Below, one piece after another: positions 1 to 64,000 of a DNA stretch of 64,000 bases. The DNA lies in the NCBI GenBank assembly GCA_030693235.1, contig JAUYBE010000006.1, positions 2,758 through 66,757 of the forward strand, written 5' to 3'. The translations under genes were made by a program, and so were the position numbers. The notes beneath the pieces were generated by a model, which saw only the letters and a program-made list of their open reading frames with translations, was not told the origin of the DNA and searched no databases. This stretch comes from a bacterium (GTDB taxonomy: Bacteria; Patescibacteriota; Minisyncoccia; UBA6257; UBA9933). The number at the start of each line of letters is the position of its first letter. Positions within the stretch are counted from its first letter, which is position 1.

Positions 1-8247: not shown

Positions 8248-8814
8248 ATGAAGATGTTTGTTTTTATTGATGCTTCTAATCTTTGGGCGGCGCAGAAAGC
8301 AAAAAGTAGATTTTTTGATTATGAAAAATTAAGAAAGTTTATTAAAGAAAAGTTCAACGGCTCGTCCGTAGAAGTTTTTTATTATAGTGCCTATCCAGCC
8401 GATGGAACACGAAATTATAGTTTAGATGGAAAGCATAAATTTTTTACTTTTCTTAAAAAAAGATTAGGATTTACGGTTAGAAAAAAAGAATTAAAACGCA
8501 TTCCTATAATTATAAATAATGGCCAAATTATTGAGGAAAAAGGAAATATGGACGTTGAAATGACAATTGACGCTGTGCATTATATAAAAGAATATGATAC
8601 CGCCGTTTTATTTACAGGCGATTCTGATTTTTTAGCTTTGGTTACTTATCTTAAAAATCCTAAAAACGGTGGTAAGAAAGTTTATATTTTTTCATCAAGA
8701 AATAATATTTCGGAAGAATTAAGGACTGGTGGTGATGGATATTTTGATGTATTGGATATTAAAGAAGATATTTGGGGTAGAGAATTAAAGTATAGAGCGG
8801 AAAAAGTCAGATAA
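8248..8814 (+). CDS. NYN domain (LabA-like PIN-fold) nuclease
   Basis: 'VFIDASNLW' at the N-terminus and 'MDVEMTIDAV...LFTGDSDFLALV' match the NYN/LabA acidic-residue pattern. Confidence 0.6.
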   Translation: MKMFVFIDASNLWAAQKAKSRFFDYEKLRKFIKEKFNGSSVEVFYYSAYPADGTRNYSLDGKHKFFTFLKKRLGFTVRKKELKRIPIIINNGQIIEEKGNMDVEMTIDAVHYIKEYDTAVLFTGDSDFLALVTYLKNPKNGGKKVYIFSSRNNISEELRTGGDGYFDVLDIKEDIWGRELKYRAEKVR

Positions 8815-8820
8815 AAAAAA

Positions 8821-8846
8821 GCAACCCTCCGTGAGGAAGGTTGCCC
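8821..8846 (-). terminator. Intrinsic terminator hairpin (gcaacc...ggttgc) followed by a T-run on the minus strand
   Basis: The stem 'gcaaccctccgtgaggaaggttgc' is followed on the minus strand by TTTTTTTT. It probably terminated the ancestral minus-strand methyltransferase gene. Confidence 0.4.
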
Positions 8847-8969
8847 TTGGATGTAATACCCTTTCAGTCTATGACTAAACCGAAAGACATCATTAGTATA
8901 GCGGATCAGCGTAACTCGTCAAGTGTGTCAATATGTGGATAACTAAAAGTCGAAGAATGGCGGTTATCG

Positions 8970-9245
8970 TTATATCCTTACCGTAAAAGAGCTTAAAGCG
9001 ACTAAAAACAATCTTGCCTCAACCAAAGTCGTACCACAGCCGCCAAACGGATCGCAAACAACCTGTTTACCACTTGGGGCGTAATCCTCAATCAATTTTC
9101 GGACAATTTGCGGGATGAACTTTGCAGGGTAGCGATGATAATCGTGAGTGAAAGCGGTTGTTTGTGATCGACCGACATCACGAAAAGACCATTCTTCGCG
9201 TGGTTTAAGATTTATAAATGTTTTTTGATGTATTCTGTGGTAGGC
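8970..9245 (-). pseudogene. Internal fragment of a beta-class N4/N6 DNA methyltransferase, with no start codon and a truncated C-terminus
   Basis: The minus-strand frame reads '...KPREEWSFRDVGRSQTTAFTHDYHRYPAKFIPQIVRKLIEDYAPSGKQVVCDPFGGCGTTLVEARLF..*'. 'HxYPAKFP' followed by 'DPFxGxGTT' is the C-terminal half signature of PF01555-type methylases. The open frame is bounded by stops, carries no ATG, and is too short for the domain. Confidence 0.55.
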
Positions 9246-9311
9246 TTAGAATGTCAAATTTATCAACACCCAATGCTTGACTTTTTTTACATACATAAAT
9301 ATACTTCTAGT

Positions 9312-9989
9312 ATGATTAACAAATATGCGCAATTTATAAAAGATCTTCGAACAGAGCGAGGGTTTTCGCAGTCTTTTGTCGCAGACAAATTAAACCTATC
9401 TCGACCATCCTATACATCTATTGAGAATGGAAATAGAGGGCTTACTTTAGAAGAAGCGCAGAAATTAAAAGATCTGTTCGGCATTTCTATTGAAGAATTT
9501 GCAAAAGCCACTTTGCCAAAGTATAAAAAATATAAGCAAATGATTATTGCTTTTCTTAAATCTTCAATTTCTACTGACGGAAAAGTTCCTAAAACTAAAT
9601 TAGCCAAGCTTCTCTATTTGGCTGATTTCGCGTGGTATTACGCGAATCTTGAGAGTATGAGCGGGATGCAATATCTTCGTAGAACATACGGGCCAGTTCC
9701 TGATCCATATTTCAGAGCTTTAGCCGAGCTTGAAGAAGAAGGAAAAATTACTGTTGATTACAAGAGTGACGCTATTCTTATTGGTGCGGGCGCACAACAC
9801 CAAAAACTTGATCTTCTTAAAACTGAAGAGGTTGATTTAATGAAAAAAATATCCACAAAGTGGAAAAATAAAAGAACTCAAGAAATTATTGATTTTACTC
9901 ACGAACAGTTACCCTACAAACTCTGTGCTCCAGATGAAATGATTCCGTATGAATTGATAATTCAACAGGACCCCGACTATGTTTACTAA
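9312..9989 (+). CDS. HTH_XRE + DUF4065/Panacea-domain protein (PanA-like antitoxin); the track ORF starts at 9225 but the plausible start is ATG 9312
   Basis: The N-terminal HTH is 'LRTERGFSQSFVADKLNLSRPSYTSIENGNRGLTLEEAQKL'. The C-terminal 'KTKLAKLLYLADFAWYY...YLRRTYGPVPDPYF' is Panacea-like. The gene overlaps the downstream toxin-like ORF by 11 nt. Confidence 0.55.
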   Translation: MINKYAQFIKDLRTERGFSQSFVADKLNLSRPSYTSIENGNRGLTLEEAQKLKDLFGISIEEFAKATLPKYKKYKQMIIAFLKSSISTDGKVPKTKLAKLLYLADFAWYYANLESMSGMQYLRRTYGPVPDPYFRALAELEEEGKITVDYKSDAILIGAGAQHQKLDLLKTEEVDLMKKISTKWKNKRTQEIIDFTHEQLPYKLCAPDEMIPYELIIQQDPDYVY

Positions 9990-10374
9990 TTATACGGTTA
10001 TTATAGAACGATACGCGGAACGACACTTTATCTCTAAATTCAAAAAGAAGTATAAAAGGGCATGGGATGTAACTTGGACTGCTGTGCACGAGGAGTTTAA
10101 GCGCATTGATACATTGATTGGACAAACAAACATAGCAGAAACCATTACTGAAGTTGGGGATGTAAGAATTTGCAAAACAGAGTTCCGTGTACATGGAACT
10201 CAAGAGTCTAGACACGCTTCCGGCAATAGGTGCATTATCGCTGTTCACAAACACACTTCAACCGTCCGTGTTTTATTGGTATATAGTAAAAATGATTTAG
10301 GGGGTGGAAACGAAACCGCAAGTTGGAAAGCGGTGGTAAGAGAAAATTATCAAGAGTATTCAAAAATCTTATAG
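9979..10374 (+). CDS. Putative toxin partner of the PanA-like antitoxin, RelE/ParE-fold-like
   Basis: It is 131 aa and overlaps the upstream gene. The C-terminal 'RCIIAVHKHTSTVRVLLVYSKND' resembles the RelE/ParE beta-sheet signature. The family assignment is tentative. Confidence 0.4.
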   Translation: MFTNYTVIIERYAERHFISKFKKKYKRAWDVTWTAVHEEFKRIDTLIGQTNIAETITEVGDVRICKTEFRVHGTQESRHASGNRCIIAVHKHTSTVRVLLVYSKNDLGGGNETASWKAVVRENYQEYSKIL

Positions 10375-10507
10375 AGTGGTTTTATTTATGTTAAAATAAA
10401 TCTTATGAAACCCTATCTTCCCAAACTGCTTATATTCATTTCAGGATTCATTGTTTCTATTTTTGATTAAATCGCTATTTAGTTATATTTATGATATGAT
10501 ATAAATA

Positions 10508-10909
10508 ATGAAATTATTAGGAAAAGTAAAAAGCGATTTAGATAAGAAATTCCAAAAGGTTTTAGAAACGCCCGCGGGTTTTGATTTCTTTGCGGCAATT
10601 CACGATTTTATTGAATATATTGAATTGAATTCATCTCTTTCCAGCAAGCTTTCATTTCGTATAAAATCCAATCGAGAACTGAATATTCCCAACAAATACG
10701 GTTATTTAAAACAAATTTATCAAGGACTGGAAGACGCCGATGTTAAAACAAATGTCGATTTAGGGCATACAAGATATATGGTAATTCAAGAATTAAATCG
10801 GATCAGGAATAAAGATGTTTCAGAAAGCAATTCGTTTTGGAAAAAACGGGAATTATTCAGAAAATTAACGGGCGAGATTTATGATGTATTAAGTCCGAAT
10901 CCAGCATAA
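10508..10909 (+). CDS. Hypothetical protein
   Basis: ORF of 133 aa with no recognisable motifs. Confidence 0.3.
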   Translation: MKLLGKVKSDLDKKFQKVLETPAGFDFFAAIHDFIEYIELNSSLSSKLSFRIKSNRELNIPNKYGYLKQIYQGLEDADVKTNVDLGHTRYMVIQELNRIRNKDVSESNSFWKKRELFRKLTGEIYDVLSPNPA

Positions 10910-10955
10910 AAAGAAAACCGGCGCGTGAACAGAGATTAAAATATCCGTTTTAAAA

Positions 10956-12002
10956 ATGTCAAATAAAAAAATAAAAATAGCTCAATTGGCTCCTCTTTGG
11001 ATTCCGGTACCGCCGCGCACTTACGGCGGTATTGAATTAATGCTGTCTTTGCTCACGGAAGAATTGGTGGCGAGAAATTACGATATTACGCTTTTTGCTT
11101 CCGGTGACTCAAAAACTTCGGCAAAATTATTTCCTTTAACAGAAAAAGGGATTTGGTTGCAAAAAGGATTGCGCAGTCCTCACGCCCACATCAGTGTTGC
11201 GATTGAAAAAATCTATAGACATAAAAATTCTTTTGATTTGTTTCATAATCATGCCGATTTTTTTATGTTTCCGCTGAGTCTTCTTTTGGAGGGAGCGCCG
11301 ACTTTGACAACCCTTCATCGTCCGGTAGATCCAGTGACAGTTCAAGCTTATAAGGCTTACGACAAGATAAGTTTTTGCGCTATTTCCGAAGATCAGCGGC
11401 AGAGCGCCGAAGAAAACGGCATTTCAACGGTCGGCGTTGTTTATAATGGCATTGCCACCGAAAAATACTTGTTTAGGGAAACAGCGGGCGATTATTTTAT
11501 ATATCTGGGGCGACTTAATAAGGAGAAAGGAATTGTTGACGCGATTAATATTTCAAGAGAAGCGGGGGTAAAACTTTTGGTTGCGGGGAATGTCGTTGGC
11601 GCCGATGAATGGAATTATTTTTTTCATGAAGTTCAGCCGTTGCTTAACGAGGAAAATGTTAATTTTGTCGGTCATCTGGATTTTAATGAAAAAGTGCGAT
11701 TACTGGGCGGCGCAAAAGCATTACTTTTTCCTGTTGACAGAAGAGAGCCCTTCGGTCTTGTTATGATTGAAGCCATGGCTTGCGGCGCGCCTGTGATTGC
11801 TTATCGTCGCGGTTCGGTGCCGGAAGTGATTAAAGACAAAAAAACCGGTTTTATTGTTGAAACAAAAGAAGAGATGATTGAAGCGATTAAAAAAATCGAT
11901 ATAATTAAGCGCGAAGATTGCCGCGCTCACGTTGAGCAAAATTTTACTTTAAGACAAATGGTTGATAAATACGAGGAAATTTATAAAAAACTATGCGCAT
12001 AG
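10956..12002 (+). CDS. Glycosyltransferase family 4 (GT-B, retaining)
   Basis: The GT4 EX7E region is 'EPFGLVMIEAMACGAPVIAYRRGSVPEVIKDKKTGFIVE', with N-terminal 'YGGIE'. Confidence 0.75.
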   Translation: MSNKKIKIAQLAPLWIPVPPRTYGGIELMLSLLTEELVARNYDITLFASGDSKTSAKLFPLTEKGIWLQKGLRSPHAHISVAIEKIYRHKNSFDLFHNHADFFMFPLSLLLEGAPTLTTLHRPVDPVTVQAYKAYDKISFCAISEDQRQSAEENGISTVGVVYNGIATEKYLFRETAGDYFIYLGRLNKEKGIVDAINISREAGVKLLVAGNVVGADEWNYFFHEVQPLLNEENVNFVGHLDFNEKVRLLGGAKALLFPVDRREPFGLVMIEAMACGAPVIAYRRGSVPEVIKDKKTGFIVETKEEMIEAIKKIDIIKREDCRAHVEQNFTLRQMVDKYEEIYKKLCA

Positions 12003-13060
12003 CTCAAATAGCCCCTCTTTGGATAACAATTCCGCCCTTAAAATACGGTGGAATTGAAAGAATTATTGCTATGCTTTGCGATGGATTGACCGACAAAGGA
12101 CACGAAGTAACGCTTTTCGCTTCGCCTGGTTCAAAAACCAGAGCAAAACTAATTTCGGTTTTTGATAAACCCCTCCTTGATGTTAATATTTCCTGGTCTA
12201 ATCCAGTTTGGAATCTGCGTAATCTTTCTTTGGCTACGGAAATGGCCAATGAGGGCAAGTTTGATATTATCCATTCGCACCTTGATCTTTGGACGCTTTT
12301 TTTTCATAATCTGACAAAAACTCCGGTAATTCACACGATGCACAACCCTCTTTACAGAACAAACGCCGATGCTAATAAAGACGATCGTTTGCGGCTTTTT
12401 ATGGAAGAGGCGAAAAGAACGAATATTGTTTTTATCAGCCAGTCGGCCAAAGACCAAGCGATGTTGGAATTTCCGGAAAAACGGGCAAGAATTATTTATA
12501 ATGGAACAGATTTGTCCCATTTTCAATTTAACGAAAAAGGCGGAGATCATTTTGTTTGGATTGCCAGAATGAACAAACACAAGGGGGTAGAAAATGCCAT
12601 TGCCGCGGCGGAAAAATTAGGAGCAAAATTACTTTTGGCCGGACGGATTGATCCAACCCAAATTGAATATTTTGAAACTTATATCAAGCCGCATCTTAAT
12701 GAAAAAATTCAGTATGTCGGCGAGTTAACGGAAAATCAACTTTCCGATTTTTATGGTCCGGCAAAAGCGCTTCTTTATCCGATTGAATGGGAGGAGCCGT
12801 TTGGCTTAGTGGTAACGGAAGCTATGGCTTGCGGCACGCCGGTGATCGCGTATCGCAGAGGTTCGATGCCAGAGTTGATTGAAGATGGCAAAACCGGATT
12901 TGTCATAGACAGCAATATAGATTTATTGGTTGAAGCGATGGAAAAAGTCGGTCAGATTGACAGGACTTTGGTCCGAAAGCAGGCTGAAGAAAAGTTTAGC
13001 AAAGAGATAATGGTTGAAAATTACGAAAAAGCTTATTACGAAATAATTGCTAAAAAATAA
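11993..13060 (+). CDS. Glycosyltransferase family 4 paralog
   Basis: 'EPFGLVVTEAMACGTPVIAYRRGSMPELIEDGKTGFVID' and N-terminal 'YGGIE'. It overlaps the upstream GT4 gene by 10 nt. Confidence 0.75.
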   Translation: MRIAQIAPLWITIPPLKYGGIERIIAMLCDGLTDKGHEVTLFASPGSKTRAKLISVFDKPLLDVNISWSNPVWNLRNLSLATEMANEGKFDIIHSHLDLWTLFFHNLTKTPVIHTMHNPLYRTNADANKDDRLRLFMEEAKRTNIVFISQSAKDQAMLEFPEKRARIIYNGTDLSHFQFNEKGGDHFVWIARMNKHKGVENAIAAAEKLGAKLLLAGRIDPTQIEYFETYIKPHLNEKIQYVGELTENQLSDFYGPAKALLYPIEWEEPFGLVVTEAMACGTPVIAYRRGSMPELIEDGKTGFVIDSNIDLLVEAMEKVGQIDRTLVRKQAEEKFSKEIMVENYEKAYYEIIAKK

Positions 13061-14177
13061 CATGAAAGAAAAACTTGAAAATGACATTGAGACTCTTCTT
13101 GACAAAGAATATGGCTATTTAAATGCCGGCTTTCCCAGATTTATGCGTCTTTTTGGCCGCGACTCCTTAATTAGTTCTTGGCAGCTGCTTGAAATCAACC
13201 AGGAAATTGCCAAGGCAACTTTAAAAATTTTAGCAAAACTTCAAGGAAAAAAATTTGATAATATCAGCGAAGAGGAGCCAGGTAAAATCATTCACGAAAC
13301 CCATCCCAAACTACTTCATCATCCAAAATATGATTGGATGCCATTTCCTTATTACGGCTCAATTGATTCCACTCCACTTTTTATAATTATTTCTTCTTTT
13401 TATCTTGAGAAAACCAATGACCGTGAATTTTTAAAAGCGTACCGCTTAAACATTGAATCAGCCGTTAAGTGGCTCGTCCAAAAAATTAAAACTGATAAAT
13501 CCGGACTTTTGCGTTACCAGCGGAAGCAAGAAAGGGGACAACTTTTTCATCAAGGATGGAAAGATAGTTTTTTTAATCATTTTAAAATAGAGCCGCCAGT
13601 GGCTATTGTTGAAGCTCAGGGTTATGGCTATCTGGCTTTTAAAAAAGCCGGCCAAGTGCTTGAAAATGAAAAATATAGTCAATTAGCTGAGCAATTAAAA
13701 AAGCGTTTTGAAAAAAAATTCTGGATGAGCGATAAAAATTATTTTGCCTTGGCTCTTGATGGCCAAGATAATCAGCGTCAAGCCATTACTTCTAATCCCG
13801 GACATTTGCTTTTTTGTGAAATTTTGGAAAAAGAAAAACAAGAAGCGGTGGTTAAAAAACTTTTTAGTCCGGAGCTTTGGACAAAATATGGCATCAGAAC
13901 CCATGGTCTTAGCGAGCCTGATTTTGACGCGGAAAGCTATCATTTAGGTTCTGTCTGGCCCCATGATAACTGGATTATTGCCCAAGGATTGAAAAAATGC
14001 GGCTATCTTGACCAATACCAGAAAGTCAAAGAAGCGATTTTAACCACCCATAAAGAATTAGGATATATTCCAGAACTTTATGCTGTCTTCCCCGACGGGG
14101 AATTAAAAGAAATTCCTAAAGCTTGCACCATTCAGGCCTGGGCCTCAGGAGCCGCTTTACAATTTATTACTGAATAA
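13047..14177 (+). CDS. Glycoside hydrolase, six-hairpin (GDE_C / amylo-alpha-1,6-glucosidase-like); alternative start at 13062
   Basis: 'FGRDSLISSWQLL' and 'GSVWPHDNWIIAQGL' are characteristic of GDE_C / GH63-like (alpha/alpha)6 glycosidases. Confidence 0.5.
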   Translation: MLKNNMKEKLENDIETLLDKEYGYLNAGFPRFMRLFGRDSLISSWQLLEINQEIAKATLKILAKLQGKKFDNISEEEPGKIIHETHPKLLHHPKYDWMPFPYYGSIDSTPLFIIISSFYLEKTNDREFLKAYRLNIESAVKWLVQKIKTDKSGLLRYQRKQERGQLFHQGWKDSFFNHFKIEPPVAIVEAQGYGYLAFKKAGQVLENEKYSQLAEQLKKRFEKKFWMSDKNYFALALDGQDNQRQAITSNPGHLLFCEILEKEKQEAVVKKLFSPELWTKYGIRTHGLSEPDFDAESYHLGSVWPHDNWIIAQGLKKCGYLDQYQKVKEAILTTHKELGYIPELYAVFPDGELKEIPKACTIQAWASGAALQFITE

Positions 14178-14187
14178 TCAAATATTT

Positions 14188-15279
14188 ATGAAAAAACTTA
14201 GAATTGCGACAATGGTTACCGGACATTTTACTACTCCTCCACCCGAAGGAATAATTTATGCTCCTATGGACATTGCCGTGGCGGTGAGCGAAGGTTTAGT
14301 TAAAAAGGGCCATCAAGTGGATTTCTATGGTCCTGAAGGAACGAAAGTTAAAGTGACAAATGTTATCACAGCTGGGCTTAAGCCACTTAAACAACCAGAA
14401 GGCGAAGCGATTACCAAAGGCCCCAATGTCGGCAACGCGGAAGTCAATAAGATTTTTAATCTCTGGGACCAATATCTTATTGCGAAGATGTTTACAGAAG
14501 CGGAAAAAGGAAATTATGATTTGCTTCACATTCATCCGCTTGACAGGGCTCTGCCTTTGGCTTTTTCTCATCCGAAAGTTCCAGTTTTTTATACGCTGCA
14601 TGACCCAATTTACCCCTGGCGAGCGGAAATTTTTTCCATGTTTGCCAGCCCAAATCAGCATTATATTTCTATCAGCGATAGCCAGCGCAAACCAGCACCA
14701 AATTTAAATTATGCGGCCACGATTTACAATGGCATAGATTTAAAACTTTTCCCGTTTTCCGAGAGCCATGATGATTACTTGCTTTTCATCGGCCGTCTTC
14801 AGCCGGAAAAAGGTTTGGCCGAGGCAGTTCAAATTGCAAAAATGACCGGTGAAAAACTTTTAATCGTCGGTCCGCCGGTAACCGGCGATTATTGGGATAA
14901 AAAAGTAAAGCCCTATCTTGATGAAAAAATCAAATACGTCGGCTATGTGCCTTATGGCGAACTTTATCGCTATTATCAAAAAGCCAAAGCCACTTTGGTT
15001 CCGATTCAGTGGGAGGAGCCGTTTGGATTGGTGCTGGCTGAATCAATGGCTTGCGGCGCGCCGGTGATTGCTTTTGAAAGAGGAGCGGTTCCTGAAATAG
15101 TTATAGACGGAAAAACCGGCTTCATAATTAAAAACAATAATTTGGAAGCAATGGCTGACGCTGTTAAAAAAATTGATAAAATAAATCGAGTTGATTGCCG
15201 AAGGCATGTCGAGCAAAATTTTAGCATCCAGCGTATGATCGACAGCTACGAAGAAGTTTTTTTAAAAGCAATCAATTGA
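14188..15279 (+). CDS. Glycosyltransferase family 4 paralog
   Basis: 'EPFGLVLAESMACGAPVIAFERGAVPEIVIDGKTGFIIKN'. Confidence 0.75.
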   Translation: MKKLRIATMVTGHFTTPPPEGIIYAPMDIAVAVSEGLVKKGHQVDFYGPEGTKVKVTNVITAGLKPLKQPEGEAITKGPNVGNAEVNKIFNLWDQYLIAKMFTEAEKGNYDLLHIHPLDRALPLAFSHPKVPVFYTLHDPIYPWRAEIFSMFASPNQHYISISDSQRKPAPNLNYAATIYNGIDLKLFPFSESHDDYLLFIGRLQPEKGLAEAVQIAKMTGEKLLIVGPPVTGDYWDKKVKPYLDEKIKYVGYVPYGELYRYYQKAKATLVPIQWEEPFGLVLAESMACGAPVIAFERGAVPEIVIDGKTGFIIKNNNLEAMADAVKKIDKINRVDCRRHVEQNFSIQRMIDSYEEVFLKAIN

Positions 15280-15535
15280 AAAATACAAAAATAAGTAAGG
15301 ATTGTATGACGCGGCAAAAAACTCTGGCAAGTGCTGGAAATAGGAGTGCTTTTGCCCCAAGAGCAAATAAGGCGGCTATGATATCATCAAAAGCCGCCCT
15401 TTTTTTCGGGATTTTTTACAAGGTTTATGATAAAATAAAAATATGGCAAAAAATAATAACAGCTCAACAGTAATTGCGGCTAAGCCGTTGAAGCTCAAGA
15501 AAACAAAAACCCAAAAATCGCGGTAAAATAAAAGA

Positions 15536-16219
15536 ATGGAGAAAGAAAAACATAAGGGAGCAGGACATAGAAAGCGATTGCGGGATAGATTTTTGCAGTC
15601 AGGACTCGGCGGGTTTCTTAACTATGAAATAGTGGAATTGCTTTTGACTTTGGGTGGTTCAATTCAAGATTGCAAACAGCAGGCAAAACAAGCGATTAAA
15701 AAATTTGGCGGATTGCGGAATGCACTTGACGCCCCGCCAGAAGAATTGCAACAAATAAAAGGAATCGGCCCAAGCAGTATTTTTGGCTTAAAACTTTTTC
15801 AGGCGATTTCCGAAAGATACGCGAAAGAAAAAATTTCCAAGAAAATTCCTTTAACATCGCCAAAAGCAGTGGCGGACTATTTGAGACAAAAACTGGGCAG
15901 AGAAAAGAAAGAAAATTTTGTAATTTTATCATTGGATAGCCGCAATAATTTAATAAAAGATGCCATTGTTTCTGTTGGCACGCTTAACGCTAATTTGGTT
16001 CATCCCCGCGAAGTTTTTAAAGAAGCAATTGACGCTCGCGCGGCTTCGGTAATCGTTGCTCACAACCACCCCTCCGGCGACTCGGAGCCGTCAGAAGATG
16101 ATTTGGTGATTACCAAAAGATTAGTAGAAGCTGGCAAAATTATGGGTATTGAAATAAACGACCATATTATTGTCGGTAAAACAACCTATCGCAGTTTAAA
16201 GAAAGATGGAGTTATATGA
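15536..16219 (+). CDS. radC: RadC-like JAB-domain protein (UPF0758)
   Basis: There is an HhH N-terminus. 'VAHNHPSGDSEPSEDD' is the JAMM/RadC motif. Confidence 0.8.
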   Translation: MEKEKHKGAGHRKRLRDRFLQSGLGGFLNYEIVELLLTLGGSIQDCKQQAKQAIKKFGGLRNALDAPPEELQQIKGIGPSSIFGLKLFQAISERYAKEKISKKIPLTSPKAVADYLRQKLGREKKENFVILSLDSRNNLIKDAIVSVGTLNANLVHPREVFKEAIDARAASVIVAHNHPSGDSEPSEDDLVITKRLVEAGKIMGIEINDHIIVGKTTYRSLKKDGVI

Positions 16220-18588
16220 CTAATCCACAAAATCAAAATTTATCAGAACGGGATATTTGTACCAAGTTTATAACCCCCGCGCTCGTAAAAGCCGGGTGGG
16301 ACGTACAAAAACAAATTCGCGAAGAGGTTTCATTTACCGCAGGCAGGATTATTGTCCGCGGCAAAACTGTATCTCGGGGAAAAGCCAAACGCGCCGATTA
16401 CATACTCTACTATAAATCCCATTTTCCTCTCGTTGTTATTGAAGCAAAAGACGCGGACCACTCGCTCGACGCCGGTCTTCCGCAAGCCGTGGACTACGGC
16501 GAAACGCTTGACGTGCCTTTCGTCTATAGCTCCAACGGCAGCGGTTTTATTGAGCACGACCGCACAAAATATTCCGGCAACATACAGCAAGAACTCTCCC
16601 TGGAAGAATTCCCGAGCCCGGAAAATCTTTACGCGCGTTATCGGGCATGGAGAAAAATTGCCGCGCCGGAAGAAAAAATCATCAACGAGGAATACTTTGA
16701 AGATATCGGCGGAAAACAACCCCGCTATTTCCAGCAAATCGCCATCAACCGCGCCATTGAGGCAATCGTCAAAGGCCAACAGCGCCTGCTTTTGGTCATG
16801 GCGACGGGCACGGGAAAAACATACACTGCGTTTCAAATCGCCTGGCGCCTGTGGAAAGCCGGAGCCAAAAAGCGAATTCTCTTTCTTGTTGATAGAAACA
16901 TTCTTGCGGATCAGCCGCGCCTGAACGATTTCGCGCCCTTTGGCGACAAAATGACAAAAATCACCCAAAGAAACGCCGACAAAGCCTACGAAGTGTATCT
17001 CGCGCTTTATCAGGCAGTTACCGGAACCGAGGAAGAAAGAAACATCTACAAGCAGTTTTCTCCGGATTTTTTTGACTTGGTTATCGTTGACGAATGTCAT
17101 CGCGGCAGCGCTAAGGCAAACTCCGCGTGGCGCGAGATTCTGGAATACTATTCCGGCGCGACGCAAATCGGCCTTACCGCAACCCCGAAAGAAACCAAAG
17201 ATATTTCCAACATTGAATATTTCGGCGAGCCCGTCTATACCTACTCTTTAAAGCAAGGCATAGAGGACGGTTTTCTTGCGCCCTACAAAGTGGTGCGCAT
17301 TACGCTTGATAAAGACCTTGAATGGCGGCCGGAAGCGGGCACGGTTGACGTGGAGGGAGAAGAAGTTCCCGACCGGATTTATAATGTGCGCGACTACGAC
17401 AGAAATATCATTCTTGATAAACGAACCGAGGTGGTGGCAAAAAAGATTACCGAATTTTTGAAAAACACCGACCGTTTTGATAAAACCATTGTCTTTTGCG
17501 CAAACATCAATCACGCCGAGCGGATGACCCGCGCGCTCATAAACGAAAACGCCGATCTCGCGAGCCAAAACAGCAAATACGTGGTGCGTATTACCGGCGA
17601 CCAGCCGGAAGGTAAAAAAGAGCTTGATAATTTTATCAATCCGGAAAGCAAATATCCGGTCATTGCCGTAACTTCCAAATTGATGACCACAGGCGTGGAT
17701 GCCCAGACCTGCAAAGTCATCGTGCTTGACCAAATCATCAACTCCATAAGCGAGTTTAAGCAGATTATCGGCCGCGGCACCCGCGTGCACGAGGACTACG
17801 GCAAATTTTTCTTTACCATTATTGACTTTCGAAACGCCACCGAGCTTTTTGCCGACCCCGCGTTTGACGGCCCGCCAATCCAAATTTACGAACCAAAGAA
17901 AGACGAATCGCCTGTGCCGCCCGAAGCATCGCCAGAGCACTCAGAGAATCAGGCCACGGCCGCGGAAGAAGAAACCGTGATTTACGACATCGCGTCCGAT
18001 GGCGCCGGCGTTGTTCGGGAAAAGCCAAAAGTGTATCGCGTGCGGGATGTTGAGGTGAAAATCATTCAGGAGCGGGTACAATACTACGATGAAAACGGAA
18101 AACTTATTTCCGAGTCGCTCAAGGACTACAGCAAAAAATCGCTTCTTAAAGAATACGCCTCGCTGGACGAATTTTTGAACGCTTGGAAAAGTTCCGAACG
18201 CAAAGAAGCCATCATTGAGGAGTTGCGTGAGCGCGGCGTTTTTCTTGACGAATTAAAACGCGAAACCGGCAAGGACTTGGACGAATTTGATCTCATCTGC
18301 CATGTGGCGTTCGGCAAGCCGCCGCTGACGAGGTATGAACGCGCCGAGAATGTCAAAAAGCGAAATTATTTTGCCGCATACGAAGCCAATGCCCGCGAGG
18401 TGCTTTCCGCCCTTCTTGAAAAGTACGCGGATCAGGGCATTACCGCGATTGAAAATCCGGAAGTGCTTCGCGTCTCGCCCTTCATCCAGTTCGGCACGCC
18501 GTATCAGATCATCAACGACATCTTCGGCGGACGGGAGAAGTATGTGGAGGCCGTACAAAGCATGGAGCAGGCGTTGTATAGCGCGTAA
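16216..18588 (+). CDS. hsdR: Type I restriction enzyme R subunit (HsdR)
   Basis: The N-terminus 'ERDICTKFITPALVKAGWD' is classic HsdR_N. The helicase motifs are 'MATGTGKT' and 'DECHR'. It is locally GC-richer (~50%) than the window average. Confidence 0.9.
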   Translation: MTNPQNQNLSERDICTKFITPALVKAGWDVQKQIREEVSFTAGRIIVRGKTVSRGKAKRADYILYYKSHFPLVVIEAKDADHSLDAGLPQAVDYGETLDVPFVYSSNGSGFIEHDRTKYSGNIQQELSLEEFPSPENLYARYRAWRKIAAPEEKIINEEYFEDIGGKQPRYFQQIAINRAIEAIVKGQQRLLLVMATGTGKTYTAFQIAWRLWKAGAKKRILFLVDRNILADQPRLNDFAPFGDKMTKITQRNADKAYEVYLALYQAVTGTEEERNIYKQFSPDFFDLVIVDECHRGSAKANSAWREILEYYSGATQIGLTATPKETKDISNIEYFGEPVYTYSLKQGIEDGFLAPYKVVRITLDKDLEWRPEAGTVDVEGEEVPDRIYNVRDYDRNIILDKRTEVVAKKITEFLKNTDRFDKTIVFCANINHAERMTRALINENADLASQNSKYVVRITGDQPEGKKELDNFINPESKYPVIAVTSKLMTTGVDAQTCKVIVLDQIINSISEFKQIIGRGTRVHEDYGKFFFTIIDFRNATELFADPAFDGPPIQIYEPKKDESPVPPEASPEHSENQATAAEEETVIYDIASDGAGVVREKPKVYRVRDVEVKIIQERVQYYDENGKLISESLKDYSKKSLLKEYASLDEFLNAWKSSERKEAIIEELRERGVFLDELKRETGKDLDEFDLICHVAFGKPPLTRYERAENVKKRNYFAAYEANAREVLSALLEKYADQGITAIENPEVLRVSPFIQFGTPYQIINDIFGGREKYVEAVQSMEQALYSA

Positions 18589-18680
18589 ACCAAAGAGTCG
18601 GGGAGTTTGTATATCTCGATTGACTTAATTGATACAAACAGATATACTTTGTATAAATCTTAAAAAAGATTGATACGACT

Positions 18681-19814
18681 ATGAATACAGTAGAAATAGG
18701 TAAAAATAGGCCGCAAAAAGAAGGTTTTAACGCCTTTATTCCAAATTTGTTTCCACCTAATGGCGGGTTTAGTTTTGATGCGAAAATTCTCAAAAAGAAT
18801 GACGAGGCAACGCGCCTGCTAGGTAAACTTGATGGCATTACCCAACTTTTGCCGGACATAGATTTTTTTCTTTTCATGTATATTCGCAAAGACGCCGCAT
18901 CTTCAAGCCAAATTGAAGGGACGAGAGCGACGATGATTGATGCCATTGAAGCGGAAGCAAAAATTGATTCTGATATGCCGGAAGATGTTAATGACATTCT
19001 GCACTACATCAGAGCGCTCAATTACGGCCTCGCGCGGCTTGAAGAGTTTCCTTTTGTTTTGCGTTTTTTGCGTGAACTTCATAAAGAGCTGATGATAGGG
19101 GCGCGTGTAAGCCATTTCTCCAGCCCCGGTGAGTTTCGGGAAAGTCAAAATTGGATCGGCGGCACGCGCCCCGACAACGCGCATTTTGTTCCGCCGCCCG
19201 TGGATGAAATGAAACGCGCGCTTGCTGACCTTGAAAAATTCATCCATGCAAAAGACAATGAACTTTCTCTCATCAAGGCCGGTCTTGCGCACGCGCAATT
19301 TGAGACAATCCACCCGTTCCTTGATGGCAACGGACGTACGGGGCGCATGTTGATCACCTTCTATCTTTGGAAAGAAGGGCTTTTGGAAAGACCGGTCCTG
19401 TTTCTTTCTTCTTATTTTAAGAAGCATCAGAAAATATACTATGATCGCCTTGATAAATACCACGAAGGTGATGTGGAAGCGTGGATGGATTTCTTTCTTG
19501 ATGGCGTAATTGAGATTGCTAAAGAGGCGATAGGAACGGTTTTTTCGATTACCAAGTTGCGGGAACAGGACGCGATGAAAATACAGTCGTTAAGCAAACG
19601 CGCTTCAGAAAGTGCGGTGTTGGTGCTGCCCCAGCTTTATAAAATGCCAATTGTAAATGTGGCGAAAGTTCGGGAGTGGACAGGATTTACGCATGCCGGC
19701 GCGCAGAATCTGATTGATCGGTTTGTTGAACTTGATATTTTGCGCGATCGTAATCCAAATGTAACATACGGTAAATCATATATGTATAAAAAATACGTTG
19801 ATATTTTCGTTTAA
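18681..19814 (+). CDS. Fic/Doc family protein inserted between hsdR and hsdM
   Basis: It carries the Fic motif 'HPFLDGNGRTGR'. Confidence 0.85.
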   Translation: MNTVEIGKNRPQKEGFNAFIPNLFPPNGGFSFDAKILKKNDEATRLLGKLDGITQLLPDIDFFLFMYIRKDAASSSQIEGTRATMIDAIEAEAKIDSDMPEDVNDILHYIRALNYGLARLEEFPFVLRFLRELHKELMIGARVSHFSSPGEFRESQNWIGGTRPDNAHFVPPPVDEMKRALADLEKFIHAKDNELSLIKAGLAHAQFETIHPFLDGNGRTGRMLITFYLWKEGLLERPVLFLSSYFKKHQKIYYDRLDKYHEGDVEAWMDFFLDGVIEIAKEAIGTVFSITKLREQDAMKIQSLSKRASESAVLVLPQLYKMPIVNVAKVREWTGFTHAGAQNLIDRFVELDILRDRNPNVTYGKSYMYKKYVDIFV

Positions 19815-19818
19815 CACT

Positions 19819-21205
19819 ATGTCCGTTCAATCCATTATAAAATCAATCCAAGACATTATGCGCCAAGACGCCGGCGTGGACGGCGACGCCCAGAGAATTT
19901 CCCAAATCGTCTGGATGGTTTTTTTGAAAATGTTTGATGACAAAGAAAAAGAATACGGAACGCTTGACCCAAAATATAAATCTCCCATCCCCGAAAAACT
20001 TCGCTGGCGAAACTGGGCGGCAGACGAAGAAGGAATAACCGGCGAAAAACTGCTGGACTTTGTCAATAACGTTCTTTTCAAAGGATTCAAAAATCTTCCC
20101 GCGGGAGGCGACGCGCGCGGCCTGATTGTCCGCCAGGTGTTTGAAGACGCCTACAACTATAATGAAGTCCGGCACGCTTATCCGGCAGGTGGTAAATAAA
20201 ATTAACCAGATTGACTTTAACCGCAAAGACGAACGGCATCTTTTCAACGATATCTACGAACATATGTTGAAAGAGCTCCAGAGCGCGGGCAACGCAGGAG
20301 AATACTACACGCCGCGCCCGATCACGGAATTTATCGTGGAAATGACCGGACCCAAGCTCGGCCAAAAAATTCTTGACCCGGCCTGCGGCACCGGCGGATT
20401 TTTGGCAAACGCCATTGAATACATCCGCGGCCGCGAAGTCAAAAGCCCCAAAGACGAAAAGAAATTGCAGGAGTCGCTTTTTGGCGTGGAGGTCAAGCCG
20501 CTTCCGTATTTGCTCGCGATTACCAATCTTATGCTGCATAACATAGAAGTTCCCCGGCAGATTCGCCGCGCCGATATGCTGGCGCGTCCGCTTCGCGACT
20601 ATGGGCCGAGCGACCGGGTTGATATCATTGTTACCAATCCTCCTTTTGGCGCCATGGTGGCCACCGGCACCGATGCAAACTTTCCCGCGGAACTGCGCAC
20701 GCGCGAGACAGCAGACCTTTTCCTGGTGCTCATTATGCATCTCTTAAAATCCGGCGGGAGCGCTGGCATCGTGCTTCCGGACGGCTCGCTTTTCGGCGAA
20801 GGGGTAAAAACAAGAATCAGGGCAAAACTTCTGGAAGAATGCAATCTGCACACTATCGTGCGCTTGCCGCAGGGCGTATTTTCTCCCTACGCGGGCGTAA
20901 AAACAAACCTGCTTTTCTTTACCAAAGGAGAGCCCACCAAAGAGATTTGGTATTTTGAACACCCTCTGCCCGAGGGCTACCGCGCCTATTCCAAAAATCG
21001 CCCCATCCAGTCAAAAGAATTCGCGCTGGAGCGCAAGTGGTGGCAGAACCGCAAAAAAACCGCCAACGCCTGGAAGGTTTCCATTAAAGAAATCAAAGAC
21101 CAAAACTATAACCTTGATTTCAAAAACCCCAACGGCAAAACCGACCTCGCCCACAAGCCACCCGCGGAGTTGGTGAAGATATTACAAAAAATGAAAATGA
21201 AATAG
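19819..21205 (+). pseudogene. hsdM: Type I RM methyltransferase subunit HsdM, interrupted by a +1 frameshift (extra A at ~20161). It may be a sequencing error rather than genuine inactivation.
   Basis: HsdM_N is in frame 1 ('...RQVFEDAYNY' ending at 20199). The remainder is in frame 2 from 20126 ('MKSGTLIRQVVNKINQIDF...EYYTPRP...DPACGTGGFL...NPPFG'). The two parts are contiguous in the HsdM consensus 'VFEDAYNYMKSGTLLRQVINKI' if one A is removed from 'tataatg' at 20158-20164. Confidence 0.8.
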
Positions 21206-21428
21206 GTACAATAGTGGGTGAAATAAAGCAGATTTTATAGAATTCCATTCTAAATAATGTTCCAACGGCATTTCAGTTCCTAATTGTAATAGTTACTGAA
21301 TTTGAGGTACAGAGCAGTAATTTTTTCGAAATAGGGGTGTGGATAACTACCCCTATTGACTTTTTATATTACCCCGTGTAGTATTCCCAGTATGGGAACT
21401 ATGAACTGGGTAACCCGTATAAAAAAAT

Positions 21429-21716
21429 ATGAAATTAATAGGCAAACAATCATTGCAAGATTTTATAGGAAGGCATGCCGATACTCGATCACAGATTGAA
21501 TCGTGGAAGGCTGAAGTCGAAGAGGCAAAGTGGAGCACCCCACACGAGATTAAAAGCAAATACCCCAAGGCAAGTATTTTAAAGAATCAAAACGTAATTT
21601 TCGATATTTGTAGGAATAAATATCGGTTGTGGGCGAAGGTCAATTATAAGAACGGGTTAGTTTTGATAAAAAATATCGGCACACATAAGGAATATGAGAA
21701 ATGGGAAATAATTTAG
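21429..21716 (+). CDS. higB: HigB-like type II toxin (RelE superfamily)
   Basis: 'SWKAEVEEAKWSTPHEIKSKYPKASIL...CRNKYRLWAKVNYKNGLVLIKNIGTHKEYE' matches the HigB_toxin pattern (NKYRLI...FIGTHAEYD). Confidence 0.7.
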   Translation: MKLIGKQSLQDFIGRHADTRSQIESWKAEVEEAKWSTPHEIKSKYPKASILKNQNVIFDICRNKYRLWAKVNYKNGLVLIKNIGTHKEYEKWEII

Positions 21717-21724
21717 CAAACAAC

Positions 21725-22939
21725 ATGGACAAAATTAGAATCATAAAAACTGAACAAGATTATAAAGAAGCTCTCAAATTAGTCGAGAAGCTAATAATCT
21801 GTGATCCAAATCCAGATTCTCCCAAAGGAGAACAACTTAACCTTCTTGCCATTCTTATTCAAGATTATGAAGCGAGAGCCTTTCCAGAAATACTTCCCAA
21901 CCCAATTGAAGCTATCAAATTTAGAATGGAGCAAGCTGAACTCAAGCCCGCCGATCTCATTCCATATATTGGCAGTCGAAGTAGAGTATCCGAAATTCTT
22001 TCAGGTAAGCGCCAACTCACTTTGGATATGGTAAAAGCCTTATCTGATGGACTTGGAATTCCGGCGAAGGTATTAATAAAAAAACCTGATGAAAAAGAAG
22101 AAACAGAATACCAAAATTGGGATAACCGTCTTGTAGCAGAAATGGAAGCGCGAGGTTATTTCGGAAGTGCTTCAATAAAAAAATCCGGTAAAATTGAATT
22201 GCTCAAAAATTTCTTTTCGTTAGTTAGTTCTCCAGCCCAGATGGTGGGTATGTTGCGCAAATCTAGCTACAGATCATCTCCACTAACAGATAAACACGCA
22301 TTGTCTGCTTGGGCTAATCGTGTACTCAAAAAAGCTCAGAAGGTTAAAATAACAAAAAAATATAAGCACGGCACTATAGATATTAATTTCTTACAGGAGT
22401 TAGTAAAATTAAGCGCAAAAGAGAACAGCCCTATTTTAGCTCAAGAATATCTGAAGAAGTACGGAATTGTATTGGTGATTGAGCCTCATTTTTCTAAAAC
22501 CTATCTGGATGGTGCGGCCATTCTTGTAAATAAAGATAACCCGATTATCGGTCTAACCCTTAGATACGACCGGTTAGATAATTTCTGGTTTACTATACTG
22601 CACGAATTGGCACATATCGTCCGACATTACGATAGCGGTATCAGTCTCTTTTTCGATGAGATCGAAGGAATAAAAGCGATTGACTTAGATGAAAAAGAAA
22701 AAGAAGCCGATGCGTTAGCTGAGGATATTATTCTACCGAAAGCTAAATGGGAGATCAGTCCTGCTAGACTCATCCCTTCTTCTATGGCGGCAAATAGCTT
22801 GGCTAATGAGCTTGGAGTGCATATAGCTCTTGTCGCCGGGCAAATCAGGCATAAAGGAAATAAGTACGTTTATTTAAACAAAATTGTGAACGAATCTAAA
22901 GTTAGAAATTATTTCCCCAACGAAAAGTGGAATAAATAA
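21725..22939 (+). CDS. HigA-like HTH antitoxin fused to an ImmA/IrrE-family zinc metallopeptidase domain (HEXXH); the track ORF starts at 21701
   Basis: The N-terminal HTH is 'RSRVSEILSGKRQLTLDMVKAL'. The C-terminal 'FTILHELAHIVRHYD' is the HEXXH of COG2856/ImmA peptidases. Confidence 0.7.
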   Translation: MDKIRIIKTEQDYKEALKLVEKLIICDPNPDSPKGEQLNLLAILIQDYEARAFPEILPNPIEAIKFRMEQAELKPADLIPYIGSRSRVSEILSGKRQLTLDMVKALSDGLGIPAKVLIKKPDEKEETEYQNWDNRLVAEMEARGYFGSASIKKSGKIELLKNFFSLVSSPAQMVGMLRKSSYRSSPLTDKHALSAWANRVLKKAQKVKITKKYKHGTIDINFLQELVKLSAKENSPILAQEYLKKYGIVLVIEPHFSKTYLDGAAILVNKDNPIIGLTLRYDRLDNFWFTILHELAHIVRHYDSGISLFFDEIEGIKAIDLDEKEKEADALAEDIILPKAKWEISPARLIPSSMAANSLANELGVHIALVAGQIRHKGNKYVYLNKIVNESKVRNYFPNEKWNK

Positions 22940-22940
22940 C

Positions 22941-24020
22941 ATGTTTAATTCAAAGCATTATGTCCCAATATTGAAATGGAAACGCGCCGAACAAGGGGCG
23001 CTTAAAGCATTAAGAGAAAAGCACAAAAAGAACATTACTCCTTTGGTTCAATTTGTGATGCCGAAAAACAAACCACAAGAGCAGCTTGGAGATGTCATAA
23101 AGAGATTTGAGAGACAATTGACTGAAATATCAGCAAAATTAATTGATGTATGGGGTCTCACACCAATATTCGTGGATGTTAGCTTATTATTCTCTACTCC
23201 TTTGAAAACTAAAGCTCTCGACGTTATTTCGCGAGAAGGCCATAGACTCGGAGGCATTTTTATCCCAGTTGCACATCTTAATGATAACGAGCAGATCATA
23301 AAATCAGCCATAGTTGTCGCAAAAAAGACTGAAAAAGGACTGTGTCTGAGATTAATAAGCTCGGATTTCTCGAACACGACTGAACTGAATCAAAATATTA
23401 CCAAATTTTTTTCGGGGGGATTAAGCGAGAAAGATATTGATCTACTGGTTGATATTAAGGAAACCGAAAAGAACGTAGATAAATATGTTAAGTATATAAA
23501 TTTAAGCCAGAACATTCCCGGCTTGTCGAAATGGCGAACGTTTACTTTTGCGAGCGGTTCCTTCCCTGAAGATCTATCTGAATGCAAACTCGATGAAGAA
23601 AATCTCATGCCGCGTATTGACTGGAAAAGTTGGAAAGAACATATTAGTAAAAAGCTACAAAGAAAACCAACATTTGCTGATTACACAATTCAGCACCCGG
23701 TCTATAAAGAAATTACTCAATTTTTCCATCCGACTTCAAGTATTAAATATACTCTGGAAAATGACTGGTTGATTATGAAGGGAAAAAAACAAAAATTCGA
23801 ACTATACTTGGCAAGTGCGGCGGAGTTAGTAAAGGACAAAAGATTTTCCGGAGAAAACTTCAGTGAAGGCGACAAATACATTGCGGAAAAAGCTAAACAT
23901 TTCGAAACGTATATAAAAAATCCCGCGATCAAAGGCACGGGAAGCACTGAGACCTGGCTTAAGGCCGGCATTAACCACCATTTATCGCTAGTTGCGGATC
24001 AGATCGCCAACCTTCCCTAG
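22941..24020 (+). CDS. Beta_protein (PF14350)-like protein; tentative
   Basis: The N-terminus 'YVPILKWKRAEQGAL' resembles the Beta_protein family signature (YVPxLKxKxGExxAL). The stop-start junction with the upstream HTH-peptidase gene is only 2 nt. The assignment is from memory of the family signature and is not verified. Confidence 0.45.
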   Translation: MFNSKHYVPILKWKRAEQGALKALREKHKKNITPLVQFVMPKNKPQEQLGDVIKRFERQLTEISAKLIDVWGLTPIFVDVSLLFSTPLKTKALDVISREGHRLGGIFIPVAHLNDNEQIIKSAIVVAKKTEKGLCLRLISSDFSNTTELNQNITKFFSGGLSEKDIDLLVDIKETEKNVDKYVKYINLSQNIPGLSKWRTFTFASGSFPEDLSECKLDEENLMPRIDWKSWKEHISKKLQRKPTFADYTIQHPVYKEITQFFHPTSSIKYTLENDWLIMKGKKQKFELYLASAAELVKDKRFSGENFSEGDKYIAEKAKHFETYIKNPAIKGTGSTETWLKAGINHHLSLVADQIANLP

Positions 24021-24642
24021 AAACAAGTAATGAACTTACATGTTTTTTAAGGACACTGGTTTCTAATACATTAGCAAGTTTTTCATATACGAATTCTCGT
24101 GGCTTATGGCGCACCTCATCTGCCTCGTTTTGCTCTTCCAGAATTCCAAGTGCTTCTTCTCTCCATAATAACCGAGCTATGGAGATGCCTTTCTGTTTTT
24201 TGTTTTGCTCTGGCTTGCGAATCGTCTGAAAGACAACGCGATCATTATCATCAGTCTTCGCAATCATTACACCCCACCAATCAGGAATGATATGCATTGC
24301 GTGATACAAATGACGTTTTCCTACGACAAGAGTCATCTTATCAAAAACAGAATTGAATTCTTCTACTTGTTCAGGTAATCGTTCTAGCGTATCGCGATCA
24401 CTTTTTATTTCATACCCGCACATTACACCATTAATAATAGCGAGGTCTATTCTTGCGGTTCCGTGTCGGACACCAAGTTCTTCAAAAATTTCTGCCTTAT
24501 GTCCCTTCTTTCGGTACCTTTCTAGTTCTTTATCTAAAACACTTTTTCGGAGAGCTACGCGTATAACTTTATCGTTTGTTGAAAACATTTGATTGTGAGT
24601 TTTTGTTTCCATGGTTAAAAAACTCTTTTTATATATTAGCAC
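23971..24642 (-). CDS. MmcB-like PD-(D/E)xK nuclease family protein (antisense, between the Beta-like gene and hsdS); probable start at Met 24612
   Basis: 'HGTARIDLAIINGVMCGYEIKSDRDTLERLPEQVEEFNSVFDKMTLVV' matches the MmcB-like D...ExK core. Its 3' end overlaps the convergent gene by 50 nt. Confidence 0.5.
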   Translation of the reverse strand: MLIYKKSFLTMETKTHNQMFSTNDKVIRVALRKSVLDKELERYRKKGHKAEIFEELGVRHGTARIDLAIINGVMCGYEIKSDRDTLERLPEQVEEFNSVFDKMTLVVGKRHLYHAMHIIPDWWGVMIAKTDDNDRVVFQTIRKPEQNKKQKGISIARLLWREEALGILEEQNEADEVRHKPREFVYEKLANVLETSVLKKHVSSLLVSREGWRSDPQLAINGG

Positions 24643-24741
24643 ATCTAAAACATATTTTAAACACTCGCCTTGTGATTAATAAGTAAAATACATCAACACT
24701 CCTTTATTTTATAGCAAAATTTGGATAAAGTTAAGTAAACT

Positions 24742-25962
24742 ATGGAAACTAACCATCCAACAAAAAAACTCGGAGAGGTTGTAGATATTTTGGATAACCT
24801 CAGAAAACCGGTGACAAGACGGGAAAGATTGCTTGGCCCATATCCATATTATGGTGCTACCGGTGTTCAGGATTATGTGGCCAATTTTATTTTTGACGAA
24901 GACCTTGTTTTAGTCGGTGAAGATGGCGCCCGATGGAATGCTGGCGATAACTCTGCATATAAAATATCAGGAAAAAGCTGGGTCAATAACCATGCTCATG
25001 TTTTGCGTCCACACAGAGATATTTTACTGGATGATTGGCTTGTATACTTTTTGAACATCTCCGATTTGTCTGGATACATTACGGGAACTACGGTCAAAAA
25101 ATTGAATCAAGCAAAACTAAGGTTAATCGAAATCCCTATCCCTTCTCTTGCGGAGCAGAGGAAAATTGTGGAAAAAATTGAAAAACTTTTTGCGAAAATT
25201 GACGAAGCCAGCCGCCTCCGCGCCGAATCTCTCACCGCCTCCGCCGCCCTCCTCCCCTCCGCCCTCCACCAAATCTTTAGTTCGGCAAGCTCACCACAAG
25301 CTTCCCACCAAAAACATTCCAACATTCTTGAGAATGTGAGAATATCGCAAACCAAGCAAAAAGCTTGGGAAGAAAAGAAAATAGGCGAAATTGCCGAGAT
25401 CAATCCTTCAAAAAGAGAAATCGCTGAAATTAACGCCAGCACAGAAATATCATTTGTTTCAATGTCGGCAGTAAGTGAAAAAACTCAAATCATTGAGAGA
25501 CAAGAAACAAGAAAAATAGATGAGGTGAAAAAGGGCTATACCTATTTCAGAGAAGACGATGTGCTTTTTGCCAAAATAACACCGTGTATGGAAAATGGAA
25601 AAGTAACTATCGCGAAAAACCTAAAAAACGGCATTGGGTTTGGTTCAACTGAATTTCATGTGTTGCGCGCGAAAGAGAATGTTTTATCAAAATGGCTATT
25701 TTATTTTTTGTGGAATCCGGAATTCAGAAAGGAGGCACAAAACAATATGACCGGCACGGCTGGCCAACGCCGTGTGCCGATGGAATTTTTAACAAAGGTA
25801 AAAATCCCTCTCCCGCCCGTTGCCGAGCAAAAAAAAATCGTGGAATATCTTGATTCGCTTTCCGCCAAGGCGCGTGCGTTGCAATCATTGCAACAGGAAA
25901 CAAAAAACGACTTTTCCGCCCTTCGCCAATCCGTGCTTCATCAGTCATTTTCTACCAAATAA
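24742..25962 (+). CDS. hsdS: Type I RM specificity subunit (HsdS), two TRDs
   Basis: The N-terminus is 'KLGEVVDILDNLRKPVTRRERLLGPYPYYGATG'. The conserved central and C-terminal helices are 'LAEQRKIVEKIEKLFAKIDEA' and 'VAEQKKIVEYLDSLSAKARALQ'. Confidence 0.85.
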   Translation: METNHPTKKLGEVVDILDNLRKPVTRRERLLGPYPYYGATGVQDYVANFIFDEDLVLVGEDGARWNAGDNSAYKISGKSWVNNHAHVLRPHRDILLDDWLVYFLNISDLSGYITGTTVKKLNQAKLRLIEIPIPSLAEQRKIVEKIEKLFAKIDEASRLRAESLTASAALLPSALHQIFSSASSPQASHQKHSNILENVRISQTKQKAWEEKKIGEIAEINPSKREIAEINASTEISFVSMSAVSEKTQIIERQETRKIDEVKKGYTYFREDDVLFAKITPCMENGKVTIAKNLKNGIGFGSTEFHVLRAKENVLSKWLFYFLWNPEFRKEAQNNMTGTAGQRRVPMEFLTKVKIPLPPVAEQKKIVEYLDSLSAKARALQSLQQETKNDFSALRQSVLHQSFSTK

Positions 25963-26189
25963 CATACCAACAAACTTGAGAATGTAAGGATGTTATGGAA
26001 CCGACAAAACCCAACTCCTCGCCCAGCGAGCTAAATTGAAAGAACTATTTGATAGCGTGTTGTATAAATCAATGAGGCCTCGCTGATGTTTTAAGCGAAA
26101 TATAGGGTGTGTATAACTTTTTGACATTGCTATTGACAAATAATTTTACATCGGATAAATTGAAAGTAGTTAATAAAAAAAATAAAATT

Positions 26190-26966
26190 ATGTTTTCAAA
26201 ATTTATTCAAAAATTGCGAAAAAAGAATAATTTGACGCAGGGGTTTTTGGCGTCGGAGATTGGCGTGTCTCGCCCGACTTATGCTCAAATAGAGCAAGGC
26301 GAGCGGGACTTGACTATTACCGAGGCGAAAAAGCTGGCGGCTATTTTTAGTATTCCCATCAAGGATTTTTTAGAAAATAAAGATTCTTCTATAATCACAA
26401 AAATTGAAAAAGACGAGAATAAATCAAAACCGCATAAACAAGAAATAAGAATTAATATTCCGCAAAAAAACTTAAAGAAGTTTAAGGAAGTTTTTCTTTA
26501 TGTGCTGGCAAAAGTTGGCAATAAATCCAATATCGGGGAAAGCGTTTTAAACAAATTATTTTATTTTATTGATTTTGACTATTACGAAAAATACGAAGAA
26601 CAGCTAATTGGCGCTACTTACATTAAAAATCATTACGGACCAACGCCTTGCGAATTAAAAAAAATTGTTGACGAAATGAAAAAAAATAAAGAAATTGAAG
26701 AAATCAAAAGCAAGTATTTTAAATTTGACCAAAAAAAGTATCTTCCCTTAAGAAAACCCAACCTTGATATTCTTTCCGCAAGAGAAATAGGGCTTATAGA
26801 TGATGTTTTGAATCGTCTTTCTGACAAAAGCGCGAGTGAAATTCGCGATTATTCTCATGAAGATATTCCGTTTAAGGTTCATAAAGACGGCGAGAAAATC
26901 GATTACGAAACCGTTTTCTACCGCGATGAAAAATATTCCGTAAGAAGCTATGACGATAAACTTTAA
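26190..26966 (+). CDS. HTH_XRE + DUF4065/Panacea-domain protein (second PanA-like antitoxin); the track ORF starts at 26109
   Basis: The HTH is 'LRKKNNLTQGFLASEIGVSRPTYAQIEQGERDLTITEAKKL'. The Panacea-like domain is 'NKLFYFIDFDYYEKYEEQLIGATYIKNHYGPTPCEL'. It overlaps the downstream gene by 17 nt. Confidence 0.55.
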   Translation: MFSKFIQKLRKKNNLTQGFLASEIGVSRPTYAQIEQGERDLTITEAKKLAAIFSIPIKDFLENKDSSIITKIEKDENKSKPHKQEIRINIPQKNLKKFKEVFLYVLAKVGNKSNIGESVLNKLFYFIDFDYYEKYEEQLIGATYIKNHYGPTPCELKKIVDEMKKNKEIEEIKSKYFKFDQKKYLPLRKPNLDILSAREIGLIDDVLNRLSDKSASEIRDYSHEDIPFKVHKDGEKIDYETVFYRDEKYSVRSYDDKL

Positions 26967-27288
26967 TGAATTACCAGAATTTTCAAAAGAATACAAACGC
27001 TATCTTAAAAAATATAGAACATTAGATAGCGATTTTTTAAATTTTAAAAAAATTATTTTATCCATACCGTGTGGAGTTGGTAAACATTTTAATATAATCG
27101 CCATTTCAAATGATATTAAAATTATTAAAGCTCGTTTATTTTGTCGCTATTTAAAAGGCACTTCTTTGAGAGTTATTTACGCTTTTCATTGTACTAATCT
27201 AAAAATTGATTTTATTGAGATATATCCCAAAAGCGACAAGGAAAACGAAGATCGCGAGAGAATAAGAGCGTATTTGAAAAATTTTTAG
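26950..27288 (+). CDS. Putative RelE/ParE-like toxin partner
   Basis: It is 112 aa. 'LRVIYAFHCTNLKIDFIEIYPKSDKEN' resembles the RelE/ParE C-terminal signature. It is translationally coupled to the upstream antitoxin-like gene. Confidence 0.45.
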   Translation: MTINFNELPEFSKEYKRYLKKYRTLDSDFLNFKKIILSIPCGVGKHFNIIAISNDIKIIKARLFCRYLKGTSLRVIYAFHCTNLKIDFIEIYPKSDKENEDRERIRAYLKNF

Positions 27289-27441
27289 GCGGTGTGACTA
27301 TCTGTAATCCTTAATATTAGTAACGAAAAATTAACCCACCGCGACTCGAAGGAGATTTTGAAAACTGACCAACCCTATAGTCATTGAACAATTCTATGGA
27401 ATTGTTCAAAGTATTCAAAATAAAGTCAGTAAAATAATTTT

Positions 27442-27744
27442 ATGCTTAAAATAAATTGGTTTACTAAAATATTAATGCGCTTTACTCCTAAAACTTTTTT
27501 GCGCTATGCGGCAGAAGAACAAGGAATTGAACCTCGAAAAATTGATTACGCAACGAAACTTTTTGGAGAAAATAGCAGAGTGGATATTCATCCCTTGCCT
27601 AGCCAAGGCGGTAGAGGTTTTATTGTTACCTTGGATAATAAGTTATCTTTGTTTTTTTACCAAGACGGCGATCATTTTTATTATGATGGCTGTGAGATAG
27701 GAGAATACGAAAAAGGAGATGTAAACATTTTTGATAATATTTAG
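27442..27744 (+). CDS. Hypothetical protein
   Basis: ORF of 100 aa. Its 3' end overlaps the thermonuclease gene start. Confidence 0.3.
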   Translation: MLKINWFTKILMRFTPKTFLRYAAEEQGIEPRKIDYATKLFGENSRVDIHPLPSQGGRGFIVTLDNKLSLFFYQDGDHFYYDGCEIGEYEKGDVNIFDNI

Positions 27745-28609
27745 AAATCAAAAACATTCCAACATTCTAATGAGTGTTTTTACTTCAAAAAAGTTTCTGA
27801 TTATTGCGGGGATAATTTTAGCGCTGTTTATTGGTATTGCGATTGGCGGTTCGATTGTATTCACCACTAATCCTGTTTTCGACTCCGAGGTCGCTCAGAC
27901 TCGAGGAGAGCATAGTCGAATGTCGCTGACTGAAAACTTCGCGGCTGAAAATGAGAGCGAAAACAGCGAAAATTTAGCAAGCCCCATTGGAAATAAGACG
28001 GTAAAAGTTATCCGCGTTGTTGACGGCGACACGATTGAAATAGAGGGAGGAGAGAGGATTAGATATATTGGAATAGATACGCCGGAGACCGTTGACCCAC
28101 GGAAACCCGTGCAATGTTTTGGAATAGAGGCCTCCAATAAAAACAAGGAATTGGTTGAAGGCAAAATGGCGCGGCTGGAAAAAGACATTACCGACCGCGA
28201 TAAATATAATCGGCTTTTGCGCTATGTTTGGGTAGACGACACTTTTGTTAATCTGGAATTGGTAAAACAAGGTTTTGCTTATTCTTATTCCTACCCGCCG
28301 GATATAAAATATCAAGATTTATTTGTTAAGGCTCAACAGGAAGCAAGGGAAGCGAAGCGGGGTTTATGGAATACCTGCCCGGCTGTTGCTCCGGCCGGAA
28401 TTCAAATCCCGGTCTCGCAAGAAAATAGTTTCGGCGATTCTTGTTTAATCAAGGGAAATATAAGCGCTTCGGGTGAAAAGATTTATCATTTGCCCGGCTG
28501 CGGCTCGTACGAGAAAACCAAAATAGACGAAGCTCGCGGTGAAAAATGGTTTTGCGCCGAATCAGAAGCTCTTGCCGCTGGCTGGCGCAGGGCCTTAAAT
28601 TGTCCGTAA
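27731..28609 (+). CDS. Membrane-anchored/secreted thermonuclease (SNase-like) with a C-terminal Cys-containing extension
   Basis: There is an N-terminal TM helix. The SNase motif is 'VKVIRVVDGDTIEIEGGERIRYIGIDTPE'. The C-terminus is 'GEKIYHLPGCGSYEKTKID...WFCAESEALAAGWR'. Confidence 0.8.
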   Translation: MIIFRNQKHSNILMSVFTSKKFLIIAGIILALFIGIAIGGSIVFTTNPVFDSEVAQTRGEHSRMSLTENFAAENESENSENLASPIGNKTVKVIRVVDGDTIEIEGGERIRYIGIDTPETVDPRKPVQCFGIEASNKNKELVEGKMARLEKDITDRDKYNRLLRYVWVDDTFVNLELVKQGFAYSYSYPPDIKYQDLFVKAQQEAREAKRGLWNTCPAVAPAGIQIPVSQENSFGDSCLIKGNISASGEKIYHLPGCGSYEKTKIDEARGEKWFCAESEALAAGWRRALNCP

Positions 28610-28731
28610 GGCGCGCCATAATATTAAAGCGTATTTGACAAAATATAATTTATAAATAATAATTAAATGGCAAAATAAGATACGGAAACATAGTCGAGTT
28701 TCTCGGTATAATTAATCGTAAAAACAATCGT

Positions 28732-28932
28732 ATGAACGGAACAATCAAAACTCTTATTGCGGATAAAGGATTTGGATTTATTTCTCGCGAAGGAGAAGAA
28801 AAAGACCTATTCTTTCATTCCAAAGAATTGAGCGGCGTGACATTTGACGAATTGAAGGTTGGCGATGCAGTCGCCTTTGAAGTTGTTGAAACCGAAAAGG
28901 GTTCGGCCGCCACAAACGTATCGCGCGCCTAA
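28732..28932 (+). CDS. cspA: Cold-shock protein (CspA family)
   Basis: 'MNGTIKTLIADKGFGFISREGEEKDLFFH' is the cold-shock domain with RNP motifs. Confidence 0.85.
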   Translation: MNGTIKTLIADKGFGFISREGEEKDLFFHSKELSGVTFDELKVGDAVAFEVVETEKGSAATNVSRA

Positions 28933-28945
28933 GCGTTGCAAAGAG

Positions 28946-28978
28946 AAAGCCGTCCTTCGGGGGCGGCTTTTTTGTTTC
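28946..28978 (+). terminator. Rho-independent terminator after csp
   Basis: 'agccgtccttcgggggcggctttttt' is a GC stem plus a T-run. Confidence 0.6.
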
Positions 28979-29025
28979 AGCCCGAGGCTGATTCGCCTCT
29001 ATCGGAATTAATGTATAATTAAATT

Positions 29026-29415
29026 GTGAAAAAGTTAAATCAGACAGAGTTTGAAAAAATCGTGAAAGATGGAATAGAGGCGATTCCGGAAAAATTTTTG
29101 CGAAAACTGGACAATGTGGTAATTGTTATTGAAGTTGAACCGACGCCGGCCCAGAAAAAGAAACTGAATATTCATCCGGGTTGGACGCTGTTCGGTTTAT
29201 ACGAAGGCGTGCCGCAACTGGAAAGAGGAGCGGGATACAGCGCGGTACTGCCCGACAAAATAACTATTTTCCAAAAGCCGATTGAAGATGAGGCGGCAGA
29301 TGAGAAAGATATGAGAGAAATAGTAAAAAATACCGTCTGGCATGAAATCGCCCATCATTTCGGGATGGACGAAGCCCGGGTGCGGCAAACTGAAGCCAAA
29401 AGGCGGAAAAATTAG
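29026..29415 (+). CDS. Zincin-like metallopeptidase family protein (DUF1025-like)
   Basis: It has the 'HEIAHHFG' HExxH motif in a ~130 aa protein. Confidence 0.55.
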   Translation: MKKLNQTEFEKIVKDGIEAIPEKFLRKLDNVVIVIEVEPTPAQKKKLNIHPGWTLFGLYEGVPQLERGAGYSAVLPDKITIFQKPIEDEAADEKDMREIVKNTVWHEIAHHFGMDEARVRQTEAKRRKN

Positions 29416-29480
29416 TATAAAATATTAAATTATTGTACAATCAAGCAAAGGTCGATTTATTAATTAATTTGGGTTGATTT

Positions 29481-30185
29481 ATGAAAAAAATCATTGTTTT
29501 TTCAATTATTTCGGCGATGATAATTGGGTCATTTGGCTTGGCAATGGCGCAAACAAAAAATTCAATAAGGCAAGAATTTGAAGCAAAAAGAACGGAGGCG
29601 AAAAATTTGATGGAAAGTAAAAAGGAAGAATTTAAAAATAAAGTTGAAGCCAAAAGGGAAGAAGCGAAATCCAGAATTGAAGCTAAAAAAGCGGAGTTAA
29701 AAGGGAAATTGACCAAAATCAAAGACGAGCGCAAAAAGCAGATTGTTGAAAGAGTTTATAATCAGATTAATGAATTGAATGAACGTCGCTTGGATCACTT
29801 TTCAGCCGTTCTGGAAAAATTGGAAAAAGTTTTGGATAGAATTTCCAATCGAGCCGCCAAAGCGGAAGTCAATGGCCGCGATATCAGCGCTGTCAAAACA
29901 GCTATCACCGAAGCGACCAATTCCATTGCTTTAAGTAGGACGGCGATTCAGAATCAAGTTGGAAAAGTCTACACGCCGGTCATTAATACTGAAAATACCT
30001 TAAAAACCGATATTGGCAAAATTCGTCAAGCTCTCCATAGCGATTTAGCCGGCGTTCAAGAAACCGTAAAAATTGCTCGAGAAGCGGTTAGGAAGGCCGC
30101 GACAACTCTGGCTCAGATTCCCAAATTTGACGAATTGGAAGTGGCAACTTCAACAACAGCGACAACAACCCAACCAGCTCAATAA
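29481..30185 (+). CDS. Secreted Lys/Glu-rich coiled-coil protein
   Basis: The signal-peptide-like N-terminus is 'MKKIIVFSIISAMIIGSFGLAMA'. Repeated 'EAKREEAKSRIEAKKAE' heptads follow. Confidence 0.4.
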   Translation: MKKIIVFSIISAMIIGSFGLAMAQTKNSIRQEFEAKRTEAKNLMESKKEEFKNKVEAKREEAKSRIEAKKAELKGKLTKIKDERKKQIVERVYNQINELNERRLDHFSAVLEKLEKVLDRISNRAAKAEVNGRDISAVKTAITEATNSIALSRTAIQNQVGKVYTPVINTENTLKTDIGKIRQALHSDLAGVQETVKIAREAVRKAATTLAQIPKFDELEVATSTTATTTQPAQ

Positions 30186-30197
30186 CAATACAAAAAT

Positions 30198-30509
30198 ATG
30201 GAACAAAACACAGAACCCAAAATGGTGCCAAGTATTGAACCAATCGTTGAACCCAAAAGTAAAAAATATTCTATTGTTCTTATAATCGGAGTAGTAGTTA
30301 TTTTGATTGGTTTGGGAGTTTGGTATTGGCAATCTCAAGAAGAAAAAATCATTACTCCTCCAGCAACTGTTCCAACAGCTCCGGCAACAGCTCCAGCAAC
30401 TGTCAAAGAAGATTCCACCTCCGCTATCAATCAAGAATTGGATAATATTGATGTTGGCGATTTGGACAAAGAATTTCAGGCGATTGATACTGATTTGAAT
30501 TCTCTGTAA
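30198..30509 (+). CDS. Small membrane protein with a Pro/Ala/Thr-rich linker
   Basis: A TM helix 'YSIVLIIGVVVILIGLGVWYW' is followed by 'PATVPTAPATAPATV'. Confidence 0.35.
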   Translation: MEQNTEPKMVPSIEPIVEPKSKKYSIVLIIGVVVILIGLGVWYWQSQEEKIITPPATVPTAPATAPATVKEDSTSAINQELDNIDVGDLDKEFQAIDTDLNSL

Positions 30510-30567
30510 TAGAAGTGGATAAACGTTGATTTATGCGAATATGTAGAAGCGGATTAACGCGGAAAAG

Positions 30568-30605
30568 AAAAAGCCCCCCGACCGCGGTCGGGGGGCTTTT
30601 TTGGG
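30568..30605 (+). terminator. Rho-independent terminator
   Basis: 'aaaaagccccccgaccgcggtcggggggctttttt'. Confidence 0.65.
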
Positions 30606-30678
30606 GCGGGCCGCCTTGGCGGAAAAATAATTATGATTTAATATATGCGATAGAGGGTCGTAAAAATCTTTTATAAAA

Positions 30679-31569
30679 ATGCCATTGCGTTTTTTAATCA
30701 TTGTTCTTTTGATTCTCGCGGCAGTTTTTTATTTTCAGAACGGAAGCCTGAAAACCGAAAACGTCGCGACTTTTGAACCGATAAAAAAATCGGTTGTTGG
30801 ATTGGCGGAAGAATCAAAAATAGAAGAAGTGGAGAAAGCGATAAAAGCTGTTTCCGCTCCGCCGCCTCTTAGAATTAAAAAAGAAGTTTCGCAAGAAGTT
30901 CCGCCGTCTATTCTTACCCGGCTTGGGATATTCACTTGGACGAATACCCAGAGAATAATAAACGGTTTTCCGGCGCTTCAGGAAAGCGCTGAATTAAACG
31001 CAGTGGCTCTTTTTAAAGCGGATGATATATTAAAAAGGCAATATTTTAATCATATTTCGCCAATCGGCGAAGGTCCGGCGGAATTGGCGAAGAAAGCCGG
31101 TTATGAATATATTTCGATCGGAGAAAATTTAGCAATGGGCAATTTTAAAAACGACGGCGATTTAGTCGAATCTTGGATGAACAGCCCGGGTCATCGCGCC
31201 AATATTTTGAATTTCAAATACAAAGAATTGGGGGTGGCGGTTGTAAAAGGCGAGTATAAAGGGGAAACCGTCTGGGTGGCGGTTCAGGAATTCGGTTTGC
31301 CGCTTTCCGCTTGCTCTCAGCCGGAGCAGGCTTTAAAAAATCAGATTGAACAAGCGCAAAATCAAATTAACAATTTTAAAAGCCAAATTGAAGATAAAAT
31401 TCAGGAATTGGAAAGCAAGAAATTCAACGGTCGGCAGGAGTATAACCAAAAAATCAACGAGTATAACGAATTAGTCAATCAACACAATAATTTAATTGAA
31501 ACAATCAAATCTTTGATCTCCGATTATAATAATCAGGTAAATAATTTTAATTTTTGTTTAAAAGCATGA
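30679..31569 (+). CDS. CAP/SCP/PR1-like domain protein with an N-terminal TM anchor and a C-terminal coiled coil
   Basis: 'GHRANILNFKYKELGVAVV' is the CAP-domain signature. Confidence 0.65.
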   Translation: MPLRFLIIVLLILAAVFYFQNGSLKTENVATFEPIKKSVVGLAEESKIEEVEKAIKAVSAPPPLRIKKEVSQEVPPSILTRLGIFTWTNTQRIINGFPALQESAELNAVALFKADDILKRQYFNHISPIGEGPAELAKKAGYEYISIGENLAMGNFKNDGDLVESWMNSPGHRANILNFKYKELGVAVVKGEYKGETVWVAVQEFGLPLSACSQPEQALKNQIEQAQNQINNFKSQIEDKIQELESKKFNGRQEYNQKINEYNELVNQHNNLIETIKSLISDYNNQVNNFNFCLKA

Positions 31570-32351
31570 AGGAGTTGCGTATTCAAAAATATCTTTCAGG
31601 TCAAGGCGTTTGTTCCCGCCGGGAAGCCGAAGATTTTATCAGGCGCGGTTTTGTTTTTGTGAACGGCAAAGTCGTCAGAGAAATGGGAGTTAAAATCAAT
31701 CCGGAAACGGACAAGGTGGAGCTTATTATTAAGCCGGCCGGCGGGCCTGCCTGCGCAGGCAGGGAAGATAAAAAAGAAAGCGTGATTGTTTATAAGCCCC
31801 GGGGAATTGTTTCTTCGCGAATTCCTTCCGAGGGAAAAACAATATACGATCTTTTTCCGCAATTTTCCAAATTGAATATTGTGGGGCGGCTTGATAAGGA
31901 AAGCGAAGGATTGCTCTTGCTTTCAAATGACGGCGTTATCGCGAGAGCCGTAACCGGAGAAGAACATATTATGGAAAAAGAATATGAAGTGGTTGTTCGG
32001 GAGAAAATAAACGCTTCCAAAATAATCGGTTCATTTAAAAAAGGCATTCAGTTGGCGGATTGGAAAACTTTTCCGGCAAGGGTTAGGGTTTTGAATGATT
32101 ATACTTTTCGTGTTATTCTTAAGGAAGGAAAAAATCACCAGATTCGCAGAATGTGCGAACATATCCGTCTTACCGTTGTTAAATTAAAGCGGATTCGGAT
32201 AGGAAACATATTGTTAGGCAAGCTTGATATTGGCGGCCACCGTTTGCTTACAAATCAAGAAGTTCAAAAATTAAAGGAAATTTTATATGCTCTAATTCGC
32301 GCGAATAGGAGAATAGATTACAATAAACTAAGCAAAAAGTCGAAAAATTAA
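31554..32351 (+). CDS. Pseudouridine synthase, RsuA/RluB family (S4 + catalytic domain); probable start at 31566
   Basis: S4 is 'RIQKYLSGQGVCSRREAEDFI'. The catalytic Asp lies in 'VGRLDKESEGLLLLSNDG'. The C-terminal coding sequence contains a copy of the ATTCGCGCGAAT repeat (32289-32316). Confidence 0.75.
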   Translation: MFKSMKELRIQKYLSGQGVCSRREAEDFIRRGFVFVNGKVVREMGVKINPETDKVELIIKPAGGPACAGREDKKESVIVYKPRGIVSSRIPSEGKTIYDLFPQFSKLNIVGRLDKESEGLLLLSNDGVIARAVTGEEHIMEKEYEVVVREKINASKIIGSFKKGIQLADWKTFPARVRVLNDYTFRVILKEGKNHQIRRMCEHIRLTVVKLKRIRIGNILLGKLDIGGHRLLTNQEVQKLKEILYALIRANRRIDYNKLSKKSKN

Positions 32352-32627
32352 TTGAGAAATAAATTCATGGAAAATAAGCGGGAAAATTTTGGGAATAAAA
32401 GCGAAAATAAAAACGAGGCGGAGAAAATTCCGGAGAAAGCAAGCGATATGGAAATCGCGCTTTTTTTCGCTAAACACATAGATAATCCTTGCGAAGTGGA
32501 AGTAGCGCCTGATAAAAAAGAAAACATCCGAGAATTTTATCTAAGAGAAGCAAGAAACGCGCTTTCTAAAATGACTAATGAGAACGCGAAAAGATTTTTA
32601 GAGCTCAAAATTAAAGAGTATAAGTGA
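32352..32627 (+). CDS. Hypothetical protein
   Basis: ORF of 91 aa. Confidence 0.25.
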   Translation: MRNKFMENKRENFGNKSENKNEAEKIPEKASDMEIALFFAKHIDNPCEVEVAPDKKENIREFYLREARNALSKMTNENAKRFLELKIKEYK

Positions 32628-32700
32628 ATGAGTAAAGTGAAAAAAATCTAAAAATAAAAATTGGTCTGATTGTGTAACTAAACATAGTTTTGCTCTGGAT

Positions 32701-32916
32701 TTGGAAGAAGGCATTTTTACCTGGGACGACCCGAAAAAAATCGCGAAGTCGCTTAAAAAATCAGCCGAGGCGAGCCAACGCCGGAAAGGAACAGTATTTC
32801 AATCAGCGATGTCAATGCTTAATTTTTACCTCAACCGCGCCGGTAAAAATTTAAAACCAGCAAGAAAACGAATTTTGGAGCAGGCAAAAATAGAACTGCG
32901 AAAATTATTTAAATAA
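32701..32916 (+). CDS. DUF3175-like small protein
   Basis: 'FQSAMSMLNFYLNRAGKNL' resembles the DUF3175 signature. The assignment is tentative. Confidence 0.35.
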   Translation: MEEGIFTWDDPKKIAKSLKKSAEASQRRKGTVFQSAMSMLNFYLNRAGKNLKPARKRILEQAKIELRKLFK

Positions 32917-32921
32917 TATAA

Positions 32922-33515
32922 ATGCTGCGATATAATATTTGTATATTTATGAAAAATAAAATTATTATTTTTGTTGTATTGATAATTTTGATTGCCGCCG
33001 GCGTTTATGTTTATGTTGTTAATAACCAAACTGAAAATATGAAACACTCAATAACCATCAAAACCAATTTCGGCGATATTCAATTTGAAACCTATGACGC
33101 CGACGCGCCTAAGACAGTTAAAAATTTTATCGCTTTGGCAAATAAAGGATTTTATGACGGCTCGACTTCCCACCGCGTTATCAAAGGATTTATGATTCAG
33201 GGAGGGGATCCGACCGGAACCGGCGCCGGCGGGCCGGGATATAAATTTGAAGACGAATTAAATCCTCAAACTGAATCATATAAAGCCGGTTATCAAAAAG
33301 GAGTGGTGGCAATGGCGAATGCCGGCCCGAATACCAATGGCAGTCAGTTTTTCATAATGCTTGAAAATTATCCTTTGCTTAATAATTACACGATTTTCGG
33401 GAAAGTCGTAAAAGGTCAGGATGTGGTTGATAAAATAGGGGATGTAAAAACAGATTCCAATGATAAGCCATTAGTTCCGGTAATAATAGAAAAAGTATTA
33501 ATTAACGAGGCTTGA
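32922..33515 (+). CDS. ppiB: Peptidyl-prolyl cis-trans isomerase, cyclophilin type
   Basis: 'HRVIKGFMIQGGDPTGTGAGG' and 'GVVAMANAGPNTNGSQFFI'. Confidence 0.85.
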   Translation: MLRYNICIFMKNKIIIFVVLIILIAAGVYVYVVNNQTENMKHSITIKTNFGDIQFETYDADAPKTVKNFIALANKGFYDGSTSHRVIKGFMIQGGDPTGTGAGGPGYKFEDELNPQTESYKAGYQKGVVAMANAGPNTNGSQFFIMLENYPLLNNYTIFGKVVKGQDVVDKIGDVKTDSNDKPLVPVIIEKVLINEA

Positions 33516-33670
33516 CATTTTCATAAATATTAGTATTATTGATAATAGATTAAGTCCTTTAATAAATAACAACGGTTTAGCCGTTTATATATAGAGGGAA
33601 TTTGTAGATTTGGATAATAATTTGCAGTTTTGAATCGGTCATACAAAAAAATGGAGGTGTGAGATGAATT
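33506..33670 (+). promoter_or_regulatory. Promoter/leader element, copy 1 (TTGACA-16-TATTAT, hairpin, long leader ending 'aaaatggaggtg' SD + 'atgaatt'); copy 2 at 38038-38215
   Basis: The first ~90 bp are ~90% identical between the copies ('cttgacattttcataaatattagta(t/c)tattgataatag...aacggttt...ccgtttatata(t/a)agag'). Both end with the same SD and an 'atgaatt' start context. Confidence 0.55.
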
Positions 33671-34470
33671 GTAGAAAAGATTGTAGAAAAGGAAGAATAA
33701 ATAATACTCAAACCGTTGGAAATATATTTATTAAGACTGCGGTAAGAGCAGAATCTAGTAGAAGATTGCGGTTAAAAAGAGAGATGTGGTCTTTGTTTAT
33801 TGCTAAGAAGAAAGGAATGAGTGTGCCGAGAGTTATTGATTATTATATTGATCATAAGGGGCAAGAAGTTCTTAAGACGGAGGCGGTAATAAATGGAAAA
33901 GTATTAACAACATTCCCTATTGGGTTGCAAATTCAAGTAATGAAAAAAATAGGTTCTGAGATATTAAAGTTGGAGTTGGTATCGGAAAAATTTGGCTGGC
34001 CCAATCCAAATACCCTTAAAGGAGAATTTGATAAATGGGGATTATTTCTTTATGATTTTACAAGACGGTATGGTCAAAGACTTGTAGACAGGAGTATTCT
34101 TCCTAATAATTTTTTAGAAAGCTTATTAGAAAGAATATCTGGTTTTAATTTTAATCTGAAAAACTCCGGTCTTGTTCATAGAGACATCAAGCCCAACAAC
34201 ATTTTATGTACAGAAAATTTAAATGAATATTGGCTTATTGATTGGGAGAATTCTCTATTGGGAGATCAATTATTTGATTTAGCATCTTATGGCGCCAATT
34301 ATGGCAGGGATTGTTTATGGGAGGGATTAGCCGATGGTTTTGGTAGTTCAGCTGTTATGCCCGAGAAGTACGAACTATATGAAATGATTGTATTAATCGG
34401 GGCTATAGATTTTTATAGGAATCAAGGAATAGACTATTCGCAAAAGCTTAAAAAGCTTTTGCGAATGTAG
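33664..34470 (+). CDS. Protein-kinase-like (APH/choline-kinase-like) phosphotransferase
   Basis: 'LVHRDIKPNNIL' (catalytic loop) and 'LIDWE' (DFG-equivalent IDxE) are typical of APH/Kdo-kinase-like phosphotransferases. Confidence 0.5.
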   Translation: MNCRKDCRKGRINNTQTVGNIFIKTAVRAESSRRLRLKREMWSLFIAKKKGMSVPRVIDYYIDHKGQEVLKTEAVINGKVLTTFPIGLQIQVMKKIGSEILKLELVSEKFGWPNPNTLKGEFDKWGLFLYDFTRRYGQRLVDRSILPNNFLESLLERISGFNFNLKNSGLVHRDIKPNNILCTENLNEYWLIDWENSLLGDQLFDLASYGANYGRDCLWEGLADGFGSSAVMPEKYELYEMIVLIGAIDFYRNQGIDYSQKLKKLLRM

Positions 34471-34544
34471 CCCCATAAGGATTTTATCTTACCTATGGGG
34501 CTATATTTATTATGTCTGATTATATAAATAATATATAAAAATTC

Positions 34545-35462
34545 ATGAAAATTACTATTGGTATTCCCCATCATAGATCTATAGAGCCGATTCGTCGGTT
34601 GATTGATGGTTTAAATAATCAAAAGACAAATTTTCTTGATTTAAAAAATGAAGTAGAAATAATTATCGTAAACGATGGTAAAGAAAGTATCACCAGTAAA
34701 GCCGATTTTAATGTTAAAAATATAAATCTTAAAATCATTAATCAAGAAAATAGAGGAGTTGCGTCTGCAAGAAATAAAATTATAGATTCTGCCTTAAGTG
34801 ATTTAATTTTTTTTCTTGATGATGATTGTTGTCCTAAAGAAAACTGGCTACAATCAATGTATAAACGTTTTTTGGTTGATAAAAAAATTGATGGAGTGGG
34901 GGGAAGAGTAATTCCTCTTCCTAAAAAAGGATTAGTTAATGAATACTATAATGTTGCCAATCGGCTTGAAAAACCAACTATTGACCGTGAAACCGGAGAA
35001 ATTGTTACAATTATTACCGCGAATTGCGGTTTTCGTACGAAAGCACTTCATAATATTAGAGGATTTGATCAAAAAACTTTCAATAAAAATGTTTTTGGCG
35101 GAGAAGATGTAGACTTGACATATCGGCTACGACGAAGGGGATATATTTTAGGTTATGAATCTAGGGCAGTTGTTTTTCATGAATATCCGGAAAAATTTTC
35201 CACTATATTCAGTAAATATGCAAACTATGGATATGGAATGAAAATTTATTGTTTGGCTAGAAATATTGACCCAAAATCAATTCGTCAACCGCGATTAAAT
35301 ATTGTTTCTTGTATAATATATTTTATAAAATTCCCAATTATATTTAAAAATTCTTATTTTGTTTTCAGAAAGAGAATCAACAGATTAAAATCAATTTTAT
35401 TCTCTTTTTTTGATATTATAAGATATATTGGACATGGATATGGATTTTTAATAAAAAAATAA
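34545..35462 (+). CDS. Glycosyltransferase family 2
   Basis: 'IIIVNDGKES', 'FFLDDDCCP' (DxD) and 'GGEDVDL'. Confidence 0.65.
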   Translation: MKITIGIPHHRSIEPIRRLIDGLNNQKTNFLDLKNEVEIIIVNDGKESITSKADFNVKNINLKIINQENRGVASARNKIIDSALSDLIFFLDDDCCPKENWLQSMYKRFLVDKKIDGVGGRVIPLPKKGLVNEYYNVANRLEKPTIDRETGEIVTIITANCGFRTKALHNIRGFDQKTFNKNVFGGEDVDLTYRLRRRGYILGYESRAVVFHEYPEKFSTIFSKYANYGYGMKIYCLARNIDPKSIRQPRLNIVSCIIYFIKFPIIFKNSYFVFRKRINRLKSILFSFFDIIRYIGHGYGFLIKK

Positions 35463-35500
35463 TTTGTTTTTTGTGAGTAATAAATTATCATTTATAAATT

Positions 35501-35908
35501 ATGATAGATAATAAAAAAGAGTTAAAAATAAGCGTTAAGGCAGTTTTTCGCGCTAAAAATAAAGTTATGTTTCATAAATCTAAAGATGGTGTTCGTGATT
35601 TACCAGGCGGCCATATAGAGTTTGGGGAAACAATTATAGAAGCATTAAAAAGAGAGCTAATGGAAGAAATTAATTTTGATTTAAATAACGATCCAAAATT
35701 ATTGCATGTATGGACATATATTTGTAAAAACAAAAATATTCACAGGGTTTATATAGTTTATTTAATTGATATTGGCAATAATCCTAAAAAATTTGTCCAT
35801 CAAGAAGTAAATGATATGGAGTTTGTTTGGTTAAAAAAAGAGAAAGTTAAGGAACAATGTTTTTTGCCAGAAATGGAAAATTTATTATTGAAGGCGTTCG
35901 ATATTTAG
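35501..35908 (+). CDS. NUDIX hydrolase
   Basis: The Nudix box is 'GGHIEFGETIIEALKRELMEEINF'. Confidence 0.7.
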   Translation: MIDNKKELKISVKAVFRAKNKVMFHKSKDGVRDLPGGHIEFGETIIEALKRELMEEINFDLNNDPKLLHVWTYICKNKNIHRVYIVYLIDIGNNPKKFVHQEVNDMEFVWLKKEKVKEQCFLPEMENLLLKAFDI

Positions 35909-35930
35909 TTTTTTAAACAAAGCAAAAACA

Positions 35931-37568
35931 ATGGATTATTTAATAGGAGTAGAATGTAAGGTACGAGGATGTATTACACGAGGCGATTTTAATGACATTT
36001 GTCATTCTATTGAAAAAGATTGGGGGAGATTTGATGAGGGTTTTGAGTTGGTTATATTTTTTAAAAAAGATTATGATTTGCGCCTTAATATAAATAAAAA
36101 GGGTTGTATACTAAGCGCACAAAAAAATATTAATAAGAGGTGGGGGATAAAACAAAAAACAGAATTCTTATTTACTATAGACGAAGTCCCTAAAATTATT
36201 AATCTTCTTAATCAAATTGGATTTACAAAGGGTTTATTTTCTCCTTGTTATCGTTATGACGCAAGTAAATCAAATCGGTTCATTTCTTTTAAGTTTGATA
36301 CAAAAATCGGAGATTTATTTGAATTGGGCGAGGTAATAAATAATAAAAAGAGCTTTAGCGGGGTTTATCATAAACTTTTGAATTTAACCCACATTCATAC
36401 ATTAAATCCATGGGCACAAGAAATTTATAGAAAAATTATTAAAAATTCTTGGGAAGGGGCAGAAGAGGAATTTTTATTAATAAATAATAAATTGCATCCA
36501 TTAATTCAAAAAGCCATTAATAAATCAGAGTGTAAAAAAATAATATCACCCACAAATCAATCAATTTCTTCAATATTAAAAAATAAGTCCAATGATTATA
36601 CAAAATTAGAAAAAATATTTAAAAAATCAACAAAAACCGAATTATTAAACTGGAAACCGGGCTCTTTAAATAATTACAAAGAAACAGTTTCAATTATAAT
36701 CCCAACATTTAATTCGTTAAAAACATTGAAATTAACCCTCCATTCAGTAGAGGGGCAAAAAATTAATAGAAGTCAAAAAAAATATGTTGAAGTTATTGTT
36801 ATTGATGATGGATCAACCGATGGAACTGAAAAATTTTTAGAAAATAAAAATTTTTCATTCAAATTTAGATATATTAAACAAAATAATTTAGGGCGTGTTT
36901 ATGCTAGAAATCTTGGGGCATCAATAGCAATTGGAAATATTTTAATATTTATTGATGCAGATGTCATTCTTGATAAATATTTTCTCAATGAACATATTAG
37001 AAGACATCATTATTTAGATAATATTATTGTCGTTAGTTTTAAAGAAAACATATCGCCAAAAGAAAAATTAATAAAAGATGTTTTAAATGGAATCAATCTT
37101 CAAAGACCAAACATTACAAAGGATTTTAGATTCGAGAAAACGGTTCAAAAAGAATGGTTAAGAATGCATAGACACGTGAGAAATATAGAAGTGAGAAACA
37201 TAAAAATAATCAAAGAAACAAATAATTTTAAAGAGTTTGGAGAAGATCGCATATTGGGCGTTTGGGATTTGCCGGCAATGGTAGTTACTTGCGCTGTTTC
37301 ATTAAAAAGAAAAAGTTTTAAAAATATTGGTGGGTTTAACCTGCAATTTAAGGGGTGGGGGATGGAAGATACTTTCATGGGAGCTTGTTTAATCGCCAAT
37401 GGAGATTATGTAATCCCCTGTTTTTCGACAGGAGTTTTCCATATAAACCATACTGCTAAATCAAAATCTAAACAAAGTAAAATATCAGAATTTAATAGAA
37501 ATGTTCTTGTATATCTTGATCTTATTAATAAACCAATCTATGAGGTGTTTAAAGAAAGGTATTATTAA
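35931..37568 (+). CDS. Glycosyltransferase family 2 with a ~230-aa N-terminal extension (possibly CYTH-like)
   Basis: C-terminal GT2 motifs are 'VSIIIPTFNS', 'VIVIDDGSTDGT' and 'FIDADV'. The N-terminal region is unassigned; 'GVECKV...LRLNINKKG' only weakly resembles the CYTH ExExK/RxR strands. Confidence 0.55.
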   Translation: MDYLIGVECKVRGCITRGDFNDICHSIEKDWGRFDEGFELVIFFKKDYDLRLNINKKGCILSAQKNINKRWGIKQKTEFLFTIDEVPKIINLLNQIGFTKGLFSPCYRYDASKSNRFISFKFDTKIGDLFELGEVINNKKSFSGVYHKLLNLTHIHTLNPWAQEIYRKIIKNSWEGAEEEFLLINNKLHPLIQKAINKSECKKIISPTNQSISSILKNKSNDYTKLEKIFKKSTKTELLNWKPGSLNNYKETVSIIIPTFNSLKTLKLTLHSVEGQKINRSQKKYVEVIVIDDGSTDGTEKFLENKNFSFKFRYIKQNNLGRVYARNLGASIAIGNILIFIDADVILDKYFLNEHIRRHHYLDNIIVVSFKENISPKEKLIKDVLNGINLQRPNITKDFRFEKTVQKEWLRMHRHVRNIEVRNIKIIKETNNFKEFGEDRILGVWDLPAMVVTCAVSLKRKSFKNIGGFNLQFKGWGMEDTFMGACLIANGDYVIPCFSTGVFHINHTAKSKSKQSKISEFNRNVLVYLDLINKPIYEVFKERYY

Positions 37569-37576
37569 TTTAAAAT

Positions 37577-38002
37577 ATGGATTTTAATAAATTTATCAAA
37601 GACAAGAGCATAACAAATATAAATATAAATATAAATGTGGTTGCTCTCATAAGGCGCGATAATAAAATTTTAATGGGATTAAGAGAGTATAAAAAAGGAA
37701 ATCCTTTATGGACTTTTCCTGGCGGACGTTGCGAGGAGGGGGAAACAATTAAAGAGGCTCTTATTAGGGAAATTGAAGAGGAAATCGGTGCCACTAAATT
37801 TAATATCTTGCGTTTTATTGGAGAAAAATTAGGAGTTCATAATGGCGATAAAGTTTATTTTTTTGAATGCAGTATCAAGAATCAGGAACCAAAATTAATG
37901 GAACCTAAAAAATTTATTAAATGGAGTTGGATTTCTTTAGATAATTTACCACCTAATCTAATTGATCAAAATGATGTTAAATTTTTAAAATTATTACTCT
38001 AA
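37577..38002 (+). CDS. NUDIX hydrolase
   Basis: The Nudix box is 'GGRCEEGETIKEALIREIEEEIGA'. Confidence 0.7.
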   Translation: MDFNKFIKDKSITNINININVVALIRRDNKILMGLREYKKGNPLWTFPGGRCEEGETIKEALIREIEEEIGATKFNILRFIGEKLGVHNGDKVYFFECSIKNQEPKLMEPKKFIKWSWISLDNLPPNLIDQNDVKFLKLLL

Positions 38003-38037
38003 AACATCGTTTGGAATAATTAATGCGTGTGGACATT

Positions 38038-38215
38038 ACCACATGGTCTTGACATTTTCATAAATATTAGTATCATTGATAATAGTAGATTTGGTCTTTA
38101 AAAAATAACGGTTTTCAACCGTTTATATAAAGAGTGTGATGGGCGTTATGACTATAAAAACCAAAAGCTAATAGCCAACAGCTAAAAGCTAATAAAATGG
38201 AGGTGAAGATTAAAG
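38038..38215 (+). promoter_or_regulatory. Promoter/leader element, copy 2, ending in an abortive 'atgaattag' (M-N-stop)
   Basis: It is a duplicate of 33506-33670, but its start codon is followed immediately by TAG. The next real ORF begins 220 bp later at 38434. Confidence 0.5.
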
Positions 38216-38433
38216 ATGAATTAGAAAAATATCTTTAACAGTTTTTATCCTACCAAATTCCCTTCATTCCGGTTACTTATTTTACTATTGATTGCGACTT
38301 GCTCCGTTAGAATTTTGTAATAAAATCTTTAATGGGGTATAATTTAAAAAATTGGGGTTGATATAAAAAAGTGAGATGTTGGTCATATTTTTTTATAAAG
38401 AAGATTAATAAATTAAAAATTATTTAAAGGATT

Positions 38434-40029
38434 ATGGATTTAAAGTCTCAACAAAATAAACTTATAATTAATATTATTGATTATGATTTGGATAAAATGT
38501 GGCAAGCGCATCCTTTAATTAATCAGCTTAGAGCGCGATTGCATCAATTTTTGCCGAAAGGAGTATATGACCCGCAAGATTTAGAACATCAGGCATTGTT
38601 TAGATTAACCACTTTTGACCCCAAGGATATTACGGATGAGATTATTCAGCTTGTGATAGAAGAACAATTTTTAATAGTGCAAGACAGATTGAGTAAGTCG
38701 GATTTTGATTTGGAATATATATTTAGGGGATTAACGGGTAAATACCCGGACTTAAATATTAATAATAGGCTGGAATTATGCAAAGAAAATAATAAATTAG
38801 TGGCGAAGAGTGATAATCGATCGTTTATTGTGGAATTTAGAACAGTGCAGGACGATAATATTATTTCTTTATTTACGAATGAGTTGCATTATATTCATCA
38901 AGGCAGGCCAAAAGGAGAAACCTTTGCTTTTTATTTTGTCGGCGATAATATTCCATGGGCGATAGAAACAACCGAGCCGTCGGTGATATCAAAAGATTAT
39001 AAACGAGACGCCTTATTGGCTAATGGCGTTGATCCAAATAAAGCCGTTGAATTAACGCGTTTTTATACTTTGCCCGGCGCGCCGCTGAATGCGATTTCTT
39101 TGATGGATGGCCTTATATCAAAATATTATGAGTCAAAAGGAATTGAGGCGTTGTTTACAACCACAATGCCGATGTATTCAAAAACAAAAAGCGCTACCAT
39201 AGCCGGCGGCATAAATAAACCGCTTTTAGTTAAAGATTTACGCCATAAATTTATTCCGGAAAAAATTAAAGAGAAAATTTGTTACAGGCACACAACAACA
39301 ATTCCTGAACAACAAAAAGAAATTGATTTTATTACGACCCATCCAAATTTTCCCACCATGTTGGTTGTTGAAGTTTATAAATTGATTAGCGAACCAAGTT
39401 TGAAGCCGTTAAAGGTACTGGAAGATGGGAAAAAAGTTATTTATGTCAAACAACGCGACGTTAAGATTGAAAAAGAAATAAAATTTCTCGTAAAAGATGT
39501 TAATGCCGTTTTAGAAAAAATTAATAAAGAAAATATTACTAAATTTTCCAGAACAGAATATATACGAGATATTATTTACGGTTCTGCCGATGATAATCGC
39601 AAAATAAGATTGCGATTGGAAAATAATTTTGAAAACCTTTTAGTAGAAGCTGTTTATAAGCATAAAATTGATTACACCGATGATATTAAAGCAGAGGTGG
39701 AAGAAATAATATACAAAGGCGATCAAATAAAAAATGCTTTAAGTGCTATTAAACAACAAGGCGATTTTAAAGAAGAAAATTCTTACGAGAAAATCAGAGC
39801 GGTTTATTCGGGAGATAAAGTTGAAATCGTTTTGGATATTTATCCGTATGGCATTTGGCTGGAGATAGAAGGCGACCCGGAAAAAATATGGGAGGCGGCG
39901 GGGAAGTTGGGATATAAAAAAGAAGACGGTATAGTGTTAAATGCGGATGAGCTTTATTTGGAATGGAATAAAAAACAAGGACTTAAAGAATTTTGGGATG
40001 TAAGGTTTGGTTTGACCGGTGAAAAATGA
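38434..40029 (+). CDS. Large protein with a C-terminal CYTH (triphosphate tunnel metalloenzyme / CyaB-like) domain and an unassigned ~360-aa N-terminal region
   Basis: The C-terminal 'KIEKEIKFLVKD' is the ExExK start of CYTH. 'RKIRLRLEN', 'KAEVEEIIYKGD' and 'VEIVLDIYPYGIWLEIEGD' follow the CYTH strand pattern (RxR, ExE, E-x-E). Confidence 0.5.
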   Translation: MDLKSQQNKLIINIIDYDLDKMWQAHPLINQLRARLHQFLPKGVYDPQDLEHQALFRLTTFDPKDITDEIIQLVIEEQFLIVQDRLSKSDFDLEYIFRGLTGKYPDLNINNRLELCKENNKLVAKSDNRSFIVEFRTVQDDNIISLFTNELHYIHQGRPKGETFAFYFVGDNIPWAIETTEPSVISKDYKRDALLANGVDPNKAVELTRFYTLPGAPLNAISLMDGLISKYYESKGIEALFTTTMPMYSKTKSATIAGGINKPLLVKDLRHKFIPEKIKEKICYRHTTTIPEQQKEIDFITTHPNFPTMLVVEVYKLISEPSLKPLKVLEDGKKVIYVKQRDVKIEKEIKFLVKDVNAVLEKINKENITKFSRTEYIRDIIYGSADDNRKIRLRLENNFENLLVEAVYKHKIDYTDDIKAEVEEIIYKGDQIKNALSAIKQQGDFKEENSYEKIRAVYSGDKVEIVLDIYPYGIWLEIEGDPEKIWEAAGKLGYKKEDGIVLNADELYLEWNKKQGLKEFWDVRFGLTGEK

Positions 40030-40516
40030 AAATATGAAAAAGAATGATAAAAATTTCTATTTAACTAAGACGGAAATTCAAAAGATTAAAAAATCTAAAA
40101 CATTTTATGAATTGGTTATTATCGGACGCGGAATTCTTTATCGCATGAGTGATCCAATTTCGCAAGTTTGCGGTCCAATTTCTACTGGCGGAAACGGTTC
40201 GGTGGAAGAAAATCTTGGCACACTTGCTAAAGCAATAAAATTTCTGACAGAAAAAGAAATCAGCGTTTTTAATCAATTGCCGTTTGAAAAGACATTTGAT
40301 AAAATAATGAGAAATTATAAAACAAGCAGTTATGACACTCCTATTTTAGAAGAATTTTACGGGCCAGTATTTGAATCCGGAAAAATAAAAAACGTTTATT
40401 TTCTTCCGGGATGGAGAAAATCAGTAGGCGCCAGATGGGAATATAATTACGCAAAAAAATTGGGGATTAAAACTATTTTTTTACCCAAAAATTGGATTAA
40501 AAACTATAAAAAGTAA
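40019..40516 (+). CDS. Nucleoside 2-deoxyribosyltransferase-like / SLOG-superfamily Rossmannoid protein (tentative); overlaps the CYTH gene by 11 nt
   Basis: 'ELVIIGRGILYRMSDPISQVCGPISTGG...EEN' and the C-terminal 'LPGWRKSVGARWEYNYAKKLGIKTIF' resemble Nuc_deoxyrib_tr/DUF4406-type motifs. Confidence 0.4.
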   Translation: MKNENMKKNDKNFYLTKTEIQKIKKSKTFYELVIIGRGILYRMSDPISQVCGPISTGGNGSVEENLGTLAKAIKFLTEKEISVFNQLPFEKTFDKIMRNYKTSSYDTPILEEFYGPVFESGKIKNVYFLPGWRKSVGARWEYNYAKKLGIKTIFLPKNWIKNYKK

Positions 40517-40684
40517 AAAGTTATAAAGACAAAAACAAAGGGAGATAGTATTATCTCCCCTTTAATTTTATCGGTTCACTGTATTGTTTTAATATTTTTG
40601 GATTATAAACGATTTCTTTTCCATATTTGTTCCAGATTTTCTTCTTCTTTTTTAGCTCATCTTCAATAGATAAAATTATTTTTA

Positions 40685-41030
40685 TCACGTCGTTAAGTAT
40701 TTGGTTATTTTTTTTTGTTTTTTGTATTTAGCAGTTTCATAAAATTGTTGGAAAAATTTTGTTATTTGCTTTTTTTGTTTTTTAGCGCCGGTTGTTACGA
40801 ATAAATAGCGCAACAGCGAATTCCCTAAATAATTTTTTAAATCAAGCATTTTCTTTAATGGTTTCTGGTTTATTATTGCCGGCGCTAAAATTTCTTTCAG
40901 AAAATAAAGAGAAGTCGCCTCTATTATTTGGGAAAGCGGTTTTTTATATTGTTTTTCCATTATTTCAAACAGTACCATATGAGAAATCTCATGAGCGCTT
41001 ATAAAAAGAACATCGCTCTCTTTTTTATCA
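40685..41030 (-). other. Orphan open frame without a start codon containing 'SAHEISH' (HExxH) and a Lys-rich tail; possible fused/remnant fragment downstream of the lnt remnant
   Basis: The frame is open immediately after a TAA with no ATG/GTG/TTG before the HExxH motif. It is not Lnt-like. Confidence 0.25.
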
Positions 41031-41778
41031 AAGAGAGTTTTTAAAATTGATTAAAACGCTTGAATTATAGCGTTTGTTGTTTTCTCGCCGGTCGCCGGTT
41101 GCCAAAAGATTGGCATTTATTTCTTTGGCAAAATCGCGCCAAAATTTCAGGTCTGATTCCCGCGGCGAGTCATTAAAAATATCTTCCGGCAAAACTAAAA
41201 AATCAATTTTATTGTTTATTATTTCATTTTTGATTTTTTCCAAATCGGAATAATTAAAATTTTCGTTGGTTGAAACAGCGGCGATTTTAAAATAGTTTTC
41301 AAAATTTTTATAGGCTTCAGAATTTTTTTGAAGTTGGAAAATTGAAATTTGCCAGGCGCTAAACAATACTATGACTATGACTATGATGATGACAATCATT
41401 TTTCGGAGGTCAAACCTCTTAATATTTAAAATAATCGCTGCGATTAAAATATTTATCAAAGCTACAAAAAAAATAAGTGAGATTAATCCGCCAACAGAAG
41501 CCAGTCCTAAAAACGGCGATGAACCCAAAGAATTGCCGGCAGTTATGATGTAGGTCGGCAACAGGGAATACCTTGCTTGAAGATGGTCAAAAAATGTCCA
41601 GAGGAAAGGCAATGATATTAACAATAATCATTGACTATTGACAATTGACAACGGTAAAAATCGGATTAATCCGCGTTTAATGATGAAAACGGAAACCGGC
41701 AATCCCAAAAATCTAAAAAAAATTGAAAGGCAGAAACGCCAAAATTCCCAAAATTACCGAAAGAATGGGCAAGAACAT
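41028..41778 (-). pseudogene. lnt: Degraded apolipoprotein N-acyltransferase (Lnt)-like gene. The N-terminal piece is at 41713-41778, the central piece is ORF 41028-41624, and the C-terminal half of the CN-hydrolase domain is missing.
   Basis: The N-terminal fragment 'MFLPILSVILGILAFLPFNFF*' is Lnt-like (LAFxPF). It is separated from the central piece by a frameshift at an A8/T8 run (41715-41722) and an in-frame TGA (41631-41633). The central ORF has Lnt TM5-7 and the start of the CN-hydrolase domain ('KIAAVSTNE', 'FLVLPED', 'YNSSVLI') but stops after ~100 aa of the ~250-aa domain. Confidence 0.5.
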
Positions 41779-41800
41779 ATTTTTATTATAGAATATATTT

Positions 41801-43600
41801 ATGCCCAGAACAAAATTTTTACAATTAGCCGAGGTTTTTGAACGGCTGGAAAAAACAGCTTCCAGTTTGGCGATGATCGATATTTTAGCGGATTTTTTCC
41901 CGAAAATTTCGCCGGAAGAAGCGAAAATCAGCGCTTATCTTTTGCGGGGCGAGCTGGCTCCGGCTTACGAAAATTTGGAAATCGGTTTGGCCGACAAGAT
42001 GGTAGCGCGGGCGATTGCCAAGTCCGAAAATATCAAAGTTGAAAAGGTAAAACTTTTATATAATAAAACCGGCGATTTAGGATTGGTGGTTGTCTCCCTG
42101 CGGGAGATGTCCCGAAGGGACAAAAATTTAAAATTGAAATCTTCGGTCGTCCGACGACCGAATATTGATTTTTTGACGGTTAAAGAAGTTTTTGAAAAAC
42201 TGATTGAAATTGCCAGAATCGGCGGCGAGGGTTCGCAAGATAAAAAAATAAATCTTTTGGCTGATTTATTCTCAAAGACCTCCAATCTTGAGGCAAAATA
42301 TATTATTAGAACAATTCTGGGGACATTGCGATTGGGAGTAGGCGAAATGACTTTTCTTCAAGGATTGGCCAAAGCGTTCGGAGCGGGCAAAAAAGACAAA
42401 GAGATTTTGGAATACGCCTTTAACGTTTTGTCGGACTTGGGCGAAATAGCTTGTATAGTTTCCGAATCGGGAATTAAAAAAATTTCAGAAATTAAACCGA
42501 AAGTTGGAGCGCCGATCAGAGTAATGCTGTCCAACAGAATTCAGGAATTGGAAGAAATAAAAGATCATATTTCCGGCTTGGTTTCGGTTGAAGAAAAATA
42601 TGACGGCGAAAGAATTCAGGCGCACATAAAAAAAACCGGCGAAACTTCGCTGTTTTCCCGCCGGCAGGACAATATCACTCATCAATACCCCGACATTATT
42701 GATGGCTTAAAAAAATCTTTCGCAGGCAAGGAAGCGATCGTTGAGGGAGAAGTCGTGGCCTACAATGAAGCTAAGGGAAAATTGTTGCCGTTTCAGGTTT
42801 TGATGTCGCGGCGGCGGAAACATAATATTGAAGAATACGTCAAAAAAATTCCGGTTCGTTATTTTTTGTTTGATTTGCTTTATTTGGACGGCAAAAATTA
42901 TTTAAAACAGCCATTGAAAGAAAGAAGAGCGGTCTTGGAACGTTCTTTTTCCGATAAAGGCGGGAAGAAAATCAATCCGATTAATTTCGGCAGATACGCG
43001 ATTACGGACGATTTATCTGAAATTAAATCTTATTTCAACGATTCAATTAAGCGCGGAGCCGAAGGCGTGATGATTAAAGATTATTCCGGTATTTATCAAG
43101 CCGGTTCGCGCGGCTGGCTTTGGATTAAATTTAAAAAAGAATATCAGAAAGAATTAGCGGACAATTTTGATTTAGCGGTAATTGGCGGGCTTTACGGCGC
43201 CGGCCGTCGGGCAAAAACTTATGGTTCTCTTTTAGTCGCGGCCTATAATCCTATCACAAACAAATATTATTCTTTTACTAAGGTTGGCACCGGTTTTACT
43301 GATGAAAATCTGTCCCGATTAATGAAAATGTTTGAAAAATATAAATTAAAAGAAAAGCATAAATCGGTGGAAACAGGAATGAAACCCGATGTCTGGTTTG
43401 AGCCGAAAATCGTGATGGAGATTTCCGGCGCGGAGATAACAGTTTCGCCGATTCATACGGTGGCAAAAGACAAAATCAAGACCGGCGGCTTGGCTTTGAG
43501 ATTCCCGAAGTTTTTAAGATGGCGCGAAGATAAATCCGCCGAAAACGCCACCACGGTTGAAGAAATTTATAATATTTACAAAATGGGAGTGAAAAAGTAA
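41801..43600 (+). CDS. lig: ATP-dependent DNA ligase (archaeal/eukaryotic-type, LigB family)
   Basis: Motif I is 'EEKYDGERIQAH' (KxDG). The adenylation and OB domain layout fits, and the C-terminus is 'LRFPKFLRWREDK'. Confidence 0.85.
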   Translation: MPRTKFLQLAEVFERLEKTASSLAMIDILADFFPKISPEEAKISAYLLRGELAPAYENLEIGLADKMVARAIAKSENIKVEKVKLLYNKTGDLGLVVVSLREMSRRDKNLKLKSSVVRRPNIDFLTVKEVFEKLIEIARIGGEGSQDKKINLLADLFSKTSNLEAKYIIRTILGTLRLGVGEMTFLQGLAKAFGAGKKDKEILEYAFNVLSDLGEIACIVSESGIKKISEIKPKVGAPIRVMLSNRIQELEEIKDHISGLVSVEEKYDGERIQAHIKKTGETSLFSRRQDNITHQYPDIIDGLKKSFAGKEAIVEGEVVAYNEAKGKLLPFQVLMSRRRKHNIEEYVKKIPVRYFLFDLLYLDGKNYLKQPLKERRAVLERSFSDKGGKKINPINFGRYAITDDLSEIKSYFNDSIKRGAEGVMIKDYSGIYQAGSRGWLWIKFKKEYQKELADNFDLAVIGGLYGAGRRAKTYGSLLVAAYNPITNKYYSFTKVGTGFTDENLSRLMKMFEKYKLKEKHKSVETGMKPDVWFEPKIVMEISGAEITVSPIHTVAKDKIKTGGLALRFPKFLRWREDKSAENATTVEEIYNIYKMGVKK

Positions 43601-43821
43601 ATTTGGTTACGCTTACAAAACAAAAACTTCCCGTGAGCGTTTTAAATAAAATTTTAAGCGGATTTGATTTGGGCAAATTGAAAGAAATTAAGCCGTTTAT
43701 AGAAATAATAAATAAAGTTGCGATAAAAAATTTATAGTATTAAAATAAACAATATGCAGATTTTAAAGAATGGCGACTGGGTGGAGGTGAACGCGGAAAA
43801 GGGAATGGTAGGGTTTTTAAA

Positions 43822-44922
43822 ATGATTAAGTATGAAAAGAAAATTGAAGCCGGAATTGATTACAAAAAAGCTGTTTTTTGGGCCAGGGAATTTCGGATGC
43901 CTTTGTTTTGGATTGGCGATAAAGAGCGCAAAATCTTCCAAAAGAACAACCTGGTTTTATATAGAAATTCAGTGATTGTCATGTTTCATCTGAACGGGCG
44001 GGAAGTAGTTTGGGCGGAGGAGGGGCTTAATTATTTTTCCAGCTTCCAGAAGATTGAAGATTACGAAAAGAAAGTTAAGGAGTCGTTTTTAGCAATCGAT
44101 AAATTTCTGGCTGACCTGAAGAAAATAAACCCAAAAAAATTAAGCAACTCGGAGCTGGAGGCCTGGTTCGTCAAAACGCTAAAATTGCTGACCAATTTCA
44201 GCAATATTTATACTCGGACAGAACCCGCTTTTATGGCTGAGTTTGAGAAATTAAAATCAAATGAGAAGGCGATAAAAAAATTAGGTCAATTGCGATTTGC
44301 TTTGCGGGAAAAATGCGACCCGGTTTGGCAGGTTTTAATGGGTAAGATTTGCGGCCAAATCGCTCGAAAAGCTGGACGGCGAGGACTTGACCTTTTCTTT
44401 TATACAAAAGAAGAATTGATTGGGCTTTTAAAGGGGAAAGCAGTTTCGGAAAAAGTGATTAGCAATCGTCGGGGAGGATACGCTTTAATTTCTTTGGCTA
44501 ATGGAGAAAAAATATTAAAGACTGGCAATGGGTTCAGAAAAATTTACCGGTTACTCTTGACTCAACCAAAGAAAATAGTTGAAATTAAGGGACAGACGGC
44601 CTGCCAAGGCAAGGCCAGGGGTAGGGTTAGGATAATTTTGCACAATAAAAAAGATATTTCCAAGGATGTGGCCAGATTTAGACAAGGAGAGATTTTAGTT
44701 ACGGAAATGACCCGGCCGGATACTGTTATGGTTTGTCGCCAAGCCGCCGCCATAATCACTGATGAGGGAAGTATCACCAGTCACGCCGCCATAATTTCGC
44801 GCGAGCTGGGCATTCCCTGCGTGGTTGGCACCAGGCACGCAACGCAGATTTTAGAAACCGGCGATTGGGTAGAAGTGGATGCCACCAAGGGATTAGTGAA
44901 GATAATAAATAAGAATAGTTAA
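43822..44922 (+). CDS. Protein with a C-terminal PEP-utilising-enzyme mobile (swivel phosphohistidine) domain and an unassigned N-terminal region
   Basis: 'VTEMTRPDTVMVCRQAAAIITDEGSITSHAAIISRELGIPCVVG' is the PEP-utilizers signature with the phospho-His. Confidence 0.6.
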   Translation: MIKYEKKIEAGIDYKKAVFWAREFRMPLFWIGDKERKIFQKNNLVLYRNSVIVMFHLNGREVVWAEEGLNYFSSFQKIEDYEKKVKESFLAIDKFLADLKKINPKKLSNSELEAWFVKTLKLLTNFSNIYTRTEPAFMAEFEKLKSNEKAIKKLGQLRFALREKCDPVWQVLMGKICGQIARKAGRRGLDLFFYTKEELIGLLKGKAVSEKVISNRRGGYALISLANGEKILKTGNGFRKIYRLLLTQPKKIVEIKGQTACQGKARGRVRIILHNKKDISKDVARFRQGEILVTEMTRPDTVMVCRQAAAIITDEGSITSHAAIISRELGIPCVVGTRHATQILETGDWVEVDATKGLVKIINKNS

Positions 44923-44927
44923 AAATT

Positions 44928-45683
44928 ATGTCGGAAAAATTTAAGGAAATCATTGAAAAAAAGGAAAGCGTGCCGTTTGAAGCCGATATGCGGGTGGATT
45001 TTTTCCGTCATGGCAAGGTAAATTATACTGCGGAAGAATTAGCTTCCGCCAAATATGAAGGCCAGCTGGGAGATGTCGGCAGAAAGCAGGTAGAAGCAGG
45101 GGCGCAAAAATTAGCCCAATCAATTGATAGGGAGCGAGAGTTAGTCGTGCTTTGGGCCAGTCCCAGGCAAAGAGCTCAAGAGTCGGCCGAAATTATCGCT
45201 GAAATTTTAAAAGCAGAGAATATCGGCGTTATTCAGAAATTGGGTAAAAAAGATATCAGGAAAATAGGAGCTTTAAGAGATGTTGGCTTGAGCCCGGAAT
45301 TTATGAAGGCCAAAGGACCCGACCGGGATTGGATGGAATTTTGGGATAAAGCTGATAATTTGCCCGAGAGCACGGAAGCTCCCGAGAGTCTTAAAGAACG
45401 TTCATTGAGAATATTGGCTTACTTGGAAAAAATTTCCCGCTTGATTTCACCACCGGCTGATAAGAAATTACATTTTATTTGCGTGGGGCACGAGGAAAGC
45501 TTTAAAGAGTTGTTGAGCGAGGGTTTTGGTCAGGGCGTTGAAAAAGAGAGTCGGCCGGCCAATGCGGAAACCATGAGACTGGATATTTTTCATTCCGGCG
45601 CCAAGCCAGAATTTAGGTTAAAATATAGAGATGAGGAAGCAGATTTAAAATTTGATTCGGCCGAAAGAAAGATCTATAAATAA
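44928..45683 (+). CDS. Histidine phosphatase superfamily (PGAM branch) protein
   Basis: 'VDFFRHGK' (RHG) and the second His in 'FICVGHEESF'. It is tightly packed between the two PEP-synthase-like genes. Confidence 0.55.
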   Translation: MSEKFKEIIEKKESVPFEADMRVDFFRHGKVNYTAEELASAKYEGQLGDVGRKQVEAGAQKLAQSIDRERELVVLWASPRQRAQESAEIIAEILKAENIGVIQKLGKKDIRKIGALRDVGLSPEFMKAKGPDRDWMEFWDKADNLPESTEAPESLKERSLRILAYLEKISRLISPPADKKLHFICVGHEESFKELLSEGFGQGVEKESRPANAETMRLDIFHSGAKPEFRLKYRDEEADLKFDSAERKIYK

Positions 45684-46630
45684 TGAAAATTTACACTAAA
45701 CAATTTAAACAATTAAGTAAAGTCGATGTGGCCATCGCCGGCGGGAAAGGGGCGAGCTTGGGTGAGATGGCGCAAGCAGGCTTTCTTGTTCCGCCGGGTT
45801 TTGTAGTTTTGGCGAGCGCGTTCGAGAAATTTTTGGAAGAGACGGATTTAAACGTGGAGATGAGCGCGATTTTAAAAAAGGTGAATTACAAAGATATTAA
45901 TTCGGTTGATAAGGCCTCAAATCAAATCGGGGATTTGATCGCTGACGCGGATTTTCCTAAAGACATTGGTAAGGAAATAAAAAAAGAATTTGGCAAGATG
46001 GGTGTCAAATTTGTGGCCGTGCGTTCTTCCGCCACGGCCGAGGACTCCTCGATTGCCTCTTGGGCAGGGGAGTTGGAAAGTCATTTGAATGTTGATGAAA
46101 AAGACTTATTTGAGGCGGTTAAAAAATGCTGGGCTTCTCTTTTTACTCCCCGCGCCATATTTTATCGTTTTGAAAAGAATTTGCAAAAGCAAAAAGTTTC
46201 AGTGGCGGTGGTGGTGCAGGCAATGGTGCAGTCGGAGGTTTCGGGCGTTGCTTTCACCGTGCATCCCGTAACCGAAGACAGAAATCAGATGGTTATTGAA
46301 GCGGGTTGGGGTCTCGGCGAGGCGATAGTGGGCGGAAAAATCACGCCTGATACCTATATTGTCGCCAAAGACAGCTTAGAAATTTTGGATAAAAATATTT
46401 TTTCCCAGGAGATAAAAATCGTTAAAGACGGTTTGGGCACAAAAGAAGAAGCGGTTGAAAAGAGCGAACAGGAAAAACAGAAGCTGACTGATGAAAAAAT
46501 CATTGAACTTGCCAAAATTTGTAAAAAAATAGAAGAGCATTATGGATTTCCGCAAGATATTGAATGGGCGTTTGAAAAAGAAAAATTTTATATTGTCCAA
46601 AGCAGGCCAATAACCACTTTAGTTGAATAA
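45683..46630 (+). CDS. PPDK_N-like PEP/pyruvate-binding (ATP-grasp) domain protein, PEP-synthase N-terminal homologue
   Basis: 'DVAIAGGKGASLGEMAQAGFLVPPGFVV' and 'FVAVRSSATAEDS...SWAGELES' are the hallmark of the PEP synthase/PPDK N-domain. Confidence 0.65.
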   Translation: MKIYTKQFKQLSKVDVAIAGGKGASLGEMAQAGFLVPPGFVVLASAFEKFLEETDLNVEMSAILKKVNYKDINSVDKASNQIGDLIADADFPKDIGKEIKKEFGKMGVKFVAVRSSATAEDSSIASWAGELESHLNVDEKDLFEAVKKCWASLFTPRAIFYRFEKNLQKQKVSVAVVVQAMVQSEVSGVAFTVHPVTEDRNQMVIEAGWGLGEAIVGGKITPDTYIVAKDSLEILDKNIFSQEIKIVKDGLGTKEEAVEKSEQEKQKLTDEKIIELAKICKKIEEHYGFPQDIEWAFEKEKFYIVQSRPITTLVE

Positions 46631-46657
46631 ACTTTGTTTTACGTCATTTTTATTAAT

Positions 46658-46960
46658 ATGTTAATCAACAAAAAAACTTTGGAACATTTGGTCGAGTTAA
46701 GCCGGATTGAATTGGATAAAAAAAGCGAAGAAAAGCTGTTGGGAGACCTTCAGAAAATTTTGGGGCACTTTGAGGAATTGGAGGGAGTGGATACGGAAAA
46801 TGTTGAGCCAATAGCGGGTGGAACGGAATTAAAAAATGTTTTTAGAGAAGATGAGTCAAATGTCAGTTGTCAGATGTCAAATGTTAAAATAGTGGAGGCG
46901 TTCCCGGAGAAAGAAAACGGTTTTTTAAAAGTGCCGCCCATATTTCAGAATAACGAATAA
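46658..46960 (+). CDS. gatC: Asp/Glu-tRNA amidotransferase subunit C
   Basis: 'LEHLVELSRIELDKKSEEKLLGDLQKILGHFEEL'. The track ORF starts at 46634. Confidence 0.8.
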   Translation: MLINKKTLEHLVELSRIELDKKSEEKLLGDLQKILGHFEELEGVDTENVEPIAGGTELKNVFREDESNVSCQMSNVKIVEAFPEKENGFLKVPPIFQNNE

Positions 46961-47003
46961 TGTTTTCGCCGAAGGCGAATCCCCGAAGGGTCTATTAAGA
47001 ATT

Positions 47004-48488
47004 ATGGATATTCGCGATTTAACAATTAAAAAATTTCACGAAGGATTGGTAAATAAACAATTTTCGGTTTTTGAGATTACGAAAGCGTTTTTTAATTATA
47101 TTAAAGAAAAAGATTCACGGATAAACGCTTATTTGCGTCTAACCGAAGATTCAGCTTTGTCGCGGGCGAATAAAGTTGATATTGAATTGGCCGAGGGGAA
47201 AAACTTGGGAATTTTAGCAGGTATCCCTTTGGCTATTAAAGACAATATTTTAATTGAAGGCGAGTTGGCGACAGCTGGCTCGAAAATTTTAGAAAATTAT
47301 CGGGCGAGCTATGACGCGACCGTAATTAAAAAACTTAAAAAATCCGGCGCCGTGTTTTTAGGCAAAACTAATATGGACGAATTTGCCATGGGTTCTTCGA
47401 CGGAAAATTCGGCTTTTAAAATTACCAAAAATCCTCATGATTTGGAACGGGTGCCGGGCGGTTCTTCCGGCGGTTCAGCCGCGGCTGTTGCTTCTGATAT
47501 GGCTGTGGCGGCATTGGGTTCGGATACAGGTGGCTCTATCAGACAGCCGGCGGGTTTTTGCGGCGTGGTTGGTTTAAAGCCGACTTACGGCGCGGTTTCC
47601 AGAAACGGTTTAATCGCAATGGCTTCTTCTTTGGATCAAATCGGTCCGATAACAAAAACAGTTGAAGACGCGGGAATATTATTTGAGGCGATTAAAGGCA
47701 AAGATGAATTGGACGCGACCAGCGCTACGAATTCAGAATTCAGAATTCAGAATTCAGAATTACAGGATATTCGGAAATTGAAAATCGGGTTGCCGAAGGA
47801 GTATTTTGCCGGTGGATTAATCAAGGAAGTGGAAGAGGCGATTGAAGAAGCGATTAAAAATTTAAAATCATTAAAAATAGAATTTAAAGAAATCAGTTTG
47901 CCGCACACAAAATACGCTTTATCCTGTTATTATATTATTATGCCGGCGGAAGTAAGCGCGAATCTGGCGAGGTTTGATGGAGTGCGCTATGCGCGCCTAA
48001 GCGATGCAAAACTACGAATACACGCGAATGCCGCGAATAAATCAGAATTATTAAATATTTATCTTAAAACGAGGGGTGAGGGATTCGGCGATGAAGCAAA
48101 ACGAAGAATTATTTTAGGAACTTTTGTTTTGTCGTCGGGATATTACGACGCTTATTATTCTAAAGCTCAAAAAGTCAGGCGATTAATTAAAGAAGATTTT
48201 GACAAAGCGTTTGAAGAAGTCGATGTAATTTTAACGCCGGTTTCGCCGACCCCGGCCTTCAAAATCGGCGAAAAAACTGATGACCCGCTTCAAATGTATT
48301 TGTCAGATATTTTTACCATTCCGGTTAATTTGGCAGGGCTCCCGGCTCTTTCGATTCCAGTTAACCCAAAACCTAAAACCCAAAACCTAAAACCTAATTT
48401 ACCCGTTGGTTTCCAGCTTATCGGCAAACCGTTTCGCGAAGTTGATATTTTAGGAATCGGGCAGTATTATGAGAAAATCATCGAATAA
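47004..48488 (+). CDS. gatA: Asp/Glu-tRNA amidotransferase subunit A (amidase signature)
   Basis: The AS signature is 'GGSSGGSAAAVAS'. It contains in-frame tandem-repeat insertions at 47729-47763 and 48368-48395. Confidence 0.9.
   Translation: MDIRDLTIKKFHEGLVNKQFSVFEITKAFFNYIKEKDSRINAYLRLTEDSALSRANKVDIELAEGKNLGILAGIPLAIKDNILIEGELATAGSKILENYRASYDATVIKKLKKSGAVFLGKTNMDEFAMGSSTENSAFKITKNPHDLERVPGGSSGGSAAAVASDMAVAALGSDTGGSIRQPAGFCGVVGLKPTYGAVSRNGLIAMASSLDQIGPITKTVEDAGILFEAIKGKDELDATSATNSEFRIQNSELQDIRKLKIGLPKEYFAGGLIKEVEEAIEEAIKNLKSLKIEFKEISLPHTKYALSCYYIIMPAEVSANLARFDGVRYARLSDAKLRIHANAANKSELLNIYLKTRGEGFGDEAKRRIILGTFVLSSGYYDAYYSKAQKVRRLIKEDFDKAFEEVDVILTPVSPTPAFKIGEKTDDPLQMYLSDIFTIPVNLAGLPALSIPVNPKPKTQNLKPNLPVGFQLIGKPFREVDILGIGQYYEKIIE
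47729..47763 (+). repeat. (GAATTCA)5 tandem heptamer, in-frame within gatA
   Basis: Four perfect units and one variant unit encode 'NSEFRIQNSEL'. Each unit contains an EcoRI site. Confidence 0.8.
48368..48395 (+). repeat. (AAAACCT)4 tandem heptamer in gatA
   Basis: Units aaaacct/aaaaccc/aaaacct/aaaacct encode 'PKPKTQNLKP'. Confidence 0.8.
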
Positions 48489-48511
48489 CGAATTAGCGCG
48501 AATATACAAAT

Positions 48512-49009
48512 ATGATTGATGATTTTATAAATTTCTTTACAGAAAACTTGCTGGTTTTTCAGATTGTTTCGCTTTTTGTGTCCACGATTCTTTTGAGTTT
48601 TATTATTTATTTTATCGCCAAACTTAATATTATCGGCGAGAAAATAGAAAATTTTATCGATGTGCTTGGAGCTAAAGATATTTCAAAGCGCCGGACGTTG
48701 AAAGCTTGGAAGCAGATTCAGAGGCGGTTAAAAACGGGCGAACTTAATCAATTAAAACTGGCCATTTTGGAAGCGGACAAAGTTTTGTACGAGGTTTTAA
48801 AAATGATTGACTATCAGGCCAAAAATTTCGATGAAATTTTGGAAAAAATTACCGAAATACAGCTTTCCAATATCAAAGAGATCCGGCATATTCATAAACT
48901 TCGGCATCGGATTGCCAGCGAGCCGGATTTTCAAATCAGCGTCAATGAAGCGGAAATGGCGATTGAGATTTACAAAAGAGCTTTTCAGGAGTTAAAACTT
49001 ATTGAATGA
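48512..49009 (+). CDS. Hypothetical membrane-anchored protein
   Basis: An N-terminal TM helix is followed by a helical region. Confidence 0.3.
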   Translation: MIDDFINFFTENLLVFQIVSLFVSTILLSFIIYFIAKLNIIGEKIENFIDVLGAKDISKRRTLKAWKQIQRRLKTGELNQLKLAILEADKVLYEVLKMIDYQAKNFDEILEKITEIQLSNIKEIRHIHKLRHRIASEPDFQISVNEAEMAIEIYKRAFQELKLIE

Positions 49010-50201
49010 TTTTTGCAAATCTTCTTTTTCCAGATTGAATAATCATTCCGTTTTTTATTGGAATGTTTTTTCGCCAATCTTCTTGAATTTCGTTATTAAT
49101 TTTCACGCCTTTTTGTTCAATCAATCTTTTGGCTTCGGCTTTTGATGAAGCGAGTTTGGTTTTGGTTAATAAATCCAAGATATTAATATTTTTCGCGGCA
49201 ATTTTAATTAAAGGAATTTCCGACGGCAGTTTTTTCTCTTTGAAAATTTGATTAAATTCTTTTTCAGCTTTTTGGGCCGCGATTTTTCCGTGATAGAGCG
49301 CGACGATTTCATGAGCAAGTCTGGCTTTGACATCGCGGGGGTTTAATTTGCTTCGTTCCATATCCGTTTTTATTTTTTGTATTTCCTTTTTGGATTTGTC
49401 GGTGCAAAGCAAAAAATATTTTGCGATAAGATTATCCGGTAACCGCATTATTTTTTCAAACATTTTGTTTGGCGTTTCATTGACGGCAATATAATTTCCA
49501 GCGCTTTTGCTCATTTTTTTTATGCCATCTAGTCCTTCAAGAAGCGAGGTGGTTAAAATGTCTTGTTCCGGCATTTCATAAAATCTTTGGACCTTCCTCC
49601 CCATCAGAAGATTAAATAATTGATCTGTTCCGCCAATTTCAACATCAGCCTTGACCATTACTGAGTCATATCCTTGAAGTAAAGGATAAAGCGTTTCAAG
49701 GAGCGTTATGTCTTGATTTTTTTGTAAGCGTTTTTGAAAATCTGTTCTGTGCAAGATTTGCTGAATACTGCCTGCTCTGGCAAGCTTAAAAATTATTTTA
49801 GCGTTATCCTTTGCGAACCATTCACTATTGTAAATAACTTCAGTTTTGTCTAAATTGATTATTTTGTCCGCCTGCTTGAGATACCCTTTCATATTCTTTT
49901 TTATCTCCTCTGCAGTTAATGGCTTTCTTGTTTCTTTGCGTTCGCTGGGATCGCCGATTTGCGCCGTAAAGTCGCCGATTATTAATATAATTTGATGGCC
50001 AAGTTCCTGAAATTGTTTTAATTTTCTAAGCGGTACGGAATGTCCAAGATGTATGTCCGGCGCTGTTGGATCAATGCCAAATTTGACCCGCAAATTTCTT
50101 CCAGATTTTAATTGCTTTTCGAGGTGATTTTTTACGATTATTTCTTTCACGCCGTGCGTCAAAATTTTTTCGATTTTTTGAGAGTCAGTGTTGATTTTCA
50201 T
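48999..50201 (-). CDS. tyrS: Tyrosyl-tRNA synthetase
   Basis: 'PDIHLGHSVPL' (HIGH) and 'KMSKSAGN' (KMSKS), with a C-terminal S4 domain. Confidence 0.9.
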   Translation of the reverse strand: MKINTDSQKIEKILTHGVKEIIVKNHLEKQLKSGRNLRVKFGIDPTAPDIHLGHSVPLRKLKQFQELGHQIILIIGDFTAQIGDPSERKETRKPLTAEEIKKNMKGYLKQADKIINLDKTEVIYNSEWFAKDNAKIIFKLARAGSIQQILHRTDFQKRLQKNQDITLLETLYPLLQGYDSVMVKADVEIGGTDQLFNLLMGRKVQRFYEMPEQDILTTSLLEGLDGIKKMSKSAGNYIAVNETPNKMFEKIMRLPDNLIAKYFLLCTDKSKKEIQKIKTDMERSKLNPRDVKARLAHEIVALYHGKIAAQKAEKEFNQIFKEKKLPSEIPLIKIAAKNINILDLLTKTKLASSKAEAKRLIEQKGVKINNEIQEDWRKNIPIKNGMIIQSGKRRFAKIIQ

Positions 50202-50218
50202 AATTTTTAGAGTTTAAA

Positions 50219-50295
50219 TGGCGCGGGTGACCGGATTTGAACCGGCGATCCCTGCCGTGACAGGGCAGTGCTTTAGACCGCTAAGCTACACCCGC
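50219..50295 (-). tRNA. tRNA-Asp (GUC), with CCA encoded
   Basis: The reverse complement is 'GCGGGTGTAGCTTAGCGGTCTAAAGCACTGCCCTGTCACGGCAGGGATCGCCGGTTCAAATCCGGTCACCCGCGCCA'. It folds as a cloverleaf with the anticodon loop CTGTCAC. Confidence 0.85.
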
Positions 50296-50328
50296 ATTAC
50301 GCGCTAAAATTATAGATTAAAATCGTTT

Positions 50329-51735
50329 TTATTTCAACTTTTTAACTATTTTTTTGATTTTTTCACCTCTTTCTTTATAATCTTTGAACATATCAAAGCT
50401 GGCTGAGGCGGGGGAGAAGATGACGGTAATTGGTAATTGGTAATTAGTAATTAGAGATTTGGCGGTTTTATAAGAAAGATTAATAGCTTTATTTAAATTT
50501 TTAACTTTTCTAATTACTATTTGCCGATTACTATTTACTGAAATTGCTTTAGCGATTTTTTGTTTGTTTTCGCCGAATAAAATCACCATTTTTGTATTGG
50601 AATTTTTTAACGCTTTGGCGAGAGGGGAATAATTTAAATTTTTGTCTTTGCCGCCGGCGATTAAGATTTTCGGTTCGCTAAAGGCGTGGATTGCCGCGGC
50701 CGCGGTTTGGGGATTGGTGGAAGCGGAGTCGTTGTAGAATTTAATTAATGTTTTGGAAGTCCGACCTCCCAAATATTGACGATTAATTTTAGGAGGTCGG
50801 ACTTCCCGAAATTGGTTAACGTTGATACTACGAACAAATTCTAATCGGTGCTCCAAACCGCGGAAATTTTTAATGGCCTTAATTATCTTTTCTTTCGGAC
50901 AACCGAGTGATAGAGCGACGGTCGCCGCCATTATTGCGTTTTTCAAATTATGCGTTCCGGGGATCTTTATAACTGATTTTATTTTATTCTCTAATTCGCG
51001 CGAATTAGAGAACGATAAATCTATGGGAAATTTTTTGCCGGGACTTTTTTGGGCGGTTAACTTTGAATATTTATCATCCGAAAAATAAAATATTTTATCG
51101 TTTTTTTTCTGCCATTTGGCGATATTGGCTTTGGCGTTGAAGTATTCGCGGAAATTTTTGTGAGCGTCTAAATGGTCTGGGAAAATACCCAAGAAAACGG
51201 CAATGTCGGGTGATTGGGTTAAGTCCTGAAGCTGAAAACTGGAAAGCTCTAAAATAACGACAGAATTATTTTTTAATTTTGGCAAAATTTCAATAGCTGG
51301 TTTGCCGATGTTGCCGGCTAAATAAGTATTTTTATCGCAAGCTTTTAAAATTTTATAAAGCAGAGTGGAAGTTGTCCCTTTGCCCTTAGTGCCTGTTATG
51401 CCGATGACTTGTGGTGAGCCGCGCCGAACCGTTTTTCTTATCTCTTCAAAAAACAATTGAGTGGCGCTGGAAAATTTAACTCCTTTTTTAACAGCTTTTT
51501 GGATTTCCGGCGAATTATAAGGCACGCCCGGCGAGCGAAAAACAAGGTCGAATTGTTCCAGATTTTTCAAATAATTTTTATCGAGTTTTTTGTCTAAAAC
51601 AGAAACATCCGATTTCTTAAACCGCGGGGACTTTTTGAGAAATTTCAATAGAGATTTTCCTTCAAGGCCAAAGCCCAGAATGGCGATTTTTTTTGAAGTT
51701 AAATTATTGGTCATAAATAAAAAATACCCCGCCAT
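50329..51735 (-). CDS. murD: UDP-N-acetylmuramoylalanine--D-glutamate ligase
   Basis: The N-terminus is 'KIAILGFGLEGKSLLKFL' and the P-loop is 'GITGTKGKGTT'. It contains three small in-frame insert elements: 50425-50456, 50755-50806 and 50988-51011. Confidence 0.85.
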   Translation of the reverse strand: MAGYFLFMTNNLTSKKIAILGFGLEGKSLLKFLKKSPRFKKSDVSVLDKKLDKNYLKNLEQFDLVFRSPGVPYNSPEIQKAVKKGVKFSSATQLFFEEIRKTVRRGSPQVIGITGTKGKGTTSTLLYKILKACDKNTYLAGNIGKPAIEILPKLKNNSVVILELSSFQLQDLTQSPDIAVFLGIFPDHLDAHKNFREYFNAKANIAKWQKKNDKIFYFSDDKYSKLTAQKSPGKKFPIDLSFSNSRELENKIKSVIKIPGTHNLKNAIMAATVALSLGCPKEKIIKAIKNFRGLEHRLEFVRSINVNQFREVRPPKINRQYLGGRTSKTLIKFYNDSASTNPQTAAAAIHAFSEPKILIAGGKDKNLNYSPLAKALKNSNTKMVILFGENKQKIAKAISVNSNRQIVIRKVKNLNKAINLSYKTAKSLITNYQLPITVIFSPASASFDMFKDYKERGEKIKKIVKKLK

Positions 51736-51764
51736 TGCTTAAAAAGCAAATGACGGGGAAAAAC

Positions 51765-52553
51765 CTATGCCAATGTTGTGATAAAAGCGGCGTTCCGATG
51801 TTTTACCCCATTTTTATCATCGTGGTAATAACACCAGTATTTTCCGCTACAACAGACACATTCTCCTATCTCATTAATTTTTTTATAGCCCTTTTCCATA
51901 AATAATTCGCAGATAAGGCCGATTAAATTGAAATTAATGGAATGGTCTGCGGTATGAATGAATCGATCGTTATCGTCCGGCCTCATAGCTTTAATAGCAG
52001 GATAGACGGTTTTTAAAAAATAATCATAACCGTCGTTTTCATATTTTAGACAATTGCCGCATGTTGAAGGAAGAAAGATTATCTGCGTGGTTTCTTTTCT
52101 TCCGCCAGCATTTTCCCATAACGAAAAAAACCTTTCAACTATGTCTTGCGTTATGGATTTCCATCCTCCATGAAGAAGGCCAGAAATATTCGTCTTTTCA
52201 TTCCGAAAAGCGATCGCCGGACATCCGCCGGGGAAAAATATGGCTGCTCCGGCGCCACGGTAAATAACACCGTCGCAGAAGCGTTGTGTTGTTCCAGTCT
52301 TGAAATTATTTGGGAAATAGGTTATCCTGTCGCCATGTTTTTCTGCTCTCATTATTATAAGCTTATCGGAAACGGCAGAATAAAAACCGGTAATTTCTAA
52401 TACCTTTTTAGCCAACTCAAAAGCTTTTTTACTTGAGCCGTTAGGATAGAAGTTTCCGGAGTTTTTATGGGTCATACCAACTGTGGCATTCCCATCAATT
52501 TGAAAAGAACAAAATTTTTCTTCCAGAACAGATTCTTCTTTTATCGTTACCAC
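51765..52553 (-). CDS. YfiH/PgeF (DUF152) family purine-nucleoside phosphorylase / laccase-domain protein
   Basis: 'FFPGGCPAIAF' and 'GLLHGGWKS' match the YfiH 'ADCxP' and 'HAGWRG' regions. Confidence 0.55.
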   Translation of the reverse strand: MVTIKEESVLEEKFCSFQIDGNATVGMTHKNSGNFYPNGSSKKAFELAKKVLEITGFYSAVSDKLIIMRAEKHGDRITYFPNNFKTGTTQRFCDGVIYRGAGAAIFFPGGCPAIAFRNEKTNISGLLHGGWKSITQDIVERFFSLWENAGGRKETTQIIFLPSTCGNCLKYENDGYDYFLKTVYPAIKAMRPDDNDRFIHTADHSINFNLIGLICELFMEKGYKKINEIGECVCCSGKYWCYYHDDKNGVKHRNAAFITTLA

Positions 52554-52712
52554 GGTGTCCCTCCTTTTTGAATTTATTTTAAAGACGCTATATTATTTTT
52601 ATTCGAATTTTTGACTTATGTCAAGTTGTTTGTTATTATTTTATCGTGGGGTGGACCAATGATATTCTATTTTCTATTTCGCCGAGATTTCCTGATAAAA
52701 TCGGGATATCTC

Positions 52713-52782
52713 GGCGGGGTGGACCAATGGTAGGTCGGGAGGCTCATAATCTCCAGAAGTGGGTTCAATTCCCACCCCCGCA
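52713..52782 (+). tRNA. tRNA with a CAU anticodon (Met elongator or Ile2-lysidine type); short D-arm, CCA not encoded
   Basis: 'GGCGGGGTGGACCAATGGTAGGTCGGGAGGCTCATAATCTCCAGAAGTGGGTTCAATTCCCACCCCCGCA'. The anticodon loop is CTCATAA and the T-loop is TTCAATT. Confidence 0.65.
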
Positions 52783-52791
52783 ACATTCTTC

Positions 52792-52866
52792 GTCGGCGTA
52801 GCTCAGTGGCAGAGCGAGGGACTCATAAACCCTAGGTCACAGGTTCGATCCCTGTCGCCGGCACCA
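52792..52866 (+). tRNA. tRNA-Met (CAU), possibly the initiator (three G-C pairs in the anticodon stem), with CCA encoded
   Basis: 'GTCGGCGTAGCTCAGTGGCAGAGCGAGGGACTCATAAACCCTAGGTCACAGGTTCGATCCCTGTCGCCGGCACCA'. Confidence 0.8.
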
Positions 52867-52956
52867 TTAAAATTAAAAGTTTAAAATTCAAAAATCAAAA
52901 TGACAAATCAAAATTTTAAAATGATTTAAATTAAAAATTTTGAATCTTACATTTTT

Positions 52957-54005
52957 ATGATTAAAGAAATTAGTAGAAATTTTGGGGAAGAAATAAAAAA
53001 AGTCGAAGATTTAAAAAGTTTAGAACAACTGCGTATTAAATATCTCGGCCGGAAAGGCGAGTTAACGCGAATTTTGCGCGGGCTCAAGGATTTATCGGTG
53101 GAAGAGCGCCGAAAAATCGGCCCTCAAGCCCAAAAACTCAAAAAAGAACTGGAAGAATTATTTAGAGAAAAAACAGATGAACTAAAACCTAAAAACTATA
53201 ACCTAAAACCTAAAATTGACATCACCAAGCCGGGCAAAAAGATTCCCGTAGGCCATCTTCATCTTTTATCGAAAACGGAAGAGGAAATTCGCCAGATCTT
53301 TCTTTCGATGAATTTTTCGGCGGTTGAAGGGCCGGAAATTGAGGACGAGTATCATAATTTTGACGCTTTAAACATTCCACCGAATCATCCGGCAAGAGAT
53401 ATGTGGGATACATTTTGGCTTCGCCAAAATGAAATCAAAAATCAAAAATCAAAAATAACCTAAAACCTAAAACCCAAAACCTAAAACCTTTATTATTGCG
53501 CACTCACACAAGCCCTATGCAAATCCGCTATATGGAAACTCACAATCCGCCGTTTCAGATTATTGTGCCGGGACGAGTTTTTCGTTACGAAGCCACAGAC
53601 GCCTCTCATGAAACCAATTTTTATCAAGTTGAGGGGTTGATGGTTGGCAAAGATGTTTCTTTGGCGAATTTTAAGTTTGTTATTGAGGAATTTTTTAAGA
53701 AATTTTTTGCTTCGACGGGTTCGGCGCGGGGCGGCAAAGAGATAGAATTTCGCTATCGGCCGAGTTATTTTCCTTTTGTCGAGCCGGGCGTTGAAGTCGA
53801 TATTAAATTTGAAAATAAATGGCTGGAAATTATGGGCGCTGGTATGGTCCATCACAATGTTTTTGAAGCGGTGAAATATAATCCTTATGAATGGCAAGGT
53901 TTTGCTTTTGGAATGAGTTTAGAAAGATTGACGATGATCAAATACAATATTCCCGACATCAGACTGTTCTACTCCGGCGACTTGAGATTTATAAATCAAT
54001 TCTAA
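52957..54005 (+). CDS. pheS: Phenylalanyl-tRNA synthetase alpha subunit, split into two ORFs (52957-53463 and 53496-54005) by a frameshift within a heptamer tandem-repeat tract
   Basis: ORF1 ends '...HPARDMWDTFWLRQNEIKNQKSKIT*'. ORF2 (TTG start) continues 'LLRTHTSPMQIRYM...FRYEATDASHETNFYQVEGL...' with class II motifs 2 and 3. Frame 3 is open from 53433, so a 1-nt insertion in the A5 runs at 53433-53460 would fuse the two. Confidence 0.8.
53432..53488 (+). repeat. (AAATCAA)3-(CTAAAAC)4 compound tandem repeat at the pheS break
   Basis: Seen directly in the sequence. The same (AAAACCT)n family occurs at 53184-53211, 60593-60620, 60724-60744 and 48368-48395. A related (AAAACTC)4 is at 56051-56078, and (GGTAATT)4 is at 50425-50456. 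Confidence 0.8.
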
Positions 54006-55873
54006 TGTTTAAAAAGGAATTATTTTTAGAGGAAGCCGTTTTGGACGACCTTTCGCGGGGTTTTGATTCTTTGGAGCAGCCTATTTCTCGGAAGGCTTTT
54101 AAATTGCTTTTTATTGCCGCTGTTATCGTTATAACCGTAGTTATAGCCAGATTATTTTTTTTGGGTTGGTGGCAGAATGATTTTTATAAAAAACGGGCGT
54201 TGGCCAATGCCGGAGAGATGACCGTTATTCGGACTCAGCGGGGGATTATTTTTGACCGTTTTAACAAGCCCTTGGTCAAAAACCTTCCGGCTTTTCATTT
54301 AAATCTTAAACTCGTCGAGTTTTTCAAAAATAGCGAAGAGCGGCCTCAGACGATAAAAGCTCTTCAGAGTATTCTTAATTTGCCGCCTGATTATATAGAA
54401 GATTTGTTTAAAAACGTTAACTTGGAGAGGCAAAATATTTTAACCGTCGCCAGGCAATTAACAGTTGACCAAATAATTAAAATTAAAAATTTAAATTTGC
54501 CGGCGGTTCAAGTAGAAGACGATTTTGAAAGGCAATATCCCGAAGTGGAAGTTTTTTCTCATCTCCTTGGTTATACCGGGCCGGTCAGCAAAGCCGATTT
54601 GGGGAAAAAATCGTCGCTTTCTTTGAATGATATTGTCGGCAAAAACGGTTTGGAGCTTTATTATGATACGGAATTGAGAGGGGAAGACGGAGAAACGATT
54701 AATTATCGGAATGCCAAAGGAGAAATTATAGACAATAAATTATTTAAAAAGCCGGAGCCGGGCCATGAATTTCATATTACGATTGACGCCGAATTTCAAT
54801 CTTTTTTTTATAATCGATTGAAGCAAGGATTGAATTATTTGGGAAGCCGGGCCGGCGTGGGAATCGCTTTAAATCCCCAAAACGGAGAAGTTTTGGCCTT
54901 GGTCAGTTTGCCGAGTTTTGATAATAATAAAATCAAATCGGAAGATTTAGTTGATTCTTCCAAGCCGCTTTTTAACCGCGCCGTTTCCGGATTTTACGCG
55001 CCGGGTTCAACGATTAAACCTTTAGTGGCTTTTGGGGCTTTGAAAGAGGGAATTATCGCGCCGGAAAAAGAAATCCTTTCAATCGGCTATATAGAAATTC
55101 CCAATCCTTATCATCCGGATCAGCCTTCCCGTTTTGTGGATTGGAAGCCGCACGGCTGGGTAAATTTATATTCGGCTCTGGCTCGTTCTTCAAATGTTTA
55201 TTTTTATGAAATCGGCGGGGGATTTGGCGATCAAAAAGGATTGGGAATCGAGAAATTGAAAGATTATTGGCAAAAATTCGGCTTGGGAGATCTTACCGGT
55301 ATTGATTTGCCGGGCGAAGCCAAAGGATTTCTTCCTGATCCGGAAACCAAAGAAAAAAAACAAGGAGAAATTTGGCGGATAGGCGACACTTACAATGTTT
55401 CTATCGGCCAGGGCGATCTTTTAGTGACTCCGCTTCAGCTTATTAATTTTATTGCCGCTATCGCCAATGGCGGGAAAATTTATCAGCCGTTTATTGTTCA
55501 AAAGATTGTTTCGGAAGACGGAAAAGTCATTAAAGAAACAAATCCAAAAATTATAAAAGATTATTCTTTAGATATTGAAATAATCAAGAAAGTCCAGAAA
55601 GGAATGATTGATGGCGTTGAAAAATCTTACGGCACGTCTCATCTTTTGGCTGGTTTGCCGGTATCGGTTGCCGGTAAAACCGGCACTTCGCAGGTTGAAA
55701 ACAAAACTAAAACAAACGCTTTTTTCGTCGGATACAGTCCAAAAGAAAATCCTCAAATCGCGATTCTGGTTTTAGTCGAAGACGCCCGCGAAGGCAGCAT
55801 TAACACAGTCCCGATAGCCAAAGACGCGCTTAATTGGTATTATACAAATAGAATAAAGAATAATGAATTATGA
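54006..55873 (+). CDS. Penicillin-binding protein 2 / FtsI-type transpeptidase (the track ORF starts at 53891 inside pheS)
   Basis: An N-terminal TM anchor is followed by 'PGSTIKPLVAFGAL' (SxxK), 'ARSSNVYF' (SxN) and 'AGKTGTSQ' (KTG). Confidence 0.85.
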
Positions 55874-56874
55874 ATTCTGAATTACGACAAGACCTTGTTT
55901 CCGGCGATTGGGTTGTAATCGTGCCGAAAAGGGTTAAGCGATTAGAACAATTTATTAAAAAAGAAAAACGAATTAAGTCGCCGATTAAGGGGTGTCCTTT
56001 TGAAAATCCGCAAAAAAGCGGGAACGAACAGCCGACTCTAATATACCCTCAAAACTCAAAACTCAAAACTCAAAACTTTTCTGGTTGGCAGGTACAGGTG
56101 ATTCCTAATAAATATCCGGCTCTTATTCGTAAAAATGTTTGTCCGGCAGTTCTTAAAAACGGCCCTTATTCAGTTATTGAAGGCATTGGCCATCACGATT
56201 TAGTTATAACCAGAGATCACCATAAAAATTTTCCGCTGTTGGACAAAAAATCGGCCAATTTGGTTTTTCAGGCTTTTCAAGAGCGTTATCGGATTCTTAT
56301 TAAAGATTCTTGTTCGGCTTATGTTTCTATTTTTCATAATTGGGGGCCGAAGGCCGGCGCTTCAATTTATCACCCGCATTATCAGATAATTTCTATTCCG
56401 GTTGTTCCGCCGGATATCGGCCATTCGCTTTCCGGTTCGGCTGATTATTTCAAAAAAAATAAAAAATGCGTTCATTGCGTAATGATTGAATGGGAAAAGA
56501 GAATAAAAAAGAGAATCGTTTATGAAAATAAAGGCGCTATTGTTTTTACTCCTTTTGTTTCCCGCGAACCGTTTGAATTGAGAATCTTTCCCAAAAAACA
56601 CCTGCCTTGTTTTGAAGACACTTCAAAACAAGATTTGGAATTGGTTGTTGAAGCTTTACAAAAAGCTTTGACGAAGATTGAAATCAAACTCAATGATCCG
56701 GATTATAATTTTTTCATTCATACGGCGCCGATTTTAAACAAGAAAAATTACAAGCATTATCACTGGCATATTGAAATTCAGCCGAAAATCAGCATCTCGG
56801 CCGGATTTGAACTGGGAACAGGAATTGAAATTACCGTCGTTGACCCGGATGAAGCGGCGAGGATATTGAGGTAA
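55870..56874 (+). CDS. Galactose-1-phosphate uridylyltransferase-like (GalT / HIT-fold nucleotidyltransferase)
   Basis: 'GCPFENP' (Zn site), 'SIYHPHYQII' (HxHxQ active-site motif) and a C-terminal 'YHWHIEIQP'. It contains an (AAAACTC)4 insertion at 56051-56078. Confidence 0.65.
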   Translation: MNSELRQDLVSGDWVVIVPKRVKRLEQFIKKEKRIKSPIKGCPFENPQKSGNEQPTLIYPQNSKLKTQNFSGWQVQVIPNKYPALIRKNVCPAVLKNGPYSVIEGIGHHDLVITRDHHKNFPLLDKKSANLVFQAFQERYRILIKDSCSAYVSIFHNWGPKAGASIYHPHYQIISIPVVPPDIGHSLSGSADYFKKNKKCVHCVMIEWEKRIKKRIVYENKGAIVFTPFVSREPFELRIFPKKHLPCFEDTSKQDLELVVEALQKALTKIEIKLNDPDYNFFIHTAPILNKKNYKHYHWHIEIQPKISISAGFELGTGIEITVVDPDEAARILR

Positions 56875-56891
56875 AGCGTGAATTATAAATT

Positions 56892-57338
56892 ATGGAAAAA
56901 GAAATTTTAACAATTTTAATTGCCGCCTCGCCAGTTTCGGAATTAAGAGGAGCGATTCCGGCAGCTATTTTCTTCTGGGATTTTCCGGCGTTAAAAGCGT
57001 TTTTATTAAGCGTCTTCGGAAATTTTCTGCCGGTTATACCACTTCTTCTTTTTTTAAAATATCTTACCGGCTGGTTGTCTCACCGGGTTTATTTTTTAAA
57101 TAGATTTTTCAGTTGGCTCTTTGAAAGAACCAGAAAACAGCACAATCATCATTTTGAGGTCTGGAAAGAATTAGCGCTGATAATATTTGTTGCCATTCCT
57201 CTGCCTTTGACCGGCGCTTGGGGCGGAACAGTGGCGGCTTTTGTTTTTGGTATTCCTCTTCACCGCGCGATTTTAGACATTGGTTTGGGAATTTTAATCT
57301 CCGGTTTAATTGTTTTGTCCATTACATATGTTTTATAA
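56892..57338 (+). CDS. Small membrane protein (COG2426-like)
   Basis: It has four predicted TM helices. Confidence 0.4.
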   Translation: MEKEILTILIAASPVSELRGAIPAAIFFWDFPALKAFLLSVFGNFLPVIPLLLFLKYLTGWLSHRVYFLNRFFSWLFERTRKQHNHHFEVWKELALIIFVAIPLPLTGAWGGTVAAFVFGIPLHRAILDIGLGILISGLIVLSITYVL

Positions 57339-60015
57339 TCAAACTTTTTCCGAGGTTTTGGAATTTTTAAAATCAAGCGAAAGGGGATTGACCCAGGAAG
57401 AAGCGGAAAAGCGCTTGAAGGATTGCGGCCTTAATGAACTGCCGGAAGCCAAACCTGACAGTCTTTTTATTATTTTTATCCGTCAGTTTCAAAGCCCTTT
57501 GATTTATATTTTATTTGGCGCGGCTTTGATTGTTTTTTATTTAGGCGAAATGATTGACGGTTCGATTATTTTGGCGGTTCTTTTATTTAACGCTTTTGTT
57601 GGTATGCTTCAGGAAGGGAAAGCGCAAAACACTTTATCGGCTTTAAAAAAATTCGTTGAAACCAAAGCTTTGATTTTGCGCGACGGAAAAGAAATTATTA
57701 TTTCCGATTCCCGAATAGCGCCCGGTGATATTATTCTTCTTCAGGAAGGAGAAAAGGCGCCGGCTGACGCCAGAGTAATCGTCTCTAATAATCTTAAAAT
57801 TGATCAGGCTGCCTTGACCGGTGAATCAGAGCCGGTTTTTAAAACAGTGGAACCTATTCATCAAAAAGACATGCCATTTATTGACCAGAAAAATATGGTT
57901 TTTAAAGGAACTTATATTGTTAGTGGCAATGGTCAGGCGGTAGCGGTTAACACCGGCGTCAATACGATAATTGGCAAGATCGGCCAAAAAATCGCTTTAA
58001 TTGACACGGAAATACCGCTTAAAAAAGACATTCGCCAGCTCTCGCGGCTTATCATTTTTACGGTCGCTTTAATCAGCGTTATTTTGTTTGCCGTCGGCAT
58101 TTTTTTCGGAAAATCTTTGATAGAAATGTTCAAGGTTGTGGTCGCTCTTTCGGTTTCTATAATTCCCGAAGGATTGCCGGTGGTTATTACCTTGGTTTTG
58201 GCCACCGGTGTTTGGCGGATGGCAAAACGCAATGCTTTGGTCAAACGGCTTCAGGCGGTTGAGGCCTTGGGACAAACAAAAATCATCGCTCTTGATAAAA
58301 CCGGAACAATCACGAAAAATGAATTGGCGATTCAAAAAGTTTTTATCAATGGTAAATTTTTTGAGATTGGCGGAGTCGGTTATGAGCCGAAAGGAGACAT
58401 CTATTATATTCCCGATGCGAAACAACGAATAGATGCGAATGCCGCGAATGAAAACAAAGAAAAACAATTAATCTCCCCGCCTGATTTTGAAGAACTGATT
58501 CTTGCCGGGAAAATAGCGGCTTTTTGTTCCAACGCCTATGTTTTTTATTCGGAAGAAGACAAGAATTATAAAATCAGCGGCGACCCGACCGAAGCCGCGA
58601 TTTTGGTTTTCAGTCAAAAAATCGGTTTTCAGAAAGAAATCATTGAAAAACAGCATCCGCTTATTGAAGAAATCCCCTTTGATTATAAAAATAAATATCG
58701 TTTTACGCTGCGTCAATCGGATGCTAATAAATTCGCGTCTATCATCGGCGCGCCGGAGTCGGTGCTTTCTTTATGCAAACTCGCAAAAAAAGAAAAAGAA
58801 AATTTAGAAAATATTTTTTATAAAATGTCAGCCGAAGGACTGCGGGTTTTGGCTTTTGCTTATAAAGAGGCCGGCCCTAAAATAAAAATTGAACCCGAGA
58901 AAACGAAATTTGTTTTCGCTGGATTTTATGGAATGAGGGACGGTTTAAGAGAAGAAGCCAAAGAAGCGATTAAACAGGCGCAGGAAGCGGGCATCAGAAT
59001 AATAATGATTACCGGCGACCATAAAATTACCGCCCAAGCAATCGCCAAAGAAGCGGGAATTTTCAAAGAAGGCGATGAGATTTTAACCGGTAAAGATTTA
59101 GAAGAAATTTCCGAAGAAGAACTTATTTTAAAACTGCCGAAAGTTTCGGTTTTCGCCAGAGTAACGCCTGAACATAAATTAAGAATTATTGAGGCCTATC
59201 GGAAAAGAAAAGAAATTATCGCGATGACCGGCGACGGCGTCAATGACGCGCCTTCTTTGGTGGCGGCTGATTTGGGAGTGGCAATGGGTAAAATCGGCAC
59301 CGAGGTTGCCAAAGAAGCGTCTGACATTATTCTTTTGGATGACAATTTTGGCACAATTATTTCGGCTATTGAAGAGGGAAGGAGTATTTATAAGACGATT
59401 AAAAAGGTGATTGTATATCTTTTTTCCACAAGCTTGGGCGAGGTTTTAACTATTAGCATCGCTCTTTTTTCCGGCTATCCTTTGCCGCTTTTAGCAGGTC
59501 AGATTATTTGGTTAAATTTTATCACTGATGGTTTTTTGGTTGTGGCTTTAGGAATGGAGCCGAAAGAAAAAGGATTGCTTCATCTGAAATTCAAAAAACC
59601 GGCAAGATATTTAGTTGATTCATTAATGGTTCAGCGAATGGCAGTGATGGCTTTGCCGATGTCCATCGGCAGCTTTTTTATTTTTCAGAAATACTTGGAT
59701 TTTGATTTAACTAAAGCTTTGACGATGTGTTTGACTACGTTGGCGATTTTTCAATGGTTTAACGCTTTTAATTGCCGTTCGGAAAACAAGTCAATTTTTC
59801 GGATGAACTTTTTCTCCAATAAGTGGCTGCTCGCCGCGGCGTTTATTGTTGTTTTTCTTCAACTAATGGCGGTTTATAATCCGATAATGCAAAAAATTTT
59901 GCGCACCACTGCTTTGGAATTTTCCGACTGGCTGATTGCCATCGCTATTGCTTTTTCTATTATAATAATTGAAGAATTTAGAAAAGTAGTTTACAGGAAG
60001 TTTGCGAAAAGTTAA
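57310..60015 (+). CDS. P-type cation-transporting ATPase (type II, Ca2+/Mg2+-like)
   Basis: 'DKTGTITKN', 'MITGDH' and 'TGDGVNDAPSL', with 10 TM segments. Confidence 0.9.
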   Translation: MFCPLHMFYNQTFSEVLEFLKSSERGLTQEEAEKRLKDCGLNELPEAKPDSLFIIFIRQFQSPLIYILFGAALIVFYLGEMIDGSIILAVLLFNAFVGMLQEGKAQNTLSALKKFVETKALILRDGKEIIISDSRIAPGDIILLQEGEKAPADARVIVSNNLKIDQAALTGESEPVFKTVEPIHQKDMPFIDQKNMVFKGTYIVSGNGQAVAVNTGVNTIIGKIGQKIALIDTEIPLKKDIRQLSRLIIFTVALISVILFAVGIFFGKSLIEMFKVVVALSVSIIPEGLPVVITLVLATGVWRMAKRNALVKRLQAVEALGQTKIIALDKTGTITKNELAIQKVFINGKFFEIGGVGYEPKGDIYYIPDAKQRIDANAANENKEKQLISPPDFEELILAGKIAAFCSNAYVFYSEEDKNYKISGDPTEAAILVFSQKIGFQKEIIEKQHPLIEEIPFDYKNKYRFTLRQSDANKFASIIGAPESVLSLCKLAKKEKENLENIFYKMSAEGLRVLAFAYKEAGPKIKIEPEKTKFVFAGFYGMRDGLREEAKEAIKQAQEAGIRIIMITGDHKITAQAIAKEAGIFKEGDEILTGKDLEEISEEELILKLPKVSVFARVTPEHKLRIIEAYRKRKEIIAMTGDGVNDAPSLVAADLGVAMGKIGTEVAKEASDIILLDDNFGTIISAIEEGRSIYKTIKKVIVYLFSTSLGEVLTISIALFSGYPLPLLAGQIIWLNFITDGFLVVALGMEPKEKGLLHLKFKKPARYLVDSLMVQRMAVMALPMSIGSFFIFQKYLDFDLTKALTMCLTTLAIFQWFNAFNCRSENKSIFRMNFFSNKWLLAAAFIVVFLQLMAVYNPIMQKILRTTALEFSDWLIAIAIAFSIIIIEEFRKVVYRKFAKS

Positions 60016-60024
60016 AATGATTTT

Positions 60025-60891
60025 ATGAGCGCTAAAAAACTTTTAATTTTCAATTGGAAAATGGCGCCGGACTCGCTAAAAGAAGCGATTTCGCTTTTTG
60101 AGCGAACGCGGACTTGCGCGGACAAAACGCGGAATCACGCAGAAACAATTATTGCTCCGCCGTTTGTTTATCTATCAAATTTGTCAAAAGTCAAAAGTTC
60201 TCTCTTCGGGAGATCTCCCGTAGGGAGACAAAAGTCAAAAGTTGCGCTGGCTGCCCAGAATGTTTTCTGGGAAGACAGCGTCGCTTATACTGGTGAAATT
60301 TCAGCGAGTATGCTAAAAGATTTAGGCGTGGAATATGCGATTATCGGACATTCAGAAAGGCGGAAATATTTATCCGCCGAAGGCGGATTCGCCTCTGGCG
60401 GAAACGAAACAGATAAGATGATTAACAAAAAAATTCTGGCGTCATTGAAAGCGGGATTGAAAGTAATTCTCTGTGTCGGTGAACCGACACAACGCGGACA
60501 AACGCGGACTGAACGCGGACTGACGCGGAATATAAAATGGGCGAAAAATTATGTTAAAAATCAATTAGAAAAAGATTTAAAAAATTTAATCCAAAACCTA
60601 AAACCTAAAACCCAAAACCTAATTATTGCCTACGAGCCCCTCTGGTCCATCGGCACCGGCCATTCGGACGCGCCGCAAGACGCGGCAGAAATGATAAATT
60701 TTATTAAAAATATTCTAAAAGCTAAAACCTATAACCTAAAACCTAAGGTTTTGTATGGCGGCTCCGTTAATTCCAAAAACATCGCCAAATTTCTAAAGCA
60801 TCCCGAAATCGACGGCGCGCTTGTCGGTCACGCGAGTTTGAAACCCAAAGAAGTTAAAGCTATTATTGAAATAGCGTCGAAAATGTGCTAA
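60025..60891 (+). CDS. tpiA: Triosephosphate isomerase carrying four in-frame repeat insertions
   Basis: 'IIGHSERR' and 'AYEPLWSIGTGHSDAP' (TIM signature). It has extra segments at 60183-60243, 60490-60536, 60593-60620 and 60724-60744. Confidence 0.85.
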   Translation: MSAKKLLIFNWKMAPDSLKEAISLFERTRTCADKTRNHAETIIAPPFVYLSNLSKVKSSLFGRSPVGRQKSKVALAAQNVFWEDSVAYTGEISASMLKDLGVEYAIIGHSERRKYLSAEGGFASGGNETDKMINKKILASLKAGLKVILCVGEPTQRGQTRTERGLTRNIKWAKNYVKNQLEKDLKNLIQNLKPKTQNLIIAYEPLWSIGTGHSDAPQDAAEMINFIKNILKAKTYNLKPKVLYGGSVNSKNIAKFLKHPEIDGALVGHASLKPKEVKAIIEIASKMC

Positions 60892-60903
60892 AATGCGGTC
60901 ATT

Positions 60904-61932
60904 ATGGACACAAAATCACTTATTCAACAAATTGAAAAAGCGCGTAATTCTCACGTTATTACTTATTTAACCAGCGACAGACCCGGCCCGATTAACGCCC
61001 GCGTGGCAATGGATATTATTCCGATTATCAGCAAACAACTTCAAACAATCGGCAAAACGCAAAATATTGATTTGTTTTTATATAGCGCGGGCGGGGACAC
61101 GATGGTTCCGTGGCGGTTGGTTTCGATGATTCGCGAGTATTGCGACAAGTTTTCGGTTTTAATTCCTTACAAGGCGCACAGCGCGGCAACGATGATCGCG
61201 CTCGGAGCAGATGAAATTGTAATGAGCGATCTTTCGGAACTTTCGCCGATTGACCCTTCAACCGCCAATGTTTTTAATCCTTCAGACCCGCAAAATCCGC
61301 AGAATAAAATTCCGATTTCGGTTGAAGACGTGATGGCGTACTTTGATTTGGCAAAAAACAAATTCGGCATTAAAAATGATGAACAGTTAGCGGCGATATT
61401 TAATAAATTCGTGGAGTCAAATCCGCAGATTCATCCTTTGGCGCTCGGTAATGTCAACCGCATTCATAATTTAATCCGCATACTCGCCAAACGGCTTTTG
61501 AAAAGCCACAAATCGTCGATGAAAGACGACGAGATCGAAAAAATAGTTGATTATTTCACGGAAAAATTATATTCGCACCAGTATTTCATCGGTCGTAAAG
61601 AAGCTAAAGAGGATTTGGGATTAAAAAATGTCCAATACGCGGACAGCGAATTGTCAAAGACGATGATCGATTTATACGAAGAATATAAAAATGAAATGGG
61701 ACTGGGAATGAATATCTGGAATCCGGAAAACGAACTTGGACAAAACGCTATGCAAAATAAAAAAGATTATAAAATCGCCTTTATTGAAAGCCGGCAGTTA
61801 TCCAGCTATTTCGAGCTTTCAATTGATTACCGAAAACAGCAGGTTAATGTTGTTCAACAAACTCCGCAAGGCCCGATTCAAGTTCCGCAGGAGCAAGTGG
61901 GATTTAGAATCGTCGGCCAGGGATGGAAGTAA
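60904..61932 (+). CDS. SDH-family (serine dehydrogenase proteinase, ClpP/crotonase-fold S49-like) protease
   Basis: 'YLTSDRPG...DLFLYSAGGD...AHSAATMIALGADEIVMSDLSELSPIDP'. Confidence 0.65.
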   Translation: MDTKSLIQQIEKARNSHVITYLTSDRPGPINARVAMDIIPIISKQLQTIGKTQNIDLFLYSAGGDTMVPWRLVSMIREYCDKFSVLIPYKAHSAATMIALGADEIVMSDLSELSPIDPSTANVFNPSDPQNPQNKIPISVEDVMAYFDLAKNKFGIKNDEQLAAIFNKFVESNPQIHPLALGNVNRIHNLIRILAKRLLKSHKSSMKDDEIEKIVDYFTEKLYSHQYFIGRKEAKEDLGLKNVQYADSELSKTMIDLYEEYKNEMGLGMNIWNPENELGQNAMQNKKDYKIAFIESRQLSSYFELSIDYRKQQVNVVQQTPQGPIQVPQEQVGFRIVGQGWK

Positions 61933-62244
61933 TTTATGAATTATAGGGGTGGGGGCAAATTGCCACCCTCCTTATTAATACCAATAGAAGGCGGGCCTCA
62001 AAAGACGAATTGCGCTGATACAAAAGGCATATTTTGGAAAAACGTTTGGGCAAATCGATGATTTCAAAAGATAATTTTAAGAAATTAAACAGTAGAAAAA
62101 TGTTAAAATAAAACCTCGCGCGAATTGTCGGGTAAGGGCGAAGGTAAAGCGAGCAAAGTGATTGACTCAACATTGCTTTTTGGATAAAAATATGGTAAGA
62201 TATAGTAAATTTCACATTATGAAAAATAATAATTTTATAATTTT

Positions 62245-63990
62245 ATGGCTATGAAATTTGATGCCGAAGACAAGGCGTTAGTTGACATTCTCAACGGCAA
62301 AGAAAAATATAAAATACCTAGATATCAAAGACCTTATTCTTGGACTACAGATGAGGTGTCTGACTTGTGGAATGACTTAAAGGAAGGGGAATCAGTTTTT
62401 TTGGGATCTTTCGTATTTAATTATGAAAAATACGATGAAGATGGTTTCGTAGAGGTTATAGATGGACAACAACGATTGATAACCTTAACAATACTAATGG
62501 CGGTTTTAAGAGATATTTACAAAGAATTAGGAGAAGATAGAAAATCTAATAGAACCCAAGATATAATAGGCTTTTCCGACCCGATTACACTAAAAGAAGA
62601 ATACAGATTGAAATGTGGAGATACTTTAAATAAATTTTTTAGTGAAAATATTCAAAAAGAAAATTCTAATATTCTTATAACTAAGGCCAAAGGAAGAGAG
62701 GAAAAAGCAATAAAAGAGAACTATAAATTTTTAAGAGACGGAATAAGCGATGAGCTAAGACAGTTGTCTGAAAAAACCAGAAAAATTCAATATATAGATG
62801 ATTTAAAGAAAAGAATTTTTGATTTTAAGATAATCTGGATAAAAATTGAAAATGATGAAGATGCTTATTCTATTTTTGAAACCGTCAATGCTCGAGGTGC
62901 TGATCTAACTGCGGCGGATCTTTTAAAAAATTATCTTTTCAGTAAATTGCCCGGAAAGGAAGGAAAGGAAAAGGGAATAGATCTTGCAAAAGACATATGG
63001 TCAACGATAGAAAATAATGTTGAAAGCGCGAAAGGCCCCCTAAATGTTTCTAAATTTATAAGATATTTTTGGCTTTCAAAGTATTCTTTCGTATCAGAAA
63101 AAAAGCTTTACAAAGAGGTAAAAAGAACGATAGGCGATCCAAGTATCTTCTTATTAGATATTTCTAATGCGTCAGAATATTATTATAAAATAGCCAACGA
63201 TTCAATAAGTATTAATGATTGGTCAGAAGATTTCGTTGATAAAAAAATAGCGCAAAGAATAATTGAAACATTAAACGGATTGAGGACAATGGGTATTACA
63301 CAGTGTTATTCTCTGCTTTTTTGTCTATTATTAAACAAAGATAAAATTAATTTCGATTTTAGTGATGTTTTTAAAACTATCGAAAAATATCACTTTGCCT
63401 ATTCGGCTGTTTGTAAGCTTTCTGGTAATGTTGTTGAAAGGTTATATTTCAATACTTCAAGGGACATACAAGAAGCATTAAAAATAGCAGATTCTAAAAA
63501 AAGAACTAAAAATATCCAAAGAGCGCTTTCTAATTTCAAGAATAAACTAGATTATCCAACCAAAGATTTCTTTGTCGAGAAATTTATGGATCTTGAGTAC
63601 AGAAATTACCCTTTGGTTATTTACATACTCTCAAACATAGAAAGAGCCATTGGAATAGCGGAAGAAAAATCTATTAATTTTACAAAAGTAAATATCGAAC
63701 ATATTTTACCCCAAGATCCTACTGCGTGGAAACTTTCCAAAAAGGACATCAAAGATTATGTCAATAAATTAGGTAATTTAACTTTGATTTCCAAAAAGAT
63801 TAATGGGCCTATGGGAAACAAACCATTAAAGAAGAAAGTAGAATTATTTAAAGAGTCAGAATTAAATATTAATAACGAATTAGTTAAGAAATTTGAAGTA
63901 TTGAAATATAAATGGGGTGAGAAAGAAATTATTGACAGACAGAAAGAGTTAGCAAAGTTTGCCTATGATGTTGTTTGGAAATTTAAATAA
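62245..63990 (+). CDS. GmrSD-like type IV restriction endonuclease family protein (DUF262 + DUF1524)
   Basis: The N-terminal 'IPRYQRPYSW...VIDGQQRLITL' is the DUF262 DGQQR motif. The C-terminal 'NIEHILPQDP...LGNLTLISKKIN' is the DUF1524 His-Me finger. Confidence 0.75.
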   Translation: MAMKFDAEDKALVDILNGKEKYKIPRYQRPYSWTTDEVSDLWNDLKEGESVFLGSFVFNYEKYDEDGFVEVIDGQQRLITLTILMAVLRDIYKELGEDRKSNRTQDIIGFSDPITLKEEYRLKCGDTLNKFFSENIQKENSNILITKAKGREEKAIKENYKFLRDGISDELRQLSEKTRKIQYIDDLKKRIFDFKIIWIKIENDEDAYSIFETVNARGADLTAADLLKNYLFSKLPGKEGKEKGIDLAKDIWSTIENNVESAKGPLNVSKFIRYFWLSKYSFVSEKKLYKEVKRTIGDPSIFLLDISNASEYYYKIANDSISINDWSEDFVDKKIAQRIIETLNGLRTMGITQCYSLLFCLLLNKDKINFDFSDVFKTIEKYHFAYSAVCKLSGNVVERLYFNTSRDIQEALKIADSKKRTKNIQRALSNFKNKLDYPTKDFFVEKFMDLEYRNYPLVIYILSNIERAIGIAEEKSINFTKVNIEHILPQDPTAWKLSKKDIKDYVNKLGNLTLISKKINGPMGNKPLKKKVELFKESELNINNELVKKFEVLKYKWGEKEIIDRQKELAKFAYDVVWKFK

Positions 63991-64000
63991 TTATCTAGCC

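What the first reader, a model, noticed from the sequence alone, without database searches (positions are those of the whole stretch)
50425..51011. murD and tpiA carry in-frame palindromic and hairpin mini-insertions
murD contains a perfect 15-bp inverted repeat with a 22-nt loop (50755-50806), translated as 'EVRPPKINRQYLGGRTSK'. It also contains a 24-bp perfect palindrome 'tctctaattcgcgcgaattagaga' (50988-51011, 'SNSRELE') and a (GGTAATT)4 array.

tpiA contains a two-hairpin segment bracketed by 'gtcaaaagtcaaaagtt' direct repeats (60183-60243). That arrangement is reminiscent of target-site duplication by a tiny mobile element. It also carries a tandem 'aacgcggact(g)a' x4 array (60490-60536).

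Together these show a genome that tolerates, or is actively seeded with, structured DNA insertions inside enzymes.
Basis: seen in the sequence. Interest (0 to 1): 0.55.

Follow-up and report, generated by a model that had tools for sequence, protein, structure and literature searches.

The report
In-frame palindromic repeats in CPR housekeeping genes
The hairpins seen in murD and tpiA are copies of small GC-cored palindromic repeat families that sit, in frame and translated, in surface loops of many unrelated essential genes of groundwater Patescibacteria (CPR), a close parallel to the palindromic elements of Rickettsia that I could not find reported for this group.

Summary
The murD hairpin is the core of a ~72-nt element made of two adjacent ~36-nt palindromes. 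A metagenome scan found the element in 42 contigs. It sits in frame in at least 11 unrelated genes: murD, tgt, asnB (several sites), rsmH, a class-I aaRS, tatD, def, a GT4 glycosyltransferase, and short variants in spoU and comEC. Most MurD orthologues lack it. An AlphaFold model puts it in a disordered loop.

The tpiA 'two-hairpin' segments are 30-nt tandem pairs of 15-nt hairpins. These also form a dispersed family, found in def, a PBP gene and the window's DNA ligase. The tpiA 'target-site duplication' is a pre-existing (GTCAAAA)n heptamer array split by the insert.

At positions with identical amino acids, codons inside the inserts are 95–100% identical between orthologues, against 55–64% in the rest of each gene. 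Empty, monomer and dimer states occur at one asnB site, and core variants keep the palindrome.

Best reading: RPE/REPIN-like selfish palindromic repeats, filtered by selection to open frames and loops. Heptamer arrays (12 against 0 expected) are a parallel phenomenon. The mobilising mechanism is unknown.

The parts
50329..51735 (-). murD (UDP-N-acetylmuramoyl-L-alanine--D-glutamate ligase), host gene, 468 aa
   Evidence: Pfam PF08245, PF02875 and PF21799. 100% identical to an NCBI MAG protein on a 228-kb contig. Matches PDB MurD structures.
50746..50820 (-). Double-palindrome element (dimer), 75 nt relative to the empty orthologue (net +72 nt, 24 aa). It consists of two ~36-nt palindromic units. 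It encodes NVNQFREVRPPKINRQYLGGRTSKTL.
   Evidence: The same element is at the same site in L001 (P0010). The family consensus is TCAATTTCAGGAAGTCCGACCTCCTGAAATTAACCGTCAATATTTGGGAGGTCGGACTTCCCAAATATTGA. In the AF2 model it is a disordered loop, residues 307-328.
50987..51012 (-). 26-bp perfect palindrome TTCTCTAATTCGCGCGAATTAGAGAA, encoding FSNSRELEN, in a segment of MurD that varies among relatives
   Evidence: A 36-nt stretch around it is identical in L165 (P0005 murD), a gene only 70% identical overall. At the same site, L164 (P0002) carries a monomer of the GTCCGAC-core palindrome instead.
50425..50452 (-). Heptamer array, (AATTACC)4 on the gene strand, encoding LITNYQLPIT just before the conserved FSPASASFDMF strand
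   Evidence: Orthologues carry other heptamer units at the same site: CCTAAAC in L164 and TCAATGG in L165 and L166.
60025..60891 (+). tpiA (triosephosphate isomerase), host gene, 288 aa, 43 aa longer than PDB 6BVE
60199..60228 (+). 30-nt mini-dimer: two tandem 15-nt hairpins, TCTCTCttcGGGAGA (imperfect; TRF-independent reading) and TCTCCCgtaGGGAGA. It is inserted inside a (GTCAAAA)n heptamer array that spans 60183-60243.
   Evidence: (I22). The same stem family occurs in the window's DNA ligase gene and in L125.
60373..60402 (+). 30-nt mini-dimer TCCGCCgaaGGCGGA + TTCGCCtctGGCGGA, encoding SAEGGFASGG just after the catalytic HSERR motif
   Evidence: a clean 30-nt presence/absence against L166, and 29/30 identical in L167. 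RNA fold z = -3.6. The same 30-mer occurs in def (L155, reverse complement) and a PBP gene (L166).
60100..60145 (+). ACGCGGA(C/A) repeats with 10-11-nt spacing, encoding ERTRTCADKTRNHAE
   Evidence: At the same loop, L167 has (CTAAAAG)n and L166 has (GACTACG)n.
60486..60536 (+). ACGCGGAC(T)(G)A tandem array, about 4 copies, encoding QRGQTRTERGLTRN
   Evidence: 38/42 identical in L167. L166 has a (GCGAYAA)n heptamer array at the same site.
60593..60622 (+). (AAAACCT)4.3 heptamer array in tpiA, with one T>C change that removes the in-frame TAA
60715..60746 (+). (CTAAAAC)4.6 heptamer array in tpiA (the same unit as AAAACCT, rotated)
42093..42122 (+). 30-nt mini-dimer TCTCCCtgcGGGAGA + TGTCCCgaaGGGACA inside the ATP-dependent DNA ligase gene (41801-43600)
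42130..42170 (+). Monomer relative of the murD element in the DNA ligase gene: the palindrome CGGTCGTCCGACGACCG followed by the family's AATATTGA arm
   Evidence: (17 of 22 mirrored positions pair).

Best explanation
The murD hairpin and the tpiA hairpin pairs are copies of dispersed families of small palindromic repeats with GC-rich cores. These families populate the genomes of a clade of AT-rich groundwater Patescibacteria (Parcubacteria, near Candidatus Wolfebacteria).

The units:
- The larger family has a ~36-nt palindromic unit: an AT-rich arm, a 15-nt core GGAAGTC-N-GACYTCC, and the complementary arm. It usually occurs as a tandem dimer of about 72 nt.
- The smaller families have a 15-nt hairpin unit (6-bp stem, 3-nt loop). 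It usually occurs as a 30-nt tandem pair.

How it works:
- Copies are spread to new places by an unknown copy-and-paste process (inferred).
- Selection then keeps only copies that leave the reading frame open and fall in surface loops (shown for frame and for MurD).
- The surviving copies are translated as hydrophilic, disordered peptides (inferred from open frames).
- Once in place, a copy is inherited vertically (shown).
- A copy can shift between zero, one and two units, probably by slippage between its near-identical cores (states shown, process inferred).
- It keeps its palindromic symmetry through paired changes (shown as variants).
- It evolves far more slowly at the nucleotide level than the synonymous sites of its host gene (shown).

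Functionally it works like the Rickettsia palindromic elements and has the architecture of a REPIN: selfish or near-neutral DNA that lengthens enzymes without breaking them. Heptamer tandem arrays at the same kinds of loops are a parallel, slippage-prone component of the same genomic habit.
For: Dispersal:
- The pattern AGTCCGACCTCC-N(4-34)-GGAGGTCGGACT hits 42 metagenome contigs of 35-50% GC, giving 28 distinct contexts.
- The host ORFs are unrelated by Pfam: a GT4 glycosyltransferase, Tgt, AsnB, a class-I aaRS, TatD, RsmH (two lineages) and Def. Short 4-nt-loop variants occur in SpoU and ComEC. MurD hosts it in the window and in L001.
- Copies in RsmH (L151) and the aaRS (L131) are identical over about 72 nt.
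- The 30-nt pair in def (L155) is the exact reverse complement of the one in tpiA (L167). Another lies in a PBP gene (L166).

Insertion status:
- The element is absent from 22 of 24 MurD relatives, including the three closest.
- Filled and empty sites differ by 72 nt in murD and 30 nt in tpiA.

Frame filter:
- Only 2 of the 6 frames of the consensus are fully open.
- Genic copies use QFQEVRPPEINRQYLGGRTSQ. In asnB a 21-nt loop gives KSDLPNIDANFRRSDF. The third peptide occurs only in short ORFs.

Loop location:
- In the AF2 model, residues 307-328 have pLDDT below 50 and lie between two strands.
- Pfam matches are split in two at the element.

Vertical inheritance and constraint:
- At identical amino acids, codons are identical in 19/20 cases inside the murD element against 156/286 in the rest of the gene (p = 2e-4).
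- The palindrome gives 12/12 against 163/291. The tpiA inserts give 20/21 against 109/170.

Unit dynamics:
- asnB shows empty, monomer and dimer states at one site, with a 36-nt step between monomer and dimer.

Symmetry kept:
- Core variants GGAAGTC/GACTTCC, GGACATC/GATGTCC, GGACGTC/GACGTCC, GGATGTC/GACATCC and GGTCGTC/GACGACC all carry the family's AATATT arms.

Not an artefact:
- The element appears in independent JGI, ENA, NCBI and Logan assemblies.
Against: - No mobilising enzyme was found. This is a weak test.
- No target-site duplication or common target motif is visible.
- Copy number in the window is low: one dimer and one diverged monomer in 64 kb. The rest of the source genome could not be read.
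- The genome-collection scan was wasted on a pattern that was too short.
- The strong conservation of synonymous sites is not what simple junk DNA predicts. It leaves room for a function, or for homogenisation by gene conversion.
- The formal covariation test on 18 dimer copies was uninformative, because the cores were fixed by the search pattern.
- Translation of the inserts is inferred from open frames only.
Confidence: 0.6

Rival explanations
1. The elements are functional cis-acting nucleic-acid signals kept by selection. Candidates are an mRNA hairpin that paces translation or controls mRNA decay (a 19-bp perfect stem could be an RNase III substrate), or a symmetric DNA site bound by a dimeric host protein. 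On this view they are not selfish DNA.
For: - Synonymous codons inside the inserts are 95-100% identical between orthologues whose other synonymous sites are near saturation.
- Core variants preserve the palindrome through paired changes.
- The folds are very stable: -34.4 kcal/mol, z = -7.2.
- In MurD the element lies in the first beta-hairpin of the C-terminal domain, close to the junction with the central domain.
Against: - Presence or absence varies among close orthologues of essential genes.
- At one protein site, different lineages carry unrelated repeats.
- There is no consistent position relative to gene starts, ends or domain borders across the 11 hosts.
- The window holds about 1-2 copies per 64 kb, far below the roughly 1 per kb I recall for the Neisseria and Haemophilus DNA uptake sequences (own knowledge).
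- There is no Rfam family and no terminator signature.
- Symmetry can also be maintained without selection, by template-switch correction of quasi-palindromes.
Confidence: 0.2
2. There is no mobility at all. Each insert arose in place through replication slippage and template switching in genomes with a reduced repair repertoire. Similar sequences in different genes would then be convergent products of the same mutational bias.
For: - Tandem duplication is pervasive. There are 12 heptamer-type arrays against 0 expected.
- Monomer and dimer states occur at one site.
- Hairpin pairs are tandem copies of one 15-nt unit.
- Perfect palindromes are the expected end-product of quasi-palindrome correction.
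- Heptamer arrays with different units occupy the same loop in different lineages.
- pheS is frameshifted inside an array.
Against: - Convergence cannot produce identical ~72-nt sequences in rsmH and an aaRS gene.
- It cannot produce the same 30-mer in both orientations in tpiA and def.
- It cannot produce a shared 15-nt core with shared AT-rich arms across 11 genes.
- This process probably explains the expansion, contraction and symmetry of copies and the heptamer arrays. It does not explain the spread of the palindromic families.
Confidence: 0.15
3. The features are assembly or sequencing artefacts, or the host genes are decaying pseudogenes.
For: - The source is a metagenome-assembled genome.
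- pheS in the window is frameshifted inside a repeat array.
Against: - The same elements occur at the same sites in independent assemblies from different samples and pipelines.
- murD and tpiA are full-length, open, and keep all catalytic motifs.
- The AF2 model of MurD is confident outside the insert.
Confidence: 0.02

Closest known systems
Rickettsia palindromic elements (RPEs; Ogata et al. 2000, as summarised in PMC10969869)
   Same: - Dispersed palindromic repeats inserted in frame into many unrelated housekeeping genes.
- Each family is translated into a conserved peptide.
- The location is compatible with the protein fold.
- No transposase or target duplication is known.
- The host is a small-genome, host-dependent bacterium.
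   Different: - Size is about 72 nt (or 36-nt monomers and 30-nt mini-pairs) against about 100-150 bp.
- The architecture is a tandem dimer of a short palindrome with a 15-nt GC-rich core.
- The host phylum is unrelated (Patescibacteria).
- Empty, monomer and dimer states occur at one site.
- Nucleotide-level conservation is marked.
- Sequence similarity to RPE families was not tested.
REPINs / REP sequences with RAYT transposases (PMC3116915, PMC3337134)
   Same: - Two short imperfect palindromes in inverted orientation, separated by a short spacer, fold into one long hairpin.
- Singlets exist alongside doublets.
- Copies are inherited vertically over long times.
   Different: - REPINs are extragenic and number in the hundreds per genome.
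- REPINs come with a single-copy RAYT gene.
- Here most copies are inside genes and in frame, density in the window is low, and no RAYT or IS200-like gene was found in the DNA at hand (weak test).
Mitochondrial GC clusters of yeasts and the 'byp' elements of Magnusiomyces (own knowledge, not checked in the library)
   Same: Short GC-rich palindromic mobile inserts in very AT-rich genomes, including inside protein-coding genes.
   Different: - Byps break the frame and are skipped by translational bypassing.
- Here the frame is kept open and loop lengths are adjusted to keep it open. Read-through translation is therefore the likely fate.
Cyanobacterial STRR heptanucleotide repeats (Mazel et al. 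1990; own knowledge)
   Same: Tandem arrays of 7-nt units are scattered through the genome, with the same unit at several loci. In the window, AAAACCT occurs at five loci.
   Different: - Different units and a different phylum.
- Here the arrays sit mostly inside genes, 4-5 units long, with point changes that remove in-frame stops.
- This comparison bears only on the heptamer arrays, not on the hairpins.

Membership tests
Rickettsia palindromic elements (RPE) | Dispersed repeat family able to fold into a stable hairpin | tested here: met
   42 metagenome contigs and 28 distinct contexts. RNA fold -34.4 kcal/mol, z = -7.2.
Rickettsia palindromic elements (RPE) | In-frame insertion into unrelated protein-coding genes, giving a conserved peptide | tested here: met
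   11 Pfam-distinct host genes. The peptides are QFQEVRPPEINRQYLGGRTSQ or KSDLPNIDANFRRSDF.
Rickettsia palindromic elements (RPE) | Insertion at positions compatible with the protein fold (surface) | tested here: met
   In the MurD AF2 model the insert is a low-confidence loop between two strands. The inserts fall in gaps of the alignments to the solved structures 3LK7 and 6BVE. For the other host genes this rests only on split Pfam matches.
Rickettsia palindromic elements (RPE) | Sequence homology to RPE-1 to RPE-10; size of about 100-150 bp | tested here: not met
   The element is about 72 nt, or 36/30 nt. No sequence comparison with RPEs was run. The host is a Patescibacterium. It therefore works like an RPE but is not filed as one.
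REPIN / REP-RAYT system | Two REP-like palindromes in inverted orientation with a short spacer, forming a hairpin | tested here: met
   Cores at 50755-50769 and 50792-50806. Each is the centre of its own palindrome.
REPIN / REP-RAYT system | Extragenic location | tested here: not met
   At least 15 of 28 distinct contexts lie inside Pfam-confirmed genes.
REPIN / REP-RAYT system | Associated RAYT (IS200/IS605-type Y1 transposase) gene | tested here: inconclusive
No whole genome was available.
REPIN / REP-RAYT system | Tens to hundreds of copies per genome | not testable with these tools
   Only 64 kb of the source genome is held. It has one dimer and one diverged monomer.
MITE (miniature inverted-repeat transposable element) | Target-site duplication flanking the element | tested here: not met
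   The filled-versus-empty junctions of murD and tpiA show none. The tpiA 'direct repeats' are a split heptamer array present in orthologues without the insert.
MITE (miniature inverted-repeat transposable element) | Terminal inverted repeats shared with an autonomous insertion sequence | not testable with these tools
   The ends are symmetric (TCAAT...ATTGA), but no parent insertion sequence could be looked for.
DNA uptake sequences (DUS/USS) | Very high genomic density of one short motif. About 1 per kb is the figure I recall for the Neisseria and Haemophilus signals (own knowledge). | tested here: not met
   Two cores plus one variant in 64 kb.
STRR-type dispersed heptamer repeats | Tandem heptanucleotide arrays, with the same unit at several loci | tested here: met
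   9 period-7 and 3 period-14 arrays against 0 expected. AAAACCT occurs at 48363, 53182, 53457, 60593 and 60715. Arrays are also found in related contigs. This applies to the heptamer arrays only.

The most novel reading that the evidence does not exclude
The palindromic units and the heptamer arrays may be products or substrates of one lineage-specific activity that has not been described. Examples would be a hairpin-ssDNA insertion system or a templated repeat-writing system. On this reading the activity installs short structured DNA at permissive loops of essential genes across Patescibacteria. The units would also be maintained at the nucleotide level because a conserved host or element-encoded factor recognises the GGAAGTC-N-GACTTCC core. 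That would make them a new class of bacterial replicator or signal, not a passive analogue of RPEs.
Probability: 0.15. Interest if true: 0.85.

Novelty: new variant of a known kind. Interest (0 to 1): 0.62.

Why it matters
In-frame palindromic repeats in essential genes are known mainly from Rickettsia, and how they spread there is still unexplained. A second, independent case in the Candidate Phyla Radiation would show that the phenomenon is a recurrent outcome of life with a small, AT-rich, host-dependent genome.

This case also offers features that make the process more tractable:
- a simpler ~36-nt unit;
- visible empty, monomer and dimer states at one site;
- strong conservation of synonymous sites.

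There are practical consequences too:
- Part of the large length variation of CPR housekeeping proteins (MurD 404-556 aa, TpiA 231-296 aa) may be repeat-derived.
- Odd low-complexity peptides in CPR protein databases may have the same origin.
- Gene callers, alignments and phylogenies for these organisms should mask such inserts.

Tried and rejected
Only L008 and L069 held related palindromes.
2. The protein-level census of the insert peptide failed:
   - the query was too short;
   - a synthetic 46-aa query found no word-sharing candidates;
   - a 30-aa window fragment against 1.8 billion representatives gave one unrelated repetitive protein.
3. The covariation test on 18 dimer copies was uninformative for both the two-local-palindrome and the long-hairpin structure, because the search pattern fixed the cores.
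4. Rfam gave no family at gathering score and only sub-threshold generic hairpin matches.
5. The IMG/VR viral contigs gave no match, so there is no sign of a phage vector.
6. The terminator scan gave no call at the hairpin.
7. The transposase search by tblastn gave nothing.
8. Extending the source contig beyond the window gained only about 3 kb or failed.
9. Target-site duplication in tpiA was considered and rejected.
10. A DNA uptake signal was rejected on density.
11. A CRISPR repeat was rejected because there are no spacers.
12. Translational bypassing was judged unlikely because the frames are kept open.
13. Literature searches for CPR or Patescibacteria together with in-frame, palindromic or heptanucleotide repeats returned nothing relevant.
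Full report
**1. Observation**

The window is an AT-rich bacterial segment. ORF 50329-51735 (-) is MurD (Pfam Mur_ligase_M, Mur_ligase_C, MurD-like_N). ORF 60025-60891 (+) is triosephosphate isomerase (PF00121, E = 5e-67).

- The 15-bp perfect inverted repeat lies at 50755-50769 and 50792-50806 with a 22-nt loop. It extends to 19 nt at 95% complementarity.
- The palindrome at 50988-51011 is in fact 26 bp perfect, 50987-51012.
- (GGTAATT)4 lies at 50425-50452.
- The two tpiA hairpins at 60199-60228 lie between GTCAAAAGTCAAAAGTT-type repeats.
- The ACGCGGAC array lies at about 60486-60536.

None of this is chance:

- The murD region folds at -34.4 kcal/mol as RNA, z = -7.2, and at -20 kcal/mol as DNA, z = -5.8.
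- Short GC-containing hairpins number 42 in the window against 13 +/- 3 in simulations.
- Heptamer-type arrays number 12 against none in 20 simulations.

**2. Organism and the insertion test**

The MurD protein is identical to an NCBI MAG protein on a 228-kb contig. Its relatives are Patescibacteria, several of them named Candidatus Wolfebacteria.

- MurD relatives range from 404 to 556 aa. The difference comes from variable inserts at loop positions.
- The hairpin-coded segment NQFREVRPPKINRQYLGGRTSK is absent from 22 of 24 aligned relatives, including the three closest (76-78% identity in the alignment). It is present in P0010 (67% identity in the alignment).
- At the DNA level the window has 72 nt more than the empty orthologue L164, with no duplication at the junction.
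- In an AlphaFold model (mean pLDDT 80), residues 307-328 are a low-confidence loop between strands 299-306 and 329-335. In the alignment to the solved MurD 3LK7 the insert falls between two matched stretches that end at chain residue 318 and resume at 323, at the start of the C-terminal domain.
- TpiA is 43 residues longer than the solved TIM 6BVE, with the excess at five loop positions. Relatives range from 231 to 296 aa.

**3. What the murD hairpin is**

A scan of public metagenome contigs for the two 12-nt core halves separated by 4-34 nt found 42 contigs of 35-50% GC. Those with source labels come from JGI samples and the Hainich ENA groundwater assemblies.

Aligning the copies shows that the hairpin is only the centre of a larger unit. 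The consensus is TCAATTTCAGG-AAGTCCGACCTCC-TGAAATTAA-CC-GTCAATATTTGG-GAGGTCGGACTTCC-CAAATATTGA, 71 nt. It consists of two adjacent ~36-nt palindromes. Each palindrome has an AT-rich arm, a 15-nt GC-rich near-palindromic core and the complementary arm. Because each core is nearly its own reverse complement, the two cores also pair with each other.

The host ORFs are unrelated genes (Pfam):

- a GT4 glycosyltransferase;
- queuine tRNA-ribosyltransferase (Tgt);
- asparagine synthase (AsnB);
- a class-I aminoacyl-tRNA synthetase;
- TatD;
- RsmH/MraW, in two lineages;
- peptide deformylase (Def);
- SpoU methylase and ComEC, which carry short 4-nt-loop variants;
- MurD, in the window and in L001.

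Copies in RsmH (L151) and the synthetase gene (L131) are identical over about 72 nt. About eight further contexts lie in short ORFs and are probably intergenic. The window itself holds one more relative, a monomer palindrome CGGTCGTCCGACGACCG with the family's AATATTGA arm. It lies inside the ATP-dependent DNA ligase gene at about 42130-42170.

**4. Selection for open frames**

- Only two of the six frames of the consensus are free of stop codons.
- Copies inside long genes use the frame QFQEVRPPEINRQYLGGRTSQ.
- In asnB a loop of 21 instead of 22 nt joins two frames into KSDLPNIDANFRRSDF.
- The third peptide (SPTS...EVGL) is seen only in short ORFs.

So the copies that persist inside genes are the ones that can be read through.

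**5. The tpiA hairpin pairs**

The segment 60373-60402 is TCCGCCgaaGGCGGA + TTCGCCtctGGCGGA, encoding SAEGGFASGG.

- It is a clean 30-nt presence/absence difference relative to the syntenic orthologue in L166.
- It is 29/30 identical in L167, a gene 73% identical overall.
- The same 30-mer occurs in def (L155), as the exact reverse complement of the L167 copy. It also occurs in a PBP gene (L166) and, as a variant, in L123.

A second stem family, TCTCCCnnnGGGAGA, forms the pair at 60199-60228 in tpiA. It also forms a pair at 42093-42122 in the ligase gene and one in L125. These pairs fold either as two small hairpins or as one longer hairpin. They are a miniature of the 72-nt architecture: a tandem duplicate of a palindromic unit.

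**6. The proposed target-site duplication is not one**

With the 30-nt pair removed, the flanks join into GTCAAAA GTCAAAA GT(T)CAAAA GTCAAAA GTT, a four-unit heptamer array. Orthologues without the insert already carry both halves. P0163 reads KVKTNKSKI and P0133 reads KSRKSKSKV. The insert landed in, or grew inside, an existing array.

**7. Inheritance and rate**

- At positions where the amino acid is the same, codons are identical in 19 of 20 cases inside the murD element, against 156 of 286 in the rest of the gene (window versus L001; Fisher p = 2e-4).
- The 26-bp palindrome gives 12/12 against 163/291 (window versus L165; p = 0.0016).
- The two tpiA inserts give 20/21 against 109/170 (window versus L167; p = 0.0026).
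- These three pairs were found through protein homology, so the search pattern does not bias them. The pattern-selected pairs show the same trend.
- In asnB, the copies at site 1 and site 2 of one gene differ from each other, but each is identical to its orthologous copy in a gene 84-94% identical.

I read this as vertical inheritance plus a nucleotide-level constraint. I cannot exclude homogenisation by gene conversion, or repeated homing to the same site.

**8. Dynamics and symmetry**

AsnB from four contigs carries element-derived segments at five sites. At one site the states are:

- empty (L152, L147);
- monomer (L127: CTCAATATGGGGAAGTCCGACTTCCCAAAATTAAAC);
- dimer (L145).

The dimer equals the monomer with 36 nt added inside the core. 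Because the two cores are 12/15 identical as direct repeats, slippage between them would interconvert the two states (inferred).

Core variants found with the same AT-rich arms all keep the mirror symmetry through changes on both sides:

- GGACATC/GATGTCC;
- GGACGTC/GACGTCC;
- GGATGTC/GACATCC;
- GGTCGTC/GACGACC;
- GGAGGTTCAACTTCC.

A formal covariation count on 18 dimer copies was uninformative, because the cores were fixed by the search.

**9. The palindrome and the heptamer arrays in murD**

The 36 nt around the 26-bp palindrome are identical in L165, a gene 70% identical overall. At the same protein position, L164 carries a monomer of the GTCCGAC-core family instead: TCAATTTCGGGGAGATCCGACCTCCAAAAATTAA, encoding SISGRSDLQKL. 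Other relatives carry yet other repeat-like peptides there.

The heptamer array (AATTACC)4 precedes the conserved FSPASASFDMF strand. Orthologues have (CCTAAAC)n or (TCAATGG)n at that spot.

In tpiA, three lineages carry three different simple repeats at each of several loops. Within the window the unit AAAACCT recurs at five loci. Arrays are common in related contigs. One T>C change per array removes the TAA that a pure array would put in frame.

**10. Mechanism**

The best-supported account is a set of dispersed, selfish or near-neutral palindromic repeat families that work like Rickettsia palindromic elements and are built like REPINs.

- Shown: dispersal among unrelated genes, insertion status, the frame filter, loop location in MurD, vertical inheritance, the zero/one/two-unit states, preserved symmetry, and slow nucleotide change.
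- Inferred: the copy-and-paste step and its enzyme, translation of the inserts, slippage as the cause of unit changes, and template-switch correction as a cause of symmetry.

Tests that came back negative:

- A weak search found no IS200/RAYT-like gene in 386 kb.
- No target duplication or target motif is visible.
- There is no Rfam family, no copy in IMG/VR and no terminator signature.

The main rival is that the conserved hairpins are functional signals. That reading explains the synonymous-site conservation. It fits poorly with presence/absence among close orthologues and with the replacement of one repeat by another at the same site. In-place slippage alone cannot explain identical 72-nt and 30-nt sequences in unrelated genes, but it probably drives the heptamer arrays and the unit-number changes.

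**11. Comparison and novelty**

The system shares with RPEs the in-frame, fold-compatible insertion of a palindromic repeat into many housekeeping genes (PMC10969869). It shares with REPINs the inverted-doublet hairpin with singlet relatives and long vertical persistence (PMC3116915, PMC3337134).

It differs from both in several ways:

- It fails the size criterion for RPEs. Sequence homology to RPE families was not tested.
- It fails the extragenic criterion for REPINs.
- It shows no target duplication, which MITEs require.

Six full-text searches combining CPR, Patescibacteria or Parcubacteria with in-frame, palindromic, REP or heptanucleotide repeats found no report of it. That is absence from the held library, not proof that it was never described. 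I classify it as a new variant of a known kind.

**12. Verdict**

The insertions and the 'seeded genome' idea hold, and the target-site duplication does not.
- Interest is moderately high, because this is a second, simpler and more tractable instance of a poorly understood phenomenon.
- The unexpected nucleotide-level conservation leaves a functional or novel-mechanism reading open, at about 15%.

Noticed in passing
window 52957-54005 (arrays at 53432-53456 and 53457-53489): pheS is broken by a frameshift inside two adjacent heptamer arrays, (ATCAAAA)3.6 and (AACCTAA)4.7. The N-terminal part (residues 1-164 of the L166 orthologue) ends at a TAA in the array. The C-terminal part (residues 176-340, 89% identical) continues in frame +2. 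One heptamer fewer or two more would restore the frame. The cause could be a slippage polymorphism, phase variation, programmed frameshifting, a split protein or an assembly consensus error.
   Followed up: partly
window 7007-7037, 7965-7995, 32286-32316 (also weakly 48489-48503): There are three near-identical copies of a ~30-nt motif, TATG(G/C)TCTAATTCGCGCGAATA(A/G)G(C/A)GAATAG. Its first half matches the murD palindrome (CTAATTCGCGCGAAT: 9 matches at up to 2 mismatches against 0.46 expected). Two copies are intergenic, and one of these lies just upstream of a TGnTATAAT-like promoter and the ATG at 7062. The third lies in the 3' end of ORF 31554-32351. It may be a regulatory site or another repeat family.
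   Followed up: partly
window 8020-8200: A GC-rich, hairpin-dense intergenic stretch in an AT-rich genome. It includes TCCGCCagttGGCGGA and GCCGAAGTAGCTTCGGC. It has no Rfam match even at E <= 1. It may be an unannotated structured RNA or a cluster of the mini-hairpin repeats.
   Followed up: partly
window 48363, 53182, 53457, 60593, 60715; L164, L162, L167: The same heptamer unit AAAACCT (= CCTAAAA) forms arrays at five loci on the + strand of the window. Related contigs carry (AAACCCT)n, which is the plant-type telomere repeat unit. L167 has (AAAAGCT)n three times in a single tpiA gene. Unit sharing within a genome suggests something more than independent local slippage.
   Followed up: partly
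L127, L145, L147, L152 (asnB): One asparagine synthase gene carries element-derived segments at five different sites, with different core variants at each site. It is an unusually heavy load for a single enzyme.
   Followed up: yes
window 43822-44922 and 45683-46630: The PEP-utilising mobile domain and the PPDK N-terminal ATP-binding domain are encoded by separate ORFs in reversed order, with a histidine phosphatase gene between them. This may be a split or rearranged pyruvate phosphate dikinase / PEP synthase.
   Followed up: no
window 62245-63990: A 581-aa protein with GmrSD_N and GmrSD_C domains (a type IV restriction-like enzyme). The Pfam marks come from the record found.
   Followed up: no
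MurD and TpiA relatives P0035, P0054, P0069, P0013, P0150, P0198: Other orthologues carry long inserts with recurring peptides at several sites. Examples are YTQITTRINADKNKIRVNQRKYQRKSAS, TQINADQDADKRRSISVNQRTHQ and RGQTRTERGLTWTERGLTQ. The peptide RIHSGHSDxFVxSD appears at two different MurD sites in different lineages. These look like further repeat families of the ACGCGGA/AATCAGCG type.
   Followed up: no

What the first reader, a model, noticed from the sequence alone, without database searches (positions are those of the whole stretch)
53432..53496. Essential pheS is split exactly at a compound (AAATCAA)3(CTAAAAC)4 repeat tract
The N-terminal ORF terminates at a TAA created by the repeat. 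The catalytic-core ORF begins 33 nt later with TTG in a different frame, and that frame is open through the whole repeat from 53433. A single-base insertion in one of the A5 runs would restore a full-length PheS with a repeat-encoded linker.

There are three possibilities:
- a sequencing error at the repeat;
- a genuine two-piece PheS;
- a programmed or slippage-prone frameshift.

Each is interesting given the genome-wide repeat family.
Basis: partly seen in the sequence, partly recalled or inferred. Interest (0 to 1): 0.6.

Follow-up and report, generated by a model that had tools for sequence, protein, structure and literature searches.

The report
pheS broken by missing heptamer repeat
An essential tRNA-charging gene (pheS) of an uncultured Patescibacteria bacterium reads as two pieces because a 7-base repeat inside it has three copies where relatives have four; this is most likely a repeat-slippage or assembly slip, not a designed split.

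Summary
pheS is read in two frames. The N-part, 52957..53463, stops at a TAA in the first CTAAAAC unit. The C-part frame is open from 53433 to 54005.

In seven other Paceibacteria/Wolfebacteria species the same site reads CGCCAAAATG(AAATCAA)x4, in frame, encoding NEIKNQKSKIKN. The window has the identical left flank but only three units. Adding one 7-nt unit gives a normal 351-aa PheS.

- All 80 relatives examined have a one-piece gene.
- Pfam's catalytic-core profile runs from position 75 in the N-part to position 77 in the C-part, so the break lies inside one domain.
- There is no canonical slippery heptamer, no downstream RNA structure and no conserved split.
- Other assemblies end contigs, or carry an N gap, inside arrays at this same loop.

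I therefore read this as a one-unit contraction of a translated heptanucleotide microsatellite. It is most likely an assembly collapse or a minority allele, not a programmed frameshift or a two-piece enzyme. Reads are needed to settle it.

The context is more interesting than the split. About 33-nt period-7 arrays lie in frame in many housekeeping genes across this lineage, and my literature searches found no description of them.

The parts
52957..53463 (+). pheS N-terminal part (168 aa): coiled-coil N domain plus the first third of the class II core, through motif-1 region HPARDMWDTFW. It ends at TAA 53461-63.
   Evidence: Pfam PF02912 and PF01409 positions 1-75; aligns to full-length PheS of relatives
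53433..54005 (+). pheS C-terminal part in the -1 frame. The frame is open through both arrays. LLLRTHTSP... to the C-terminal INQF follows, and the first possible start is TTG 53496.
   Evidence: Pfam PF01409 positions 77-246
53432..53456 (+). (AAATCAA) x3.6 perfect heptamer array. It is the site of the frame defect, being one unit shorter than the conserved in-frame x4 state.
   Evidence: TRF; comparison with L003 and L095-L100
53457..53489 (+). (AACCTAA/CTAAAAC) x4.7 array of 33 nt. It reads NLKPKTQNLKP in the C-part frame. The third unit, CCAAAAC (53474-80), removes the TAA that would close that frame.
   Evidence: the same reading and the same TAA-to-CAA/TAT fixes are seen in GatA, TIM and the PheS N-part arrays
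53433..53460 (+). The 28-nt interval in which the frame change must occur. It lies between TGA 53430-32, which closes the C-part frame upstream, and TAA 53461-63, which closes the N-part frame.
   Evidence: read from the sequence
53410..53431 (+). Left flank ACATTTTGGCTTCGCCAAAATG (T F W L R Q N E). Together with the array it is 91-100% identical across 7 species whose neighbouring coding DNA is only 59-80% identical.
53182..53215 (+). Another heptamer array, (CTAAAAC) x4.9, translated in frame in the linker after the coiled coil (LKPKNYNLKPK). The in-frame TAA is changed to TAT. The closest relative P0001 shares it.
53445..53454 (+). Only conceivable -1 slip sites: A_AAA at 53445-48 and at 53451-54, allowing single tRNA-Lys re-pairing. 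This is not a canonical X_XXY_YYZ heptamer. Inference only.
   Evidence: read from the sequence; no stimulatory structure
53458..53477 (+). ACC-TAA / ACC-TAA / ACC-CAA at 7-nt spacing. A peptidyl-tRNA-Thr hop of 14 nt, from ACC 53458-60 to ACC 53472-74, would land in the C-part frame. Speculative.
   Evidence: read from the sequence; untested

Best explanation
This is an ordinary one-piece pheS (PheRS alpha subunit) of a Paceibacteria/Wolfebacteria-like Patescibacteria genome. Its hypervariable surface loop, between motif 1 (HPARDMWDTFW) and LLRTHTSP, carries two translated heptanucleotide microsatellites.

The functional state is WLRQNE-IKNQKSKIKN-NLKPKTQNLKP-LLLRTHTSP, encoded by G(AAATCAA)x4 AAAT followed by a 33-nt CTAAAAC array. 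The sequence as given has only three AAATCAA units. Because 7 is not a multiple of 3, the missing unit throws the N-part into a frame where the first CTAAAAC unit supplies a TAA.

The loss is a slipped-strand type contraction. Either it was made by the assembler, as a tandem-repeat loop collapse, or it is a minority or transient allele in the population. I do not expect the predominant living allele to be split. It is not a programmed recoding site and not a two-subunit alpha chain.

Shown: the anatomy, the x4 in-frame state in relatives, the absence of the split elsewhere, and the fragility of assemblies at these arrays. Inferred: that the window's x3 state is not the working allele.
For: 1. 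L003 reads CTTCGCCAAAATG(AAATCAA)x4AAAT in frame. Six further pheS genes (L095-L100) carry the same block with four units; in L099 the fourth unit is AAATTAA. Every other AAATCAA array found in an ORF also has at least 4 units, including one in a PBP gene in L052.
2. Adding one unit yields a 351-aa protein that aligns over residues 2-351 (in some loci from residue 11-13) with relatives' pheS loci. Both halves keep every column that is invariant across the 38-sequence alignment.
3. 80 of 80 species-representative relatives are in one frame across the loop.
4. The CCAAAAC variant keeps the C-part frame open through the second array, exactly as in the in-frame arrays of GatA, TIM and the PheS N-part. 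That array has therefore been translated in continuity with the C-part.
5. The Pfam core domain is split between profile positions 75 and 77.
6. Assemblies break here. Contigs L086-L090, L102 and L103 start inside arrays of this loop, and L082 has an N gap in it.
7. There is no downstream RNA structure (z = +1.66), no canonical slippery site, and no Rfam match.
Against: - No reads and no second assembly of this species were available. Searches found nothing, and the best relative is 76-84% identical. The copy number in the real population is therefore untested.
- The arrays (25 + 33 nt) are shorter than usual read lengths and final k-mers, so a collapse is not expected by default.
- The rest of the window looks well assembled. 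Only one other broken gene, hsdM, was found among the adjacent-ORF pairs checked with Pfam.
- In one relative species the array has the same copy number in four independent contigs (L083-L085, L090), from three or four assemblies. These tracts are therefore not obviously hypervariable.
- A single-base indel would restore the frame equally well.
Confidence: 0.55

Rival explanations
1. The three-unit allele is real and fixed, and full-length PheS is made by translational recoding on the repeat. One route is a -1 P-site slip of tRNA-Lys on A_AAA (53445-48 or 53451-54). The other is a hop of peptidyl-tRNA-Thr from ACC 53458-60, with TAA in the A site, to the identical ACC 14 nt downstream (53472-74), which lies in the C-part frame.
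For: - Both halves are undegraded.
- The repeat provides perfectly matching re-pairing codons at 7- and 14-nt spacing, and a stop codon follows directly after the take-off codon.
- The C-part frame is open over the whole tract.
- Single-unit change of a 7-nt array in an essential gene implies out-of-frame intermediates that must somehow be survived.
Against: - There is no X_XXY_YYZ heptamer, no SD-like stimulator and no downstream hairpin or pseudoknot.
- Unstimulated slips and hops are typically around 1% efficient (established knowledge of recoding, from memory).
- No relative needs recoding: 0 of 80.
- In-frame TAAs are purged from all other genic arrays, so ribosomes here read arrays normally and obey TAA.
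Confidence: 0.12
2. The break is a single-base sequencing or consensus error: one A missing from an A5 run within 53437-53455. In that case the true array really has three units.
For: +1 nt anywhere in 53433-53460 restores the frame. A5 runs are classic indel sites. A syntenic relative assembly (L081) is riddled with homopolymer frameshifts.
Against: - All comparable arrays have four units and the same left flank. A whole-unit difference explains the data without a new three-unit-plus-one-base state.
- The window shows no homopolymer-type breaks in the other genes checked.
Confidence: 0.1
3. It is a real inactivating mutation. pheS would be a fresh pseudogene in this genome, which might come from a non-viable cell line, or have a second pheS elsewhere, or belong to a population in which the sampled variant was deleterious.
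For: Another gene in the window, hsdM, also carries a frameshift, so real or apparent frameshifts are not unique here. The lesion is a single event with no further decay.
Against: PheRS is indispensable. No second pheS is present in the 64 kb, and relatives have a single copy at this syntenic position. A lethal allele cannot be the consensus of a living population.
Confidence: 0.1
4. It is a genuine two-piece alpha subunit. The 168-aa N-piece and a C-piece re-initiated at TTG 53496 (or ATG 53517), 33 nt after the stop, would assemble non-covalently across a tolerant surface loop.
For: - The loop is hypervariable in length, 5 to about 45 aa in relatives.
- It is present as a 17-aa loop in T. 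thermophilus PheS and nearly absent in Pseudomonas.
- It has low predicted confidence.
- Most genes here lack an SD (about 10 of 37 have one), so the lack of an SD before the TTG is not decisive.
- The A-rich unstructured tract could permit re-initiation.
Against: - The cut lies inside the catalytic core, separating motif 1 from motifs 2 and 3.
- The TTG start removes the conserved LL of LLRTHTSP, and the ATG start removes RTHTSP.
- 36 of the 37 start codons examined in the window are ATG.
- No relative is split.
- The CCAAAAC fix shows selection for reading through the array, which a separate C-piece would not need.
Confidence: 0.06

Closest known systems
neuO of E. coli K1 (CUS-3 prophage): heptanucleotide (AAGACTC)n repeat in the 5' coding region, with slipped-strand phase variation
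   Same: Both have a 7-nt tandem repeat inside a coding sequence that is translated. The protein is full length only in one of the three copy-number classes, and gain or loss of one unit shifts the frame (PMC13001214).
   Different: - neuO has 3-53 units and switches at measurable rates. It is a dispensable surface-modification gene, and 66% of genomes are phase-OFF.
- Here the tract has 3-4 units and the gene is essential.
- Copy number is four in every relative examined, so there is no sign of a contingency function.
Cyanobacterial STRR (short tandemly repeated repetitive) sequences
   Same: Both are families of tandem 7-bp repeats with several different unit sequences scattered over the genome. 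Their function is unknown (PMC2670836). STRR also occur inside the RNase P RNA gene (Vioque 1997, cited in PMC2858038).
   Different: - STRR are described mainly in intergenic regions and in an RNA gene of heterocystous cyanobacteria (my recollection).
- Here the arrays are about 33 nt, A-rich, mostly inside protein-coding housekeeping genes, in frame and translated.
- The host is Patescibacteria. No homology is implied.
Borg tandem repeats that create disordered protein segments
   Same: Both are lineage-specific, pervasive, perfect or near-perfect tandem repeats inside ORFs. They add hydrophilic, disorder-prone segments and arise independently at many sites (PMC9879509 and its preprint).
   Different: Borg genic repeats have unit lengths divisible by three. 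Here the unit is 7 nt, so every unit is read in all three frames. Only certain total lengths are tolerated, and in-frame stops have to be mutated away.
Programmed -1 ribosomal frameshifting (dnaX type) and translational bypassing (T4 gene 60 type)
   Same: There are two overlapping frames of one protein, A-rich sequence at the overlap, and a stop codon right after a codon that recurs downstream.
   Different: There is no canonical slippery heptamer, no stimulatory structure and no conservation. These comparisons rest on established knowledge of the systems, recalled rather than tested.
Rickettsia palindromic elements inserted in frame in protein genes
   Same: Both are short repeated DNA found inside conserved housekeeping ORFs, tolerated as extra surface segments.
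   Different: RPEs are 100-150-bp palindromic mobile elements (from memory). Here the inserts are about 33-nt tandem heptamers with no inverted repeats.

Membership tests
Bacterial PheRS alpha subunit (PheS, class IIc aaRS) | N-terminal coiled-coil domain (PF02912) plus the class II core (PF01409) | tested here: met
   PF02912 and PF01409 positions 1-75 in the N-part, and PF01409 positions 77-246 in the C-part. E = 2e-89 to T. thermophilus PheS 1b70_A over residues 13-351 of the repaired protein.
Bacterial PheRS alpha subunit (PheS, class IIc aaRS) | Encoded as a single polypeptide | tested here: not met
   As given, the sequence reads in two frames. All 80 relatives are single ORFs.
SSR contingency locus (phase variation, neuO-like) | Coding tandem repeat whose unit length is not a multiple of 3 | tested here: met
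   7-nt units
SSR contingency locus (phase variation, neuO-like) | Copy number varies between strains or within populations | tested here: not met
   Relatives invariably have 4 units. Four contigs of one relative species (L083-L085, L090), from three or four independent assemblies, agree. Not testable for the source species itself, for which no reads or second assembly were available.
SSR contingency locus (phase variation, neuO-like) | Dispensable, environment-facing gene and a long tract giving a high switching rate | tested here: not met
   The gene is an essential aaRS and the tract has only 3-4 units.
Programmed -1 ribosomal frameshift | X_XXY_YYZ slippery heptamer in the zero frame | tested here: not met
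   Only single-tRNA A_AAA sites are present at 53445-48 and 53451-54.
Programmed -1 ribosomal frameshift | Downstream stimulatory hairpin or pseudoknot | tested here: not met
   Fold of 53425-53580: -10.4 kcal/mol, z = +1.66, and 192 of 200 shuffles fold at least as well.
Programmed -1 ribosomal frameshift | Frameshift conserved in orthologues | tested here: not met
   0 of 80 relatives
Translational bypassing (gene 60 type) | Matching take-off and landing codons with a stop after take-off | tested here: met
   ACC 53458-60 followed by TAA, with ACC 53472-74 in the C-part frame. This is a by-product of any (CTAAAAC)n repeat.
Translational bypassing (gene 60 type) | Take-off stem-loop and nascent-peptide signal; conservation | tested here: not met
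   No structure and no conservation. The nascent-peptide signal is not testable here.
Naturally split aaRS gene | Own start codon and initiation signal for the second piece | tested here: inconclusive
   There is a TTG at 53496 with no SD, but only about 10 of 37 genes here have an SD.
Naturally split aaRS gene | Split conserved in relatives and placed between domains | tested here: not met
   The break is inside PF01409 and no relative is split.
STRR-like heptamer repeat family | Many tandem arrays of 7-bp units with several different unit sequences per genome | tested here: met
   Window: 9 arrays of period 7, with units CTAAAAC, AAATCAA, GAATTCA, AATTACC, CTCAAAA and others.
STRR-like heptamer repeat family | Cyanobacterial host and mainly intergenic location | tested here: not met
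   The host is Patescibacteria, and 61 of 75 arrays lie in frame inside long ORFs.

The most novel reading that the evidence does not exclude
The three-unit pheS allele is genuine. It would be a captured out-of-frame intermediate of a lineage-wide process, apparently undescribed, that writes about 33-nt heptanucleotide arrays into essential genes of Paceibacteria. Cells would survive such intermediates because ribosomes re-pair on the repeated codons (a -1 slip on A_AAA, or an ACC-to-ACC hop over TAA). That would make 7-nt arrays a frameshift-tolerant way of remodelling protein loops. The near-identical 50-nt block ACATTTTGGCTNCGCCAAAATG(AAATCAA)x4, found in pheS of scattered species, would then reflect an active, sequence-directed mechanism rather than descent.
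Probability: 0.08. Interest if true: 0.8.

Novelty: new member of a known kind. Interest (0 to 1): 0.4.

Why it matters
Taken alone, the split pheS is probably a caution for annotators. Seven-base repeats inside genes of these bacteria are places where one slipped unit, in the cell or in the assembler, turns an essential gene into an apparent pseudogene. Completeness and 'gene loss' calls for CPR genomes should therefore be checked at such arrays.

If the allele proved real and fixed, an essential aaRS would depend on recoding or on fragment assembly, which would be remarkable.

The wider pattern deserves its own study. Period-7 arrays of near-constant length are translated in frame in GatA, GatC, TIM, PheS, a Mur ligase and PBPs, and they recur at the same loops in many species. 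They raise a concrete question: how can a repeat whose unit breaks the reading frame grow inside indispensable genes?

Tried and rejected
- **Exact look-ups.** Searching for the N-part ORF and the neighbouring GalT-like protein in the contig index found nothing. The source genome is also absent from the species-representative genomes, where the best hit is 76%.
- **Metagenome scan for the compound tract.** A scan with flexible spacing, meant to catch copy-number variants of the same species, gave 0 hits.
- **Truncated PheS fragments.** Searching with the C-part alone for split genes elsewhere gave many short 'PheS' proteins. Those inspected are contig-end truncations inside arrays, an N gap or long-read homopolymer errors. 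None is a conserved split.
- **Programmed frameshift.** Rejected for lack of a slippery site, structure or conservation.
- **Known RNA element at the site.** Rfam finds only the three tRNAs.
- **An extra CTAAAAC unit as the repair.** Rejected, because the TAA at 53461 would still close the N-part frame. The defect must lie in 53433-53460.
- **AlphaFold2 model of the repaired protein** (mean pLDDT 70.8). It shows only that both array-encoded segments fall in low-confidence stretches (80-100 and 126-182). It does not decide anything.
- **Literature searches** for heptamer repeats in CPR/Patescibacteria returned nothing relevant.
- **My own first idea**, that the 25-nt array is uniquely short, was weakened. 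With a looser threshold, nine 25-26-nt arrays lie in frame in other ORFs.

Full report
**1. What is in the sequence**

The region 52957-54005 encodes the alpha subunit of phenylalanyl-tRNA synthetase in two frames.

The first ORF (52957..53463, 168 aa) carries the N-terminal coiled-coil domain and the first 75 positions of Pfam's class II core profile. The second frame carries positions 77-246. Nothing is missing and nothing is duplicated, which is the signature of a frameshift inside one domain.

The frame of the C-part is closed upstream by TGA 53430-32 and is open from 53433. The frame of the N-part closes at TAA 53461-63. The change of frame must therefore happen within 53433-53460. It is a -1 shift, equivalent to +1, +7 or -2 nt.

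This interval is exactly the perfect array (AAATCAA)x3.6 (53432-53456; TRF score 50, 100% matches) plus its junction with the second array, (CTAAAAC)x4.7 (53457-53489).

It is not a chance pattern:
- CTAAAAC dimers occur 15 times in the window against 0.04 expected.
- Period 7 is the only tandem period that is enriched, with 9 arrays against 0-2 for other periods and 0 in shuffles.

**2. The arrays are translated**

The same kind of array lies in frame in other housekeeping genes of the window:

| Gene | Coordinates | Peptide |
|---|---|---|
| GatC | 46855-84 | not recorded |
| GatA | 47726-61 | NSEFRIQNSE |
| GatA | 48363-97 | NPKPKTQNLKP |
| Mur ligase (minus strand) | 50425-54 | ITNYQLPIT |
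| PheS linker | 53182-215 | LKPKNYNLKPK |
| GalT/HIT-like protein | 56045-77 | NSKLKTQN |
| Triosephosphate isomerase | 60588-619 | QNLKPKTQNL |
| Triosephosphate isomerase | 60715-46 | LKAKTYNLKPK |

A 7-nt unit is read in all three phases, so three consecutive CTAAAAC units put a TAA in every frame. In each genic array the TAA that would fall in the gene's frame has been changed to CAA or TAT.

The pheS array 53457-89 has this fix (CCAAAAC, third unit) for the frame of the C-part. That array has therefore been read as part of a continuous protein with the catalytic core. The lesion lies upstream of it and is recent.

**3. Relatives give the in-frame state**

The repaired protein finds full-length, single-chain PheS (322-374 aa) of Patescibacteria / Wolfebacteria / Paceibacterota. 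The best is 81-84% identical.

In the alignment, the stretch between DTFWL[KR] and LLRTHTSP varies from 5 to about 45 residues. T. thermophilus PheS has a 17-residue loop there and Pseudomonas almost none. It is a tolerant loop.

Several relatives read WLRQNEIKNQKSKIKN... at this loop. At the DNA level:
- Wolfebacteria S40-20 (L003) has CTTCGCCAAAATG(AAATCAA)x4AAAT.
- An exact-pattern scan of JGI metagenomes returned six further pheS genes (L095-L100) with the same block and four units, all in frame. In L099 the fourth unit is AAATTAA.

The window has the identical left flank and three units. With a fourth unit it reads WLRQNEIKNQKSKIKN-NLKPKTQNLKP-LLLRTHTSP, a 351-aa protein. That protein aligns over residues 2-351 (in some loci from residue 11-13) with 80 relatives' loci. 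It also keeps every column that is invariant in the 38-sequence alignment.

Every other AAATCAA array seen in an ORF, including one in a PBP gene (L052), has at least four units.

The simplest statement of the defect is 'one heptamer unit missing'. A single missing A would also restore the frame and cannot be excluded.

**4. Is the split a feature?**

All 80 species-representative relatives are in one frame across the loop.

On recoding and independent initiation:
- The overlap contains no X_XXY_YYZ site. It contains only A_AAA, where a single tRNA-Lys could slip.
- The 156 nt around and downstream of the tract fold worse than shuffled sequence (z = +1.66).
- Rfam finds nothing but tRNAs.
- A C-piece would have to start at TTG 53496, losing the conserved LL of LLRTHTSP. 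By contrast, 36 of the 37 start codons examined in the window are ATG.
- The absence of an SD is not informative, because only about 10 of 37 genes have one.

A curiosity of the repeat is that ACC-TAA, ACC-TAA and ACC-CAA follow each other at 7-nt spacing. A peptidyl-tRNA-Thr hop of 14 nt would therefore land in the right frame. I record this as an untested idea.

**5. Artefact or allele?**

I could not find the source genome or any same-species sequence, so copy number in the population is untested.

Indirect evidence shows that these arrays are hard for assemblers:
- Seven contigs from different runs (L086-L090, L102, L103) begin inside heptamer arrays of this very loop.
- One NCBI scaffold (L082) has an N gap there.
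- Short upstream ends of L083-L085 carry errors.

A perfect period-7 tract forms a cycle in a de Bruijn graph at small k. One turn fewer gives exactly the observed sequence (inference).

Against this:
- The tract is shorter than a read.
- Apart from pheS, only hsdM was found broken among the adjacent-ORF pairs I checked with Pfam. That break is near 20160 and is not at a repeat.
- In one relative species the same four-unit array was recovered in four contigs (L083-L085, L090), from three or four independent assemblies. These tracts are therefore not obviously unstable.

My weights are:

| Explanation | Weight |
|---|---|
| Unit-level contraction that is not the working allele (assembler or minority variant) | 0.55 |
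| Real allele rescued by recoding | 0.12 |
| Single-base error | 0.10 |
| Real inactivation | 0.10 |
| Two-piece enzyme | 0.06 |

**6. Comparison with known systems**

The closest mechanism is neuO of E. coli K1. It has a translated heptanucleotide repeat in the coding region, and only copy numbers divisible by three give full-length protein (PMC13001214). However:
- neuO has up to 53 units;
- it is dispensable and is often OFF;
- here there are 3-4 units in an essential gene, with no variation among relatives.

The site therefore works like a coding SSR but fails the tests for a contingency locus.

As a genomic family, the arrays recall cyanobacterial STRR sequences, which are 7-bp repeats of unknown function (PMC2670836). 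They differ in host and in being mostly genic and translated.

Borg repeats also add disordered protein segments, but their units are divisible by three.

**7. The context, which is the more interesting part**

In 476 kb from 80 relatives, period-7 arrays number 26, against at most 5 for any other period. With a looser threshold, 61 of 75 arrays lie in frame in ORFs of at least 120 codons. Most are 30-35 nt long. Thirty-two different A-rich units occur among 53 arrays.

At the pheS loop, different species hold different heptamers, among them AAATTCA, GGGTCAA, GCAAATC and GTCAAAT.

The block ACATTTTGGCTNCGCCAAAATG(AAATCAA)x4 is 91-100% identical in seven species whose flanking coding DNA is 59-80% identical. 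Those species are scattered on a rough NJ tree.

At the N-terminal linker, relatives carry different heptamer-derived peptides of the same length, and T. thermophilus aligns there without a gap.

I found no description of this in the searchable literature. How a unit of 7 nt expands in essential genes without lethal intermediates is unexplained. The window's pheS could conceivably be such an intermediate. That is the novel reading, to which I give about 8%.

**8. Verdict**

- The split is most likely a one-unit slip in a translated heptamer microsatellite and not a biological design.
- Interest is moderate, mainly because of the lineage-wide array family it exposes.
- Read-level data would settle the question in minutes.

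Noticed in passing
window 46855-46884, 47726-47761, 48363-48397, 50425-50454 (minus-strand gene), 53182-53215, 56045-56077, 60588-60619, 60715-60746: About 33-nt arrays of 7-nt units are translated in frame inside housekeeping genes: GatC, GatA (two arrays), a Mur ligase, the PheS linker, a GalT/HIT-like protein, and TIM (two arrays). Units differ (GTCAAAT, GAATTCA, CTAAAAC, AATTACC, CTCAAAA). In-frame TAAs are mutated to CAA or TAT. The same phenomenon occurs across 80 relatives.
   Followed up: partly
window 53410-53456; L003:3451-3505; L095-L100: The block ACATTTTGGCTNCGCCAAAATG(AAATCAA)n is 91-100% identical in pheS of seven species whose neighbouring coding DNA is only 59-80% identical. 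The species are scattered on a rough tree, and six of them come from one JGI metagenome (Ga0209541). The cause is unknown. Possibilities are conservation at the nucleotide level, repeated expansion from a seed, or short-patch transfer.
   Followed up: partly
window 19798-21205: The type I R-M methylase gene hsdM is also frameshifted. HsdM_N (19798..20199) and N6_Mtase (20126..21205) are in different frames. The junction is near 20155-20175 (gcctacaactataatgaagtcc), not at a heptamer array or a long homopolymer.
   Followed up: partly
window 38155-38192, 41630-41651, 52883-52913, 55846-55883: Period-7 arrays also occur outside genes or at gene junctions: TAAAAGC-like, ATTGACA, a degenerate AAAAATC tract just upstream of pheS, and a GAATTAT-like tract spanning the PBP stop and the next gene's start.
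   Followed up: no
window 52713-52784, 52792-52866, 50219-50295: Two tandem tRNA-Met(CAT) genes lie directly upstream of pheS, and a tRNA-Asp lies on the minus strand. One of the CAT tRNAs may be an initiator or tRNA-Ile2; this was not examined.
   Followed up: no
window, 37 gene starts: Only about 10 of 37 genes have an SD-like motif upstream, and most starts sit in A/T-rich leaders. This suggests largely SD-independent initiation in this genome.
   Followed up: no
L086-L090, L102, L103 (first 30 nt); L082:214-245: Independent public assemblies of relatives end contigs inside heptamer arrays of the pheS loop, or leave an N gap there. As a result, truncated 'PheS' proteins of 150-180 aa are common in protein databases.
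   Followed up: yes
L081 (ENA ERZ1286166 contig_2390, 411 kb), e.g. L081:3968-3975: The closest syntenic relative assembly has many genes broken at homopolymers: pheS at an A8 run, TrpRS, the PBP in three pieces, and GalT. It looks like an unpolished long-read assembly. Its pheS loop itself is in frame (WLKMTNNRSSVVGRKLLRTHTSP).
   Followed up: partly
alignment A1 columns 100-117; window 53182-53215: At the linker after the PheS coiled coil, relatives carry different heptamer-derived peptides of the same length (LKPKNYNLKPK, LSTFNFQFST, IITNYQLPIT, LVHRPLSIVHR and others). T. thermophilus PheS aligns there without a gap. Arrays therefore seem to overwrite rather than lengthen this segment.
   Followed up: no
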